The notes beneath the pieces were generated by a model, which was not told where the DNA came from, ran no database searches, and saw nothing but the letters and a program-made list of their open reading frames with translations. A DNA stretch of 54,052 nucleotides. It comes from Pseudomonadota bacterium. Its GTDB lineage: Bacteria; Pseudomonadota; Gammaproteobacteria; Burkholderiales; Burkholderiaceae_C. The stretch spans positions 1-54,052 of the forward strand of contig JBEEJQ010000001.1 of the NCBI GenBank assembly GCA_041169105.1, read 5' to 3'. The stretch's first letter is position 1. The number at the start of each line of letters is the position of its first letter. A program made the position numbers and the translations under genes. Shown here one piece after another: positions 1 through 54,052 of the stretch.

Positions 1-1
1 C

Positions 2-364
2 AAAGACGTGGGCATCATCGGCGTGGACAGCGGCTGGGAAATGTATGTGGGCGGCAACGGTGGCATCAAGACCGAAGTGGCGCACTTCTTCACCAAGCTC
101 AAAACCGCCGAAGAAGTGCTGGAGTACACGGGCGCTTTCATGCAGCTGTACCGCGAAGAAGGCTGGTACCTGGAGCGCACGGTGCACTACATCAACCGGG
201 TGGGCCTGGACTACGTGAAGAAAAAAATCCTGGACGACGCCCCACTGCGCCAGGCCTTGTGGGCCAAGCTGCAAGCAGCGCTCGAAGGCGAGCCCGATCC
301 TTGGTTTGAGCTGCAAGAAGCCAAGGTGGACACCCGCCAGTTCGAGCCCCTCACTACCACCTGA
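2..364 (+). CDS. nirB: Assimilatory nitrite reductase large subunit, C-terminal part (5' truncated by window edge)
   Basis: KDVGIIGVDSGWEMYVGGNGG...LYREEGWYLERT matches the NirB C-terminal siroheme/4Fe-4S region; frame is open to the window start; followed by nirD. Confidence 0.9.
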   Translation, partial: KDVGIIGVDSGWEMYVGGNGGIKTEVAHFFTKLKTAEEVLEYTGAFMQLYREEGWYLERTVHYINRVGLDYVKKKILDDAPLRQALWAKLQAALEGEPDPWFELQEAKVDTRQFEPLTTT

Positions 365-383
365 ATCAAGACAAGGAATCCCC

Positions 384-773
384 ATGACCGCATGGACAAA
401 AATCTGCCGGGTGGAAGACATTCCGGTGCTGGGCTCGCGCCGCGTGGCTCGTGACCAAGGCCTGGACGTGGCCGTGTTCCGCAACGATGCCGACGAGGTG
501 TTCGCCCTGCTCGACCGCTGCCCGCACAAAGGCGGCCAGCTGTCGCAAGGCATCGTGTTCGGCACCAGCGTGGCCTGCCCGCTGCACAACTGGACGATTG
601 GCCTGTGCGACGGCCAGGCGCAAGCGCCCGACGAGGGTTGCACACCACGCTTTGAAGTCAAGGTCGAGGCGGGTGTGGTGTTCTTGAATGCCGATGAACT
701 GCTGGGCCACGCCACCGACCTGACGCGCCCCATCGCGGGGCCCGTCATGCGCAAAAGCATCACCCATTCGTAG
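384..773 (+). CDS. nirD: Nitrite reductase small subunit (Rieske-type)
   Basis: RCPHKGG and VACPLHNW Rieske motifs; AGGA RBS before ATG 384; stop TAG lies inside a REP. Confidence 0.9.
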   Translation: MTAWTKICRVEDIPVLGSRRVARDQGLDVAVFRNDADEVFALLDRCPHKGGQLSQGIVFGTSVACPLHNWTIGLCDGQAQAPDEGCTPRFEVKVEAGVVFLNADELLGHATDLTRPIAGPVMRKSITHS

Positions 774-843
774 GTCGGCGGCTTTAGCCCCGACGTGAAC
801 CGTCGCTCAACCGACCATGTCGGGGCTGAAGCCACCGACCTAC
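770..843. repeat. GTAG-family REP doublet (REPIN-like), family A
   Basis: GTAGGTCGGCGGCTTTAGCCCCGAC (770-794) and inverted GTCGGGGCTGAAGCCACCGACCTAC (819-843); the same unit recurs elsewhere in the window. Confidence 0.88.
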
Positions 844-873
844 AAAAACCCCAAAAACCCAACTCTGAATGCC

Positions 874-3720
874 ATGATCCCGATCACCCACGAAACCAAG
901 TCGACCTGCCCCTATTGCGGCGTAGGCTGCGGCGTGGTGATCGAGTCACGCGGCGCGCAGATCACCGGCGTGCGCGGCGACGCGGACCACCCCGCCAACT
1001 TCGGTCGCCTGTGCACCAAGGGCCAGTCGCTGCACCTGACGGCGGCACCGCAGGTGACCGCGCAAACCCGGCTGCTCACACCCCAGTGGCACCCCGAGCG
1101 GGGCCTGGCACCGCAAGCGCTGGACTGGGACAGTGCCATGGACTTGGCCAGTGGGCGACTGGCCGCCATCGTGCGTGACCATGGCGCTGACGCTTTGGGC
1201 TTTTACATTTCAGGCCAATTGCTCACCGAGGACTATTACGTTTTCAACAAGTTGGCCAAGGGCCTGCTGGGCACCAACAACATCGACAGCAACTCGCGCC
1301 TGTGCATGAGCAGCGCGGTCGCGGGCTACAAGATGACGCTGGGGGCCGACGCCCCGCCCGCTTGTTACGACGACATCGCGCATGCGCAGTGCCTGTTCAT
1401 CGCGGGCAGCAACGCGGCTTTTGCGCACCCGATTTTGTTTCGCCGCATCGAAGACGCCAAACGCACCAACCCGGCGCTCAAGATGGTCGTGGTCGACCCG
1501 CGCTGCACCGACACCGCCGACATGGCCGACCTGCACCTGGCCATCCAGCCCGGCACCGATGTGATGCTGTTCCACGGCCTGCTGCACATCATGTTGGCCC
1601 AGGGCTGGACACAAGCCGACTACATCGCCGCCCACACCTCGGGCTTTGAAGCTTTGCAAGCGCTGGTGGCTGACCACACGCCCGCCCATGTGGCCCAGAT
1701 TTGCGGCGTGCCCGAAGCTGATCTGTTCACCGCGGCCCGCTGGTTTGCGGGCGTGCAAGAAGACGGCACTGAGCGCAGCCCGACCCTGAGCTTGTATTGC
1801 CAGGGCCTGAACCAGTCGAGCAACGGCACGGCCAAAAACGCCGCGCTCATCAATCTGCACCTGGCCACGCAGCAAATCGGCCGCCCCGGCGCAGGTCCCC
1901 TCTCGCTGACAGGCCAGCCCAACGCCATGGGCGGGCGTGAAGTCGGCGGCATGGCCAACCTGATGTCGGCCCACCGCGATCTGGCCAACCCGCAGCACCG
2001 CGCCGAAGTGGCAGCCCTTTGGGGCGTGGCCGATGTGCCCGCCAAGCCGGGCCTGACGGCCGTCGAGATGTTCCAAGCTGCTGCCGATGGCCAGATCAAG
2101 GCCCTGTGGATCGCCTGTACCAACCCGGCGCAGTCCATGCCCGACCAGAAAACCGTGCGCCGCGCCCTGCAACGCGCCGAGTTCGTGGTGGTGCAAGAGG
2201 CCTTTGCCACCGCCGCCACCTGCGACTGGGCCGACCTGCTTTTGCCCGCCACCACCTGGGGAGAAAAAGAAGGCACCGTGACCAACAGCGAGCGCCGCAT
2301 CAGCCGGGTGCGCGCGGCTGTGGCAGCCCCGGGTCAGGCCCGCGCCGACTGGGCTATCGCCGCCGATCTGGGCCGCCGCCTGGCCGTGGCGCTCGACCGA
2401 CCCCAGGACGCCCGCCTGCTGGACTTCACCACCCCCGAGTCGGTCTGGAACGAACACCGCGAAAGCACCCGGGGCCGCGATCTGGACATCACCGGTCTGA
2501 GCTACGCCCGCCTGGAAACCGCAGGCCCTGCCCAATGGCCCCTGCCCGAAGGGGCCAGCACCGGGCAAGCGCGCCTGTATGCCGACGGCCAGTTCCCCAC
2601 CCCCGATGGCCGCGTCCGTTTTGCCGCCGTGGCCTGGCAACCGGTGGCCGAAGAACGCGTGTCGCAATTTCCGTTTTCACTCACCACCGGCCGATTGCGC
2701 GACCAGTGGCACGGCATGACCCGCACCGGCACCGCTGGCCGCCTGTATGCCCACAGCCCTGAACCTTGCGTGCAGGTGAACCCCAAAGACGCCAAGCGCC
2801 TAGGCTGGTCAGACGGCGAGCTGGTGCAGGTGCGCAGCAAGCGCGGCACGCTGGTGCTGCCGGTGCAGGCCAGCGCACAGGTCGCGCCCATGCAGGCCTT
2901 CATCGCCATGCACTGGGGCCCCGAAGTGCTCAGCGGCCGCGATGCACAAGGCGAGGCGGGGCTGGGCGTCAACGTGCTGACCACCTCCAGCTACTGCCCC
3001 ACGTCCAAACAACCCGAGCTCAAACACGCGGCGGTGCAGATCACCCGGGCTGACCTCTCGTCCGAGGCCGCCTGGCAGCTCACGGGCATGGCCTGGCTGC
3101 CCGCCGACCAGGTGTGGGCGGTGCGCCAGCGCTTGCAAAAGCTGCTGCCGCAATTTGACTTTGCGCACCTGGTGCCGTTCACCGACGCGTCGGCTGCGCT
3201 GACCGATCAGGTGCCGCGCACCGGTTTGCTGCTGCGGGCCGCTTGCCGCGCACCGGCCGATGCCCGCTTGCTGCAAGCCGTGGCCGATGCCCTGGATTTG
3301 AATCAGGCAGACACCCTGCACTACCAGGATGCGGTGCGGGTGCAGCGCCGTTCGGTGCGGCTTACCTCGCCGGATGCGCAAGGTCTGCGCAGCCTGCAAG
3401 GCTTTGTGACCGCCGGTGACAGCCGCTCGGCCCGCTGGCTCAAGACCTTGCTGCAAGAGGCCACGCCACTCCAATGGCCGGCACGCCAGTGGCTGATGGC
3501 ATCCGACGCACCGCCCGAAGGTGCAGCACCCGTCAGCCGCCAGGTGTGCAGTTGTCTGAACGTGCGCGAAGACGACATCGCTGCCTGCTTGCAAACCCAA
3601 AGCGGCAGCGAAGATCAGCGGCTGACCGGGCTGCAAAGCCAGCTGCGCTGCGGCACCCAATGCGGCTCGTGCGTGCCCGAGTTGCGCCAAATCATCCGGC
3701 GGGTGGCAGTGCCCGCCTGA
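874..3720 (+). CDS. nasA: Assimilatory nitrate reductase catalytic subunit (molybdopterin, 4Fe-4S, C-terminal BFD-like 2Fe-2S)
   Basis: TCPYCGVGCG, HPANFGRLCTKG, NSRLCMSSA, GQPNAMGGRE, LTTGRLRDQWHGMTRTG, C-terminal VCSC...CGTQCGSC; alternative in-frame ATG at 817 overlaps the REP. Confidence 0.92.
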   Translation: MIPITHETKSTCPYCGVGCGVVIESRGAQITGVRGDADHPANFGRLCTKGQSLHLTAAPQVTAQTRLLTPQWHPERGLAPQALDWDSAMDLASGRLAAIVRDHGADALGFYISGQLLTEDYYVFNKLAKGLLGTNNIDSNSRLCMSSAVAGYKMTLGADAPPACYDDIAHAQCLFIAGSNAAFAHPILFRRIEDAKRTNPALKMVVVDPRCTDTADMADLHLAIQPGTDVMLFHGLLHIMLAQGWTQADYIAAHTSGFEALQALVADHTPAHVAQICGVPEADLFTAARWFAGVQEDGTERSPTLSLYCQGLNQSSNGTAKNAALINLHLATQQIGRPGAGPLSLTGQPNAMGGREVGGMANLMSAHRDLANPQHRAEVAALWGVADVPAKPGLTAVEMFQAAADGQIKALWIACTNPAQSMPDQKTVRRALQRAEFVVVQEAFATAATCDWADLLLPATTWGEKEGTVTNSERRISRVRAAVAAPGQARADWAIAADLGRRLAVALDRPQDARLLDFTTPESVWNEHRESTRGRDLDITGLSYARLETAGPAQWPLPEGASTGQARLYADGQFPTPDGRVRFAAVAWQPVAEERVSQFPFSLTTGRLRDQWHGMTRTGTAGRLYAHSPEPCVQVNPKDAKRLGWSDGELVQVRSKRGTLVLPVQASAQVAPMQAFIAMHWGPEVLSGRDAQGEAGLGVNVLTTSSYCPTSKQPELKHAAVQITRADLSSEAAWQLTGMAWLPADQVWAVRQRLQKLLPQFDFAHLVPFTDASAALTDQVPRTGLLLRAACRAPADARLLQAVADALDLNQADTLHYQDAVRVQRRSVRLTSPDAQGLRSLQGFVTAGDSRSARWLKTLLQEATPLQWPARQWLMASDAPPEGAAPVSRQVCSCLNVREDDIAACLQTQSGSEDQRLTGLQSQLRCGTQCGSCVPELRQIIRRVAVPA

Positions 3721-3779
3721 GCCTTGCCGCGCATACCCATATAACAAACAGTTATCTAAATTCCTTCACAATTGAAACC

Positions 3780-4679
3780 ATGGGAATCGGCCACTACATC
3801 AAGGACATCGGGCGCGGCAAAGACGGCGCACGGGCGCTCGACCGCGCACGCGCCACCGACCTGATGGGACAGATCCTCGACCAGCAAGTGAGCGACCTGG
3901 AGCTGGGCGCGTTTTGCATCGCCATGCGCATCAAGGGCGAAACGCCCGAAGAGATGGCGGGTTTTCTGGACGCCACCCATGCCCGGCTGAACAAGGTCCA
4001 TACCGGCCAGGTGCCTACCGTGGTGCTGCCCAGCTACAACGGCGCACGCAAGTTGCCCGTACTCACGCCGCTCTTGGCCCTGCTGCTGGCCCGCGAAGGC
4101 GTGGCCGTGGTGGTACACGGCGCGGCCACCGAAGACAAACGCGTGAGCAGCCAGACGGTGTTCGCGCATCTGGGCGTAACCCCTGTGGACCATGTGGGCC
4201 CTGCTGCAGCCGGACAAGTGCAGTTCATCCCCACCGGCATTTTGAATGCAGGGTTGGGCCGCCTGCTGGCCGTGCGCCGCGTGGTCGGTCTGCGCAACCC
4301 GGGCCACAGCCTGGTGAAACTGATGAACCCCTGCGATGGACCGGCTCTGGTGGTCAGCAGCTACACCCACCCCGAATATTTGCTGTCGATGTCGGCCACC
4401 TTTGCCCTGACGGGCCAGCATGCCCTGCTGCTGCGCGGCACCGAAGGCGAGCCCGTGGCCGATGCCCGCCGCACCCCGGCGATGGACGTTTTCAAAAATG
4501 GCCAGACGGTGCGCGTGCAAGACCAAAAGGAAGGCTCACTGGTGCAAGTGCCCGAACTGCCCACAACCGACGCTGCCGCCACCGCCACATACACCGAGCA
4601 TGTGCTGCAGGGCTTGCTGCCGGTGCCAGAGGCGATTGCATTGCAAGTCCAACACATCCTGCGCGAGGTGAGCCTATGA
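3780..4679 (+). CDS. ybiB: YbiB/TrpD2-family protein (glycosyltransferase family 3-like, DNA-binding)
   Basis: YIKDIGRGKDGARAL, AMRIKGET, LPSYNGARK, GLRNPGHSLVKL, YTHPEY, LRGTEGE motifs. Confidence 0.82.
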   Translation: MGIGHYIKDIGRGKDGARALDRARATDLMGQILDQQVSDLELGAFCIAMRIKGETPEEMAGFLDATHARLNKVHTGQVPTVVLPSYNGARKLPVLTPLLALLLAREGVAVVVHGAATEDKRVSSQTVFAHLGVTPVDHVGPAAAGQVQFIPTGILNAGLGRLLAVRRVVGLRNPGHSLVKLMNPCDGPALVVSSYTHPEYLLSMSATFALTGQHALLLRGTEGEPVADARRTPAMDVFKNGQTVRVQDQKEGSLVQVPELPTTDAAATATYTEHVLQGLLPVPEAIALQVQHILREVSL

Positions 4680-5617
4680 AAGCACGCACTTTATTGATCC
4701 GGCTCTGCGAAATATTCAATGGTCAAAATACTGTAGGTCGGTGGCTTCAGCCCCGACATGGAGCATGCGACAAAGCCCGCGATGTCGGGGCTGAAGCCAC
4801 CGACCTACGAACTGACGGCGCTAAAAGCTTCAAACCTCAGCGTATCGGATCAGTAGGCCGTTGCACCCTGGTCGGCGCAGGCCCCGGCGACCCCGAACTG
4901 CTGACCCTCAAAGCCGTGAAAGCCATTGCCAGTGCCACCGTGCTGCTGGTGGACGACTTGGTCAACGACGCCGTGCTCGAACACGCCTCGCCCAGCGCCC
5001 GCATCGTGCATGTGGGCAAGCGCGGCGGCTGCAAGAGCACGCCCCAAGCCTTCATCGACAAGCTGATGATCACCGCTGTGCAGGAAGGCGAACATGTGGT
5101 GCGCCTCAAGGGCGGCGACCCGTTCATCTTTGGCCGGGGCGGCGAAGAAGTCGAACACCTGCGCGCAGCGGGCATTGACGTCGAGGTGGTCAACGGCATC
5201 ACCTCGGGGCTGGCCGGCATGAGCAGCTTGGGCGCACCGCTCACCCACCGCGAACATGCACATGGCGTGGTGTTTGTAACCGGCCACGCCAAGCCCGGCG
5301 ACAGCGGCACCGACTGGGCGCAGTTAGCCGCCACGGCCCGGCAAGCCAAACTGACGCTGGTGATCTACATGGGCGTGAGCAGCCTGGATCACATCAGCCA
5401 GGGCTTACTGCAAGGCCTACCCACCCACACCCCCGTGGCCGTGGTGCAGCACGCCAGCTTGCCTACACAGCGCCAAGCCCTGACCACGTTGGGTGAACTG
5501 GTGAGCACGGTGCAGCGCGAAGGCCTGCAAAGCCCCAGCATCATTGTGGTGGGTGATGTGGTGCAAGGCGCACGGGCCTGGGCCGCGCAGCCCAACACTT
5601 CACACAAAGTGGCCTGA
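4676..5617 (+). CDS. cobA: Uroporphyrinogen-III C-methyltransferase (siroheme synthesis) with an N-terminal extension spanning a REPIN
   Basis: LVGAGPGDPELLTLKA, VGKRGG, VVRLKGGDPFIFGRGGEE, TLVIYMG; ATG 4676 overlaps the ybiB stop (ATGA). Confidence 0.88.
   Translation: MKARTLLIRLCEIFNGQNTVGRWLQPRHGACDKARDVGAEATDLRTDGAKSFKPQRIGSVGRCTLVGAGPGDPELLTLKAVKAIASATVLLVDDLVNDAVLEHASPSARIVHVGKRGGCKSTPQAFIDKLMITAVQEGEHVVRLKGGDPFIFGRGGEEVEHLRAAGIDVEVVNGITSGLAGMSSLGAPLTHREHAHGVVFVTGHAKPGDSGTDWAQLAATARQAKLTLVIYMGVSSLDHISQGLLQGLPTHTPVAVVQHASLPTQRQALTTLGELVSTVQREGLQSPSIIVVGDVVQGARAWAAQPNTSHKVA
4733..4808. repeat. GTAG-family REP doublet (REPIN-like), family A, inside the cobA reading frame
   Basis: Perfect 25-bp inverted arms GTAGGTCGGTGGCTTCAGCCCCGAC (4733-4757) and GTCGGGGCTGAAGCCACCGACCTAC (4784-4808). 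Confidence 0.9.
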
Positions 5618-5619
5618 TT

Positions 5620-5949
5620 TCAGCCCCAGCTGCGCGTGAGCAGCTCATCGAGGGCATCGGCGATCACCTGCCCCTGATCGGCCAGACTGCCCACACACGG
5701 GCCCAGCTGCTCGCTCGCCACGGAGACCATGTCCAGCGGATGCAGCACCAGGGTCTGCCCCTTGATTTTGAAAACGGGGTTCATCCGTGTGCCCGCGACC
5801 TTGGCTCCGGCTGGCAAGGCCGAGCGCAGCACGAGTGGCACCACGACCCGGCGGCGGTAGCCGTCAAACAGCGACGACTGCACCAGCACCACCATGGGCA
5901 CGGTGGCGCGCATGGGACCAGGATTCAGGTGAACGTCGTATTGAGGCAT
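5620..5949 (-). CDS. ccdB: CcdB-family toxin
   Basis: MPQYDVHLNP...VLVQSSL...RRVVVPL...MNPVF...GSLADQ...IADALDEL resembles CcdB; lies downstream of a small antitoxin gene. Confidence 0.78.
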   Translation of the reverse strand: MPQYDVHLNPGPMRATVPMVVLVQSSLFDGYRRRVVVPLVLRSALPAGAKVAGTRMNPVFKIKGQTLVLHPLDMVSVASEQLGPCVGSLADQGQVIADALDELLTRSWG

Positions 5950-5962
5950 CGCTCAATCCTCG

Positions 5963-6208
5963 TCAAAGCGTGGAGTGCTCGTCAGCGTATGAGCCCGCAG
6001 CAGCGTGCAAGGCATTCCAGTCGCTCACGGCCCTTTGCGCCTGTTCACGGTGTTGCTGGCGTGACTGGCGCTCTGAAACCACATACGCCTGCAGCATCTC
6101 TTCGACCTTGGCCGAGAGGTTGCCGCAGTAAGCGCGGGACTCCTGCACCAGCGCTTCACTGAGCGACAGGTTGACTGGTTTTTTGGTGGTGGATTCGAAA
6201 GTTGACAT
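5963..6208 (-). CDS. ccdA: CcdA-family antitoxin
   Basis: KKPVNLSLSEALV...NLSAKVEEML ribbon-helix-helix pattern and C-terminal WNALH...GSYADEHSTL, 81 aa. Confidence 0.78.
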   Translation of the reverse strand: MSTFESTTKKPVNLSLSEALVQESRAYCGNLSAKVEEMLQAYVVSERQSRQQHREQAQRAVSDWNALHAAAGSYADEHSTL

Positions 6209-6232
6209 GGCGCGCGCCCCCTTTGGGCACAT

Positions 6233-6257
6233 TCTATGCGCATTGCATGCGCATAGA
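6233..6257. promoter_or_regulatory. Palindromic operator, probably the CcdA/CcdB autorepression site
   Basis: TCTATGCGCAT-TGC-ATGCGCATAGA, perfect 11-bp inverted repeat 25 nt upstream of ccdA. Confidence 0.6.
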
Positions 6258-6286
6258 CACTGCACAACCGGGCTACACTCACCCCC

Positions 6287-7522
6287 ATGAACCAATGGGA
6301 TGCTGTGATCGTGGGTGCCGGGGCTGCCGGTTTGTTTTGCGCCGGTCAAGCGGGCCAGCGCGGGCTGAAAGTGCTGGTCATCGACCACAGCCACAAGGTC
6401 GCTGAAAAAGTGCGCATCTCAGGCGGTGGGCGCTGCAACTTCACCAACCGTTTGCTCGACGCATCGGCACCTCAAAAGCACTTCATCAGCCAGAACCCGC
6501 ACTTTTGCCGCTCGGCCCTGTCGCGCTACACCCCGCAGGATTTCATCGATCTGGTGCAAAAGCACGGCATCGCCTTCCACGAAAAACACAAGGGCCAGCT
6601 GTTTTGCGACCACTCGGCCGAAGACATCATCCGCATGCTGCTGGCCGAATGCGATGTAGGCGGCGTGACGCTGTGGAGCGGCTGCGCTGTGAAGTCCGTG
6701 CAACACCACACACAAGACACCCAAACCGCACACTACGTGCTGGACACCGACAAAGGCCCGGTGCAAACCACCTCGCTGGTGGTGGCCTCAGGCGGCTTGT
6801 CCATCCCCAAGATCGGGGCCACGGGCTGGGGCTATGAAGTCGCCACCCAGTTTGGCCTGCGCCTGGTCGAGCGCCGTCCGGGCCTGGTGCCCTTGACTTT
6901 TGACGGCGAGGCCTGGGCGCCTTATGCCCAGCTGGCCGGCCTGGCCTTGCCGGTGGGCATTGAAACGGGCGACAAAAAAACCCGCATGCACTTTGACGAA
7001 GACTTGCTTTTCACCCACAGAGGCCTGTCGGGGCCTGCGGTGCTGCAAATCTCCAGCCACTGGAAGGACAACACGCCGATCCGGCTGAACCTGGCCCCCG
7101 AGTTGAACCTGCCCGAGCGGCTGGCCGAAGCCAAATTGCGTTCCAAAAAACTGCTGGGCAACGAATTGGCCAGCTTGGTGCCCAGCCGCCTGGCCGAGGC
7201 ATGGGTGAGCCAGGACGCAGCCCTGCAACGCACCTCGGCTGAAGTGCCCGACAAGGCCCTGAACAAGCTCGCCGAAGCCCTGAGCAACTGGCAACTTACC
7301 CCCACCGGCAGTGAAGGCTACAAAAAGGCCGAAGTCACCTTGGGCGGGGTGGACACACGCGATGTGTCATCACAAACCATGGAGTCCAAACAGCCCGGGC
7401 TGTATTTCATCGGCGAAGTGATCGATGTGACTGGCTGGTTGGGCGGTTACAACTTCCAATGGGCGTGGGCCAGCGCACACGCATGCGCCCAAGCATTGCC
7501 CAGCCCCTCAAATACCCTGTAA
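6287..7522 (+). CDS. HI0933/YhiN-family NAD(P)/FAD-dependent flavoprotein
   Basis: IVGAGAAG, KVRISGGGRCNFTN, LLFTHRGLSGP, VTLGGV, GWLGGYNFQWAW. Confidence 0.9.
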   Translation: MNQWDAVIVGAGAAGLFCAGQAGQRGLKVLVIDHSHKVAEKVRISGGGRCNFTNRLLDASAPQKHFISQNPHFCRSALSRYTPQDFIDLVQKHGIAFHEKHKGQLFCDHSAEDIIRMLLAECDVGGVTLWSGCAVKSVQHHTQDTQTAHYVLDTDKGPVQTTSLVVASGGLSIPKIGATGWGYEVATQFGLRLVERRPGLVPLTFDGEAWAPYAQLAGLALPVGIETGDKKTRMHFDEDLLFTHRGLSGPAVLQISSHWKDNTPIRLNLAPELNLPERLAEAKLRSKKLLGNELASLVPSRLAEAWVSQDAALQRTSAEVPDKALNKLAEALSNWQLTPTGSEGYKKAEVTLGGVDTRDVSSQTMESKQPGLYFIGEVIDVTGWLGGYNFQWAWASAHACAQALPSPSNTL

Positions 7523-7547
7523 AACAAGCCAAAAAGCATCGTTTTCA

Positions 7548-7557
7548 TGGCTATAAT
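7548..7557 (+). promoter_or_regulatory. Putative sigma70 -10 element for rpsU
   Basis: TGGCTATAAT with perfect TATAAT about 130 nt upstream of rpsU. Confidence 0.5.
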
Positions 7558-7684
7558 GGCAGTCTTTGCTGGCAAACTCCCGTCTGCCAAATACTAGTTC
7601 GTGACGGGGAACCGCTGGTATCGGCTTGCAAGGCACGATCTTCCTTGCAAAAGCGACCGGCACACATTTTGGAAATTTGATTCA

Positions 7685-7897
7685 ATGACCACCATCCGCG
7701 TGAAAGAAAACGAGCCGTTTGACGTTGCACTGCGTCGCTTCAAGCGCACCATCGAAAAACTCGGCCTGCTGACAGACCTGCGTGCCCGCGAGTTCTACGA
7801 AAAGCCAACGACTGAGCGCAAGCGCAAGAAGTCTGCTGCCGTCAAGCGCCACTACAAGCGCGTTCGCAGCATGCAATTGCCCAAGAAGCTGTACTAA
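7685..7897 (+). CDS. rpsU: 30S ribosomal protein S21
   Basis: [21 protein letters not shown]...[14 protein letters not shown]. Confidence 0.97.
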
Positions 7898-7932
7898 GCT
7901 CTTCTTTTGTTGACCCGAAAGGGTCTGCAAAC

Positions 7933-7970
7933 AAGCCCGCAAGAGGACGCTCAGGCGGGCTTTGTTGTTT
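7933..7970 (+). terminator. Possible terminator/attenuator hairpin after rpsU
   Basis: AAGCCCGC...GCGGGCTT followed by a T-rich tract. Confidence 0.45.
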
Positions 7971-8007
7971 CTACTCCCCTATTTTTGTCACACACCAGGA
8001 GCCTCTC

Positions 8008-8454
8008 ATGAGCTTGAAAGACCAGATCACCGAAGACATGAAAACCGCGATGCGCGCCAAAGACAGCGAACGTCTGGGCACCATCCGATTGCTGTTGTCG
8101 GCCATGAAGCAAAAGGAAGTCGACGAGCGCGTGGTGCTGGACGATGTGGCCGTGGTCGCCATCGTGGACAAGCTGATCAAGCAGCGCAAGGATTCGATCG
8201 CCGCGTTTGAACAAGCCGCCCGCCAGGACTTGGCTGACAAAGAGAAGGCCGAAATGGCCGTGCTGCTGGCTTATCTGCCTGCGCGCATGTCTGCTGAAGA
8301 AGTGGCCACCGAAGTCAAAGCCATCGTGGCCGAACTCGGTGCCAAAGGCCCAGGCGACATGGGCAAAGTCATGGGCGCGGTCAAAACGCGCCTTGCTGGC
8401 AAGGCCGACATGGGTGAAGTGTCAGCGGCGGTGAAGGCTGCGCTGGCTGGCTGA
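8008..8454 (+). CDS. GatB/YqeY domain protein
   Basis: MSLKDQITEDMKTAMRAKD...KQRKDSI...DMGKVMG; typical neighbour of rpsU. Confidence 0.92.
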   Translation: MSLKDQITEDMKTAMRAKDSERLGTIRLLLSAMKQKEVDERVVLDDVAVVAIVDKLIKQRKDSIAAFEQAARQDLADKEKAEMAVLLAYLPARMSAEEVATEVKAIVAELGAKGPGDMGKVMGAVKTRLAGKADMGEVSAAVKAALAG

Positions 8455-8487
8455 ATCTGCCAAGGGCTGAACTCAGCCCACTCACAC

Positions 8488-8517
8488 AAAAACGGGAAGC
8501 ACAGGCTTCCCGTTTTT
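8488..8517. terminator. Bidirectional rho-independent terminator
   Basis: AAAAACGGGAAGC-ACAG-GCTTCCCGTTTTT between convergent yqeY and pmbA. Confidence 0.8.
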
Positions 8518-8535
8518 ATTGGGGCTGACCCCAGA

Positions 8536-9933
8536 TCAGCTGCCCGCCACCTTCATCCGGTTGACCAAGATGGAGCCCGTGGTTTTAGCGCCCATGTTGT
8601 AGGTGTCGGAGCCGATCGCTTCGATGCCCATGAACATGTCTTTCAAGTTGCCCGCAATAGTGATCTCATGCACCGGGTAGGCAATCTGGCCGTTTTCGAC
8701 CCAAAAACCGCTGGCACCACGCGAATAATCGCCCGTGACGTAGTTCACGCCCTGCCCCATCAGCTCGATCACGAACAGGCCAGTGCCCAGCTTTTGCAGC
8801 ATGGCGTCTAGGTCATCGCCAGCATGGGTCAGGCGAGAAGTCATCGTCAGGTTGTGCGAGCCACCCGCATTGCCAGTGGTCTTCATGCCCAGTTTTCGGG
8901 CCGAATAACTCGACAGGAAATACCCCTCGACCCGACCCCCTTTGACCACATGGCGCGCTGCAGAACGCACACCCTCGTCATCAAAAGGCGAGCTGCCTTT
9001 GCCACGCAGCACAAACGGGTCTTCGTGGATGTCGATGTGTTTGGGGAAGACTTTTTTACCCAGGGAGTCCAACAAAAAGCTGCTCTTGCGGTACAACGCA
9101 CCGCCGCTCACGGCCTGCACAAAGCCACCCAACAATCCCGCAGCGGCGGGTGATTCAAACAGCACCGGGCATTCGGTCGTGGCGATCTTGCGAGCGCCCA
9201 GGCGCGACAAGGCACGCTCGGCGGCGTAACGGCCCACCGCCTCGGGTGAGGCCAATTCATCGGCCGAACGCATGGAGCTGTACCAGGCGTCGCGCTGCAT
9301 TTCGGCGTTGCGGCCAGGCAGCTTGGCAATGGGCGCGACCGAAATGCTGTGGCGCGAACTGGCATAGCCACCGCGAAAGCCGTGGGTGTGGGCGCTGAAG
9401 AAATGGCTTTGCTGCGCTGACACGGCAGCGCCGTCGCTGTTGGTGATGCGGCGGCTGGTTTTGAGCGCGGCCGCTTCGCATTGCAGGGCCAGCTTGGCCG
9501 CTTCCTCGCTGTTGATGGACCATGGGTGAAACAGGTCCAGCTCGCGGTATTGAGTCTCAATGTCGGCCTCGTCGGGCAAGCCGGCGGTGGGGTCTTCGGC
9601 GGTGAAGCGGGCAATGTCAAACGCGGCTTGCACCGTGCGCTCGATGGCGGCTGTGGAAAAGTCCGAGGTGCTGGCATTGCCACGGCGATGCCCCACATAG
9701 ACCGTCACGCCGAGCGACTTATCGCGGTTGCGCTCCACGTTTTCCAGCTCGCCCTTGCGCACGCTGACCGACAGGCCGCAGCCTTCGGAGGCTTCCGCAC
9801 CGGCATTGGTGGCGCCCAGTTTCTTCGCATGGTGCAAGGCGGTGTCGACCAAGGACTCGAAGTGGTCACGCGAGTAGCTGAAACCATCGTGCGGCTCAGA
9901 ATTGGAAGCTTTGGCGGGTGCGTTTGGGTTCAC
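8536..9933 (-). CDS. pmbA: Metalloprotease PmbA (TldE)
   Basis: SVSVRKGELE, PFDDEGV, GNAGGSHNL, ELMGQGVNYVTGDYSRGASGFW, EITIAGNL; start uncertain (GTG 9933 chosen). Confidence 0.9.
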   Translation of the reverse strand: MNPNAPAKASNSEPHDGFSYSRDHFESLVDTALHHAKKLGATNAGAEASEGCGLSVSVRKGELENVERNRDKSLGVTVYVGHRRGNASTSDFSTAAIERTVQAAFDIARFTAEDPTAGLPDEADIETQYRELDLFHPWSINSEEAAKLALQCEAAALKTSRRITNSDGAAVSAQQSHFFSAHTHGFRGGYASSRHSISVAPIAKLPGRNAEMQRDAWYSSMRSADELASPEAVGRYAAERALSRLGARKIATTECPVLFESPAAAGLLGGFVQAVSGGALYRKSSFLLDSLGKKVFPKHIDIHEDPFVLRGKGSSPFDDEGVRSAARHVVKGGRVEGYFLSSYSARKLGMKTTGNAGGSHNLTMTSRLTHAGDDLDAMLQKLGTGLFVIELMGQGVNYVTGDYSRGASGFWVENGQIAYPVHEITIAGNLKDMFMGIEAIGSDTYNMGAKTTGSILVNRMKVAGS

Positions 9934-10036
9934 GGAATAAGTCTCAAAACAGAGGGTGGACGCGAAGCCCACAGTGGCCGCTATGATACTTGCCACCCAG
10001 CCTGTGCGCTGTCCTTGAGAACGAGTTCCCCCAGTC

Positions 10037-10693
10037 ATGTCCCGTAAACCCAAAAAAGGCTATTTCGTCCGTGGTCAATTTGTTGCCGAAGGCAGCGAAC
10101 TGGACCTGGAGTTCAAACGCGAACTCAAGTTCGGACTGGAAGGCCCCAGCCGCACCGAGCTCAAGCGCGAAAGCACCGAGTTGCAGGAATTGGGCACGCA
10201 ATTGCTGACCCTTCGCGCCGACTTGATGGCCGACCTGCCGCTGACCGACAAACTCAAGGACGCGCTGGCCGAGGCCAAGCGCATCACCAACTTTGAAGGC
10301 AAGCGCCGCCAGATGCAGTTCATCGGCAAACAAATGCGCCTGCAAGAGCCCGAAGTGCTGCAGGCCGTGCGCGATGCGCTTGAAATCCAGCGCCTGGGCA
10401 GCGCCAAAGACACCCAAGCCCTGCACCTGGCCGAAGCCTGGCGCGACCGACTGATCGCCGACGACACTGCCTTGGGCGAGTGGATCGCGCAATACCCGCA
10501 AACCGACACGCAGCAGCTGCGCGCCTTGGTGCGCCAAGCCCGCAAGGACGCGGTGCCCGTATCCAATGCTGCCGTATCGCAAGGCTTGGCACCCCGTCAA
10601 AGCCGCGCCTACCGCGAATTGTTCAAGCTGGTCCGCAGCATTCTGAGTGGCGGCCAAAGCGACGAGAGCCCCGAGGAGACCGAAGATGAGTGA
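10037..10693 (+). CDS. yjgA: Ribosome-associated protein YjgA/DarP (DUF615)
   Basis: PSRTELKRES..LQELG, EGKRRQMQFIGKQMR, WRDRL, QQLRALVRQARK; divergent from pmbA as commonly seen. Confidence 0.88.
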   Translation: MSRKPKKGYFVRGQFVAEGSELDLEFKRELKFGLEGPSRTELKRESTELQELGTQLLTLRADLMADLPLTDKLKDALAEAKRITNFEGKRRQMQFIGKQMRLQEPEVLQAVRDALEIQRLGSAKDTQALHLAEAWRDRLIADDTALGEWIAQYPQTDTQQLRALVRQARKDAVPVSNAAVSQGLAPRQSRAYRELFKLVRSILSGGQSDESPEETEDE

Positions 10694-11282
10694 CGCCCTT
10701 CATGACCCGATCAAGATCGGCATCGTGTCGATCAGTGACCGCGCCAGCACCGGTGTTTACGAAGACAAAGGCCTGCCCGCTTTGCAAGAGTGGCTCAGCC
10801 GCGCCTTGCTCAACCCGATCACCTTTGAGCCACGTCTGATTCCTGATGAAAAAGACCGCATCAGCGCCACCTTGATCGAACTGGTCGATGCCGGCTGCAG
10901 CCTGGTGCTGACCACCGGCGGCACAGGGCCAGCGCTGCGCGATGTGACCCCTGAAGCCACCTTGGCTGTGGCCGACAAGGAGATGCCCGGCTTTGGCGAG
11001 CAGATGCGCCAGATCAGCTTGAAGTTCGTGCCTACCGCCATCCTGTCACGCCAAGTGGCCGTCATTCGCGGCCAAAGCCTGATCATCAACCTGCCCGGTC
11101 AGCCCAAGTCCATCGCTGAAACCCTCGAAGGTCTCAAGGACGCTGAAGGCAAATCCGTGGTGCATGGCATTTTTGCGGCCGTGCCTTATTGCGTGGACCT
11201 GATTGGCGGTCCCTACATGGAAACGAACGACGAAGTCTGCAAGGCCTTCCGCCCCAAGACCGCCATTCGACCTTCGCGCTGA
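10686..11282 (+). CDS. mog: Molybdopterin adenylyltransferase
   Basis: ISDRASTGVYEDKG, LTTGGTGPALRDVTPEAT, PGFGEQMR, IINLPGQPKSI. Confidence 0.92.
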   Translation: MSDALHDPIKIGIVSISDRASTGVYEDKGLPALQEWLSRALLNPITFEPRLIPDEKDRISATLIELVDAGCSLVLTTGGTGPALRDVTPEATLAVADKEMPGFGEQMRQISLKFVPTAILSRQVAVIRGQSLIINLPGQPKSIAETLEGLKDAEGKSVVHGIFAAVPYCVDLIGGPYMETNDEVCKAFRPKTAIRPSR

Positions 11283-11285
11283 CCC

Positions 11286-11310
11286 GTCGGGGCTGAAGCC
11301 CCCGACCTAC
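11286..11310. repeat. Single REP unit, family A
   Basis: GTCGGGGCTGAAGCCCCCGACCTAC immediately after the mog stop. Confidence 0.85.
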
Positions 11311-11345
11311 AGTCACCCCCTCAGCCGGGGCTGCCCAACTGTCTT

Positions 11346-11355
11346 TGGGTATAAT
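11346..11355 (+). promoter_or_regulatory. Putative -10 element for rpoD
   Basis: TGGGTATAAT about 245 nt upstream of the rpoD ATG. Confidence 0.4.
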
Positions 11356-11600
11356 CCATTTTTCTCGGCAAGAGCGACAGCAGCACCTCCGGCTAGACCA
11401 CCGCCATCAGCGCGAAGCCCCCTATGGGTCGGTCACCGTTCCGCAAGGACTGCACTCCAAATGTTCGCCCTCCATCTTGCCATTGCAGTTTTAACGCCCA
11501 TATAGGACGTTGACCCTGTGTCTTAACAAGCCCGCGCCGGGATGTATTTGGCGCTGACTGTGTCTGTTTCCTTGTCTGTTTTGAAGTCTTGAGGTTGTTC

Positions 11601-14039
<2,439 letters not shown>

Positions 14040-14059
14040 GCCTGCCGATTGATAAAAAC

Positions 14060-14094
14060 AAAGCCTCCTTGCTGCAAAGCAAGGAGGCTTTTTT
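14060..14094 (+). terminator. Rho-independent terminator after rpoD
   Basis: AAAGCCTCCTTGCT-GCAA-AGCAAGGAGGCTTT followed by further Ts. Confidence 0.85.
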
Positions 14095-14126
14095 CATGGC
14101 AACGGCCCCCATGGGCCAAGCGCCGT

Positions 14127-14531
14127 TCAGCGCGACTGGGCTTTGTTTCCGTATGGGCAATGGTTGGGGCGCGGCCCCACCTGCGGGTGCAAGCGACAGG
14201 TGTTGGGTCGCTTGTCATAGACCGTGCAGCGCCGTGTCTTGGCATCCAGAAACTGGCAGTCCCCACTGGCACGACGCGCCAAACTGAAGATGCTGTTCTT
14301 GAAATTGAAGTGATCAATCAGCCCTGCCTTGGACAGGCGCTTGGCGATTTGCTTAGGGTCTTCGTGCTCGGCTTCAAACGGATCGACCAATTCCAGACGC
14401 ACCAGATCGGCCAGCTTGACCTCCACCGGCATGGTGCAGCAATTGGCGGCACAGCTGTCACACAAGCCGTTTTTGTAACGGGTCCAAGTTTCGCAACGGT
14501 CAACGTCGACAACAGAAATGGGAGACTTCAC
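14127..14531 (-). CDS. YkgJ-family CxxCxxCC putative Fe-S/zinc-chelating protein
   Basis: CDSCAANCC, DCQFLD, RCTVYDKRPNTCR. Confidence 0.8.
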   Translation of the reverse strand: MKSPISVVDVDRCETWTRYKNGLCDSCAANCCTMPVEVKLADLVRLELVDPFEAEHEDPKQIAKRLSKAGLIDHFNFKNSIFSLARRASGDCQFLDAKTRRCTVYDKRPNTCRLHPQVGPRPNHCPYGNKAQSR

Positions 14532-14594
14532 GGCATGACCTAAGGAGATGAAGTTCTGGATTATCCCCCGGTCACTGTCCTTGTGAGGAAGACA

Positions 14595-15251
14595 TCAAGT
14601 CAGGCACAGCGCCATCACGCCCGTGAGGTAAGCGTCCATCCAATGGGCCGACATGGGGCCGGACACCACCTGAATGGACGAAGCCCCGTCAAACGCCAAC
14701 GAGGACAGGCGTTGCTTGTGCTCGGTCACCACCACCACCGACAAGGGTGTGTGCCCCTTGTTGTTGAAGTTCTCCAGCACGCGCAGCGTCGTCTCTTGTT
14801 GTGCACAGGGCGAACACATCTCCAGCACCAGCATGTGCGGGCGTTTGCTGGACATCTCTAAAAACGCCTCGGTCACCGAATCAAAAAACGCCACATCCAC
14901 CACCTGAGCCCACTCGGCGCTGAATGCCATCAGGGGCTGGCGCAAGGGCTCCGATTCGACCACCACCATGACACTGGGTTTGGCCAAAGCCTTGACCGGG
15001 GTGCCCATGGCCATGCGTGCGACGTTTTGGTAATCGTTCACAGACTCCAAGGCGATGCGCCGATGCCCGCCACGGGTTTTCCAGCCCTTGAGGTCGCCCT
15101 GATCCACCAGGGTCTGCACCATGGTGGTGGACAAGCCCAGCATGTGCGCGGCGTCCGAGGTGCTCAAAAACGGCGGCACCTTGGTGTCGGTGCTTCGTTT
15201 GATCACCGTGGCTGGCTTCATCAAAGTCATTGATGCGATGGCATTGCCCAT
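14595..15251 (-). CDS. Excisionase/MerR-like HTH DNA-binding protein with a receiver-like C-terminal domain
   Basis: LSTSDAAHMLGLSTTMVQTLVDQGDLKGWKTRGGHRRI; GAGGAG RBS before ATG 15251. Confidence 0.75.
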   Translation of the reverse strand: MGNAIASMTLMKPATVIKRSTDTKVPPFLSTSDAAHMLGLSTTMVQTLVDQGDLKGWKTRGGHRRIALESVNDYQNVARMAMGTPVKALAKPSVMVVVESEPLRQPLMAFSAEWAQVVDVAFFDSVTEAFLEMSSKRPHMLVLEMCSPCAQQETTLRVLENFNNKGHTPLSVVVVTEHKQRLSSLAFDGASSIQVVSGPMSAHWMDAYLTGVMALCLT

Positions 15252-15374
15252 GGCTTTTCTCCTCAATCATGTGGGATGAACGCTGCTGGACGCAGCGCAT
15301 CGGATACAGGAGAAATTAACGCCGAATGTGTGCTGAATTTCTCAACAGCTGTAAGCCCCAGCGCCTGCCTGCGC

Positions 15375-16409
15375 TCAAGCCTGCAAGCGGACCGCCAACT
15401 TGCCGAACTGCTGACCACTGGCCAGGCGGTCCAGTGCAATGTGGATGTCGTCCAGCGCATACGTGCGCTCGATCAGGGGGCGCACGCCGTGCTGCGCACA
15501 AAAGCGGGTCAATTGCTGGAGTTCTTCCAGATTGCCCAAGGTCGAGCCCAATATTTGCAGTTGGCGAATGAACACCCGGCGCAAGTCGGCCCCGGGTTGA
15601 TCGCCCGTGGTGGCCCCGCAGGTCACGATGCGCCCACCGCGCACGGCCGAGCGCAAGGCGCTGTCCCACACCGCCGCGCCCACGTTCTCAAACACCACAT
15701 CCACCCCGCGTTTGGCGGTCAGGCGCATGACCTCCTGCACCACATCTTGCTCTTGGCTGTGGATGGCCGCATCGGCCCCCAGCGCCAGCGCACGGTCCAA
15801 TTTGTCACGACTTGTGGAAGTGACAAAGACACGTGCGCCCAGGGCCTTGGCCAATTGCAAACCCGCCAGCGACACACCCCCGCCAATGCCAAAAATCAGC
15901 ACCGTCTCGCCCGCTTTCAACCGGGCACGGCTGGTCAGCATGCGCCAGGCCGTGAGGTGGTTCACGCCCAGCGCGGCCGCTTCTTCAAAGCGCCAGCCCT
16001 GTGGCATGGGCACCAAATTGCGGGCGGGCACGCTGATGTATTCAGACAAAGTGCCGTCGCGGTGCTCGCCCATCAAGCTCATGCGGGTGCACAGCACCTC
16101 TTCGCCGCTTTGGCAAAACTCGCAGGTGCCGCACACCACGGCGGGGTAGACCAGCACTTTTTGACCGAGGTGCAGGCCGTGATCGCCCGCATCCAGCGCC
16201 TCAATGACGCCCGCGCCATCGAGCCCCATGGTCTGCGGCAGCGTGTGGGTGATGCCCGCGCCACTGTCGCGCATGTACAGGTCCACCCGGTTGAGCGTGG
16301 CCGCATGCATGCGCACCAGCACTTCGCCCGGCTGGCGCTCAGGCGCGGGCCGTTCGCCCACGGCCACCACTTCGTTGCCACCATGGCCTGTGAGGTAAAC
16401 GGCTTTCAT
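15375..16409 (-). CDS. Zinc-binding alcohol dehydrogenase / quinone oxidoreductase (MDR family)
   Basis: CGTCEFC structural Zn motif, LIFGIGGGV, GGRIVTCGATTG, QFGKLAV. Confidence 0.85.
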   Translation of the reverse strand: MKAVYLTGHGGNEVVAVGERPAPERQPGEVLVRMHAATLNRVDLYMRDSGAGITHTLPQTMGLDGAGVIEALDAGDHGLHLGQKVLVYPAVVCGTCEFCQSGEEVLCTRMSLMGEHRDGTLSEYISVPARNLVPMPQGWRFEEAAALGVNHLTAWRMLTSRARLKAGETVLIFGIGGGVSLAGLQLAKALGARVFVTSTSRDKLDRALALGADAAIHSQEQDVVQEVMRLTAKRGVDVVFENVGAAVWDSALRSAVRGGRIVTCGATTGDQPGADLRRVFIRQLQILGSTLGNLEELQQLTRFCAQHGVRPLIERTYALDDIHIALDRLASGQQFGKLAVRLQA

Positions 16410-16427
16410 CGGGCTGTCCTTGTGTGT

Positions 16428-17042
16428 TCAGGCCGCCTGCGCTTGGCCCCAGTAGTGAAAAGTCATGGGTCGCGGCCCCGACAAATAAGCCGAATGCGTG
16501 TCGGCCGCAAAGCCCGCCTCGGCCAACAGTTCAGGAATATCGCGCCCCAGCTGGCAGCCCCCGGCCAAGGGTCCCCACAGCGGCTGCAGCCGGTCTTGCC
16601 AGCGGCGAACGCCTTCGTCGGGTGCTCGGCCGTGCTCGCAAAACAACAGCTTGCCGCCCGGCACCAGCACCCGGCGCATCTCGCGCAGGGCCTGCACCGC
16701 ATCGGGAATGCTGCACAGCGTGTAGGTGCAGACCACCGTGTCAAAGCTGGCATTGGCGGTGGGCAATTGCTCGGCCGACAGGCCCATCAACTCCACCGCA
16801 ATGCCCGCTTTTTGGCTGCGCTTATGGGCCAGGCGGTGCATCTGCATGGCCGGATCCACGCCCACCAGACGGGTGATGCGGCTGCGGTCGTAAAACGGCA
16901 GATTGCGCCCGGTGCCCATGCCGACCTCCAGCACCCTGCCTTGCGCTTGGGGCACCAACTGGCGGCGCTGCTTTTGCACCATGGGCAGGCCGCAGGCCAT
17001 GTCGATCAAGTAAGGAAGCAAGTGACGGTCGTACCAATTCAT
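16428..17042 (-). CDS. Class I SAM-dependent methyltransferase
   Basis: VLEVGMGTG, SFDTVVCTYTLCSI, LVPGGKLLFCEHG. Confidence 0.85.
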   Translation of the reverse strand: MNWYDRHLLPYLIDMACGLPMVQKQRRQLVPQAQGRVLEVGMGTGRNLPFYDRSRITRLVGVDPAMQMHRLAHKRSQKAGIAVELMGLSAEQLPTANASFDTVVCTYTLCSIPDAVQALREMRRVLVPGGKLLFCEHGRAPDEGVRRWQDRLQPLWGPLAGGCQLGRDIPELLAEAGFAADTHSAYLSGPRPMTFHYWGQAQAA

Positions 17043-17071
17043 GGGGGTATTGTCACTGGGCTTCTCATAAG

Positions 17072-17143
17072 ATGGGTTCCCCGGTCAAGCCGGGGGATGA
17101 CAGTGAAAAGATTGTCATCCTCGGGCTTGACCCGAGGATCCAT
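17072..17143. repeat. Inverted pair of CGTC/GTCAT-type REP-like palindromes (family B)
   Basis: ATGGGTTCCCCGGTCAAGCCGGGGGATGACA and TGTCATCCTCGGGCTTGACCCGAGGATCCAT; each is a hairpin and they are imperfect inverted copies. Confidence 0.75.
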
Positions 17144-17155
17144 GACCCAACACCA

Positions 17156-19201
17156 TCAGCCTTTTTTAGCAACCAAGGTCAAGATGTCGTAGCTGGCCAC
17201 GACTTCGCCCAGCTGGTTGGTCACTTCCACGTCCCAAGCCACCACGCCTTGGCCCACGCCGTTGGCGTCTTTCTTGTTGCGGTCGATCTTGCGTTTGGCC
17301 GTCAGACGCGCTTGGATGGTGTCACCAATGCCCACGGGCTTGACGAAGCGCAGGGTATCCAGACCGTAGTTGGCCAACACCGGGCCGGGCGCGGGCGACA
17401 CAAACAAGCCCGCAGCGGCCGACAACACAAAGTAGCCGTGCGCGATGCGCTTGCCAAACGGCGAATCCTTGGCCGCGATCTCGTCGAAGTGCATGTAGAA
17501 ATAGTCACCCGACAGGCCGCCAAAGGCCACGATGTCGGCCTCGCCCACGGTGCGGCGGTGGGTCAGCAGGCTATCGCCAATTTGAAGCTCTTCAAAGTAG
17601 CGGCGGAAAGGGTGAACCTCGGTCTCGATCAGCTTGGCCCCGCGCATGTATTCGCCCGTGACGGCGGCGATCATGCTGGGCGAACCTTGCAGCGCGGTGC
17701 GCTGCATCAGGTGCTTGACGGCGCGGATGCCGCCGAGTTCTTCACCACCACCTGCGCGGCCAGGGCCACCGTGTTTGAGGGGTGGCAGCGGCGAGCCGTG
17801 GCCTGTGGATTCCACAGCCGATTCACGGTCGAGGATGTGCAGGCGACCATGCAAAGCCGCCGCTACAGGGATCACACGGGCCGCAATTTGCGGGTCTTTG
17901 GTGACCAGCGTGCCGACCAAGCTGCCCTGACCGCGTGCGGCCAGTTGCAGGGCTTCGTCGATGCCCTCGTAGGGCATGAGCGTACTCACGGGGCCAAAGG
18001 CTTCCACGTCGTGCACGCTGTCGGTTTGCAGGGGCTTTTGGCACAGCAGCAGGGTGGGCTGGAAGAAAGCACCACCTTCGACGCCCTGCCCCACGGGTGC
18101 GAAATCAGCATCACCGCCAAACACCAGCTCAGCGCTTTGACGCAGCAAGGCCACGCGCTCGGCCACATCGGCTTGTTGCGAATGTGAGGCCAGTGCGCCC
18201 ATCTTCACGCCCTCGACGGATGGGTCGCCCACCACCACTTTGGCCAGGCGGGCCTTAAGCTTTTCAGCCACGGCATCCAGGTGCTGACGCGGCACGATGG
18301 CGCGGCGAATGGCCGTGCACTTCTGGCCCGCCTTGACGGTCATCTCCCGGGCGACTTCTTTGACGAACAGGTCAAACTCTTCGTCGTCTGGCGTCACATC
18401 GGGTGCGAGGATGGCGCAGTTGAGCGAGTCGGCTTCGGCATTGAAGGGGATGCTGTGCTTGACCACATTGGGGTGCACGCGCAGCATGGCAGCGGTGTCG
18501 GCCGAGCCTGTGAAGGTCACCACGTCCTGGCCGTTCAGGCGGTCCAGCAAATCGCCGGTGGAGCCGATCACCAGCTGCAAAGCGCCCGCAGGCAAGATGC
18601 CCGATTGCTCGACCAGGCGCACCATGGCCTCGGTCAGGTAACTGGTGGACGAAGCGGGTTTGCCAATGCAAGGCATGCCCGCCAAAAAGCTGGGCGCGAA
18701 CTTTTCCAAGAGGCCCCAGATAGGGAAATTGAAGGCGTTGATGTGCACCGCGATGCCACCACGCGGCACCAGGATGTGCGTGCCGGCAAAGCCGCCTTTT
18801 TTGCCCAACGGGAAGGCTGGGCCTTCGTGGATCAGGTTGCCACTGGGCAGCTCGTTGCTGCCCATGCCGGAATACGCGAACAGCGTGCCCGCGCCACCCT
18901 CGATGTCCACCCAGCTGTCAGCGCGGGTGGCGCCGGTGTGGGCCGAGATGGCATAAAGGGTCTCCTTGTGTTCGCCCAGGTATTTGGCCAGGGCCTTGAG
19001 GCGCTGGGCGCGTTCCTGAAAGTCGAGCTTGAGCAAATTGGGCAGGCCCACGGTGCGGGCGTAATGCACGGCATCGCCAAAGTCGATGGCCTCGGCATGG
19101 GTTTGGTAAACCGTCTGGCCATTGATGGCGCTGCGCAAGGCTTGCGCGCCTTGCTGGCCGATCCATTGGCCACCGATGAAACTTTGCAGGACTTGGGACA
19201 T
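17156..19201 (-). CDS. paaZ: Phenylacetate degradation bifunctional protein (aldehyde dehydrogenase + MaoC hydratase)
   Basis: [49 protein letters not shown]-terminal MaoC RIAHGYF. Confidence 0.92.
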
Positions 19202-19240
19202 GGAGGAAGCTTTCTGTGAAGTTCAAACCCAGTCTGGATG

Positions 19241-19268
19241 AATTAACCAACCGGGCGGTCGGTTAATT
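19241..19268. promoter_or_regulatory. Palindromic operator upstream of paaZ, likely a TetR-type PaaR site
   Basis: AATTAACCAACCG-GG-CGGTCGGTTAATT, 13-bp arms with one mismatch, 40 nt upstream of paaZ. Confidence 0.65.
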
Positions 19269-19341
19269 CTAGTCGGTTTGCCCGGCACACCCAAGGTCCG
19301 AAACACAGGGGTTTTCCCATGTGTCCCGTCAAGCCGGGCCA

Positions 19342-19417
19342 GTAGGTCGGCACCTTCAGGTCCGACGTTTTTGGGCTTCGGCGAAGACCCATGTCGGGGC
19401 TGAAGCCTCCGACCTAC
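19342..19417. repeat. GTAG-family REP doublet, family A (two variant arms)
   Basis: GTAGGTCGGCACCTTCAGGTCCGAC (19342-19366) and GTCGGGGCTGAAGCCTCCGACCTAC (19393-19417). Confidence 0.88.
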
Positions 19418-19431
19418 AAGCCCACAAAAAA

Positions 19432-20277
19432 TCAGGCTACCTCGAACGCCATCAAACCCGTGGCCGTGTTGGAGATCGGGATGTGGTAATTGCGGTGCAC
19501 TTCCTTCACGCGAGGGCCGGCTGTCGAGAGGGCCGCACGCATGGCCAGCCACATCAGCAGCTCCACGCCTTGCGTGCCGGTTTTTTCCACCAGCTCCAGT
19601 GTGCTGAACTGGGTAGCCCATTCGGGGTTGCTGACCAAGCTGTCCATGAACTGCAGGTCAAACGCTTTGTTGATGAAGCCTGCGCGCTCACCGTCAAGCT
19701 GGTGGCTCAGGCCCCCCGAAGCGCAGACCACGACTTTTTTGCTGCTGTCCCAAGCGGCAATCGCTTCGCCCACCGCCTTCCCCAGGGCATAGACACGCTT
19801 GGCCGAGGGCAGCGGAAACTGCACGGTGTTGATGTTGATGGGCACGATGGTCACGGGCGCTTCGCCTTCGGGCCAAAAGAGTTTCAGCGGCAAAGTGCAG
19901 GCATGGTCCACCAACATGTCCTGACAGGTCACGATGTCGAAGTCCTTGCCGATCAGCGTGTTGATGATCTGCCACGACAGATCGACCTCGCCTTTGAAAG
20001 GCGGCAGCGTGGGGATGCCCCAGCCTTCGTCAGCGTTGTTGTACTGGGGCGCGGCCCCCACAGCAAAGGTGGGCATCTTGTCGAGGAAAAAGTTCAGGCC
20101 ATGGTCGTTGTAGAACATGACGACCACATCGGGCTTTTGCTCGCCCAGCCACTTTTGCACGGGAGGGTAGCCGGCAAAGAACGGGGCCCAGTACGGATCG
20201 GCCTGAATGCCTTTGTGGATCGCGCCGCCAATGGCAGGAATGTGGGAGGTGGCGAGTCCGCCAATGAGTTGGGCCAT
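19432..20277 (-). CDS. ligB: Protocatechuate 4,5-dioxygenase-like beta subunit (class III extradiol dioxygenase)
   Basis: TSHIPAIG, FYNDHG, VDHA, SGGLSHQLDGERAGFIN, QGVELLMW. Confidence 0.82.
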   Translation of the reverse strand: MAQLIGGLATSHIPAIGGAIHKGIQADPYWAPFFAGYPPVQKWLGEQKPDVVVMFYNDHGLNFFLDKMPTFAVGAAPQYNNADEGWGIPTLPPFKGEVDLSWQIINTLIGKDFDIVTCQDMLVDHACTLPLKLFWPEGEAPVTIVPININTVQFPLPSAKRVYALGKAVGEAIAAWDSSKKVVVCASGGLSHQLDGERAGFINKAFDLQFMDSLVSNPEWATQFSTLELVEKTGTQGVELLMWLAMRAALSTAGPRVKEVHRNYHIPISNTATGLMAFEVA

Positions 20278-20304
20278 GGTGTTTGTCCTTTGATTGTTTG
20301 TTTT

Positions 20305-20375
20305 GTAGGTCGGACCTTCAGGTCCGACAATTGGTGTGTGCGGGCAACAAGTCGGGTCTCAAGCCGCCGACCTCC
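20305..20375. repeat. GTAG-family REP doublet, family A, right arm degenerate
   Basis: GTAGGTCGGACCTTCAGGTCCGAC (20305-20328) and GTCGGGTCTCAAGCCGCCGACCTCC (20351-20375), between ligA and ligB. Confidence 0.8.
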
Positions 20376-20384
20376 CCCTAAAAC

Positions 20385-20729
20385 TCAGGCGTAAGCGCGC
20401 AGCTTGGCCTTGAATTCGTCTTTGCTCATGCCGGTTTGCTGTGCGCCGATGTCCTGCATGTCCAGGCCAAAGATGCCCGCGAACTTGGCCAGGTAATAGG
20501 CATTGCCGCCTGCAGCAATCAAGTCCAGCACCTGACGAGAACGGATCGCGGCCTTTTGCGCGTCGCTCAATCCGTATTGGGTCATGTAGCCCTCTTCGTC
20601 GGCCTTGAATGCGGCGCGGTTCTCAGCCGCGTTGAACGAAAAACACATCTTGTTGAGGGCATAACCTTTGCGAGCCATGTCGCCGTCAAACGGGGTGGTG
20701 CCTTCAATGGGGTGTGGCTTTGAGGTCAT
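20385..20729 (-). CDS. ligA: Protocatechuate 4,5-dioxygenase-like alpha subunit
   Basis: ARKGYALNKMCFSF...NRAAFKADEEGY...GGNAYYLAK. Confidence 0.85.
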   Translation of the reverse strand: MTSKPHPIEGTTPFDGDMARKGYALNKMCFSFNAAENRAAFKADEEGYMTQYGLSDAQKAAIRSRQVLDLIAAGGNAYYLAKFAGIFGLDMQDIGAQQTGMSKDEFKAKLRAYA

Positions 20730-20813
20730 CTGGATGCTCCATCAGGTGGGTTGATGGGCTGAAGTATCCCGGCCCCATTGCCAAAAATAAACAGATGAAT
20801 CATCATATAACCC

Positions 20814-21716
20814 ATGAGCAATTTCGATTGGTTGGATCTGGACGCCAAGCTGCTGCGGCTGCTGGTCACGGTGGTGGACACCGGCTCGATCACGGGCGCA
20901 GCCCAGCGTCTGGGCGTGACGCAGTCGGCCGTGAGCCACCTGCTGGACAAGCTGCGCGGCATCACGGGCGATGTGCTGTTTGCCAAATCGGGGCGCGGCA
21001 TCGTGGCCACGGCGCGTGCGCAAGCGCTGGCCGAGCGGGCCCGCGCCCTGCTGGGCGATCTGGAGCGCTTTGCCTATGCCGAAAATTTTGACCCCAGCGA
21101 ATGGCACACGACCTTCACCATCGCGGCCAATGACTTCCAGCGCGATGCGCTCTTGCCCGCACTCATGCAAGTATTGCGCGAGCAGGCCCCGGGTATGAGC
21201 TTGCGCGTCATCCCGTCTGATGTGCCCACGCCCGAGATGCTGCGCCAGGAGCATTGCCAGCTCATCATCAGCCCGCGACCGCCCGACGGGGCCGACATGG
21301 TGCAAAAGCGCTTGTTTGCAGACCGCTACCGCGTGTTTTACGACCCCGCAGTGCGCGATGCGCCCACCAGCAAAAAAGACTACCTGGCCTCCGAGCACGT
21401 CACCGTGGTCTACACCCCCAACCGCGCTCTGGACCTCGATGCACACATGCTGAAACAAGGCCTTGAGCGCCAATTCAAGGTGCAGGTGCCCGGCTTTGCA
21501 GGCCTGCCCTCATTTATTTTGGGCACTCCTTTACTGGCCACGGTGCCGGGCCTGTTGCACCAGCACCTGATGCGCGGACTGGCCCACGCCAAAGTGCCTG
21601 TGCCCTGCCCCGAGATGCCGATGTACATGATCTGGCACCTGCGGCACCAGCAAGACCCGGCCCACCAATGGCTTCGCCAGCAACTCGAAGCGGTGGCGCA
21701 ACCACTGGCTTCCTGA
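20814..21716 (+). CDS. LysR-family transcriptional regulator
   Basis: GSITGAAQRLGVTQSAVSHLLDKLR HTH; divergent from ligAB. Confidence 0.9.
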   Translation: MSNFDWLDLDAKLLRLLVTVVDTGSITGAAQRLGVTQSAVSHLLDKLRGITGDVLFAKSGRGIVATARAQALAERARALLGDLERFAYAENFDPSEWHTTFTIAANDFQRDALLPALMQVLREQAPGMSLRVIPSDVPTPEMLRQEHCQLIISPRPPDGADMVQKRLFADRYRVFYDPAVRDAPTSKKDYLASEHVTVVYTPNRALDLDAHMLKQGLERQFKVQVPGFAGLPSFILGTPLLATVPGLLHQHLMRGLAHAKVPVPCPEMPMYMIWHLRHQQDPAHQWLRQQLEAVAQPLAS

Positions 21717-21772
21717 TCCGAGTTTCGGCACCACACAGGACATGTGGCGCTGCTGATTTTTTTGCAATTTAT

Positions 21773-21797
21773 ACGCATACATATAATATGTATGCGT
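21773..21797. promoter_or_regulatory. Perfect palindromic operator upstream of the gentisate operon
   Basis: ACGCATACATA-TAA-TATGTATGCGT (11-bp arms) overlapping a TATAAT. Confidence 0.65.
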
Positions 21798-21976
21798 TCT
21801 TTAATGCATGAATTTAAAAATGACATGCCAGCACCACTTGGCGAATAGGGAATGCTGAGCCACAACAGCAAGATGGAAAGCTGCTCGCAAGAGCGCTCTT
21901 ATGATGCGACTGAATGCATGCTTAGCTGACACGCCCACGACAACCAAGCCCCCGATAGAACTGTGAGGAGACAAAG

Positions 21977-23014
21977 ATGCAAGAACTCGGACGACTCGAA
22001 GACCTGCCCAAAGACTATGTGCAGGACCTGCGCGACCTGAACCTCGTGCCCCTTTGGCCCAGCCTGCGCGGCGTGCTGCCGCCCAAGGTGCCCACACGAC
22101 AGACCCAGCCGACTTGCTGGGCCTACAAGGACATCAAGCCGCTCTTGCTCAAAGCGGGCGAGCTGACCCCGATTGAAAAAGCCGAGCGCCGCGTGCTGGT
22201 GCTGGCCAACCCCGGTCATGGCCTGGACAAAATGCAGGCCTCGGCCGCCATGTATTTGGGCATGCAACTGCTCATGCCCGGCGAGTGGGCGCCCAGCCAC
22301 CGCCACACGCCCAACGCGGTGCGCATGGTGGTCGAGGGCGAAGGCGCCTGGACCACCGTGGACGGCGAAAAATGCCCCATGAGCCGTGGCGACCTGATCC
22401 TCACGCCCACGGGCCTCTGGCACGAGCATGGCCACGACGGCACCGAGCCCGTGATCTGGCTGGATGTGCTTGATCTGCCCCTGGTCTATTACATGGAGGC
22501 GAGCTACCACATCAACGGCGACCGCCAGACCGTGCAGCCTGGCCGCAGCGACCAGCAATACGCCCGTGGTGGCGTCGTGCCTTCGCATGTGTTTGACCGC
22601 AGCAAGAAGGCCTATCCCATGCTGCGCTACGCCTGGAAAGACGCCAAAGCCGCGCTCGAATCGCTGGCGGCCGACAACGCGGGTCTGGAGCAGGTGCAAG
22701 TCACCTACACCAACCCCGAAACCGGTGGCGACGCTGAAAACATCCTGGGCTTTTACGCCCTGATGCTGCGCCCCGGCCAGACGCTGCGCCTGCCTGCACG
22801 CTCGCCCGCCCAGGTGTTCCACGTCATCGAAGGCGCGGTGCAAGCGCAGATCGTGGCCAGCACCTTCACGCTGGCCGAAGCCGACACCTGCTGCGCCCCT
22901 GGCTACGAAGCCGTGACGCTGACCAACCTGAACGCCAACCAGCCCGCCTTCGTGTTCATCGCCGACGAATCGCCCTTGCACCGCAAGCTGGGTGTGTACG
23001 AAAACCGCGGCTGA
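21977..23014 (+). CDS. Gentisate 1,2-dioxygenase-like cupin
   Basis: AERRVLVLANPG, PSHRHTPNA, GDLILTP..WHEH, WLDVLD; followed by FAA hydrolase and maiA. Confidence 0.82.
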   Translation: MQELGRLEDLPKDYVQDLRDLNLVPLWPSLRGVLPPKVPTRQTQPTCWAYKDIKPLLLKAGELTPIEKAERRVLVLANPGHGLDKMQASAAMYLGMQLLMPGEWAPSHRHTPNAVRMVVEGEGAWTTVDGEKCPMSRGDLILTPTGLWHEHGHDGTEPVIWLDVLDLPLVYYMEASYHINGDRQTVQPGRSDQQYARGGVVPSHVFDRSKKAYPMLRYAWKDAKAALESLAADNAGLEQVQVTYTNPETGGDAENILGFYALMLRPGQTLRLPARSPAQVFHVIEGAVQAQIVASTFTLAEADTCCAPGYEAVTLTNLNANQPAFVFIADESPLHRKLGVYENRG

Positions 23015-23026
23015 TGCCCCTCTTCT

Positions 23027-23100
23027 GTAGGAAGCTTGCCTGCAAGCGATGATTCCAGTGATTAACTGACCGTCCTATCGCCAGCAGGGCAGGCTCCTAC
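23027..23100. repeat. GTAG-family REP doublet, family C
   Basis: GTAGGAAGCTTGCCTGCAAGCGAT and ATCGCCAGCAGGGCAGGCTCCTAC, imperfect inverted arms with GTAGG/CCTAC ends. Confidence 0.7.
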
Positions 23101-23129
23101 AAACAACCTTTCACCTTCTGAACGCCCCC

Positions 23130-23831
23130 ATGACCTCTTACCTCTTCAACCCGCCCGCCGTCCAGTCCCTGCCCATCCGTGGCAAACAGGAGCGCTTCCC
23201 CATCAACCGCATCTTCTGCGTGGGCCGCAACTACCACGCCCACGCCGTCGAGATGGGCCGCCCCGTCGACAAGAGCGTCGAACAAGCGTTCTACTTCACC
23301 AAGTCGCCGCAGACCCTGGTGGAAAGCGGCGCCACAGTGGCTTACCCACCCCGCACCAGCAACTACCACTTCGAGATGGAGCTGGTGCTGGCCATTGGCA
23401 AAGAGGGCTTTCGCGTGAGCGAGGCAAACGCGCATGAGCTGGTGTATGGCTATGCCGCAGGCCTGGACATGACCCGCCGCGACCTGCAACTGGTCGCACG
23501 CGACAAAGGCCGCCCTTGGGACACGGGCAAGGACATCGAGCAAGGCTCGGTCTGCACCGAGATCGTGCCCATGCCCGGCGTGGTGATCGAGAACGGCGCG
23601 ATTGCCCTCGAAGTCAACGGCGCCACCAAGCAGTCGTCCAACGTGGACAAACTGATCTGGAACATCCGCGAAATCATCGCCGACCTGTCCACCTACTACC
23701 ACCTGCAGCCCGGCGACCTGATCTACACCGGCACGCCCGAAGGCGTAGGTGCTGTGCTGCCTGGCGACAAGATCACAGGTCGGGTCGAAGGCGTGGCCGA
23801 AGTAGCGCTGACCATTGGCGCCGCGGAATAA
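23130..23831 (+). CDS. Fumarylacetoacetate-hydrolase family protein (probable fumarylpyruvate hydrolase)
   Basis: RIFCVGRNYHAH, YHFEMEL, LDMTRRDLQ, GDLIYTGTPEGVG. Confidence 0.88.
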   Translation: MTSYLFNPPAVQSLPIRGKQERFPINRIFCVGRNYHAHAVEMGRPVDKSVEQAFYFTKSPQTLVESGATVAYPPRTSNYHFEMELVLAIGKEGFRVSEANAHELVYGYAAGLDMTRRDLQLVARDKGRPWDTGKDIEQGSVCTEIVPMPGVVIENGAIALEVNGATKQSSNVDKLIWNIREIIADLSTYYHLQPGDLIYTGTPEGVGAVLPGDKITGRVEGVAEVALTIGAAE

Positions 23832-23891
23832 TGCAAGCCTCCAGCAGACACCATGCTTTGGCGTCTGCGATCCAGTGAACAGGACAACACC

Positions 23892-24530
23892 ATGAAGCTC
23901 TACAACTTTTTCCGAAGCGGCACCTCGCACCGCCTGCGCATTGCGCTCAACCTCAAAGGCATCGCCACCGAGTATGTGGCGGTGGACTTGCGTGTGGATG
24001 AGCAGCTGAACGCGCCCTTCAAGGCCGTGAACCCTCAGGGCATGGTGCCCGCACTGGACACCGGTGAGCAGGTCATGATCCAGTCACCCGCCATCATCGA
24101 GTGGCTGGAAGAAAAGTACCCTACGCCCGCCCTGCTGCCCGCCGACGCCGATGAGCGTGCACGGGTGCGCGCTTTGAGTGCCATCGTCGGCTGTGACATT
24201 CACCCCATCAACAACCGCCGCATTTTGCAAACTCTGCGCAAGCAGTTTGGTGCCAACGAAGACGCCATCAATGCCTGGTGCGCCACCTGGATCAGCGCCG
24301 GCTTTGACGCCTACGAAGCTTTGCTGGCCGCAGACAAGCAGCGCGGCCGCTTCAGCTATGGCGACGCGCCCAGCATGGCCGATGTCTATTTGATCCCTCA
24401 AGTGGAAAGCGCCCTGCGCTTCAAGGTGGACATGGCCCGTTGGCCGCTGATCAGCGCGGTGGACAAAGCCTGCGGCGAACTGGAAGCCTTTCAAAAGGCC
24501 GCACCGCTGGCGCAACCCGACGCGGGTTAA
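23892..24530 (+). CDS. maiA: Maleylacetoacetate/maleylpyruvate isomerase (GST zeta)
   Basis: MKLYNFFRSGTSHRLRIALNLKG, NPQGMVP, QSPAIIEWLEE, GCDIHPINN; AGGA RBS. Confidence 0.9.
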   Translation: MKLYNFFRSGTSHRLRIALNLKGIATEYVAVDLRVDEQLNAPFKAVNPQGMVPALDTGEQVMIQSPAIIEWLEEKYPTPALLPADADERARVRALSAIVGCDIHPINNRRILQTLRKQFGANEDAINAWCATWISAGFDAYEALLAADKQRGRFSYGDAPSMADVYLIPQVESALRFKVDMARWPLISAVDKACGELEAFQKAAPLAQPDAG

Positions 24531-24630
24531 AGCCTGCTGAACACCCACTGACAGGCCTTTGGGCACTGTCAGCTGGGCACAATGTGACTGCGGATAATGC
24601 CAAGGGTTTCAATTTCCGCCGAGAGTCACC

Positions 24631-25011
24631 GTGCTAGAGCGCCTGGTTTACCGTTCCAAAGCCACCCACAAGCTGGGCAGCTTGCACTTGTTCAACCTTT
24701 TGAGCCTGTGCCGCGAGAAAAACAAGCGCCTGGAGATCACCGGCCACTTGCTCTACACCGAAGAAATCTTTGTGCAGTGCATTGAGGGCCCTCCCGCATC
24801 CATCGAAAATCTGTGGCAAAGCTTGTTGCGCGATGAGCGCCACTATGACATCGAGCTGCTCTCGCGCGGCCCCCAGGCAGAGCGGCGCTTTGCCGACTGG
24901 AGCATGGCCTTTTCCAGCTATGCCCACTTCAACAAGTACAACATCTCCGGCTTTTTCCCGGTGGACCGAGACGGCATGAACGATGCCGCCAAGCGCTGCT
25001 CGGGCAACTGA
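24631..25011 (+). CDS. Stand-alone BLUF blue-light sensor protein
   Basis: RLVYRS, N...ITGHLLY, FVQCIEGP, DERH, RRFADWSM; conserved Tyr, Gln, Trp, Met. Confidence 0.88.
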   Translation: MLERLVYRSKATHKLGSLHLFNLLSLCREKNKRLEITGHLLYTEEIFVQCIEGPPASIENLWQSLLRDERHYDIELLSRGPQAERRFADWSMAFSSYAHFNKYNISGFFPVDRDGMNDAAKRCSGN

Positions 25012-25058
25012 AAGACTTGGCGGATCCTGCTCGCTGAGATCTTCAACGTCAAGGTCTT

Positions 25059-25133
25059 GTAGGTCGGCACCTTCAGGTCCGACATGACGGGCTGAGGCAC
25101 AACTTCCAGTCGGGGCTGAAGCCGCCGACCTAC
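25059..25133. repeat. GTAG-family REP doublet, family A (two variant arms)
   Basis: GTAGGTCGGCACCTTCAGGTCCGAC (25059-25083) and GTCGGGGCTGAAGCCGCCGACCTAC (25109-25133) between convergent genes. Confidence 0.88.
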
Positions 25134-25142
25134 CGAATCGGA

Positions 25143-26147
25143 TCAGCTGGCGAACGTCTCGGTATCCACCTCGCTGTTGGCCTGCGCGTTGTAGCGGTCA
25201 CCGGCCACGGTGTTCTGGTTGATGAGCGCTTCCACGCGATCGATCAAACCGGCATCCAAGGTCAAATCGACCGCGGCCAAATCGTCCAGCAAATGTTCGA
25301 CCGAGGTGGTGCCCGGGATCGGGATGATGTCATCACCCTTGTGCAGCAACCAGGCCAGCGCCAGCTGCGAGGGGCTGCAGCCGGCCTCTTTGGCCAGCAC
25401 CTCATAGGCAGGCAACAACTTCAAATTGGCGGCGTAGTTGTCCGGCGCAAAGCGGGGCATGGTGCGGCGGATGTCCTTGGCGTCGAAGGCGCTCACATCC
25501 AGCGGGCCGCACAAAAAACCACGTGCCACCGGGCTGAAGGCCACAAAGGCCACGCCCAACTCACGGCAGGCTTGCAGAACCGCGATCTCGGGGTTGCGCG
25601 TCCACAGCGAATACTCGGTCTGCACCGCCGCAATCGGGTGCACCGCATGGGCTTTGCGCAGCGTGCTGGCCGACACTTCGGACAGGCCAATCGTCTGGAT
25701 CTTGCCCTGGCGCACCAGGTCGCTCAATGCGCCCACGCTGTCTTCGATCGGCACTTGCTTGTCCCAGCGGTGCAGGTAGTACAGGTCAATCACCTCAGTC
25801 TGCAGGCGACGCAGCGCGTCTTCGCAGGTTTTTTTGATCGTCTCGGGGCGGCCATCGATCACGCGCACCTTGGTGCCATCGCCCTTGTCCACGCCCTGCA
25901 TGCCGCATTTGCTGGCCAGGGTGAACTTTTGGCGGTGGGGTTTCAACACCTTGCCCACCAGCGTTTCGTTGGCACCAAAGCCATACAAGGCGGCGGTGTC
26001 AAAAAAGTCCACGCCCTGGTCGAGGGCGGTGAGCAAGACGCGCTCGCCCTGTTCGGCAGAGACGGGCGCGCCATAAGCGTGGCTGAGGTTCATGCAGCCC
26101 AGGCCAATGGCGCTGACGGAGAAGGGGCCTAATGTGCGGTGTTTCAT
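25143..26147 (-). CDS. Aldo/keto reductase
   Basis: IGLGCMNL, FFDTAALYG, IDLYYLHRWD, GLSEVS, IPIPGT. Confidence 0.92.
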   Translation of the reverse strand: MKHRTLGPFSVSAIGLGCMNLSHAYGAPVSAEQGERVLLTALDQGVDFFDTAALYGFGANETLVGKVLKPHRQKFTLASKCGMQGVDKGDGTKVRVIDGRPETIKKTCEDALRRLQTEVIDLYYLHRWDKQVPIEDSVGALSDLVRQGKIQTIGLSEVSASTLRKAHAVHPIAAVQTEYSLWTRNPEIAVLQACRELGVAFVAFSPVARGFLCGPLDVSAFDAKDIRRTMPRFAPDNYAANLKLLPAYEVLAKEAGCSPSQLALAWLLHKGDDIIPIPGTTSVEHLLDDLAAVDLTLDAGLIDRVEALINQNTVAGDRYNAQANSEVDTETFAS

Positions 26148-26222
26148 GCGGCGATGTTAGTGGCAATTGGGCCAAGGCCATGCCCATTTTGATCAGCCCA
26201 CGCGCAGATACCGCACCTTAGC

Positions 26223-26237
26223 GAACGATAATCGCAC
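26223..26237. promoter_or_regulatory. Putative IclR (PcaR/PcaU-like) binding site
   Basis: GAACGATAATCGCAC resembles the PcaR-type site GTTCGATAATCGCAC as recalled from memory; just upstream of an IclR gene. Confidence 0.5.
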
Positions 26238-26255
26238 GGACACACCGGAGCCCGC

Positions 26256-27032
26256 ATGCCGATCACCGACCCCAACGAACTCGACGCCCGCGACTGGATC
26301 GCGGGGCTGGAAAAAGGCTTGTCCATCATCGAAGCCTTTGACGCGGCCCACACGCGCTTGACCGCCACAGAAGCCGGTGCACGTTGCCACATGACGCGCA
26401 CAGCCGCTCGGCGTTACCTCAAAACACTGGCCCATCTGGGCTATGTGGGCACCGACGGCAAGCTCTACTGGTTGATGCCACGCATCTTGCGTCTGGGCCA
26501 CGCCTATCTGGAATCGGCCAGACTGCCTCGTCTGGTGCAACCGTTTTTGCAACGCATCACGGCGGGCACCGAAGAGATCGCCTACCTGGGCGTGGTCGAT
26601 GGCGATGACACGGTTTTCATCGCCCGCAGCGACAGCCACCGACACACCTCCACCGGCTATTTGCCCGGCTCCCGCATTCAGGTCCAAGTGACTGCGGCGG
26701 GGCTGGCGGTGCTGGCCAGCCAAGACGAGGCCGCGATGGATGTGTGGCTGCAATCGCATGAGCTGCGCTCGTTCACCTCGTACACCCTGTCCAGCAAAGC
26801 CGAGTTGCGCGAGGCGCTGCTGCAGTTCAAGCGCCAGGGCTGGGCTGTGTCCGAGCAGCAACTGGAGCTGAATTTTCGGGGCATTGCCGTGCCCCTGCTG
26901 GACCGCAACAACCAGCCCCACGGGGCCATCAGCGTGACCATGCCCATCAACCGCGAAGAGACCGACCACGCCCTGCACCGCCTGCTGCCCGTCATGCAAG
27001 AAGCCGCACGCAACCTGCGGCCCTTGCTCTGA
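26256..27032 (+). CDS. IclR-family regulator (PcaR-like)
   Basis: IAGLEKGLSIIEAF, RTAARRYLKTL, QLELNFRGIAVP. Confidence 0.9.
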   Translation: MPITDPNELDARDWIAGLEKGLSIIEAFDAAHTRLTATEAGARCHMTRTAARRYLKTLAHLGYVGTDGKLYWLMPRILRLGHAYLESARLPRLVQPFLQRITAGTEEIAYLGVVDGDDTVFIARSDSHRHTSTGYLPGSRIQVQVTAAGLAVLASQDEAAMDVWLQSHELRSFTSYTLSSKAELREALLQFKRQGWAVSEQQLELNFRGIAVPLLDRNNQPHGAISVTMPINREETDHALHRLLPVMQEAARNLRPLL

Positions 27033-27070
27033 GTGCGCCCTGTGGGTTCGTGCTGGGGGCTGATCGCCCC

Positions 27071-28432
27071 TCAGGCCCCTGCCCCTGCCGACGGGCCTTG
27101 GGGAGAAGAAAAAGACCAGGGCATGTTGGCGATGTCCACCCTTTCCAGCTGCGTGTACGAGCCTGGATAGGCCGACTGGTCGATCAGCTTGGCGTTGGCC
27201 GAGATCAGGTGGCCTTGCGGGTCCTTGAACCACATCATGTAGGGCTGGCGGGCCAGCAGCTCCTGCTGCTGGCGCTCGCGCTCCAGCGTCTGGGCCACCT
27301 CGCGTTTTTCCTGGGTCACATCGATCAACACCAGCTGGCACTCCTGCCCCTCGTCGTCCAGCGTGGCGTCAATGCGCACCACCATCGCATCGCGGTGGTC
27401 CGTGGCCAGCAGCGTCACCTCGCAATAGCGCCTGCACTTACCGCTGAGGACTTCCTGATGAAAGTCGCCAAACCGCGCTTGATCCGCAGGCTGGATGAAA
27501 CCCAAAAAATCGGCTGGCCTGCCCTGCGAGCGCTGGATGTCCAGCATGATCGCCCCTGCCAGGTTGGTCTGCAGAACCTGGCCTTGGGCATCCAGACTCA
27601 CAAAGCCCACAGGCGCGAAGTCGTAGGCGTCTTGGTACTTTTGCTGGCGGGCGTCATCGGTCGCCACCGCCGTCTGTGCCAAGTCAAAGGGCAAGGCCGA
27701 CGCGTCCGACAGGGCTTGCGCACGCTCAAACAAACGCCGGGTCTCGGAGGACACCAAGGCAAAACATTCACACACCTGTGAGGCCAGGCCGTCACGATCC
27801 AGGATGTCGATCCTGCCGCGCCCACTGGCCACAAGGCCCGCACCTTGAAGCTTGCCCAAGGCTTGGGTGACCGACTCACGCCGCACGCCCAGCATGTTGG
27901 AGATCATTTCATGCGTGACCTTGAGCTGATCGCCCGGCAAGGCGTCCGCGTTGAACAAGAGCCAGTAACACAGGCGCTCGCTGACGCTGTGGTGACCGAT
28001 GCAAACAATGCTTTGCGCCATCTGTGTGATGAGGGCCTGCACGTGGCACAAGGCCAGATGCTGCAACTCGCGGCAACGGGACAGCTCATCGACAAACACA
28101 TGCGCAGGCATGCGGTAAGCCCGTCCCGCACAGTGCACGATGACGCGGTGGCTCATGGCTTTGGCCCCCAGCACCAGGGGCATGCCCACCATGCCATCAC
28201 GGCCGATCATGGCCAGCTCGGAGGAATCGCCATCTTCGGTGTGGGACACCAAAGAGCTGGTGCAGGTGGTGGGGAAGTACACGAACTCCAGATCATCACC
28301 GGGCTCGCACACCACCTGGCCCGAAGTCCATTCCACCGGCTTGAGGTGCTCGGCCATGCGGCTGTAATGACTCAAGGGTATGCCGGCCAGAATCCGGTTG
28401 TGACGCGCACTGTCAACATGGGGATACAACAT
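27071..28432 (-). CDS. Crp/Fnr-family regulator fused to a C-terminal PAS domain
   Basis: cNMP-like domain (VYFPT..IGRDGMVG), HTH THEMISNMLGVRRESVTQAL, then YDFAPVGFVSLDAQGQVLQTN PAS start. Confidence 0.82.
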   Translation of the reverse strand: MLYPHVDSARHNRILAGIPLSHYSRMAEHLKPVEWTSGQVVCEPGDDLEFVYFPTTCTSSLVSHTEDGDSSELAMIGRDGMVGMPLVLGAKAMSHRVIVHCAGRAYRMPAHVFVDELSRCRELQHLALCHVQALITQMAQSIVCIGHHSVSERLCYWLLFNADALPGDQLKVTHEMISNMLGVRRESVTQALGKLQGAGLVASGRGRIDILDRDGLASQVCECFALVSSETRRLFERAQALSDASALPFDLAQTAVATDDARQQKYQDAYDFAPVGFVSLDAQGQVLQTNLAGAIMLDIQRSQGRPADFLGFIQPADQARFGDFHQEVLSGKCRRYCEVTLLATDHRDAMVVRIDATLDDEGQECQLVLIDVTQEKREVAQTLERERQQQELLARQPYMMWFKDPQGHLISANAKLIDQSAYPGSYTQLERVDIANMPWSFSSPQGPSAGAGA

Positions 28433-28728
28433 ATCAATCTTTCAAGGCATCAAGGTTGGAACACCGAATGGCCTGAAGGACTGCGCCCCTGCGCAGCGCC
28501 CACCATGGCCATCCACTGAGAGGCCATGGTCTTGGAATTGCGCGTTGGCGAACACTGATCGAACGGTCTGAATACCTATGCATGGTCGGCTATGCCCTTG
28601 GGCATAAAGGCCTGGTGAACGCCCGAAAGGTGTACGCACAAACCGGCATGGCCCTACCTGTTTCACCCCCTGTGCGGCAAGCCGCCTGACCCCTACGATG
28701 GCCTGAGCACATCCACCGGGGTCACACC

Positions 28729-29793
28729 ATGAAAAGACGACACTTCCATCTGCTGGCCTTGTCTGCCGCCTTGCCCGAACTGGCGCATGCACGCAAACCC
28801 GTACGGGCCACGCCCATCGATGCCATCGCCCAAATCAAGGCCCTGCGCATCACCACCGGCCCCTTGAGCCGGGGCTATCTGATCGCCCCCAACGGACGAC
28901 TGAACTGGTACTTCACCAACTTGGGGCTGCTGCCCATGGTGCAGTACCTCAACGCCACGGACCTGGACACTGACATCCGCCAATACCTGGACCTGTATCT
29001 CAGCCGAGTCGAGAGCAACAGCACGATTTTTGATGTGAACTTCAACGATGCCAGCTTGCAAAACATCACCCTGGTGCCCTCGGACTCCGACAACTCTTAT
29101 GCCGCCACGCTCGCATCGCTGACGGCCCGCTACCTCAGGGCCTCGGGCAACTGGTCCTGGTGGGATGCGAACAAGGCCAAGCTCCAGAACATCGTCGACG
29201 CCAACGTCACGGCCTTGCAAAAACCCAATGGACTGTGCCGTGTCTTTCAGCCCCTGCGCAGCAGCCCGGTGGCCAACTACGGCTACCTGATGAACAACGC
29301 CGAAGACTACCGGGGCCTGCGTGACTTCGCCGCCATCTGGGCCTTACGAGGCGAGTCCACGCTGGCGAACCACTACAACAACGTGGCCAGCACCATCGCG
29401 CAAAGCATCCTGCTGTACCTGTGGGACAGCGGCCACAGCGGCTTCAAGGTCAGCGACCAGGAGGCTTACGCCGACAGCACCTCCTTCTACCCCGGCACCA
29501 CCTGCCAGGTGTTCCCGCAGGCGTTTGGCATCAGCGAGCTGTCACCGTATTTCACGCCCGCCTACCAATTCCTGAACCGCTATTCGCCGCAGTGGCCCAA
29601 AGAAATTTACGACCCCTATCCCTGGTGCATGTTGGGCTATGTGGCCGCCAAACGCGGCGACACCGCGCGGGCAAAAACCCAGATGCTGGCCACCGAGCAA
29701 AAGTACGCCACTGCGCCTGCGCTGGTGACCATCAACGAGCTGGGCTTTTACCTGCGCACCCAAAGCCTGCTCAACGGTTTTGGAGACATCTGA
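28729..29793 (+). CDS. Tat-exported hypothetical protein, possible (alpha/alpha)-toroid glycoside hydrolase-like
   Basis: MKRRHF twin-arginine signal with AHA cleavage site; DSDNSY, NNAEDY, FYPGTTCQ, YPW motifs shared with 34804-35772. Confidence 0.6.
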   Translation: MKRRHFHLLALSAALPELAHARKPVRATPIDAIAQIKALRITTGPLSRGYLIAPNGRLNWYFTNLGLLPMVQYLNATDLDTDIRQYLDLYLSRVESNSTIFDVNFNDASLQNITLVPSDSDNSYAATLASLTARYLRASGNWSWWDANKAKLQNIVDANVTALQKPNGLCRVFQPLRSSPVANYGYLMNNAEDYRGLRDFAAIWALRGESTLANHYNNVASTIAQSILLYLWDSGHSGFKVSDQEAYADSTSFYPGTTCQVFPQAFGISELSPYFTPAYQFLNRYSPQWPKEIYDPYPWCMLGYVAAKRGDTARAKTQMLATEQKYATAPALVTINELGFYLRTQSLLNGFGDI

Positions 29794-29936
29794 TGAAAAC
29801 ACTGCTTTACACCCTGGCTGTGCTGGCTGCATTGCAGGCCTGCGGCGGCGACAACACCACACTGGACACCACGCCCAGCGCGACGACACGCATGGACGTG
29901 CCCATCAACCCCCTGCCCCACAATGAAAGAAATTGA
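29793..29936 (+). CDS. Small lipoprotein (47 aa)
   Basis: MKTLLYTLAVLAALQAC lipobox; ATG overlaps the upstream TGA (TGATG). Confidence 0.55.
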   Translation: MKTLLYTLAVLAALQACGGDNTTLDTTPSATTRMDVPINPLPHNERN

Positions 29937-30009
29937 AGGACAGATGTTGAGACGCTGGACGTCAAAGACAGCCAGCCCGCATGACTGGCGCTGAGCGCCA
30001 GTCACCCCC

Positions 30010-32472
<2,463 letters not shown>

Positions 32473-32693
32473 GAGAGTGTCCTTCCTGGAATCAAGGCAC
32501 GACAGCCACGCCGTCGCAGACCTTCAATTTAGAAATCCACGGCCTGCTTGACCGTTGCACAAACCACGCACGGCTGAGGCCTCACGCACCCTGTGGGGCA
32601 GCCCACACAGGCAGACAAGCACTGTGTGCTGGCAACCTGAACACAAGGCTTGCACACCGCACCATGGGCTCTACACAAAGATCAAGGTGATGT

Positions 32694-34070
32694 ATGCAAG
32701 TGATGAATGGGTGCACTGAACCCCAATGTTCCGAAAGGCTCAGCGCGATGACCGCAAGCGCTGCCCAGTCTTGGACTCAAGCGCTCCAGGCGCAGTGGCA
32801 ACAGCACCCGCTCAGCTTGCTGCTGGCCATGGCGCTGGGCCTGATCGCTGTGGTGATGTTGGTCTATGGCCTGCGCCAGACCCTTTTTTCGGTGCAACGC
32901 ATGTGGGGCACCCAGCGCTACCCCTACAAGGGCATCGTGCAGGCGCAGTGGCCCCAGGTGACCGTGTTCATCGCAGCGCACAACGAAGAAAAAGTCATCG
33001 CTGACAGCATGCGCGCCTTGCTGCAGACCGACTACCCGGCCGAGCGCATCCGCGTGGTGGTGGTCAATGACCGGTCCACCGACAAGACCGCGCAGATTGT
33101 GGACGCCCATGTGAAAGCGCATCCGGACCGCTTGGTGGCCTTTCACCGCAGCCACGGCAAGCCCGGCAAAGCGGCCGCGCTCAAGGACGCGATGCGCTAC
33201 GCCCAAGGCGACATCGCCCTGATTTTTGACGCCGACTACACGCCCTCTGCCGGTTTGGTGCGCCAGTTGATGGCCCCTTTTCTGGACCCGGAAGTCGGCG
33301 CTGTCATGGGCCGCGTGGTGCCGCGCAATGTGTCCAGCAATTTGCTCACCCGCATGCTCGACATGGAACGCGCTGCGGGCTACCAGGTCGATCAACAAGC
33401 CCGCATGAACCTGCGGGGCGTGCCCCAATACGGCGGCACCGTGGGCGGCGTGCGCCTGTCGGCCGTGCAAGCGGTGGGCGGTTGGCGCGACGATGCGCTG
33501 GCCGAAGACACCGACATCACCATCCGCTTGCTGATTGGCGGCTGGAAGACGGTCTACAACAACGAGGCTGCCTGCTACGAAGAAGTGCCCGAAGAGTGGT
33601 CGGTGCGGTTGCGCCAGGTGCACCGCTGGGCCAAAGGGCATGACCAGGTGCTGCTGCGCCACGCCCGGCAACTGCTGCTGAGCCGCCGCGCCAGCGCGCG
33701 CGAACGCCTGGATGGCCTGTTGCTGCTCAACATCTTTCTGATGCAACCCTTGCTGCTGCTGGGTTGGCTGATGGCCATGGCTTTGTACTACCTGCATGCG
33801 GCAGAGGTCCTGACCTTGTTCATTCCGGGTGCCGTGCTGGTGGTGTACAGCGCGGTGGGCGGCTTCTCGGCGTTTTTGCAAATGGCTTTTGCCCAGCTGA
33901 TCGACGGCCACCGACTGCGCATCCGGCTGCTGCCTTTGCAGTTGGTGAGTTTTGTGGCCATCACGCCGGCCATTACATCGGCACTGTGGGCCAGTGTCAG
34001 CGACCGCTTCACCCAGCGGGAACTGGTCTGGCACAAAACCAGCCGCTACAACAAACAGGTGTCGGCATGA
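32694..34070 (+). CDS. Processive GT2 glycosyltransferase (cellulose/PNAG-synthase-like)
   Basis: NDRSTD, GKAAAL, FDAD, LAEDTD, QVHRW (D,D,D,QxxRW); N- and C-terminal TM segments; start may be 32748. Confidence 0.88.
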   Translation: MQVMNGCTEPQCSERLSAMTASAAQSWTQALQAQWQQHPLSLLLAMALGLIAVVMLVYGLRQTLFSVQRMWGTQRYPYKGIVQAQWPQVTVFIAAHNEEKVIADSMRALLQTDYPAERIRVVVVNDRSTDKTAQIVDAHVKAHPDRLVAFHRSHGKPGKAAALKDAMRYAQGDIALIFDADYTPSAGLVRQLMAPFLDPEVGAVMGRVVPRNVSSNLLTRMLDMERAAGYQVDQQARMNLRGVPQYGGTVGGVRLSAVQAVGGWRDDALAEDTDITIRLLIGGWKTVYNNEAACYEEVPEEWSVRLRQVHRWAKGHDQVLLRHARQLLLSRRASARERLDGLLLLNIFLMQPLLLLGWLMAMALYYLHAAEVLTLFIPGAVLVVYSAVGGFSAFLQMAFAQLIDGHRLRIRLLPLQLVSFVAITPAITSALWASVSDRFTQRELVWHKTSRYNKQVSA

Positions 34071-34804
34071 GCAATGGACTGTGGACCTTGGCTTTTATCG
34101 TGCTCACTGCCGCGCTGCTGGCCCTGCCGTTTTTTCCGGCCTGGCGTGAATGGCGACACCCGCTGGATGCGCTGGCCCTGGCCATCCCGGACACCGCCGC
34201 TGACAGCGCACCGCCCCTGTCAGCGCAGGTGCGTTTGGCTGCGGGCCTGGCCACCCCGCCCGTGGTCAGCGCCAGCGCACGCATTCTGGCGCTGGCCGGC
34301 TGCCAGTTCCAGCAACTGAACGCCCCCACCATCTTGCTGGGCGTGGCCAAGCCCTGGCAGATCGCACCGCGCCACCCCGTGCAGCACTCCCTGCTGCAGC
34401 CTCCTGCCAACGCCGAGCGTTGGGGCACACAGGGCTGGCGCATCACGGGTGACTGCCTCATTCCGGACGCCCACCGGGTGCAGGGCACGCTGGTCGTGAT
34501 GGGCCGCCTGACGGTGGGCTCGGACTGCCTGATCGAGGGGGACATCAAGGCCCATGGCGACGTGCAGGTGGGCGCACGCAGCCAGATCAAGGGGGCACTG
34601 GTCAGCGAGCAGCGCATCACGCTGCACGAAGATGTGAGCCTGCAAGGCCCGGTGCTGTCCGAGACGGAAGTGACGCTGGATGTCGGCGTGGTCATTGGCA
34701 GCCTGGAGCAACCCAGCAGCCTGAGCGCAGCGCAGGTGCTGGCCCAGCCCGGCGCGGTGGTGCACGGCAGCGTGTGGGCGCACCAGTCAGGGCGTGTGGC
34801 GTGA
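34067..34804 (+). CDS. Membrane-anchored bactofilin/polymer-forming beta-helix-like protein
   Basis: N-terminal TM (LALPFFPAWREW) followed by repeated V/I-x-G-x-L/V-x beta-strand units; ATGA overlap with GT2. Confidence 0.6.
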   Translation: MSNGLWTLAFIVLTAALLALPFFPAWREWRHPLDALALAIPDTAADSAPPLSAQVRLAAGLATPPVVSASARILALAGCQFQQLNAPTILLGVAKPWQIAPRHPVQHSLLQPPANAERWGTQGWRITGDCLIPDAHRVQGTLVVMGRLTVGSDCLIEGDIKAHGDVQVGARSQIKGALVSEQRITLHEDVSLQGPVLSETEVTLDVGVVIGSLEQPSSLSAAQVLAQPGAVVHGSVWAHQSGRVA

Positions 34805-35772
34805 TGCACCCCACACGCCGACTGTGGCCTCTTATGCGCAGAGGTCTGAACCTGCTGACCGTGCTGGCCTTGGGCTGCGCGCTGAGCACACCCAGCGCCG
34901 CCCGCAAGCTGGACCTGTCGGGCTACACCGATGCCAGCGGGGCCATCACAGTGCAGCACCAAGGGGACACAGTCGATCCCTACTTTGCCTTGCAAGCGCT
35001 GTGGTTGGCACAGTCGCAAGGCCTGGACATTTCAGACCAGGCCCTGCCCTGGGCACGCTGGATGGCCCAGCACTACAGCGCCGCAGGGCACCTGGGGCGC
35101 TATTGCAAAACCGCCAGCGGCTGGATCTGGTGCAAAGCGCCCGATGCCGACGACGCCTCATTGGCTTTGTGGCTGGCCCTCTTGCGGCAACTGCCAGCCG
35201 CAGACCGGCAAGCGTTGGGGGCCAGCACACTGGAGGCACGGGCCCGGCAAGACCTGCAACAACTGCTGCTGCCCGAGCAAGGCGTGTACAAAGTGTCGCC
35301 TCACCTGGCCCACAGCTTGTTCATGGACAACCTGGAGATCTGGTCCACCCTGCCTGGCAAGCGCCTGGGCGAGCGCATCCACCGTGTTTTTTGGGATGCC
35401 GAGCGAAGCCTGTTTCGGGTCAGCACACAGGCCGATCACCCGCACCCGGGGCAGAGCTTTTACCCCGATGCGACCGCGCAGATTTACCCCTTGCTGGTGG
35501 GCTACCCCTGGGTGCCCGATGGGCCCGAACAACATTACCGGCGCTGGATGCAGCAGCACCGCAGCGCCTGGCTGCATCAAATCGGGCGCGAATTCCCCTG
35601 GGGGCTGATCGCCGTGGTGGCCTGGCAGCAAGGCGATGCACACACGGTGCGCTGCTGGCAAGCGCGCGCCCTGCCCTTTCGACACCGTTTTTTCTGGACC
35701 GTCACCGACGAGGTGGTGGCCCAGTTGCTTCCGCCCCTGACCCCACCCTCTCCCACACCCAAGGAATGCTGA
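34804..35772 (+). CDS. Exported hypothetical protein, possible glycoside hydrolase-like; paralog of 28729-29793
   Basis: Signal peptide; DPYF, PDADDAS, MDNLEIW, FYPDATAQIYP, FPWGL motifs; TGATG coupling. Confidence 0.6.
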   Translation: MHPTRRLWPLMRRGLNLLTVLALGCALSTPSAARKLDLSGYTDASGAITVQHQGDTVDPYFALQALWLAQSQGLDISDQALPWARWMAQHYSAAGHLGRYCKTASGWIWCKAPDADDASLALWLALLRQLPAADRQALGASTLEARARQDLQQLLLPEQGVYKVSPHLAHSLFMDNLEIWSTLPGKRLGERIHRVFWDAERSLFRVSTQADHPHPGQSFYPDATAQIYPLLVGYPWVPDGPEQHYRRWMQQHRSAWLHQIGREFPWGLIAVVAWQQGDAHTVRCWQARALPFRHRFFWTVTDEVVAQLLPPLTPPSPTPKEC

Positions 35773-36920
35773 TGACCACCTACCTGGCCTGCATGGGCAC
35801 ACGCCCTGAAATCATCAAGATGGCACCGATTTACCGCACCCTCAAGGCGCGGGGCGAAAACGTCCAGGTCTTGCACACCGGACAGCACGAAGACATGGCG
35901 CAAGCCCTGTACACATTTTTTGACATGGACCCGGACTACCAGATCCAGCTCAAGCGCCAGCTGCCCAGCCTGTCCAACCTGACGGCCGAACTGCTGCAAG
36001 GCATTGACCGCGTGATCGACGACGTCAAGCCCGATGTGGTGCTGGTGCAAGGCGACACCGCCAGCGCTTTTGTGGGCGCGATGGCCGGCTACTACCGCGA
36101 TGTGCCGGTGGCCCACATCGAAGCGGGTTTGCGCACCGGCCAGCACGACCCGTTTCCCGAAGAGAAAAACCGCGAAATGATCGGGCGGCTGGCCAACTGG
36201 CACTTTCCGCCCACCCCTCAAGCGGCCAACAACCTGCGGCGCGAGGGCATCGGCGCGCAACACATCCATGAAGTCGGCAACACCGTGATCGATGCCGCGC
36301 TGTGGGTCAAAACCCAGATGACCCGCCGCGATGCGCCCCAGGCGCTGCCCGAGGATGTGGCGCAATTTCTGCAAGACCATGGCGACCAGCGCCTGATGCT
36401 GGTGACCGCGCACCGGCGCGAAAACTGGGGCCAACCGATCCAGCTGATTGCCGCGGCCGTGGGCGTCTTGCTCAAGCTGCACCCGGACCTGGTGGCCGTC
36501 TGGCCCATGCACCCCAACCCCAGTGTGCGGGCCGACATCCAGCGCGTGATCGAGCGCCTGCCTGCCGAATGCAGAACCCAGCTGTGCCTGACCGAACCGC
36601 TGGAATACCCCGCCCTGATCAGCTTGCTGGCGCGCAGCCATTTTTGCCTGACGGACTCTGGCGGCATTCAGGAAGAAGCCTCGGCTTTCAAGTGCCCCGT
36701 GCTGATCACCCGCGACAGCACCGAGCGGCAAGAGCTGGTCGATGCGGGCGGTGCCCTGCTGGTGGGCACTGACCCGCACCGCATCGTGGAGGCCGCCACC
36801 CATTTGCTCAACGACCCCTGGGTCTACCGCGCCATGCAGGTGCAACAAAGCCCCTTTGGCGACGGCCACGCCGCGCAGCGCATCGCCGATGTCTTGACCC
36901 ACAGCCTGTCCACACACTGA
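35772..36920 (+). CDS. wecB: Non-hydrolysing UDP-N-acetylglucosamine 2-epimerase
   Basis: GTRPEIIKMAP, TGQH, LVQGDT, HIEAGLRT, PFPEE, TAHRREN, TDSGGIQEEA, PFGDG. Confidence 0.93.
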   Translation: MTTYLACMGTRPEIIKMAPIYRTLKARGENVQVLHTGQHEDMAQALYTFFDMDPDYQIQLKRQLPSLSNLTAELLQGIDRVIDDVKPDVVLVQGDTASAFVGAMAGYYRDVPVAHIEAGLRTGQHDPFPEEKNREMIGRLANWHFPPTPQAANNLRREGIGAQHIHEVGNTVIDAALWVKTQMTRRDAPQALPEDVAQFLQDHGDQRLMLVTAHRRENWGQPIQLIAAAVGVLLKLHPDLVAVWPMHPNPSVRADIQRVIERLPAECRTQLCLTEPLEYPALISLLARSHFCLTDSGGIQEEASAFKCPVLITRDSTERQELVDAGGALLVGTDPHRIVEAATHLLNDPWVYRAMQVQQSPFGDGHAAQRIADVLTHSLSTH

Positions 36921-36928
36921 AAGTCCTC

Positions 36929-37747
36929 ATGAAAACCTCTCTCTTGTCGGCCGCTGGCCTGGGCCTGTTGATCAGCAGTTGTTTCAGCCCCCATGCCGCC
37001 GCACAAACCCAGACCACCGACTTGCCCAACACCTTGCTGGGCTGGCGCGGCGTCGAGCTGTACAGCGCCCACCACCAGCTGAGCGCCGGTTACGGCGATT
37101 GGCGCGAGGTGGGCGCACGGGGCATCTGTGAAACGGGCGCACACCAAATCGCCGCCGAAGTGGCCACCATGAACCGCTTCAACCAGGACGCCAATTACCT
37201 CGGTGTGGGGGACACCGTGGTGCTCGATCCGCTGTGGTACGCCTCACTGGCGGTGGGCGCTGGGGACGGTGCGACCTATTTGCCGCGTTACCGCGCCGAT
37301 GCTTTTCTGCACCGCAAATTGTTGCCCGCACGCAATCTGGTGGCCAGTCTGGGGATGGGCCATTTCAAATCGCCTGATGGACACCGGGACGACAACATCA
37401 GCCTGGGCGGAACGCTGTACCTGGAACAGCCTTGGGTCTTGCAAGGCGAGATGCGGCACACCCACAGCAACCCCGGGCAAGTGGGCACCGCCCAGTATTT
37501 CGTGGCCGCCACCTGGGGCCACCACAAACAAACGCTGGTGACGGGCCGCTATGGCTGGGGCGAAGAGGGTTACCAATCGCTGGGCAGCCTCGGGGCCATC
37601 GCCCGGTTTTCCAGCCACCAGAGCACACTGACGGTGCAGCACTGGATGGGCAGCGACTGGGGCATCAAGGCCAGTGCCGACAACTACAAAAACCCCTACT
37701 ACCGCCGCGAAGGTCTGGTGCTGTCGGTGTTCAAGGACTGGCCATGA
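36929..37747 (+). CDS. YaiO-family outer-membrane beta-barrel protein
   Basis: Signal peptide, alternating amphipathic beta-strands, YLPRYRAD, aromatic C-terminus; context beside GT2 and wecB. Confidence 0.68.
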   Translation: MKTSLLSAAGLGLLISSCFSPHAAAQTQTTDLPNTLLGWRGVELYSAHHQLSAGYGDWREVGARGICETGAHQIAAEVATMNRFNQDANYLGVGDTVVLDPLWYASLAVGAGDGATYLPRYRADAFLHRKLLPARNLVASLGMGHFKSPDGHRDDNISLGGTLYLEQPWVLQGEMRHTHSNPGQVGTAQYFVAATWGHHKQTLVTGRYGWGEEGYQSLGSLGAIARFSSHQSTLTVQHWMGSDWGIKASADNYKNPYYRREGLVLSVFKDWP

Positions 37748-38547
37748 GCGCGCACACCTCCGCCTCGCACACCTCCGCCTCGCACACCTCCGCCTCGCGA
37801 ACCTTGCGCCGGGCGCGCACAGCCTCAGCCACGCACACAGGTGGCCTGTGGCGCATGGCACTGCAATGGCTGCTCCTGTCCGCATGGCCACTGGCTTTGC
37901 TGTGGTCGCTCAAGCCTTGGCTGATGGTTTTTTGGCAAACGGTCTTCAGCCTGTGGTCTCGCCCGCTGGGCTTGTCGCTCACGACCCGTCTGAGTCCAGA
38001 CGGTCAAAGCATCCAATGGTCGGCCTGGGGTGACGCGGCGTTTGCGCCCTCAAGCCAGCAACTGATCCTGCATGTGATCGGCGTGGCCGCCCTCTGGCTG
38101 ATCAGCGGTTTCTTCAGCGACCGGTGGACACCGCTGAAAACCACCTTGCGGGCACTGGGCCTGATCCACCTGTCGGCCTGCCTGTTCTTTCTGTGGGCCC
38201 CGGCAAGCTTTCCGTACAGCATCAGCAAACACCTGCAGGCGCTGATGGACATGGGCCTGGGCTTCATGTGGGCCATCCCGCCCATGTTGGCCTTGGGCTG
38301 GGGGCTGCTGAAGGTGCAGCTCTCCCAAAAGCTGCTCGTGCCCTGCGTGGTGCTGGCCTACTTCGCCGTGATGCTGCCGCACCAATGGCTGTTGCACGCC
38401 TGGTTGCTGGAGCACTTGTCGATCCTGTTCATGCCGGTGCTGTTTCTGTGCATGGGCACCTTGCTGGACCTGTGGATCATCGTGGCCATTTACGCCTGGC
38501 TGGCCAGCACGGTGCCTGTCCCTCCCCGTTCCATGCGGAGGGCCTGA
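37744..38547 (+). CDS. Integral membrane hypothetical protein
   Basis: About six hydrophobic segments; ATGA overlap with the upstream gene. Confidence 0.7.
   Translation: MSAHTSASHTSASHTSASRTLRRARTASATHTGGLWRMALQWLLLSAWPLALLWSLKPWLMVFWQTVFSLWSRPLGLSLTTRLSPDGQSIQWSAWGDAAFAPSSQQLILHVIGVAALWLISGFFSDRWTPLKTTLRALGLIHLSACLFFLWAPASFPYSISKHLQALMDMGLGFMWAIPPMLALGWGLLKVQLSQKLLVPCVVLAYFAVMLPHQWLLHAWLLEHLSILFMPVLFLCMGTLLDLWIIVAIYAWLASTVPVPPRSMRRA
37751..37798 (+). repeat. 15-bp tandem repeat (CGCACACCTCCGCCT) x3 encoding HTSAS units
   Basis: Three perfect copies 37751-37795 plus a partial copy. Confidence 0.9.
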
Positions 38548-38550
38548 GCC

Positions 38551-40410
38551 ATGTTGAATCGCCTGATGTCTCGCCACGGTTGGCGCTGGCTTGCTGGCTT
38601 GGCCCTGCTGGCCGGTCTGTTGTTCTGGGGCGTGCGGGCATTCCAGTGGCTCAGTCCCGCCCCCGCACGCAGCCATGGCATCGTGCTGCTGATTCCCGAT
38701 GCCCGGGCACAGGACCTGCCCATCACACGCGCCTGGCTGGCGGCGGCGCAAGAAGAAGGCCTGGACGTCACGCCCATGCTGGCCGACGATTTCATCCGGG
38801 CCCAGGCCAACCGCACGCCGATGGCGGGTGTGCTCCTGCCGGACTCGGTGCACCGACGCGCGTCCGACCTGCTGGTCAACACCTTGTCGCAGTACGTGGC
38901 CGAGGGCGGGCCCTTGATGGTGAGCTTCGATGCCGCCTTGTTCCAGCAACAGCAAGACAGCTACGCCGACACGGCCTCGCGGCTGTCGCCGCTGGTGGGC
39001 TTGCGCTATGGCCTGTATGCACAGTGGCAAGACCAGACCATCGCCCACAGCCCGGTGCAGGCCAGCCGCGAGGCCGAAAAATTGCTGCACATCCAGCCAG
39101 GCAAGCTCGACTTTGGCGAGGACGCCGCACAGGACTGGGGCGAGTTGACGACCTACGCTTACCCGCACCTGGTCTACAGCCACTACCGGACCGAAGCGCT
39201 GTCCCCGGTGCAGACCCTGCTGCGCGCCAACGATGGCGAACCGGTGGTCAGCACCCACCGCCACGGCCGAGGTCAGGTGCTGTTTGCCAACTTGCCACTG
39301 GGCTACCTCAAGACCCGCACCGACAGTTACCTGCTGCACCGCTTGCTGGTGTTTTTTGCGCAAGACATGGTGGGCCAGCCCCGCCTGTCGGCCACGCCGC
39401 AAGCGCAAGGCGGGGTGGTGCTCAACCTGCATGTGGACTCCAATGCGTCCCAGGGGCCGCTGCAGGCGCTGGAGACATCCGGCTGGTTTGACGATGGTCC
39501 CTTTTCCATCCATGTGACCGCCGGCCCCGATGCGTTTCGGCTGGGCGATGGCCTGGGTCTGAACCTGCCGCACAACCCCTGGATGCAGGCCTTCTTGAAA
39601 CGCCAGCACGACAAGGGCCATGAGATCGGCAACCACGGCGGTTGGATCCACAATGTGTACGGTGACCTAGCCAACGAAGGCAATGCACCTGCGTTTGAAC
39701 CCTACCTCGCGCAAAACAACGCCAGCGTGAGCGCGGCCATTGGCGCAGGCGTCAAGGCCTATTCGGCCCCCATGGGCAACCAACCCACGTGGGCCACCGC
39801 CTGGCTCGTCCAGCAAGGCTTCAAGGGCTATTACGCCGCCTCGGACAGCGGCTTGGGCCCGACACGCTCGTTCATCCACGAGCGGCCTGCCCCGGTTTCC
39901 GGTCTGTGGACATTTCCGATCTCCAACTTCCAGCGCATTGCCACCTTCGACGAACTCGAAGAACACGGCATGGCAGAGACCCATATCTCCGACTTCCTGG
40001 GCCAGCTGCTCAGGCATGTGAGCGAGCAGCACATCGCCCGCCTGTTTTATTTTCACCCGTCGGCCACCACACACTTTCAGAGCACGCTGCGGGCCATCCA
40101 GCGCCAGGTGCAAGGGCTCAAGGCGAACGCACAGTTTCGCTGGTACAGCATGGCCGAGCTGTCGGATTTCATGAACCGGCGACAAGGCGTGCAATGGCAC
40201 ATCCACAGCCTGAAGGCCCCAGGCCAGTTCGAGATGGCGGTGAGCAGCGCTTCATCGCTGCAAGACATGACCTGGGTCTTTCCGGCCCACAGCGCCCAGG
40301 ACATCCAGATCACCGAAGGCCAGGGAACGCTGCGCCCAAGCGGTCAGGAATGGCTGCTGGTGGCCGGTGACAGCCAAGTGCTCAAGGTGCAGTGGCGCCG
40401 ACAACCGTGA
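38551..40410 (+). CDS. Polysaccharide deacetylase (NodB-like) family protein, membrane-anchored/exported
   Basis: N-terminal TM; NLHVDS, GHEIGNHGGWIH, LFYFHP; GGAGG RBS. Confidence 0.75.
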   Translation: MLNRLMSRHGWRWLAGLALLAGLLFWGVRAFQWLSPAPARSHGIVLLIPDARAQDLPITRAWLAAAQEEGLDVTPMLADDFIRAQANRTPMAGVLLPDSVHRRASDLLVNTLSQYVAEGGPLMVSFDAALFQQQQDSYADTASRLSPLVGLRYGLYAQWQDQTIAHSPVQASREAEKLLHIQPGKLDFGEDAAQDWGELTTYAYPHLVYSHYRTEALSPVQTLLRANDGEPVVSTHRHGRGQVLFANLPLGYLKTRTDSYLLHRLLVFFAQDMVGQPRLSATPQAQGGVVLNLHVDSNASQGPLQALETSGWFDDGPFSIHVTAGPDAFRLGDGLGLNLPHNPWMQAFLKRQHDKGHEIGNHGGWIHNVYGDLANEGNAPAFEPYLAQNNASVSAAIGAGVKAYSAPMGNQPTWATAWLVQQGFKGYYAASDSGLGPTRSFIHERPAPVSGLWTFPISNFQRIATFDELEEHGMAETHISDFLGQLLRHVSEQHIARLFYFHPSATTHFQSTLRAIQRQVQGLKANAQFRWYSMAELSDFMNRRQGVQWHIHSLKAPGQFEMAVSSASSLQDMTWVFPAHSAQDIQITEGQGTLRPSGQEWLLVAGDSQVLKVQWRRQP

Positions 40411-40429
40411 CCCCCGACAGGAGCCCTAT

Positions 40430-40663
40430 ATGACCGACACACACCCCAATCAGGACGCCAGCGTGGCCACGCATGCTGTGGAAAGAGACTTTCGCATCGT
40501 CAGCGCACACCTGAAAAAAGCCCACCAATCGAACGAACTGGCCACCCGCCTGCAACAAAAAGGCTTTGTCCAGGACGCCCAACAACAAAGCCAATTGACC
40601 AAGGTGTTCATCAGCAACGCCCTGCACCATGTGAGCTTGCGCTGCAAAGGCAAGGACGTTTGA
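40430..40663 (+). CDS. Small hypothetical protein (77 aa)
   Basis: AGGAG RBS, ATG, directly after the deacetylase; no recognised motif. Confidence 0.45.
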   Translation: MTDTHPNQDASVATHAVERDFRIVSAHLKKAHQSNELATRLQQKGFVQDAQQQSQLTKVFISNALHHVSLRCKGKDV

Positions 40664-40742
40664 AGCCTGCTCACAGTCATCGATCTGATGTGCTTGTGGT
40701 GACGGGTGTGCGGCTTATTCAGCCGCTCAGAAATGATCTCGC

Positions 40743-43700
40743 TCAATCAAGCGAACCGTTCTTTGAACGAAACCGCGAATACACCTCTTTCGAAATCCAG
40801 TCCGTCACCAGGTTCTGGAAGCTCTTCTCGTTCATGAACCGCGCAAAGATATCTTCGTTTTGCTCCATGCGCTCAATGAACAAGGTTTGCAGCAGGCTTG
40901 AAAAAAGCAGCGAGAACTTTTCTTCTGGATTGGCTGCAGCGGCTTCGCCCAAAGACGCGTCGCCAATCGCTGCTTCGATGATCTGGTCAAAAAACAACTG
41001 ATCTGCGTCGGTGAAGTCGGTGCCAAAACGATCATTCAGCGAGTCGATCAAGCGCGACAAAGGCGTTTCTTCCTCGCGCTGCAAACCTGAACCCACATCG
41101 CGCGGACCATCCAGTGGGTTGCCTTTGCCATCGCGCAGGCTGATGGAACCCTCACTGATTTTTTGCAGTCGGTAGTACTCCAGCCGAACTTCATCATCAA
41201 AGTCATAGCGTGGGCCGCTCTCGCGTCGAGGCAGCTTGGTGGATAGAAAACGAAGGTAGGTGTAGAGCCGCTCCAAATCAGAGTCTTGATACGGTATGAC
41301 TTGCGACAAAAATGCGTACAAATTGCGAAAAGCCTGCAGCTTGCCACGCCAAAGCTCTGCCGCCTCTTCTTCTGTTCGCTGCAGATCGCGGAAACGATCA
41401 ACAGCCATGTCCAGCGCCGCATTCATAGCTTGGTGGTCTGCGGGGCTCTGTCGTTGGCGGGGTTTGAAGTACACCGCAATAAAACGCTCAACCTCGTCGT
41501 GTGTGTAAATGCCACTTGCGTCAAGTTCTGCCTTAATGGAGTACATCTGATTCGGGTCAGCCTCTTCGCCCATTTCTGCGCCGTCAAAATAGTCTTTGAA
41601 TGCTTGGCGAATTTCCTCCCGGTCATTCACAAAATCCAACACGAAAGTGTCTTCCTTCAAAGGGTGCATGCGGTTCAAGCGCGACAGTGTTTGCACCGCT
41701 TGTATGCCCGCCAGTCGCTTGTCCACATACATGGTGTGCAACAGCGGCTGGTCAAAACCTGTCTGGTACTTCTCGGCTACCAGTAACACTTGGTAGTCTG
41801 GCCCGCCAAACGCTTCTGGTAATTCGGTTTCCTTCATACCGCCGTTCATGGCGGACTCGGTATAAAGCTTGTCGGGCACCAATTCGTCTTGCACCTGGCC
41901 AGAAAAAGCCACCAGCGTCTTGATCCAGCCATACCCCTTTTCTCGGATGTAGGCATCAAACGCCAGCTTGTAGCGAACAGCCTCTAGGCGTGAGCCTGTC
42001 ACCACCATCGCCTTGGCTTTGCCGCCCAGTTTGTGATGAGTCACAGCGTTGAAGTGCTCCACCATCACCTCTGTCTTTTGGGCAATGTTGTACGGGTGCA
42101 GTCGCATGAAGCGCGCCAGCGCCTTGGCCGCTTGTTTGCGCTCGACGTTGGGGTCGGTCTCGCTGGCGTGCACCAATTTGTAATAAGTGGCGTAGGTGGT
42201 GTAGTGAGCCAACACATCCATGATGAAGCCCTCTTCAATGGCTTGCCGCATGGTGTAGCGGTGAAATGCGTGCCCCGTGCCGCTGGCTGTGCCATCGGCC
42301 CCGCGACCAAACACAGCCAGTGTTTTGTGCTTTGGCGTGGCGGTGAACGCGTAAAAGCTGATGTTGGCCTGCCGCCCACGCTTGGCCATGCTGCGGTACA
42401 GCTCGTCTAGATCCTTGGTGCCCTCTTCTGCGGCGTAGCGAGCAGCCTCTTCACGCAAAACATTCCCACCCAAAACTTCTTTCAGGTCTGTTGCTGTTTC
42501 GCCCGACTGCGAACTGTGCGCCTCGTCAATGATGACGGCGCAGCGCCGCGTGGGCAGCACGCCCTCGCCACCTTCACCCCGCTCTTCGGCCATCTTGAGT
42601 AACTGGCGTGTGACGAAAGGGAACTTTTGCAGCGTAGAAATGATGATGGGCACGCCTGTTGTCAGCGCCTCGGCCAGCTGGCGTGAATCCTCGTCAATTT
42701 TTTGCACCACGCCTTGGCGGTGCTCAAACTGATAGATCGTGTCTTGCAGCTGCTTATCCAGCACGCGGCGGTCGGTGATGACGATCACCGAATCAAACAC
42801 CTTGTGGTCTGACGCATCGTGCAGCGACGCCAAGCGATGCGCCAACCAGCCGATGGTGTTGCTCTTGCCACTGCCAGCCGAATGCTCGACCAAGTAGTTA
42901 TGGCCTGGGCCTTCTTGCTTGGCTGCGGCCTCCAACGCACGCACCGCTTGCAGCTGGTGGTAGCGCGGAAAAATCATGGTCTCTTTGCGGATCTTGCGGC
43001 CGTCTTCTGTGCGACGCTCTTCCTCTTGCAAATGCATAAAGCGGGCGAGGATGTCCAGCAAGCTGTCGCGCTGCCAAACCTCTTCCCACAAATAGGCTGT
43101 GCGGTAGGCTCGGCCATGCGGGTCGGGCGGGTTGCCTGCACCACCATCGTGCCCTTGGTTAAACGGCAAAAAGTGCGTGGCGCTGCCCGCCAACCGCGTG
43201 GTCATGAACACCTCTTCGGTGTCTACTGCAAAGTGCACCAGCGCTCGGCGCTTGAACTCAAACAGCGGCTCGCGGTGGTCGCGATCTTGCTGATACTGCG
43301 CAATGGCGTGGCGCACCGTCTGCCCAGTCATGGCGTTTTTCAGCTCAGCGGTGACGACAGGGATGCCGTTGACCGATAAAACCAAATCCAACTCATTGGT
43401 GTTGCGTTGGCTGTAACGCAGCTGACGTGTCACGCCCATGCGGTTAGCTGCGTACTGAGCAGCCAGCTCGGGGTTCATGCCGTGCGCAGGCTTGAAGAAC
43501 GCCACGCGCAGTGTGCGGCCATGGCACTTGAAACCATTGCGCAGCACAGCCAGTGTGCCGTGGTGGTCTAACCAGTGCGTGAGGTCTTTGAGAATCTGGG
43601 TTTCGGTTTGGGCACCGTTCAAAGATTCCAAACGCGCCCATTCTTTGGGTTGGGTAGCGCGAATGAAGGTGAGAGCTTCTTGTGGAAAAAAGTTATTGGA

Positions 43701-43796
43701 CAGGTCATAGATGGACTTGTCTAAGGGCAAGTATCCGTTGGCGAGTAGCGTGGCCTCGATGGTGGATTCGAAGGATGTTTCGTCGTGGCGGCTCAA
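40743..43796 (-). CDS. hsdR: Type I restriction endonuclease subunit R
   Basis: D-x-NGIP-x-ELK nuclease motif, HSAGSGKS, IIDEAHSSQ, FTATPK, YQTGFDQP, QTLSRLNR. Confidence 0.95.
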   Translation of the reverse strand: MSRHDETSFESTIEATLLANGYLPLDKSIYDLSNNFFPQEALTFIRATQPKEWARLESLNGAQTETQILKDLTHWLDHHGTLAVLRNGFKCHGRTLRVAFFKPAHGMNPELAAQYAANRMGVTRQLRYSQRNTNELDLVLSVNGIPVVTAELKNAMTGQTVRHAIAQYQQDRDHREPLFEFKRRALVHFAVDTEEVFMTTRLAGSATHFLPFNQGHDGGAGNPPDPHGRAYRTAYLWEEVWQRDSLLDILARFMHLQEEERRTEDGRKIRKETMIFPRYHQLQAVRALEAAAKQEGPGHNYLVEHSAGSGKSNTIGWLAHRLASLHDASDHKVFDSVIVITDRRVLDKQLQDTIYQFEHRQGVVQKIDEDSRQLAEALTTGVPIIISTLQKFPFVTRQLLKMAEERGEGGEGVLPTRRCAVIIDEAHSSQSGETATDLKEVLGGNVLREEAARYAAEEGTKDLDELYRSMAKRGRQANISFYAFTATPKHKTLAVFGRGADGTASGTGHAFHRYTMRQAIEEGFIMDVLAHYTTYATYYKLVHASETDPNVERKQAAKALARFMRLHPYNIAQKTEVMVEHFNAVTHHKLGGKAKAMVVTGSRLEAVRYKLAFDAYIREKGYGWIKTLVAFSGQVQDELVPDKLYTESAMNGGMKETELPEAFGGPDYQVLLVAEKYQTGFDQPLLHTMYVDKRLAGIQAVQTLSRLNRMHPLKEDTFVLDFVNDREEIRQAFKDYFDGAEMGEEADPNQMYSIKAELDASGIYTHDEVERFIAVYFKPRQRQSPADHQAMNAALDMAVDRFRDLQRTEEEAAELWRGKLQAFRNLYAFLSQVIPYQDSDLERLYTYLRFLSTKLPRRESGPRYDFDDEVRLEYYRLQKISEGSISLRDGKGNPLDGPRDVGSGLQREEETPLSRLIDSLNDRFGTDFTDADQLFFDQIIEAAIGDASLGEAAAANPEEKFSLLFSSLLQTLFIERMEQNEDIFARFMNEKSFQNLVTDWISKEVYSRFRSKNGSLD

Positions 43797-44527
43797 AGTT
43801 TGCCCCCATTTGCCAGGTTGTCAGGGTTCGGTGCCGGCTGGATTGGAAGTCCAGATGTCGGGTCGAAGCAACCACTGCCTCGCGTGCCTGGAAAGGCGTT
43901 GATTAAACGCAGCCGCATGTCGGTGTCTGATGCAAAAACAATCATCCAAATACTGAAGAAGCCTTCTGCCACGGCAGTTCGAACAGCTCCTCGCCGCACA
44001 GCTTCGTTGCCGGGGTTGTCGTCCACATCTTGCTTCGTATCTAGGGCGATACCCCAAAGGTCCATTCGCTGCGAAACACGATCCAGCGCTACCTGCTTGC
44101 CGTTCTCGTCCAGTACTTCCGAAATCGGCTTATCAAGACCAACCAACTGCAGCAAACTGTCTGCCTTTGGTCGGCAGATGGCGGGGACTGACATAGCAAC
44201 ATTTATTTGCCCATCGGCAAGATAGTCGTATGCCATCGCCGTGTTGTCTCTATCGGGCAGAAGAGCCTCAGACAACACAACGTCCTTATTCTTCTTTGTC
44301 GAGTTGCAGTTAACACACCCAAGTAGAAAGTTGTCCCAGCGCCCCGCCAGTGGCTCATAGGCCTTCAAGCCCTTCGGCTGGATGTGCTCGACGGCTAGAT
44401 TGGTTTGGACGCGGCGTTCGCAGTAGCTGCAATATCGACCTAGTCTCGAAACTAGAAAGGGCTTCGCATCCTCATAGTTGGCGAAGTCAGTTGCTTGGGG
44501 CGAGTCTCCGCGCTGTATCGGCCGCAT
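43793..44527 (-). CDS. HNH endonuclease, PtuB/Septu-like
   Basis: MRPIQRG, LGRYCSYCE, AVEHIQPK, WDNFLLGCVNCNSTK; 3 nt after the ATPase stop and overlapping the hsdR start. Confidence 0.85.
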   Translation of the reverse strand: MRPIQRGDSPQATDFANYEDAKPFLVSRLGRYCSYCERRVQTNLAVEHIQPKGLKAYEPLAGRWDNFLLGCVNCNSTKKNKDVVLSEALLPDRDNTAMAYDYLADGQINVAMSVPAICRPKADSLLQLVGLDKPISEVLDENGKQVALDRVSQRMDLWGIALDTKQDVDDNPGNEAVRRGAVRTAVAEGFFSIWMIVFASDTDMRLRLINAFPGTRGSGCFDPTSGLPIQPAPNPDNLANGGKL

Positions 44528-44530
44528 CTT

Positions 44531-45970
44531 TCATTCTCCCAGCTTGGCTGCGCGCTTCAACTCAAGGAACGCTTGATAAGCTGGGTTGTGCGCGTAGGGC
44601 CCGATGGCGTCGGCCAATCGCGTCTTGTAGGCATCCAGCTTGTCGCGTGGAGCCATTGCGGCGGCTTCCAATATTTCTAGATAGTTGCGAGCAACTACAC
44701 GCATGTCCTCGTAATCCTTACCCACTTCGGTGTTCTCAACTCCCATAAGGCCGCGCGCGATTTCATCCACGGGCATGTGACCAACGTCAGCGGTGGGCTG
44801 TCCGTCAAGCACGATCAGTTCCTCACCGCTGCGCAGTGACTGAATCAAAAACGGCGAATGGGTAGTGCAGATGAACTGCAGCATCGGGAATGTGCGCCGC
44901 AAATCACCGATGACGCGTCGCTGCCATTTGGGGTGCAGGTGCAGATCCAACTCATCAATCAGAACAACCCCCGGTGTCAACTCCAGCGCCCGCTCTGCCA
45001 ATTGCGGGTTGAGCATGGCGGCCTTGATGGCCAGATCAGCGGCGATGGCAACCACGTTACGGTATCCATCACTCAACTCGCTAAAGGTGTGGCGCTCGCC
45101 GCTTTGGTACTTCAGCACCAGTGTGCGTAGTTTGGTGCTGTAGCGGGCAGAGGCAATTTCCGGAAGCATGGCCTCGATTGCCCGATATACCAGCCGCAGT
45201 GCGGGGGATGAGTCTTCCTCGTCAAGTTCGTTGCGTCGCTCTACACCCATCCAACGAATCAGGTCGTTGGGGTTACAGCGTTTATCAACACTCATCCGGT
45301 AGCCGTAAAAAGGCTCGGACAAACGATTAAAGTCATGCAGAAACTTGTCTAACTCGTCCGCATCATCGGCCAGCTCAGCGGGTTGCTTCCCCTTGTGTTT
45401 GCTAAGCGCTTTGCCCGATGTGTCACGAACTGATTCCCAAAGACGGCCCGCGCCGAAATAGCGGATCAACGGCAGCACGCATGGCTTTTGATTCATAACG
45501 GCGTCTGCCATAGCTTCTGCGTATTTCTTCAGATCAGCGGCATTGTTTCGCGTGGTTCTGCCACCCTGCCCTTCCACTGAACGTTCCCAACGCACAGACA
45601 CATCGCGCGGGTTCGGTTTGTCAGCGTTAGCGGGTGGGAGGTAAACGATCTCGTCGTCCGATGCAGCCCGCCCAACCCGGGCGATGTGCAACAACCCTGT
45701 GGCTGTGACCCGCACAGGGTATTGCGGCAGCTCGCGGTAGCGCTTTTCCACAAACTCCAGCACATGACGCACGTCGCGATCCCAGATGTTGCGTGAGTCA
45801 TGGCCGCGAAAGCCCAGCAACCACGAACCGATGGCGACAGCCGCCGCTTCGAGAAACGAAGTTTTACCGCTGCCGTTTTCACCAATCACGAGATTGAACT
45901 GAGGATGCAAGTTGAATTCGCGGTCCACATAGCCACGGAAGTTCTGTAAACGCAGCGTCTCAAGGCGCAT
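44531..45970 (-). CDS. ABC/AAA ATPase, PtuA/Septu-like
   Basis: LQNFRG, Walker A GENGSGKTS, signature LSDGYR, Walker B LIDELDLHLHPKWQR, H-loop TTHSP. Confidence 0.88.
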   Translation of the reverse strand: MRLETLRLQNFRGYVDREFNLHPQFNLVIGENGSGKTSFLEAAAVAIGSWLLGFRGHDSRNIWDRDVRHVLEFVEKRYRELPQYPVRVTATGLLHIARVGRAASDDEIVYLPPANADKPNPRDVSVRWERSVEGQGGRTTRNNAADLKKYAEAMADAVMNQKPCVLPLIRYFGAGRLWESVRDTSGKALSKHKGKQPAELADDADELDKFLHDFNRLSEPFYGYRMSVDKRCNPNDLIRWMGVERRNELDEEDSSPALRLVYRAIEAMLPEIASARYSTKLRTLVLKYQSGERHTFSELSDGYRNVVAIAADLAIKAAMLNPQLAERALELTPGVVLIDELDLHLHPKWQRRVIGDLRRTFPMLQFICTTHSPFLIQSLRSGEELIVLDGQPTADVGHMPVDEIARGLMGVENTEVGKDYEDMRVVARNYLEILEAAAMAPRDKLDAYKTRLADAIGPYAHNPAYQAFLELKRAAKLGE

Positions 45971-47210
45971 ATGAGGTCTCCTCTTTCAACTGGTTATTTT
46001 GCATGTTTGCCTTGCCGCTGATGGCCGCTGCAATCAGCGCCGTTCTCCGCTCCTCGAGCAACTCAACAGTGTCTTTGGTCGCACGGCTCAGCGTATCGAT
46101 GTGCTGAATTTGATGTGCAATTTCTCGAACGATTTGCGCCTGTTCTTCGAGAGGCGGCACAGGCATTGACGCTTCGTACAAACCTTCTGGGTATAAGCGC
46201 ATTCGAGATGACCAGACCCCTTTGGAATAGCGCGTGATCTCGGTGACGAACATAGGTGTCCGTACAAGGTAGTCGAGGTAGTCGGGGTCAAACGCTTGCG
46301 TTGGACGGTAGACGTTGTAGGCGGGGCTCACGATGCCGTCGTGGCGGGCAACGCCCATCGCACCCATCCATGCCCAAAGTGTGTTGATGACCAAATCGCC
46401 AGCGCGGCAACGCTTGTAACCTTCGTTGGTCTCAGCCAAGAACATGTTCACATCTTTTTCAGAGCGTTTCGTGACACCAGTGAGGTGCGACACAGTGAGC
46501 AGTTCCTCGGAACCATCTTCTGATCTATCGTCGATTTCTTTGAACACCCAGCGAGTGTTTTCTGTTTGCCAATGGGCGGGTATTTGACCCAGCCAATCGA
46601 TACCTGAGTCGCGCACGGGTACATCCGGATTCAGCCCCCGCTTGACGGCGTTGGCGATGAAGGTGCGGCGCTTTTCGCCCAGCACGTCCAAAAGGTGCTG
46701 CTTTGCGTTGATTAATGACTCAATTTGGGTGGTCTGCTCGCGCAAGCGATTAACGACCTCGATCTGAAGCGCCAAAGGTGGAACCGGAATCTCGATGTTG
46801 CCAATGTCTGCCCAATCTGCGCGCGGCATCTTTGAACCAAACGTAGTGGTGTCAACTTCGAGGATGAAATCTGGCGACAACAATACTCGGCACAAGTAAT
46901 CGCTAGTGATACAAGGATTGGGCCTGAGCACCAACGCCTCAGTGGTGCAGGCTCCGGCAAAGGTAGATACCCAGGCCTTGGCTAAATAGGGGCGCAACTT
47001 CCCGAACAGAACGTCACCGCTGTCGAACAGATTGACTGTGCTGGTGCCGTCGGCAAACTCCTCATCCACCAAACCCTGCGTGCTCAAGAGCTTGCCCGTT
47101 TTAGATTGAATATTTTCAAGACCGACATACGCTGAACCATCTGGTCGGGAATCTGCTCGTGCGCCGACAAGCGTTGCTGCGTACTTGAGCTTCAGCTTGG
47201 GCCAAGTCAT
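45960..47210 (-). CDS. hsdS: Type I RM specificity subunit S
   Basis: Two TRDs with repeated IPVPPLALQ and MPVPPLEEQ, central DSGIDWLGQIPAHW, terminal RTALIAAAISG. Confidence 0.92.
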   Translation of the reverse strand: MTWPKLKLKYAATLVGARADSRPDGSAYVGLENIQSKTGKLLSTQGLVDEEFADGTSTVNLFDSGDVLFGKLRPYLAKAWVSTFAGACTTEALVLRPNPCITSDYLCRVLLSPDFILEVDTTTFGSKMPRADWADIGNIEIPVPPLALQIEVVNRLREQTTQIESLINAKQHLLDVLGEKRRTFIANAVKRGLNPDVPVRDSGIDWLGQIPAHWQTENTRWVFKEIDDRSEDGSEELLTVSHLTGVTKRSEKDVNMFLAETNEGYKRCRAGDLVINTLWAWMGAMGVARHDGIVSPAYNVYRPTQAFDPDYLDYLVRTPMFVTEITRYSKGVWSSRMRLYPEGLYEASMPVPPLEEQAQIVREIAHQIQHIDTLSRATKDTVELLEERRTALIAAAISGKANMQNNQLKEETSYAP

Positions 47211-49114
47211 TGCGTACCCTCCACCGCCCGATAAGCCTGCCCCGGATCATTCGGCTCCTCCGGCCGTGTCATCACCAGTCGGCCATCACGCATCAGCGGG
47301 CGCAGGTAGTTTTGCCGCACCACCTCCGGGTTGCGGCGCAATACCAAAGCCAGTTCGTCCACCGGCCAGTCGCGCAGGCTGCACAGTGCCACCACCAAGT
47401 CTTGTACTTCTTGGGGTGGGTGCCGCTGGCCAATGGCCCCTAGCCTTGCGGCCAAAGAGCCGGGCAGTTCGTCTAGCAAGGCGGCGCGGGCTGTGTCTTG
47501 CGCATTGGTTTGGGGCTTGCTAGTTAACTCACTGGGCTTACTAGATAAGGCGCTGGGGTTACTAGATAAGCCATGGGGGTTGCTAGATAAGGGGCTGCTT
47601 GCCCCTTCTGCCAACGCTTGTTGACCCAGGCCGAGGCGTTCGGCAGGCACATAGTAAGTGGCCGAGCCACGGCCTTTTTGCACCAGCAGGCCCGCATCGC
47701 GCAGGCGGCGCAAGGCGGCGCTGGCGCTGTGGGTGTCCACCTTGTTGAGGGTGCGGTAGTTGGCGTTGTCAATGGCCCCTGCCTCGCGCACCACCACCAG
47801 GGCTTTGGCTTCGTCGGGGCTGAGCTGGGCGTCTTTGAACTGGGCCAACCAAGCCACGTCGTCGGCCCCCAAAAAATGGTGAAAGAAGTAGCGGGCCACA
47901 AACTGGTCGTTGCCCCGGTCAGATTCAAACAATGGCGGGGTCAGCCCAGCCTGCTCCATGGTGTCGCGCATCACACGGATGCCGCTGCCTTTGGTTTCGG
48001 CAAAGCGAGTTTCGTGCAACACGGCGGCAATGCGCGGGTTACGCGGTTCGCTGCCGGGCTCGCCCAAGTGCTCAGGCGACTTGAGCGAGAAGCCGGGGTT
48101 GCGAATTTCCAGCCGGTTGGCATAACGGATGATTTGCACCGGGCTGTGGCTGCGGTAGCTGCGGTGCATGAGGGCGTTGACCAGCGCCTCGCGAATCACG
48201 CGCTGAGGGATGACGGGTTTGTCTTGGCGTTGCAGGTCGCCTTCTTTGAGGGCAAAGCCTTTGGGCAAGTCATCCAGCACGGCGGCTTGGGCACGGCGGA
48301 TCAGCCGAAACAAGGGGTCGCGCAGTTCGATGGTGTCAAAGCGGCGCTCGGGATCTGGCACCCAGTCGCGGCCGGGCACGCGAATGTAGTCCACCCGCGT
48401 CATGGGAAAGCACCGACGCAAAGCCTGCGCCGTACCAAAGAGCATGATGCCCGCCACGGTAGGGCGTAAGTTGCCTTGCTCGTCTTTGCTGATGCACCCC
48501 AGTGCGCGCAGCAATTCTTCGTCAGTCCAGCGCAGTTCTTCGGCATCGGGGTTGGCGTCGGCTCGGGTTTTGCGGTAATCGGCAAGTGCTTCGGTGGCGA
48601 TGTCGTCCAGCGTGGCGTCGGGCACCAAGCTGGCATCAAAGCTTTCGCGCTGGCGGCCTTGGTAGAAAACGGCCAAGTCATCGTCGGTACAGTGTTGGTC
48701 CACACTGCCCACGCGGCGCAGTGCACCTTTGGGCAGACCTTGGGCTTTGAAAAAAACGGGTTTGTCTTGCGGCTGCGCCTCAGGCACAAAAGCCACCACC
48801 ACGGCCAGTCCGTTGACTTGCTCGGTACTGATTTCTATGCGCACGGGCAGGTTGAACGTTTCGCGGCATTGGGTGGCCAAGTCGGCGCACAGCTTGTCGG
48901 GCTGCGGGACGCCTTCAACTTGGTAGCTTGGGAAAAGTGCCTGGTCTTCGCGCTCCACGCCCAGCAACAACCAGCCGCCGCCCAAGCCGGGCTCGTTGGC
49001 AAAGGCGCACACTGTTTCCAACAGCGATTTGCCGGCCTCGCTGGCGCGTTTAGCCTCAATGCGCTCGGTTTCGTCGAGCAGGTTCAGGCTTTGCAGGAGT
49101 TCCAGTGCGGTCAT
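47207..49114 (-). CDS. Schlafen/AlbA_2 domain + HATPase_c_4 (RecG-C-like) + winged-HTH protein
   Basis: ETERIEAK (ExxxxExK), TVCAFAN..GGWLLLGV, REALVNALMHRSY, RLEIRNPG, RNPRIA, ETKGSGI, C-terminal HTHs. Confidence 0.8.
   Translation of the reverse strand: MTALELLQSLNLLDETERIEAKRASEAGKSLLETVCAFANEPGLGGGWLLLGVEREDQALFPSYQVEGVPQPDKLCADLATQCRETFNLPVRIEISTEQVNGLAVVVAFVPEAQPQDKPVFFKAQGLPKGALRRVGSVDQHCTDDDLAVFYQGRQRESFDASLVPDATLDDIATEALADYRKTRADANPDAEELRWTDEELLRALGCISKDEQGNLRPTVAGIMLFGTAQALRRCFPMTRVDYIRVPGRDWVPDPERRFDTIELRDPLFRLIRRAQAAVLDDLPKGFALKEGDLQRQDKPVIPQRVIREALVNALMHRSYRSHSPVQIIRYANRLEIRNPGFSLKSPEHLGEPGSEPRNPRIAAVLHETRFAETKGSGIRVMRDTMEQAGLTPPLFESDRGNDQFVARYFFHHFLGADDVAWLAQFKDAQLSPDEAKALVVVREAGAIDNANYRTLNKVDTHSASAALRRLRDAGLLVQKGRGSATYYVPAERLGLGQQALAEGASSPLSSNPHGLSSNPSALSSKPSELTSKPQTNAQDTARAALLDELPGSLAARLGAIGQRHPPQEVQDLVVALCSLRDWPVDELALVLRRNPEVVRQNYLRPLMRDGRLVMTRPEEPNDPGQAYRAVEGTQ
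47513..47596 (-). repeat. Four degenerate 21-bp tandem units encoding a 7-aa LSS(N/K)P linker
   Basis: GGG(C/G)TT(A/G)CTAG(A/T)TAA-N5 at 47513, 47534, 47555, 47576. Confidence 0.85.
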
Positions 49115-51102
49115 TGGGCCTTCGCTTCGGCAGTGACTTCACTCAGCAGTCGCAAAATTTCAGCCTCGGCCTTCTTCAGGTCGGCATCAATGTCGGCCAG
49201 TGGGCGCGGCGGTGTGAATTTGTAGAAATGACGGTTGAAGTTGATTTCATAGCCGACCTTGGTTTTGTCGTGGGCTATCCAAGCGTCTGGCACATGAGGG
49301 ATGACTTCGCGCTGGAAGTATTCGTTCATGTTGACCTTGAGGGGGACGTTTTCAAAGTCACGCAGCGCAGCGTCGGCTTCATACTCAACTTGTTTGCCTG
49401 TCTGTTTGAGTATGACGGGCTGGGCGCTTGGGTCGACTTGGGTAAACGCATCACGAAAGGCTTTGGCTTGGGGTGCACGCCATTTGCTTTCACGTTGTTT
49501 GAGCACAGTTTGCGCACGCGCCCAGATGCTGTTCCAGTCGAACGACTCATCTCTGCCAATCGCGGCATCAATGGCTTGTAGGTCATCCAGCAAATTGGGG
49601 CACGCATCGAGAAAGCGTTCTTTGCCTTGCAGTGTGATTTGAAACTTCAAACGCAATGGGCGCTCAATGGTGAGGCGGTGGTAGCCAAAGTCATCGTTAT
49701 CAAACACTTTGCAGGTGTCGCTGGGCGTCATAGGCCCGTACTCTTGCACGATGTCTTTGATGTTCTGATCCGAAAACTCGCGACGCTTGTCTCCCAAGCT
49801 GCGGCGCAGAGGCTGCCAACGGTCACGTGCATCCACAAGTTGAATCTTGCCCTTGCGTCGTTGCTCTTTGCGGTTGGTCACGATCCAAATGTAGGTGCCA
49901 ATGCCCGTGTTGTAGAACATCTGCTCGGGCATGGCCACGATGGCTTCAAGCCAGTCGTTTTCAATGACCCATTTGCGAATTTCACTTTCGCCAGAGCCTG
50001 CGCCACCCGTGAACAGGGGCGATCCGTTGAACACAATGGCAAGGCGTGAGCCGTCTTTACCTTCGGCGGCATCTACGGGTTCGATCTTGCTGAGCATGTG
50101 CTGCAAAAACAGCAGTGCACCGTCATTGACACGCGGCGTGCCTGCGCCAAAGCGGCCATTGAATGCCTGCTTTTCGTGCTCACGAACCACGTCTTTTTGT
50201 TGGCGTTTCCAGTCCACGCCAAACGGCGGGTTGGCCAAGAAGTAGTCGAAGCGTTGACCCACAAATTGGTCATCTACCAATGTGTCGCCAAATCGTATGG
50301 TTGAGGTCTCTGGGTCTTTGGGGTTGCTGCGCATCAGCAGGTCAGATGCCGCCACCGCGTATGAGCGTTTGTTGAAATCTTGGCCATGCACATACAACCG
50401 CGCGCCCATTTGGTGTTCGCGCAGGTAGTTGCGAGCCTCCGAGAGCATGCCCCCCGTTCCACAGGTTGGGTCCAGCAGGGTGCGAACTGTGTTGGGTTTT
50501 GTCAGCAGATCGTCGTCGTGCATGAACAACAAGTTCACCATGAGTTGAATCACTTCACGAGGGGTGAAGTGATCACCAGCCGTTTCGTTGGCTTGCTCAT
50601 TAAATCTGCGAATCAGATCTTCAAACAACAAACCCATGTCGATGTTGTCCACCGATTGGGGATGCAGGTCAACTTCGCAAAATTTACGCACCACGAGGAA
50701 CAAGATGTTGTGCTCGTGCAACCGCTTGATTTCGTCACTGAAGCTGAAGTAATCAAAAATGCGCTGAACGTTTTCGGAGAAGCCGTTGATGTAGCTTTGT
50801 AGATGTAAATGGACGTGATCTGGGTCGCCCAGCAAGCGCTCGAACGTCAGTGGCGAGTGATTGTGAAAGCGCTGGCCTGAAACTTGGTTGAGCACGCCAT
50901 CTAGCGCTTCACCGTGGTGCTTGCCGCCAAGTTTGGCGAACTTGTCCAGCACAGCCTGTTTTGTGGGTTGCAGCACGCAGTCGAATCGGCGCAAAACCAC
51001 CAGTGGAAGCATGACTCGTTCGTACTGAGGCGGCCGGTATGGGCCACGCAGCAGGTCGGCGATGCTCCAAATGAAGTTGGACAGTTCGTGGCTTTTGCTC
51101 AT
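49111..51102 (-). CDS. hsdM: Type I RM methyltransferase subunit M (N6-adenine)
   Basis: FIWSIADLLRG, GDHFTPREVI, LDPTCGTGGML, LANPPFG, NGSPLFTGGAGSGES, FYNTGI. Confidence 0.95.
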   Translation of the reverse strand: MSKSHELSNFIWSIADLLRGPYRPPQYERVMLPLVVLRRFDCVLQPTKQAVLDKFAKLGGKHHGEALDGVLNQVSGQRFHNHSPLTFERLLGDPDHVHLHLQSYINGFSENVQRIFDYFSFSDEIKRLHEHNILFLVVRKFCEVDLHPQSVDNIDMGLLFEDLIRRFNEQANETAGDHFTPREVIQLMVNLLFMHDDDLLTKPNTVRTLLDPTCGTGGMLSEARNYLREHQMGARLYVHGQDFNKRSYAVAASDLLMRSNPKDPETSTIRFGDTLVDDQFVGQRFDYFLANPPFGVDWKRQQKDVVREHEKQAFNGRFGAGTPRVNDGALLFLQHMLSKIEPVDAAEGKDGSRLAIVFNGSPLFTGGAGSGESEIRKWVIENDWLEAIVAMPEQMFYNTGIGTYIWIVTNRKEQRRKGKIQLVDARDRWQPLRRSLGDKRREFSDQNIKDIVQEYGPMTPSDTCKVFDNDDFGYHRLTIERPLRLKFQITLQGKERFLDACPNLLDDLQAIDAAIGRDESFDWNSIWARAQTVLKQRESKWRAPQAKAFRDAFTQVDPSAQPVILKQTGKQVEYEADAALRDFENVPLKVNMNEYFQREVIPHVPDAWIAHDKTKVGYEINFNRHFYKFTPPRPLADIDADLKKAEAEILRLLSEVTAEAKAQ

Positions 51103-51347
51103 TTTTTAGTTAATTAATTGAATCTCATTGATCAAAAATGGCAAATCATTTGATTTGTATGGGGACAACGACATCTAGCCCGCTATTGTATGTACCGGGA
51201 CACGACAGCTACAACCCAAACTGAATTGCAAAACTTGCATCTGTTGAACGAGGGATCAAGGTCAAGAATTAGACCCGTCACGGTAATTTTCGACCTGCAA
51301 AGACACTGGCCGTGACAAATACCCAAATGTGAAATAAACCGCCGTAC

Positions 51348-52055
51348 TCACAAGTGCTTGAGCGCTTCGCGCAAAGTCAGCCCGGAAAATTGCACACGGT
51401 GCCCGTTCAAGAAGCTGCGCACGCCGTCCGGGTCCCAGCGGGCGAGGTCACGAAACGCCCAGCCAATGGCTTTGCGGATGAAGAATTCTTTTTCGGGGGC
51501 CAGCCGCAGTGCATAGGCGTGCAGGCGTGCTAGGTCGGTGTCTTCGCGCCAACCGAGCTGGTGGATCATGGCGCAGCGACGCAGCCAATAATCCGCATCT
51601 TGCACCCAGGCGTCCATGAGGGTTTGGGGATCGTCCGCAGACCCACGGGCTGCATGCAAAACATCGCCCACCACCGCGCTCAGGCTGTCCACGGTCTCCC
51701 ACCACGCGTCTTGTTGCATGAGCGTCTGGATCTGCGGCAAATGCCAAGGCCGCAGGCACTTGGACTGCTGGCGCAGCAAGTCCACCGCCGTGTAGCGAAA
51801 TTCGCGCTCGGGCAAAGCCCAGAGCAAACGCGCCGTGTCCAGCAGCTCGTCCGCATGGTGCATGCGCGTCAAGCCCAAGGCTTTGACGGCTTGCCTGCGC
51901 ACTGGAGCGGCCAAGCCCAGAAAACCGAACTGGTCTTTCAGATAGGCGCGCATTTCAAGCGCTTTGACGGGATCGGCCAAAGGCCGCAAGGCGGCCTCGA
52001 TGGCCGCCACACGCTCAGCAGGTGTCATGTTGCAAGTGTCTTTCATGGGCCGCAT
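51348..52055 (-). CDS. DNA alkylation repair protein (AlkD-like HEAT repeat)
   Basis: EREFRY, WWETVDSL, WLRR, EFFIRKAIGWAFR, LTLREALKHL; start may be 52046 or 52028. Confidence 0.85.
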   Translation of the reverse strand: MRPMKDTCNMTPAERVAAIEAALRPLADPVKALEMRAYLKDQFGFLGLAAPVRRQAVKALGLTRMHHADELLDTARLLWALPEREFRYTAVDLLRQQSKCLRPWHLPQIQTLMQQDAWWETVDSLSAVVGDVLHAARGSADDPQTLMDAWVQDADYWLRRCAMIHQLGWREDTDLARLHAYALRLAPEKEFFIRKAIGWAFRDLARWDPDGVRSFLNGHRVQFSGLTLREALKHL

Positions 52056-52078
52056 TTCATCACGCCGACGCTGGCCTC

Positions 52079-52104
52079 AAAAAAAACAGGGCCCGAAGGC
52101 CCTG
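52079..52104 (-). terminator. Rho-independent terminator after the ABC transporter operon
   Basis: CAGGGCC-TTCG-GGCCCTG followed by T8 on the minus strand. Confidence 0.8.
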
Positions 52105-52126
52105 AGACACCGACCGTCCAGCCCTT

Positions 52127-52876
52127 TCAGACCGTGGCAGCCGATGTCGTGTGCGCACCGCCCAAAAACAGGCGCTCCATTTGGGGATCGGCCAGAATTT
52201 CGGCGGCTGATTTGTAGAGCACCAAACGGCCCGATTCCAGCGCAATCGCGTTGTCCGAGTACTTGAGCGCACTCTTGACGTTTTGCTCGACCATCAGCAC
52301 CGTGGTGCCCTGGTCGGCCAGCTTGCGCAGCAGCTTGAACACGTCCTGCACCACCATGGGCGACAGGCCAATCGAAGGCTCGTCGATCAGCAAAACCTTG
52401 GGGCGCAGCAGCAAGGCACGACCGATTTCCAGCTGCTTTTGCTCCCCGCCCGACAGGGCCGAGGCACGCGAGTTCATGCGCTCTTTCACCCGTGGGAAGA
52501 ACTCCAGCACTTCCGGGATGCGCTCGTGCGTGGTCTTCATGCCCAACGTGATGCCGCCCAGCTCCAGGTTTTCATAAACGCTGAGCTGGCCAAACAGGTT
52601 GCGGCCTTGCGGTACAAAGGCGATGCCGTCGGCCAACAGCGCTTTTTGCGTGGACCCGGTGATGTCCTTGCCGTTCAATCTGATCTTGCCCTGGCGGGGC
52701 TTGAGCAAACCAAACAAGGTTTTGAGCACGGTGGATTTGCCCGCGCCGTTGGGGCCGATCAGCAGCGTGATCGAGCCTTTGGGCACTTTGAAAGACAGGT
52801 TGTTCAGGATCATGAAATCCTTGTAGCCCGCGACCACGTCGTCGAATTCGATGCAGGTGTCTGTTGTTGTGCTCAT
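52127..52876 (-). CDS. Branched-chain-amino-acid-type ABC transporter ATPase (LivF-like)
   Basis: GPNGAGKST, LSGGEQKQ, LLIDEPSIGL, MVEQN. Confidence 0.9.
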   Translation of the reverse strand: MSTTTDTCIEFDDVVAGYKDFMILNNLSFKVPKGSITLLIGPNGAGKSTVLKTLFGLLKPRQGKIRLNGKDITGSTQKALLADGIAFVPQGRNLFGQLSVYENLELGGITLGMKTTHERIPEVLEFFPRVKERMNSRASALSGGEQKQLEIGRALLLRPKVLLIDEPSIGLSPMVVQDVFKLLRKLADQGTTVLMVEQNVKSALKYSDNAIALESGRLVLYKSAAEILADPQMERLFLGGAHTTSAATV

Positions 52877-52877
52877 G

Positions 52878-53624
52878 TCAGTTCCCCAAATAGGCGTCGA
52901 GCACCTGCTTGTTGGCGCGGATTTCGTCGGGCGTGCCGATGGCCAGCACCTGGCCCTCGACCATCACCATGATGCGGTGGCACAGGTCCATCACAAAGTC
53001 CATGTTGTGTTCGATCACGACAAAGCTGCCTTTGCGTGTTTTGTTGAGTTCCTTGAGCAAGGTGCTGATGCCGCCCACCAATGAAGGGTTCACACCGGCG
53101 CAAGGCTCGTCCAGCAAGACCAGATCGGGCTCGCTCATGAAAGCCATGGCGATGTCCACCAGCTTTTGCTGGCCGTAGCTCAGTTCACCGGCTTTTTTGT
53201 CGGCCACATGGCGGATGTGGAACTGGTCGATCAGGGCATCGGCTTTCGCACCCAGACCCGAATCGGTGGGCGCAAACATGCGGCTGAACATGGTGCCTTG
53301 GTGCTCTTGCGCGGCCACGATCAGGTTGTCGCGCACCGTCATCTTGCCGAACACCTGCAGGGTCTGGAAGGTGCGGCCCACGCCACGGCGGTTGAGCTCC
53401 AGCGGGCCCAGTGTCGTGACATCTTGGCCATTGAGTTCGATCTTGCCTTCGTCAGGGGTGATCTGACCCAACATGCTGTTGAACAAGGTGGTCTTGCCCG
53501 AGCCGTTGGGGCCGATCACGCCGAAGATTTCGCCGGGGCGCACTTCGAAGGACACCCCACCCACGGCCTGAATGGCACCGTAGGCTTTTTTGATGTTGGT
53601 GACTTTGAGGACGGGCTGGGTCAT
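52878..53624 (-). CDS. Branched-chain-amino-acid-type ABC transporter ATPase (LivG-like)
   Basis: GPNGSGKTT, RTFQ, LSYGQQK, LLDEPCAG, IEHNM, VLDAYLG. Confidence 0.9.
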   Translation of the reverse strand: MTQPVLKVTNIKKAYGAIQAVGGVSFEVRPGEIFGVIGPNGSGKTTLFNSMLGQITPDEGKIELNGQDVTTLGPLELNRRGVGRTFQTLQVFGKMTVRDNLIVAAQEHQGTMFSRMFAPTDSGLGAKADALIDQFHIRHVADKKAGELSYGQQKLVDIAMAFMSEPDLVLLDEPCAGVNPSLVGGISTLLKELNKTRKGSFVVIEHNMDFVMDLCHRIMVMVEGQVLAIGTPDEIRANKQVLDAYLGN

Positions 53625-54052
53625 GCTTTCACTCCTTGGCCAGCAGCGGCGCGGGCAGCTGAGGCCTCACGCGATTGGCGACGCGCCTTGATGCGGTCGG
53701 GAATGCTCAGCAGGCCATCGGGCAGCCAGATCATGAGCACCACCACAGCGGCACCAAACACAAACAAATACCAGGCTTGCGCAAAGCGCAGCCACTCGGG
53801 CAGGACCACGCCCACCGCCGAGCCCAGCACAGGTCCCAGGAAGTAGCCCGGACCACCCACCACCACCATGAGGTACATCATGATGGACGCGCCCACGGTG
53901 AACAGGGCCGGGTCAATGAACTGCACTTGCGAGGCATAGAGACCACCGGCCACACCGGCGTACACCGCGCCGATGGCAAAGCTCAGCAAGGTGTAGCTGC
54001 GGGTGTCAATGCCCAAGCTCTCGGCGCGGATCGCGTTGTCGCTCAGCGCCGT
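53621..54052 (-). CDS. Branched-chain-amino-acid-type ABC permease (LivM-like), 5' truncated by window edge
   Basis: AESLGID, AGVAGGLYA, MVVVGG...GPVLG, LPEWLR, WLPDGL. Confidence 0.85.
   Translation of the reverse strand, partial: TALSDNAIRAESLGIDTRSYTLLSFAIGAVYAGVAGGLYASQVQFIDPALFTVGASIMMYLMVVVGGPGYFLGPVLGSAVGVVLPEWLRFAQAWYLFVFGAAVVVLMIWLPDGLLSIPDRIKARRQSREASAARAAAGQGVKA

What the first reader, a model, noticed from the sequence alone, without database searches (positions are those of the whole stretch)
43793..45970. Septu/PtuAB-like ATPase + HNH pair in the PrrC slot, without a retron
Seen: intact Walker A, LSDG signature, DELDLHLHP.WQ, TTHSP, and an HNH with CxxC...EH...N...CxxCN, located exactly between hsdS and hsdR; no reverse transcriptase and no room for msr-msd. 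Established: PtuAB act in Septu and as toxic effectors restrained by retron RT-msDNA in Ec78/Ec83-type systems. Inference: here the Hsd complex may replace the retron as the restraint or sensor, so the nuclease fires when RM is inhibited. This RM-guarded PtuAB is my best candidate for an undescribed system in the window.
Basis: partly seen in the sequence, partly recalled or inferred. Interest (0 to 1): 0.85.

Follow-up and report, generated by a model that had tools for sequence, protein, structure and literature searches.

The report
Septu passenger in type I restriction
An intact two-gene Septu anti-phage module (ATPase plus HNH nuclease) sits inside a type I restriction-modification operon; close relatives keep intact Septu genes without the restriction genes, so it is likely a self-controlled second defence layer rather than a toxin held in check by the restriction enzyme.

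Summary
In detail: intact ptuA (44531-45970) and ptuB (43793-44527) lie between hsdS and hsdR in a tightly packed six-gene operon, with no reverse transcriptase found in the 88%-complete genome. They are Septu type I (PADLOC 416 and 256 bits; best fold match E. coli Septu; no retron N-terminal extension). The obligate guard reading is poorly supported. None of 14 close relatives in the ATPase tree has hsd neighbours, and one relative has lost hsdM-hsdS and keeps only a decayed hsdR stub while ptuAB stay under purifying selection. HsdS has no tether extension. Near-identical operons in two other studies keep this Septu lineage in place. Best reading: a self-regulated Septu co-inherited with, and swapped within, one RM lineage; optional synergy stays open. 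Embedding in RM loci is described in print, and this scan noted the same layout before on other DNA.

The parts
44531..45970 (-). ptuA, Septu ABC/SMC-type ATPase, 479 aa, no retron-type N-terminal extension
   Evidence: PADLOC PtuA1 PDLC00278 416 bits; best PDB sequence match 8ee4 PtuA from residue 1; model pLDDT 87, top 10 Foldseek rows are E. coli Septu entries 8eea/8ee4/8sux; motifs
43793..44527 (-). ptuB, Septu HNH nuclease, 244 aa
   Evidence: PADLOC PtuB1 PDLC00315 256 bits; Pfam HNH; CxxC, EH, N and CxxCN invariant in a 28-sequence alignment
45960..47210 (-). hsdS, 416 aa, ordinary length, no added C-terminal domain; overlaps the ptuA start by 11 nt
   Evidence: PADLOC Specificity_I 257 bits; C-termini compared; gap
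40743..43796 (-). hsdR, 1017 aa, TTG start overlapping the ptuB stop by 4 nt
   Evidence: Pfam HSDR_N, ResIII, SWI2_SNF2; AELKN, GSGKS and DEAH motifs present
49111..51102 (-). hsdM, 663 aa
   Evidence: PADLOC MTase_I 893 bits; DPTCGTGG and NPPF motifs
47207..49114 (-). second embedded gene between hsdM and hsdS: Schlafen/AlbA_2 + HATPase_c_4 + Fic-like C domain, 635 aa
   Evidence: Pfam; 73-89% identical orthologues in the same position or directly before hsdS in L024, L090, L239, L240, L241

Best explanation
This is an intact Septu type I pair inside a type I restriction-modification operon, and it likely works as a self-regulated second layer of anti-phage defence that travels with the restriction genes but does not need them to stay safe. 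Shown: gene identity, intact motifs, operon packing, no retron parts. Inferred from other Septu systems: PtuA likely oligomerises and holds PtuB, nuclease output is likely damped by ATP or gated by a phage protein, and infection likely releases DNA nicking or tRNA cleavage that stops phage growth. Inferred from comparison: one HsdM/HsdR lineage has long carried Septu in its hsdS-hsdR slot; the cassette is likely exchanged by recombination between conserved flanks, and copies are sometimes left behind when the hsd genes are deleted.
For: Septu membership by profile, sequence and fold. The window PtuA sits in a supported 18-row clade whose 14 distinct other members show no hsd neighbour; 10 of them have long flanks, and a Pfam scan of 47 neighbouring ORFs from 12 of these loci found no RM gene. 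5 of 10 genomes of stand-alone relatives gave no HsdR match, and the best match in the rest was 58%. L006 matches embedded locus L090 in the upstream HTH gene and in ptuAB (93% and 87% protein identity) but lacks hsdM-AlbA-hsdS and keeps a decayed hsdR 5' stub; codon changes specific to L006 are 47 synonymous to 3 non-synonymous in ptuA and 15 to 7 in ptuB. L057 and L159 show similar stubs. Slot ATPases of this HsdR clade are 22-60% identical to each other and are rejected as one clade. No added HsdS domain and no clade-specific HsdR insertion. 48 of 68 informative genome loci of this PtuB subfamily have no RM nearby.
Against: Septu fills the slot in 7 of 11 HsdR-selected loci at 62% identity or more, and in 0 of 44 below that; pure chance occupancy of a hotspot does not predict this. 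Near-identical operons in two other studies keep the same Septu lineage at the hsdS and hsdR junctions (runs X3, X11), as does L083 (HsdR 92%), so the very closest relatives are embedded. 19 of 68 informative genome loci are RM-linked. Intact stand-alone ORFs show neither expression nor activity, and several come from incomplete assemblies. The context of the closest PtuB proteins (82-84%) could not be fetched.
Confidence: 0.66

Rival explanations
1. Optional coupling: Septu is safe and active alone but gains a trigger or synergy from this RM lineage. It might sense anti-restriction proteins directly (as PARIS does), or respond to DNA breaks or ATP drain caused by HsdR activity, so selection keeps refilling this slot with Septu-type pairs.
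For: Lineage-specific occupancy 7 of 11 versus 0 of 44; slot pairs come from at least three PADLOC PtuB models (PDLC00315, 00346, 00322) and at least six places on the ATPase tree; one further clade member holds another ABC-ATPase effector (L284). Stand-alone PtuAB nicking falls as ATP rises (stated in PMC12819146). That HsdR burns ATP heavily is recalled, not from a call.
Against: An old single acquisition followed by fast divergence, recombination and escape gives the same pattern; kin are not independent. 4 of 11 clade members hold other cargo (IrrE-DUF4411, IetAS, Fic, an OLD-like ATPase). No RM-specific feature was found in PtuA or the Hsd proteins.
Confidence: 0.24
2. Obligate PrrC-like guard: the Hsd complex binds and silences a toxic PtuAB, which fires when the restriction enzyme is inhibited.
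For: Same slot as prrC, which is almost only found embedded in type I RM (preprint 10.1101/2024.01.29.577857); overlapping reading frames; lineage-specific association.
Against: Unlike PrrC, most of this subfamily is not RM-linked (48 of 68); intact ptuAB under purifying selection after hsd loss; ATPases only 23-28% identical to the window's sit beside HsdR proteins 81-92% identical to the window's, which fits badly with a co-evolved inhibitory interface; no tether on HsdS.
Confidence: 0.07
3. The pair is an inactive or silent passenger.
For: No functional data; the signature reads LSDGY rather than the LSDGQ of 39 of 60 aligned relatives in which the motif was found.
Against: All catalytic motifs are intact; the Y is shared by 12 aligned sequences, and E. 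coli Septu also lacks the Q (PMC12819146); dN is far below saturated dS against L002 and L003.
Confidence: 0.03

Closest known systems
Septu type I (PtuA/PtuB; E. coli structures 8EE4/8EEA/8SUX; Septu Ec-B88)
   Same: Two adjacent genes, ABC ATPase then HNH nuclease; best PADLOC, PDB-sequence and fold matches; no RT; no N-terminal extension.
   Different: Only about 24% identical to the solved E. coli PtuA; sits inside an RM operon; target (DNA or tRNA) and trigger unknown.
Type I-A retrons (Ec78/Eco7, Ec83; PADLOC Septu type II)
   Same: PtuA/PtuB effector family.
   Different: No RT in the genome searched, no ncRNA space, PtuA lacks the roughly 63-residue N-terminal extension that binds RT; below the NCBIfam cut-offs for retron PtuA (166 of 500) and PtuB (32 of 150).
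PrrC with EcoprrI (RM guard)
   Same: ABC-ATPase-based effector in the hsdS-hsdR slot of a type I RM locus.
   Different: PrrC is one polypeptide with a tRNA anticodon nuclease, almost always embedded, and toxic when over-expressed alone; this is a two-gene HNH system whose subfamily is mostly not RM-linked.
[quoted passage not shown]
   Same: Known system nested co-directionally inside another; Septu is named as commonly embedded in Hma.
   Different: The passages read do not name Septu in type I RM, nor a single HsdR lineage enriched for it; Figures 6D and S8 could not be seen.
MADS MAD3-MAD4 (PMC13662399)
   Same: ATPase-nuclease pair encoded within a methylation-based defence operon and required for its function.
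   Different: MAD4 is TOPRIM-like, the operon has eight fixed genes, and the window PtuA scores 25 against a cut-off of 420 for MAD3.

Membership tests
Septu type I | ptuA ABC ATPase directly followed by ptuB HNH nuclease, both matching Septu models | tested here: met
   PADLOC PtuA1 416 bits and PtuB1 256 bits; 3-nt gap
Septu type I | Intact Walker A, signature, Walker B/D-loop, H-loop and HNH residues | tested here: met
   invariant columns
Septu type I | No associated reverse transcriptase | tested here: met
   RVT_1 not found in the 88%-complete genome
Septu type I | PtuA fold closest to stand-alone PtuA | tested here: met
   Foldseek ranks 1-10 are 8eea/8ee4/8sux; retron PtuA from rank 11, by a small margin
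Septu type I | Hexameric PtuA assembly and anti-phage activity without partners | not testable with these tools
   needs experiment
Type I-A retron | RT and msr-msd upstream of ptuA | tested here: not met
   hsdS overlaps the ptuA start; no RT; no Rfam match
Type I-A retron | PtuA N-terminal extension that binds RT | tested here: not met
   query residue 3 aligns to residue 66 of retron PtuA 9kjx but residue 1 to residue 1 of 8ee4; feature defined in PMC12819146
PrrC-type RM guard | Encoded inside a type I hsd locus | tested here: met
PrrC-type RM guard | Family found almost only inside type I RM loci | tested here: not met
   48 of 68 informative genome loci without RM; 0 of 14 distinct close relatives in the tree with hsd neighbours
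PrrC-type RM guard | Physical binding to the Hsd complex | not tested
PrrC-type RM guard | Toxic without Hsd; activated by anti-restriction proteins | not testable with these tools
   indirect evidence against from hsd-loss relatives
Type I RM | hsdM, hsdS, hsdR with intact methyltransferase, nuclease and helicase motifs | tested here: met

The most novel reading that the evidence does not exclude
One lineage of type I RM enzymes is a dedicated host for Septu: it keeps refilling its hsdS-hsdR slot with unrelated Septu pairs because the restriction enzyme's activity or its inhibition supplies the trigger, making RM a third control mode for PtuAB beside stand-alone and retron control, and this lineage seeds stand-alone Septu loci when its hsd genes are deleted.
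Probability: 0.2. Interest if true: 0.7.

Novelty: new member of a known kind. Interest (0 to 1): 0.3.

Why it matters
As it stands this is an ordinary Septu in a known kind of nested defence locus. The useful additions are a defined HsdR lineage with strongly biased, exchangeable Septu cargo, and natural with-and-without-hsd pairs (L090 and L006) that make the guard question cheap to test. If RM activity or inhibition proved to trigger Septu, it would address the open question of what activates Septu and extend RM guarding beyond PrrC and PARIS.

Tried and rejected
Retron remnant: no RT in the genome, no Rfam match, no intergenic space. HsdS tether (lead from earlier scan notes): no added domain here; HsdS of the clade ends normally, while 590-660-aa HsdS occur only in a separate cyanobacterial R-M-S-ptuAB group. 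Clade-specific domain in HsdR or HsdM: none beyond one 5-residue indel in HsdM. Single RM-embedded PtuA clade: rejected. hsd remnants beside the window's own close stand-alone relatives: none convincing; L002 was marginal (37 versus a shuffle maximum of 31) and not confirmed at protein level, so the direction of movement for the window's own clade is not settled. Promoter and terminator scan: nothing above shuffles. Repeats bounding the cassette: none evident. Viral contigs: 1 distant PtuB locus and 4 distant HsdR loci; phage records: no HsdR above 60%. Family search around G506 gave no new clade member. Expression: no RNA holder listed, which is no evidence either way. Complex prediction of HsdS with PtuA: tool not available, so binding is untested. 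The primary PtuAB structure paper (DOI recalled) is not held; statements about it come from citing papers. Literature searches listed no paper on Septu controlled by type I RM; only open papers are searched, and bioRxiv supplements were closed.

Full report
Observation. The operon reads hsdM, an AlbA/Schlafen-HATPase gene, hsdS, ptuA, ptuB, hsdR with gaps of -4, -4, -11, +3 and -4 nt. No RT family match exists in the 88%-complete genome and no Rfam family in the window. One public contig covers hsdR to hsdS without a difference (that run may be the source).

Identity. PADLOC assigns PtuA1 (416 bits) and PtuB1 (256 bits), the Septu type I models. The best solved relative by sequence is stand-alone E. 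coli PtuA 8ee4, aligned from residue 1, whereas retron PtuA aligns only from its residue 66; that N-terminal extension is the RT-binding element absent from stand-alone PtuA (PMC12819146; abstract, Main, Discussion and passages read). An AlphaFold2 model (pLDDT 87) ranks E. coli Septu chains first to tenth, retron chains from eleventh, by a small margin. Lacking a retron is normal: about 7.6% of Septu systems had an RT in the PADLOC survey (PMC8565338, passages), and Septu Ec-B88 cloned alone protects and cleaves tRNA-Tyr (PMC13096335; abstract, first of four parts of Results and passages).

Seen from the Septu side. A 28-sequence PtuB alignment fetched the best 80 of 155 genome loci and 80 of 290 metagenome loci. 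I called hsd genes with profiles built from the hsd genes in these loci, so very distant hsd families could be missed. Of the 80 genome loci, 12 were too short; of 68 informative ones 48 had no RM, 1 had hsdR several kb upstream and 19 were RM-linked in three layouts. In a 127-row ATPase tree (FastTree; most short-flank loci and all fragments under 340 aa left out) the window protein lies in a supported 18-row clade whose 14 distinct other members show no hsd neighbour, 10 with long flanks and 4 with short ones. A Pfam scan of 47 of 83 listed neighbour ORFs from 12 such loci found mobile-element, housekeeping and other defence-like genes but no RM gene. Of 10 genomes holding stand-alone relatives, 5 gave no HsdR match and the best other match was 58%; completeness was not given. 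Against this, the very closest relatives are embedded: L083 has a 92%-identical hsdR right after ptuB; run X3 carries the whole operon from 40771 to 51104 at about 94-95% DNA identity, with one contig joining hsdR, a more diverged ptuB and the end of ptuA, and another joining the start of ptuA to hsdS; run X11 bridges both junctions. The context of the top PtuB proteins (82-84%) could not be fetched.

Natural loss of hsd genes. L006 matches the embedded locus L090 in the upstream HTH gene and then directly in ptuAB; hsdM-AlbA-hsdS are absent and about 70 nt of decayed hsdR follow the ptuB stop. Its ptuA and ptuB are 93% and 87% identical to those of L090, all motifs are intact, and changes specific to L006 are 47 synonymous to 3 non-synonymous in ptuA and 15 to 7 in ptuB; when on the branch the deletion happened is unknown. 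L057 and L159 also have hsdR-like stubs in the overlapping frame, and L130 and L052 have hsdM or hsdS scraps upstream. An obligate restraint should not be lost this way. These loci belong to sister lineages, not to the window's own clade, where no convincing remnant was found.

Seen from the RM side. Searching genomes with the HsdR N-terminus alone (401 order, 401 phylum, 401 family, 23 and 355 further genomes, plus viral contigs; only the best 30 of 35 loci were returned) gave 61 loci besides the window. At 62% identity or more, 11 of 13 had upstream DNA and 7 of these 11 held Septu in the slot; the others held IrrE-DUF4411, IetAS, Fic or an OLD-like ATPase. Below 62%, 0 of 44 informative loci had Septu within 1.5 kb, and none of those read with long flanks had it further up; they held PDC-S14/S15/S35, GmrSD, small toxin-antitoxin genes or nothing. 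The top plasmid hit (HsdR 71%) also has hsdM-hsdS-ATPase-HNH-hsdR. Fisher's p is 1.6e-6 but overstated because kin are not independent. All these Septu-bearing slots fall in one 17-row HsdR clade (SH-aLRT 100, quick tree of 50 rows, two distant HsdRs left out, L284 not included). Yet the slot ATPases are 22-60% identical to each other, and only 23-28% to the window's in the four HsdR-selected loci with 81-92% identical HsdR. They span three PtuB models, and their monophyly is rejected (AU p 2.6e-95, 14 against 24 rows; the group was defined by HsdR but tested after I had seen the larger tree). HsdS has no added domain and HsdR no clade-specific insertion.

How it most likely works. Shown: a complete RM system with two embedded cargo units, one of them an intact Septu type I. 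Inferred from other Septu systems: PtuA and PtuB form a self-controlled complex that is triggered in infection and nicks DNA or cuts a tRNA; reported targets differ between systems (PMC11555353, passages), so the target here is unknown. Inferred from comparison: embedding gives shared expression and joint transfer; cassettes are exchanged between related RM loci through conserved flanks, which the mosaic divergence in X3 fits; and hsd loss can leave working stand-alone copies (0.66). The biased occupancy could instead reflect optional synergy with this RM lineage (0.24). An obligate PrrC-like guard is unlikely (0.07).

Comparison with what is known. Embedding of defence genes in type I RM loci is described, Septu is named as embedded in Hma, PrrC as almost exclusively RM-embedded, and backup defence is offered as one benefit (bioRxiv 10.1101/2024.01.29.577857; passages and one Results section; its figures and supplements, which may list Septu in RM loci, were not visible). 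PrrC and PARIS are the recognised RM guardians (PMC12707154, passages). MADS is a methylation-based operon with a required ATPase-nuclease pair (PMC13662399; abstract and Introduction). Eight literature searches listed no paper on RM control of Septu or on this HsdR lineage. Earlier unchecked notes of this scan report the same layout in at least six other genomes; they are not independent evidence.

Verdict. A real, intact Septu type I in a known kind of nested locus: new member of a known kind, interest 0.3. The lineage-specific, exchangeable Septu slot and the natural hsd-deletion pair are the parts worth following.

Noticed in passing
window 47207-49114 (-): A second embedded gene (Schlafen/AlbA_2, HATPase_c_4, Fic-like C domain) between hsdM and hsdS travels with this RM backbone (73-89% identity in L024, L090, L239, L240, L241) and contains a short 21-nt tandem repeat at 47513-47596; a possible further defence effector.
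   Followed up: partly
L006 3317-5900 versus L090 3110-10770: Natural deletion of hsdM-AlbA-hsdS and decay of hsdR leaving an intact Septu behind an HTH gene; a ready-made test pair.
   Followed up: yes
L017, L019, L038-L040, L058, L117, L121, L144, L151, L158: A cyanobacterial group with the layout hsdR-hsdM-long hsdS (about 560-680 aa)-ptuA-ptuB forms one tight PtuA clade; a better candidate for real RM-Septu coupling than the window.
   Followed up: partly
L085 5047-6876: A reverse transcriptase fused to a trypsin-like protease lies about 300 bp after a close stand-alone ptuB relative; it resembles a protease-type retron (label recalled) rather than a type I-A one.
   Followed up: no
L025 2738-10580: A close Septu relative is cargo behind TniA/TniB/TniQ transposon genes.
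   Followed up: no
L284 3792-5708: A member of the same HsdR group holds a 639-aa single-chain ABC ATPase of OLD-like size in the slot (OLD label from my reading of the sequence; Pfam AAA_15 only), and its HsdR is 1188 aa.
   Followed up: partly
L246 3570-9248: Slot holds both Septu and IetAS; its close relative L247 has IetAS only.
   Followed up: partly
window 8944-9018 (-): tRNA-Gln beside a lower-GC stretch (about 7-15 kb), a possible integration site; unrelated to the finding.
   Followed up: no
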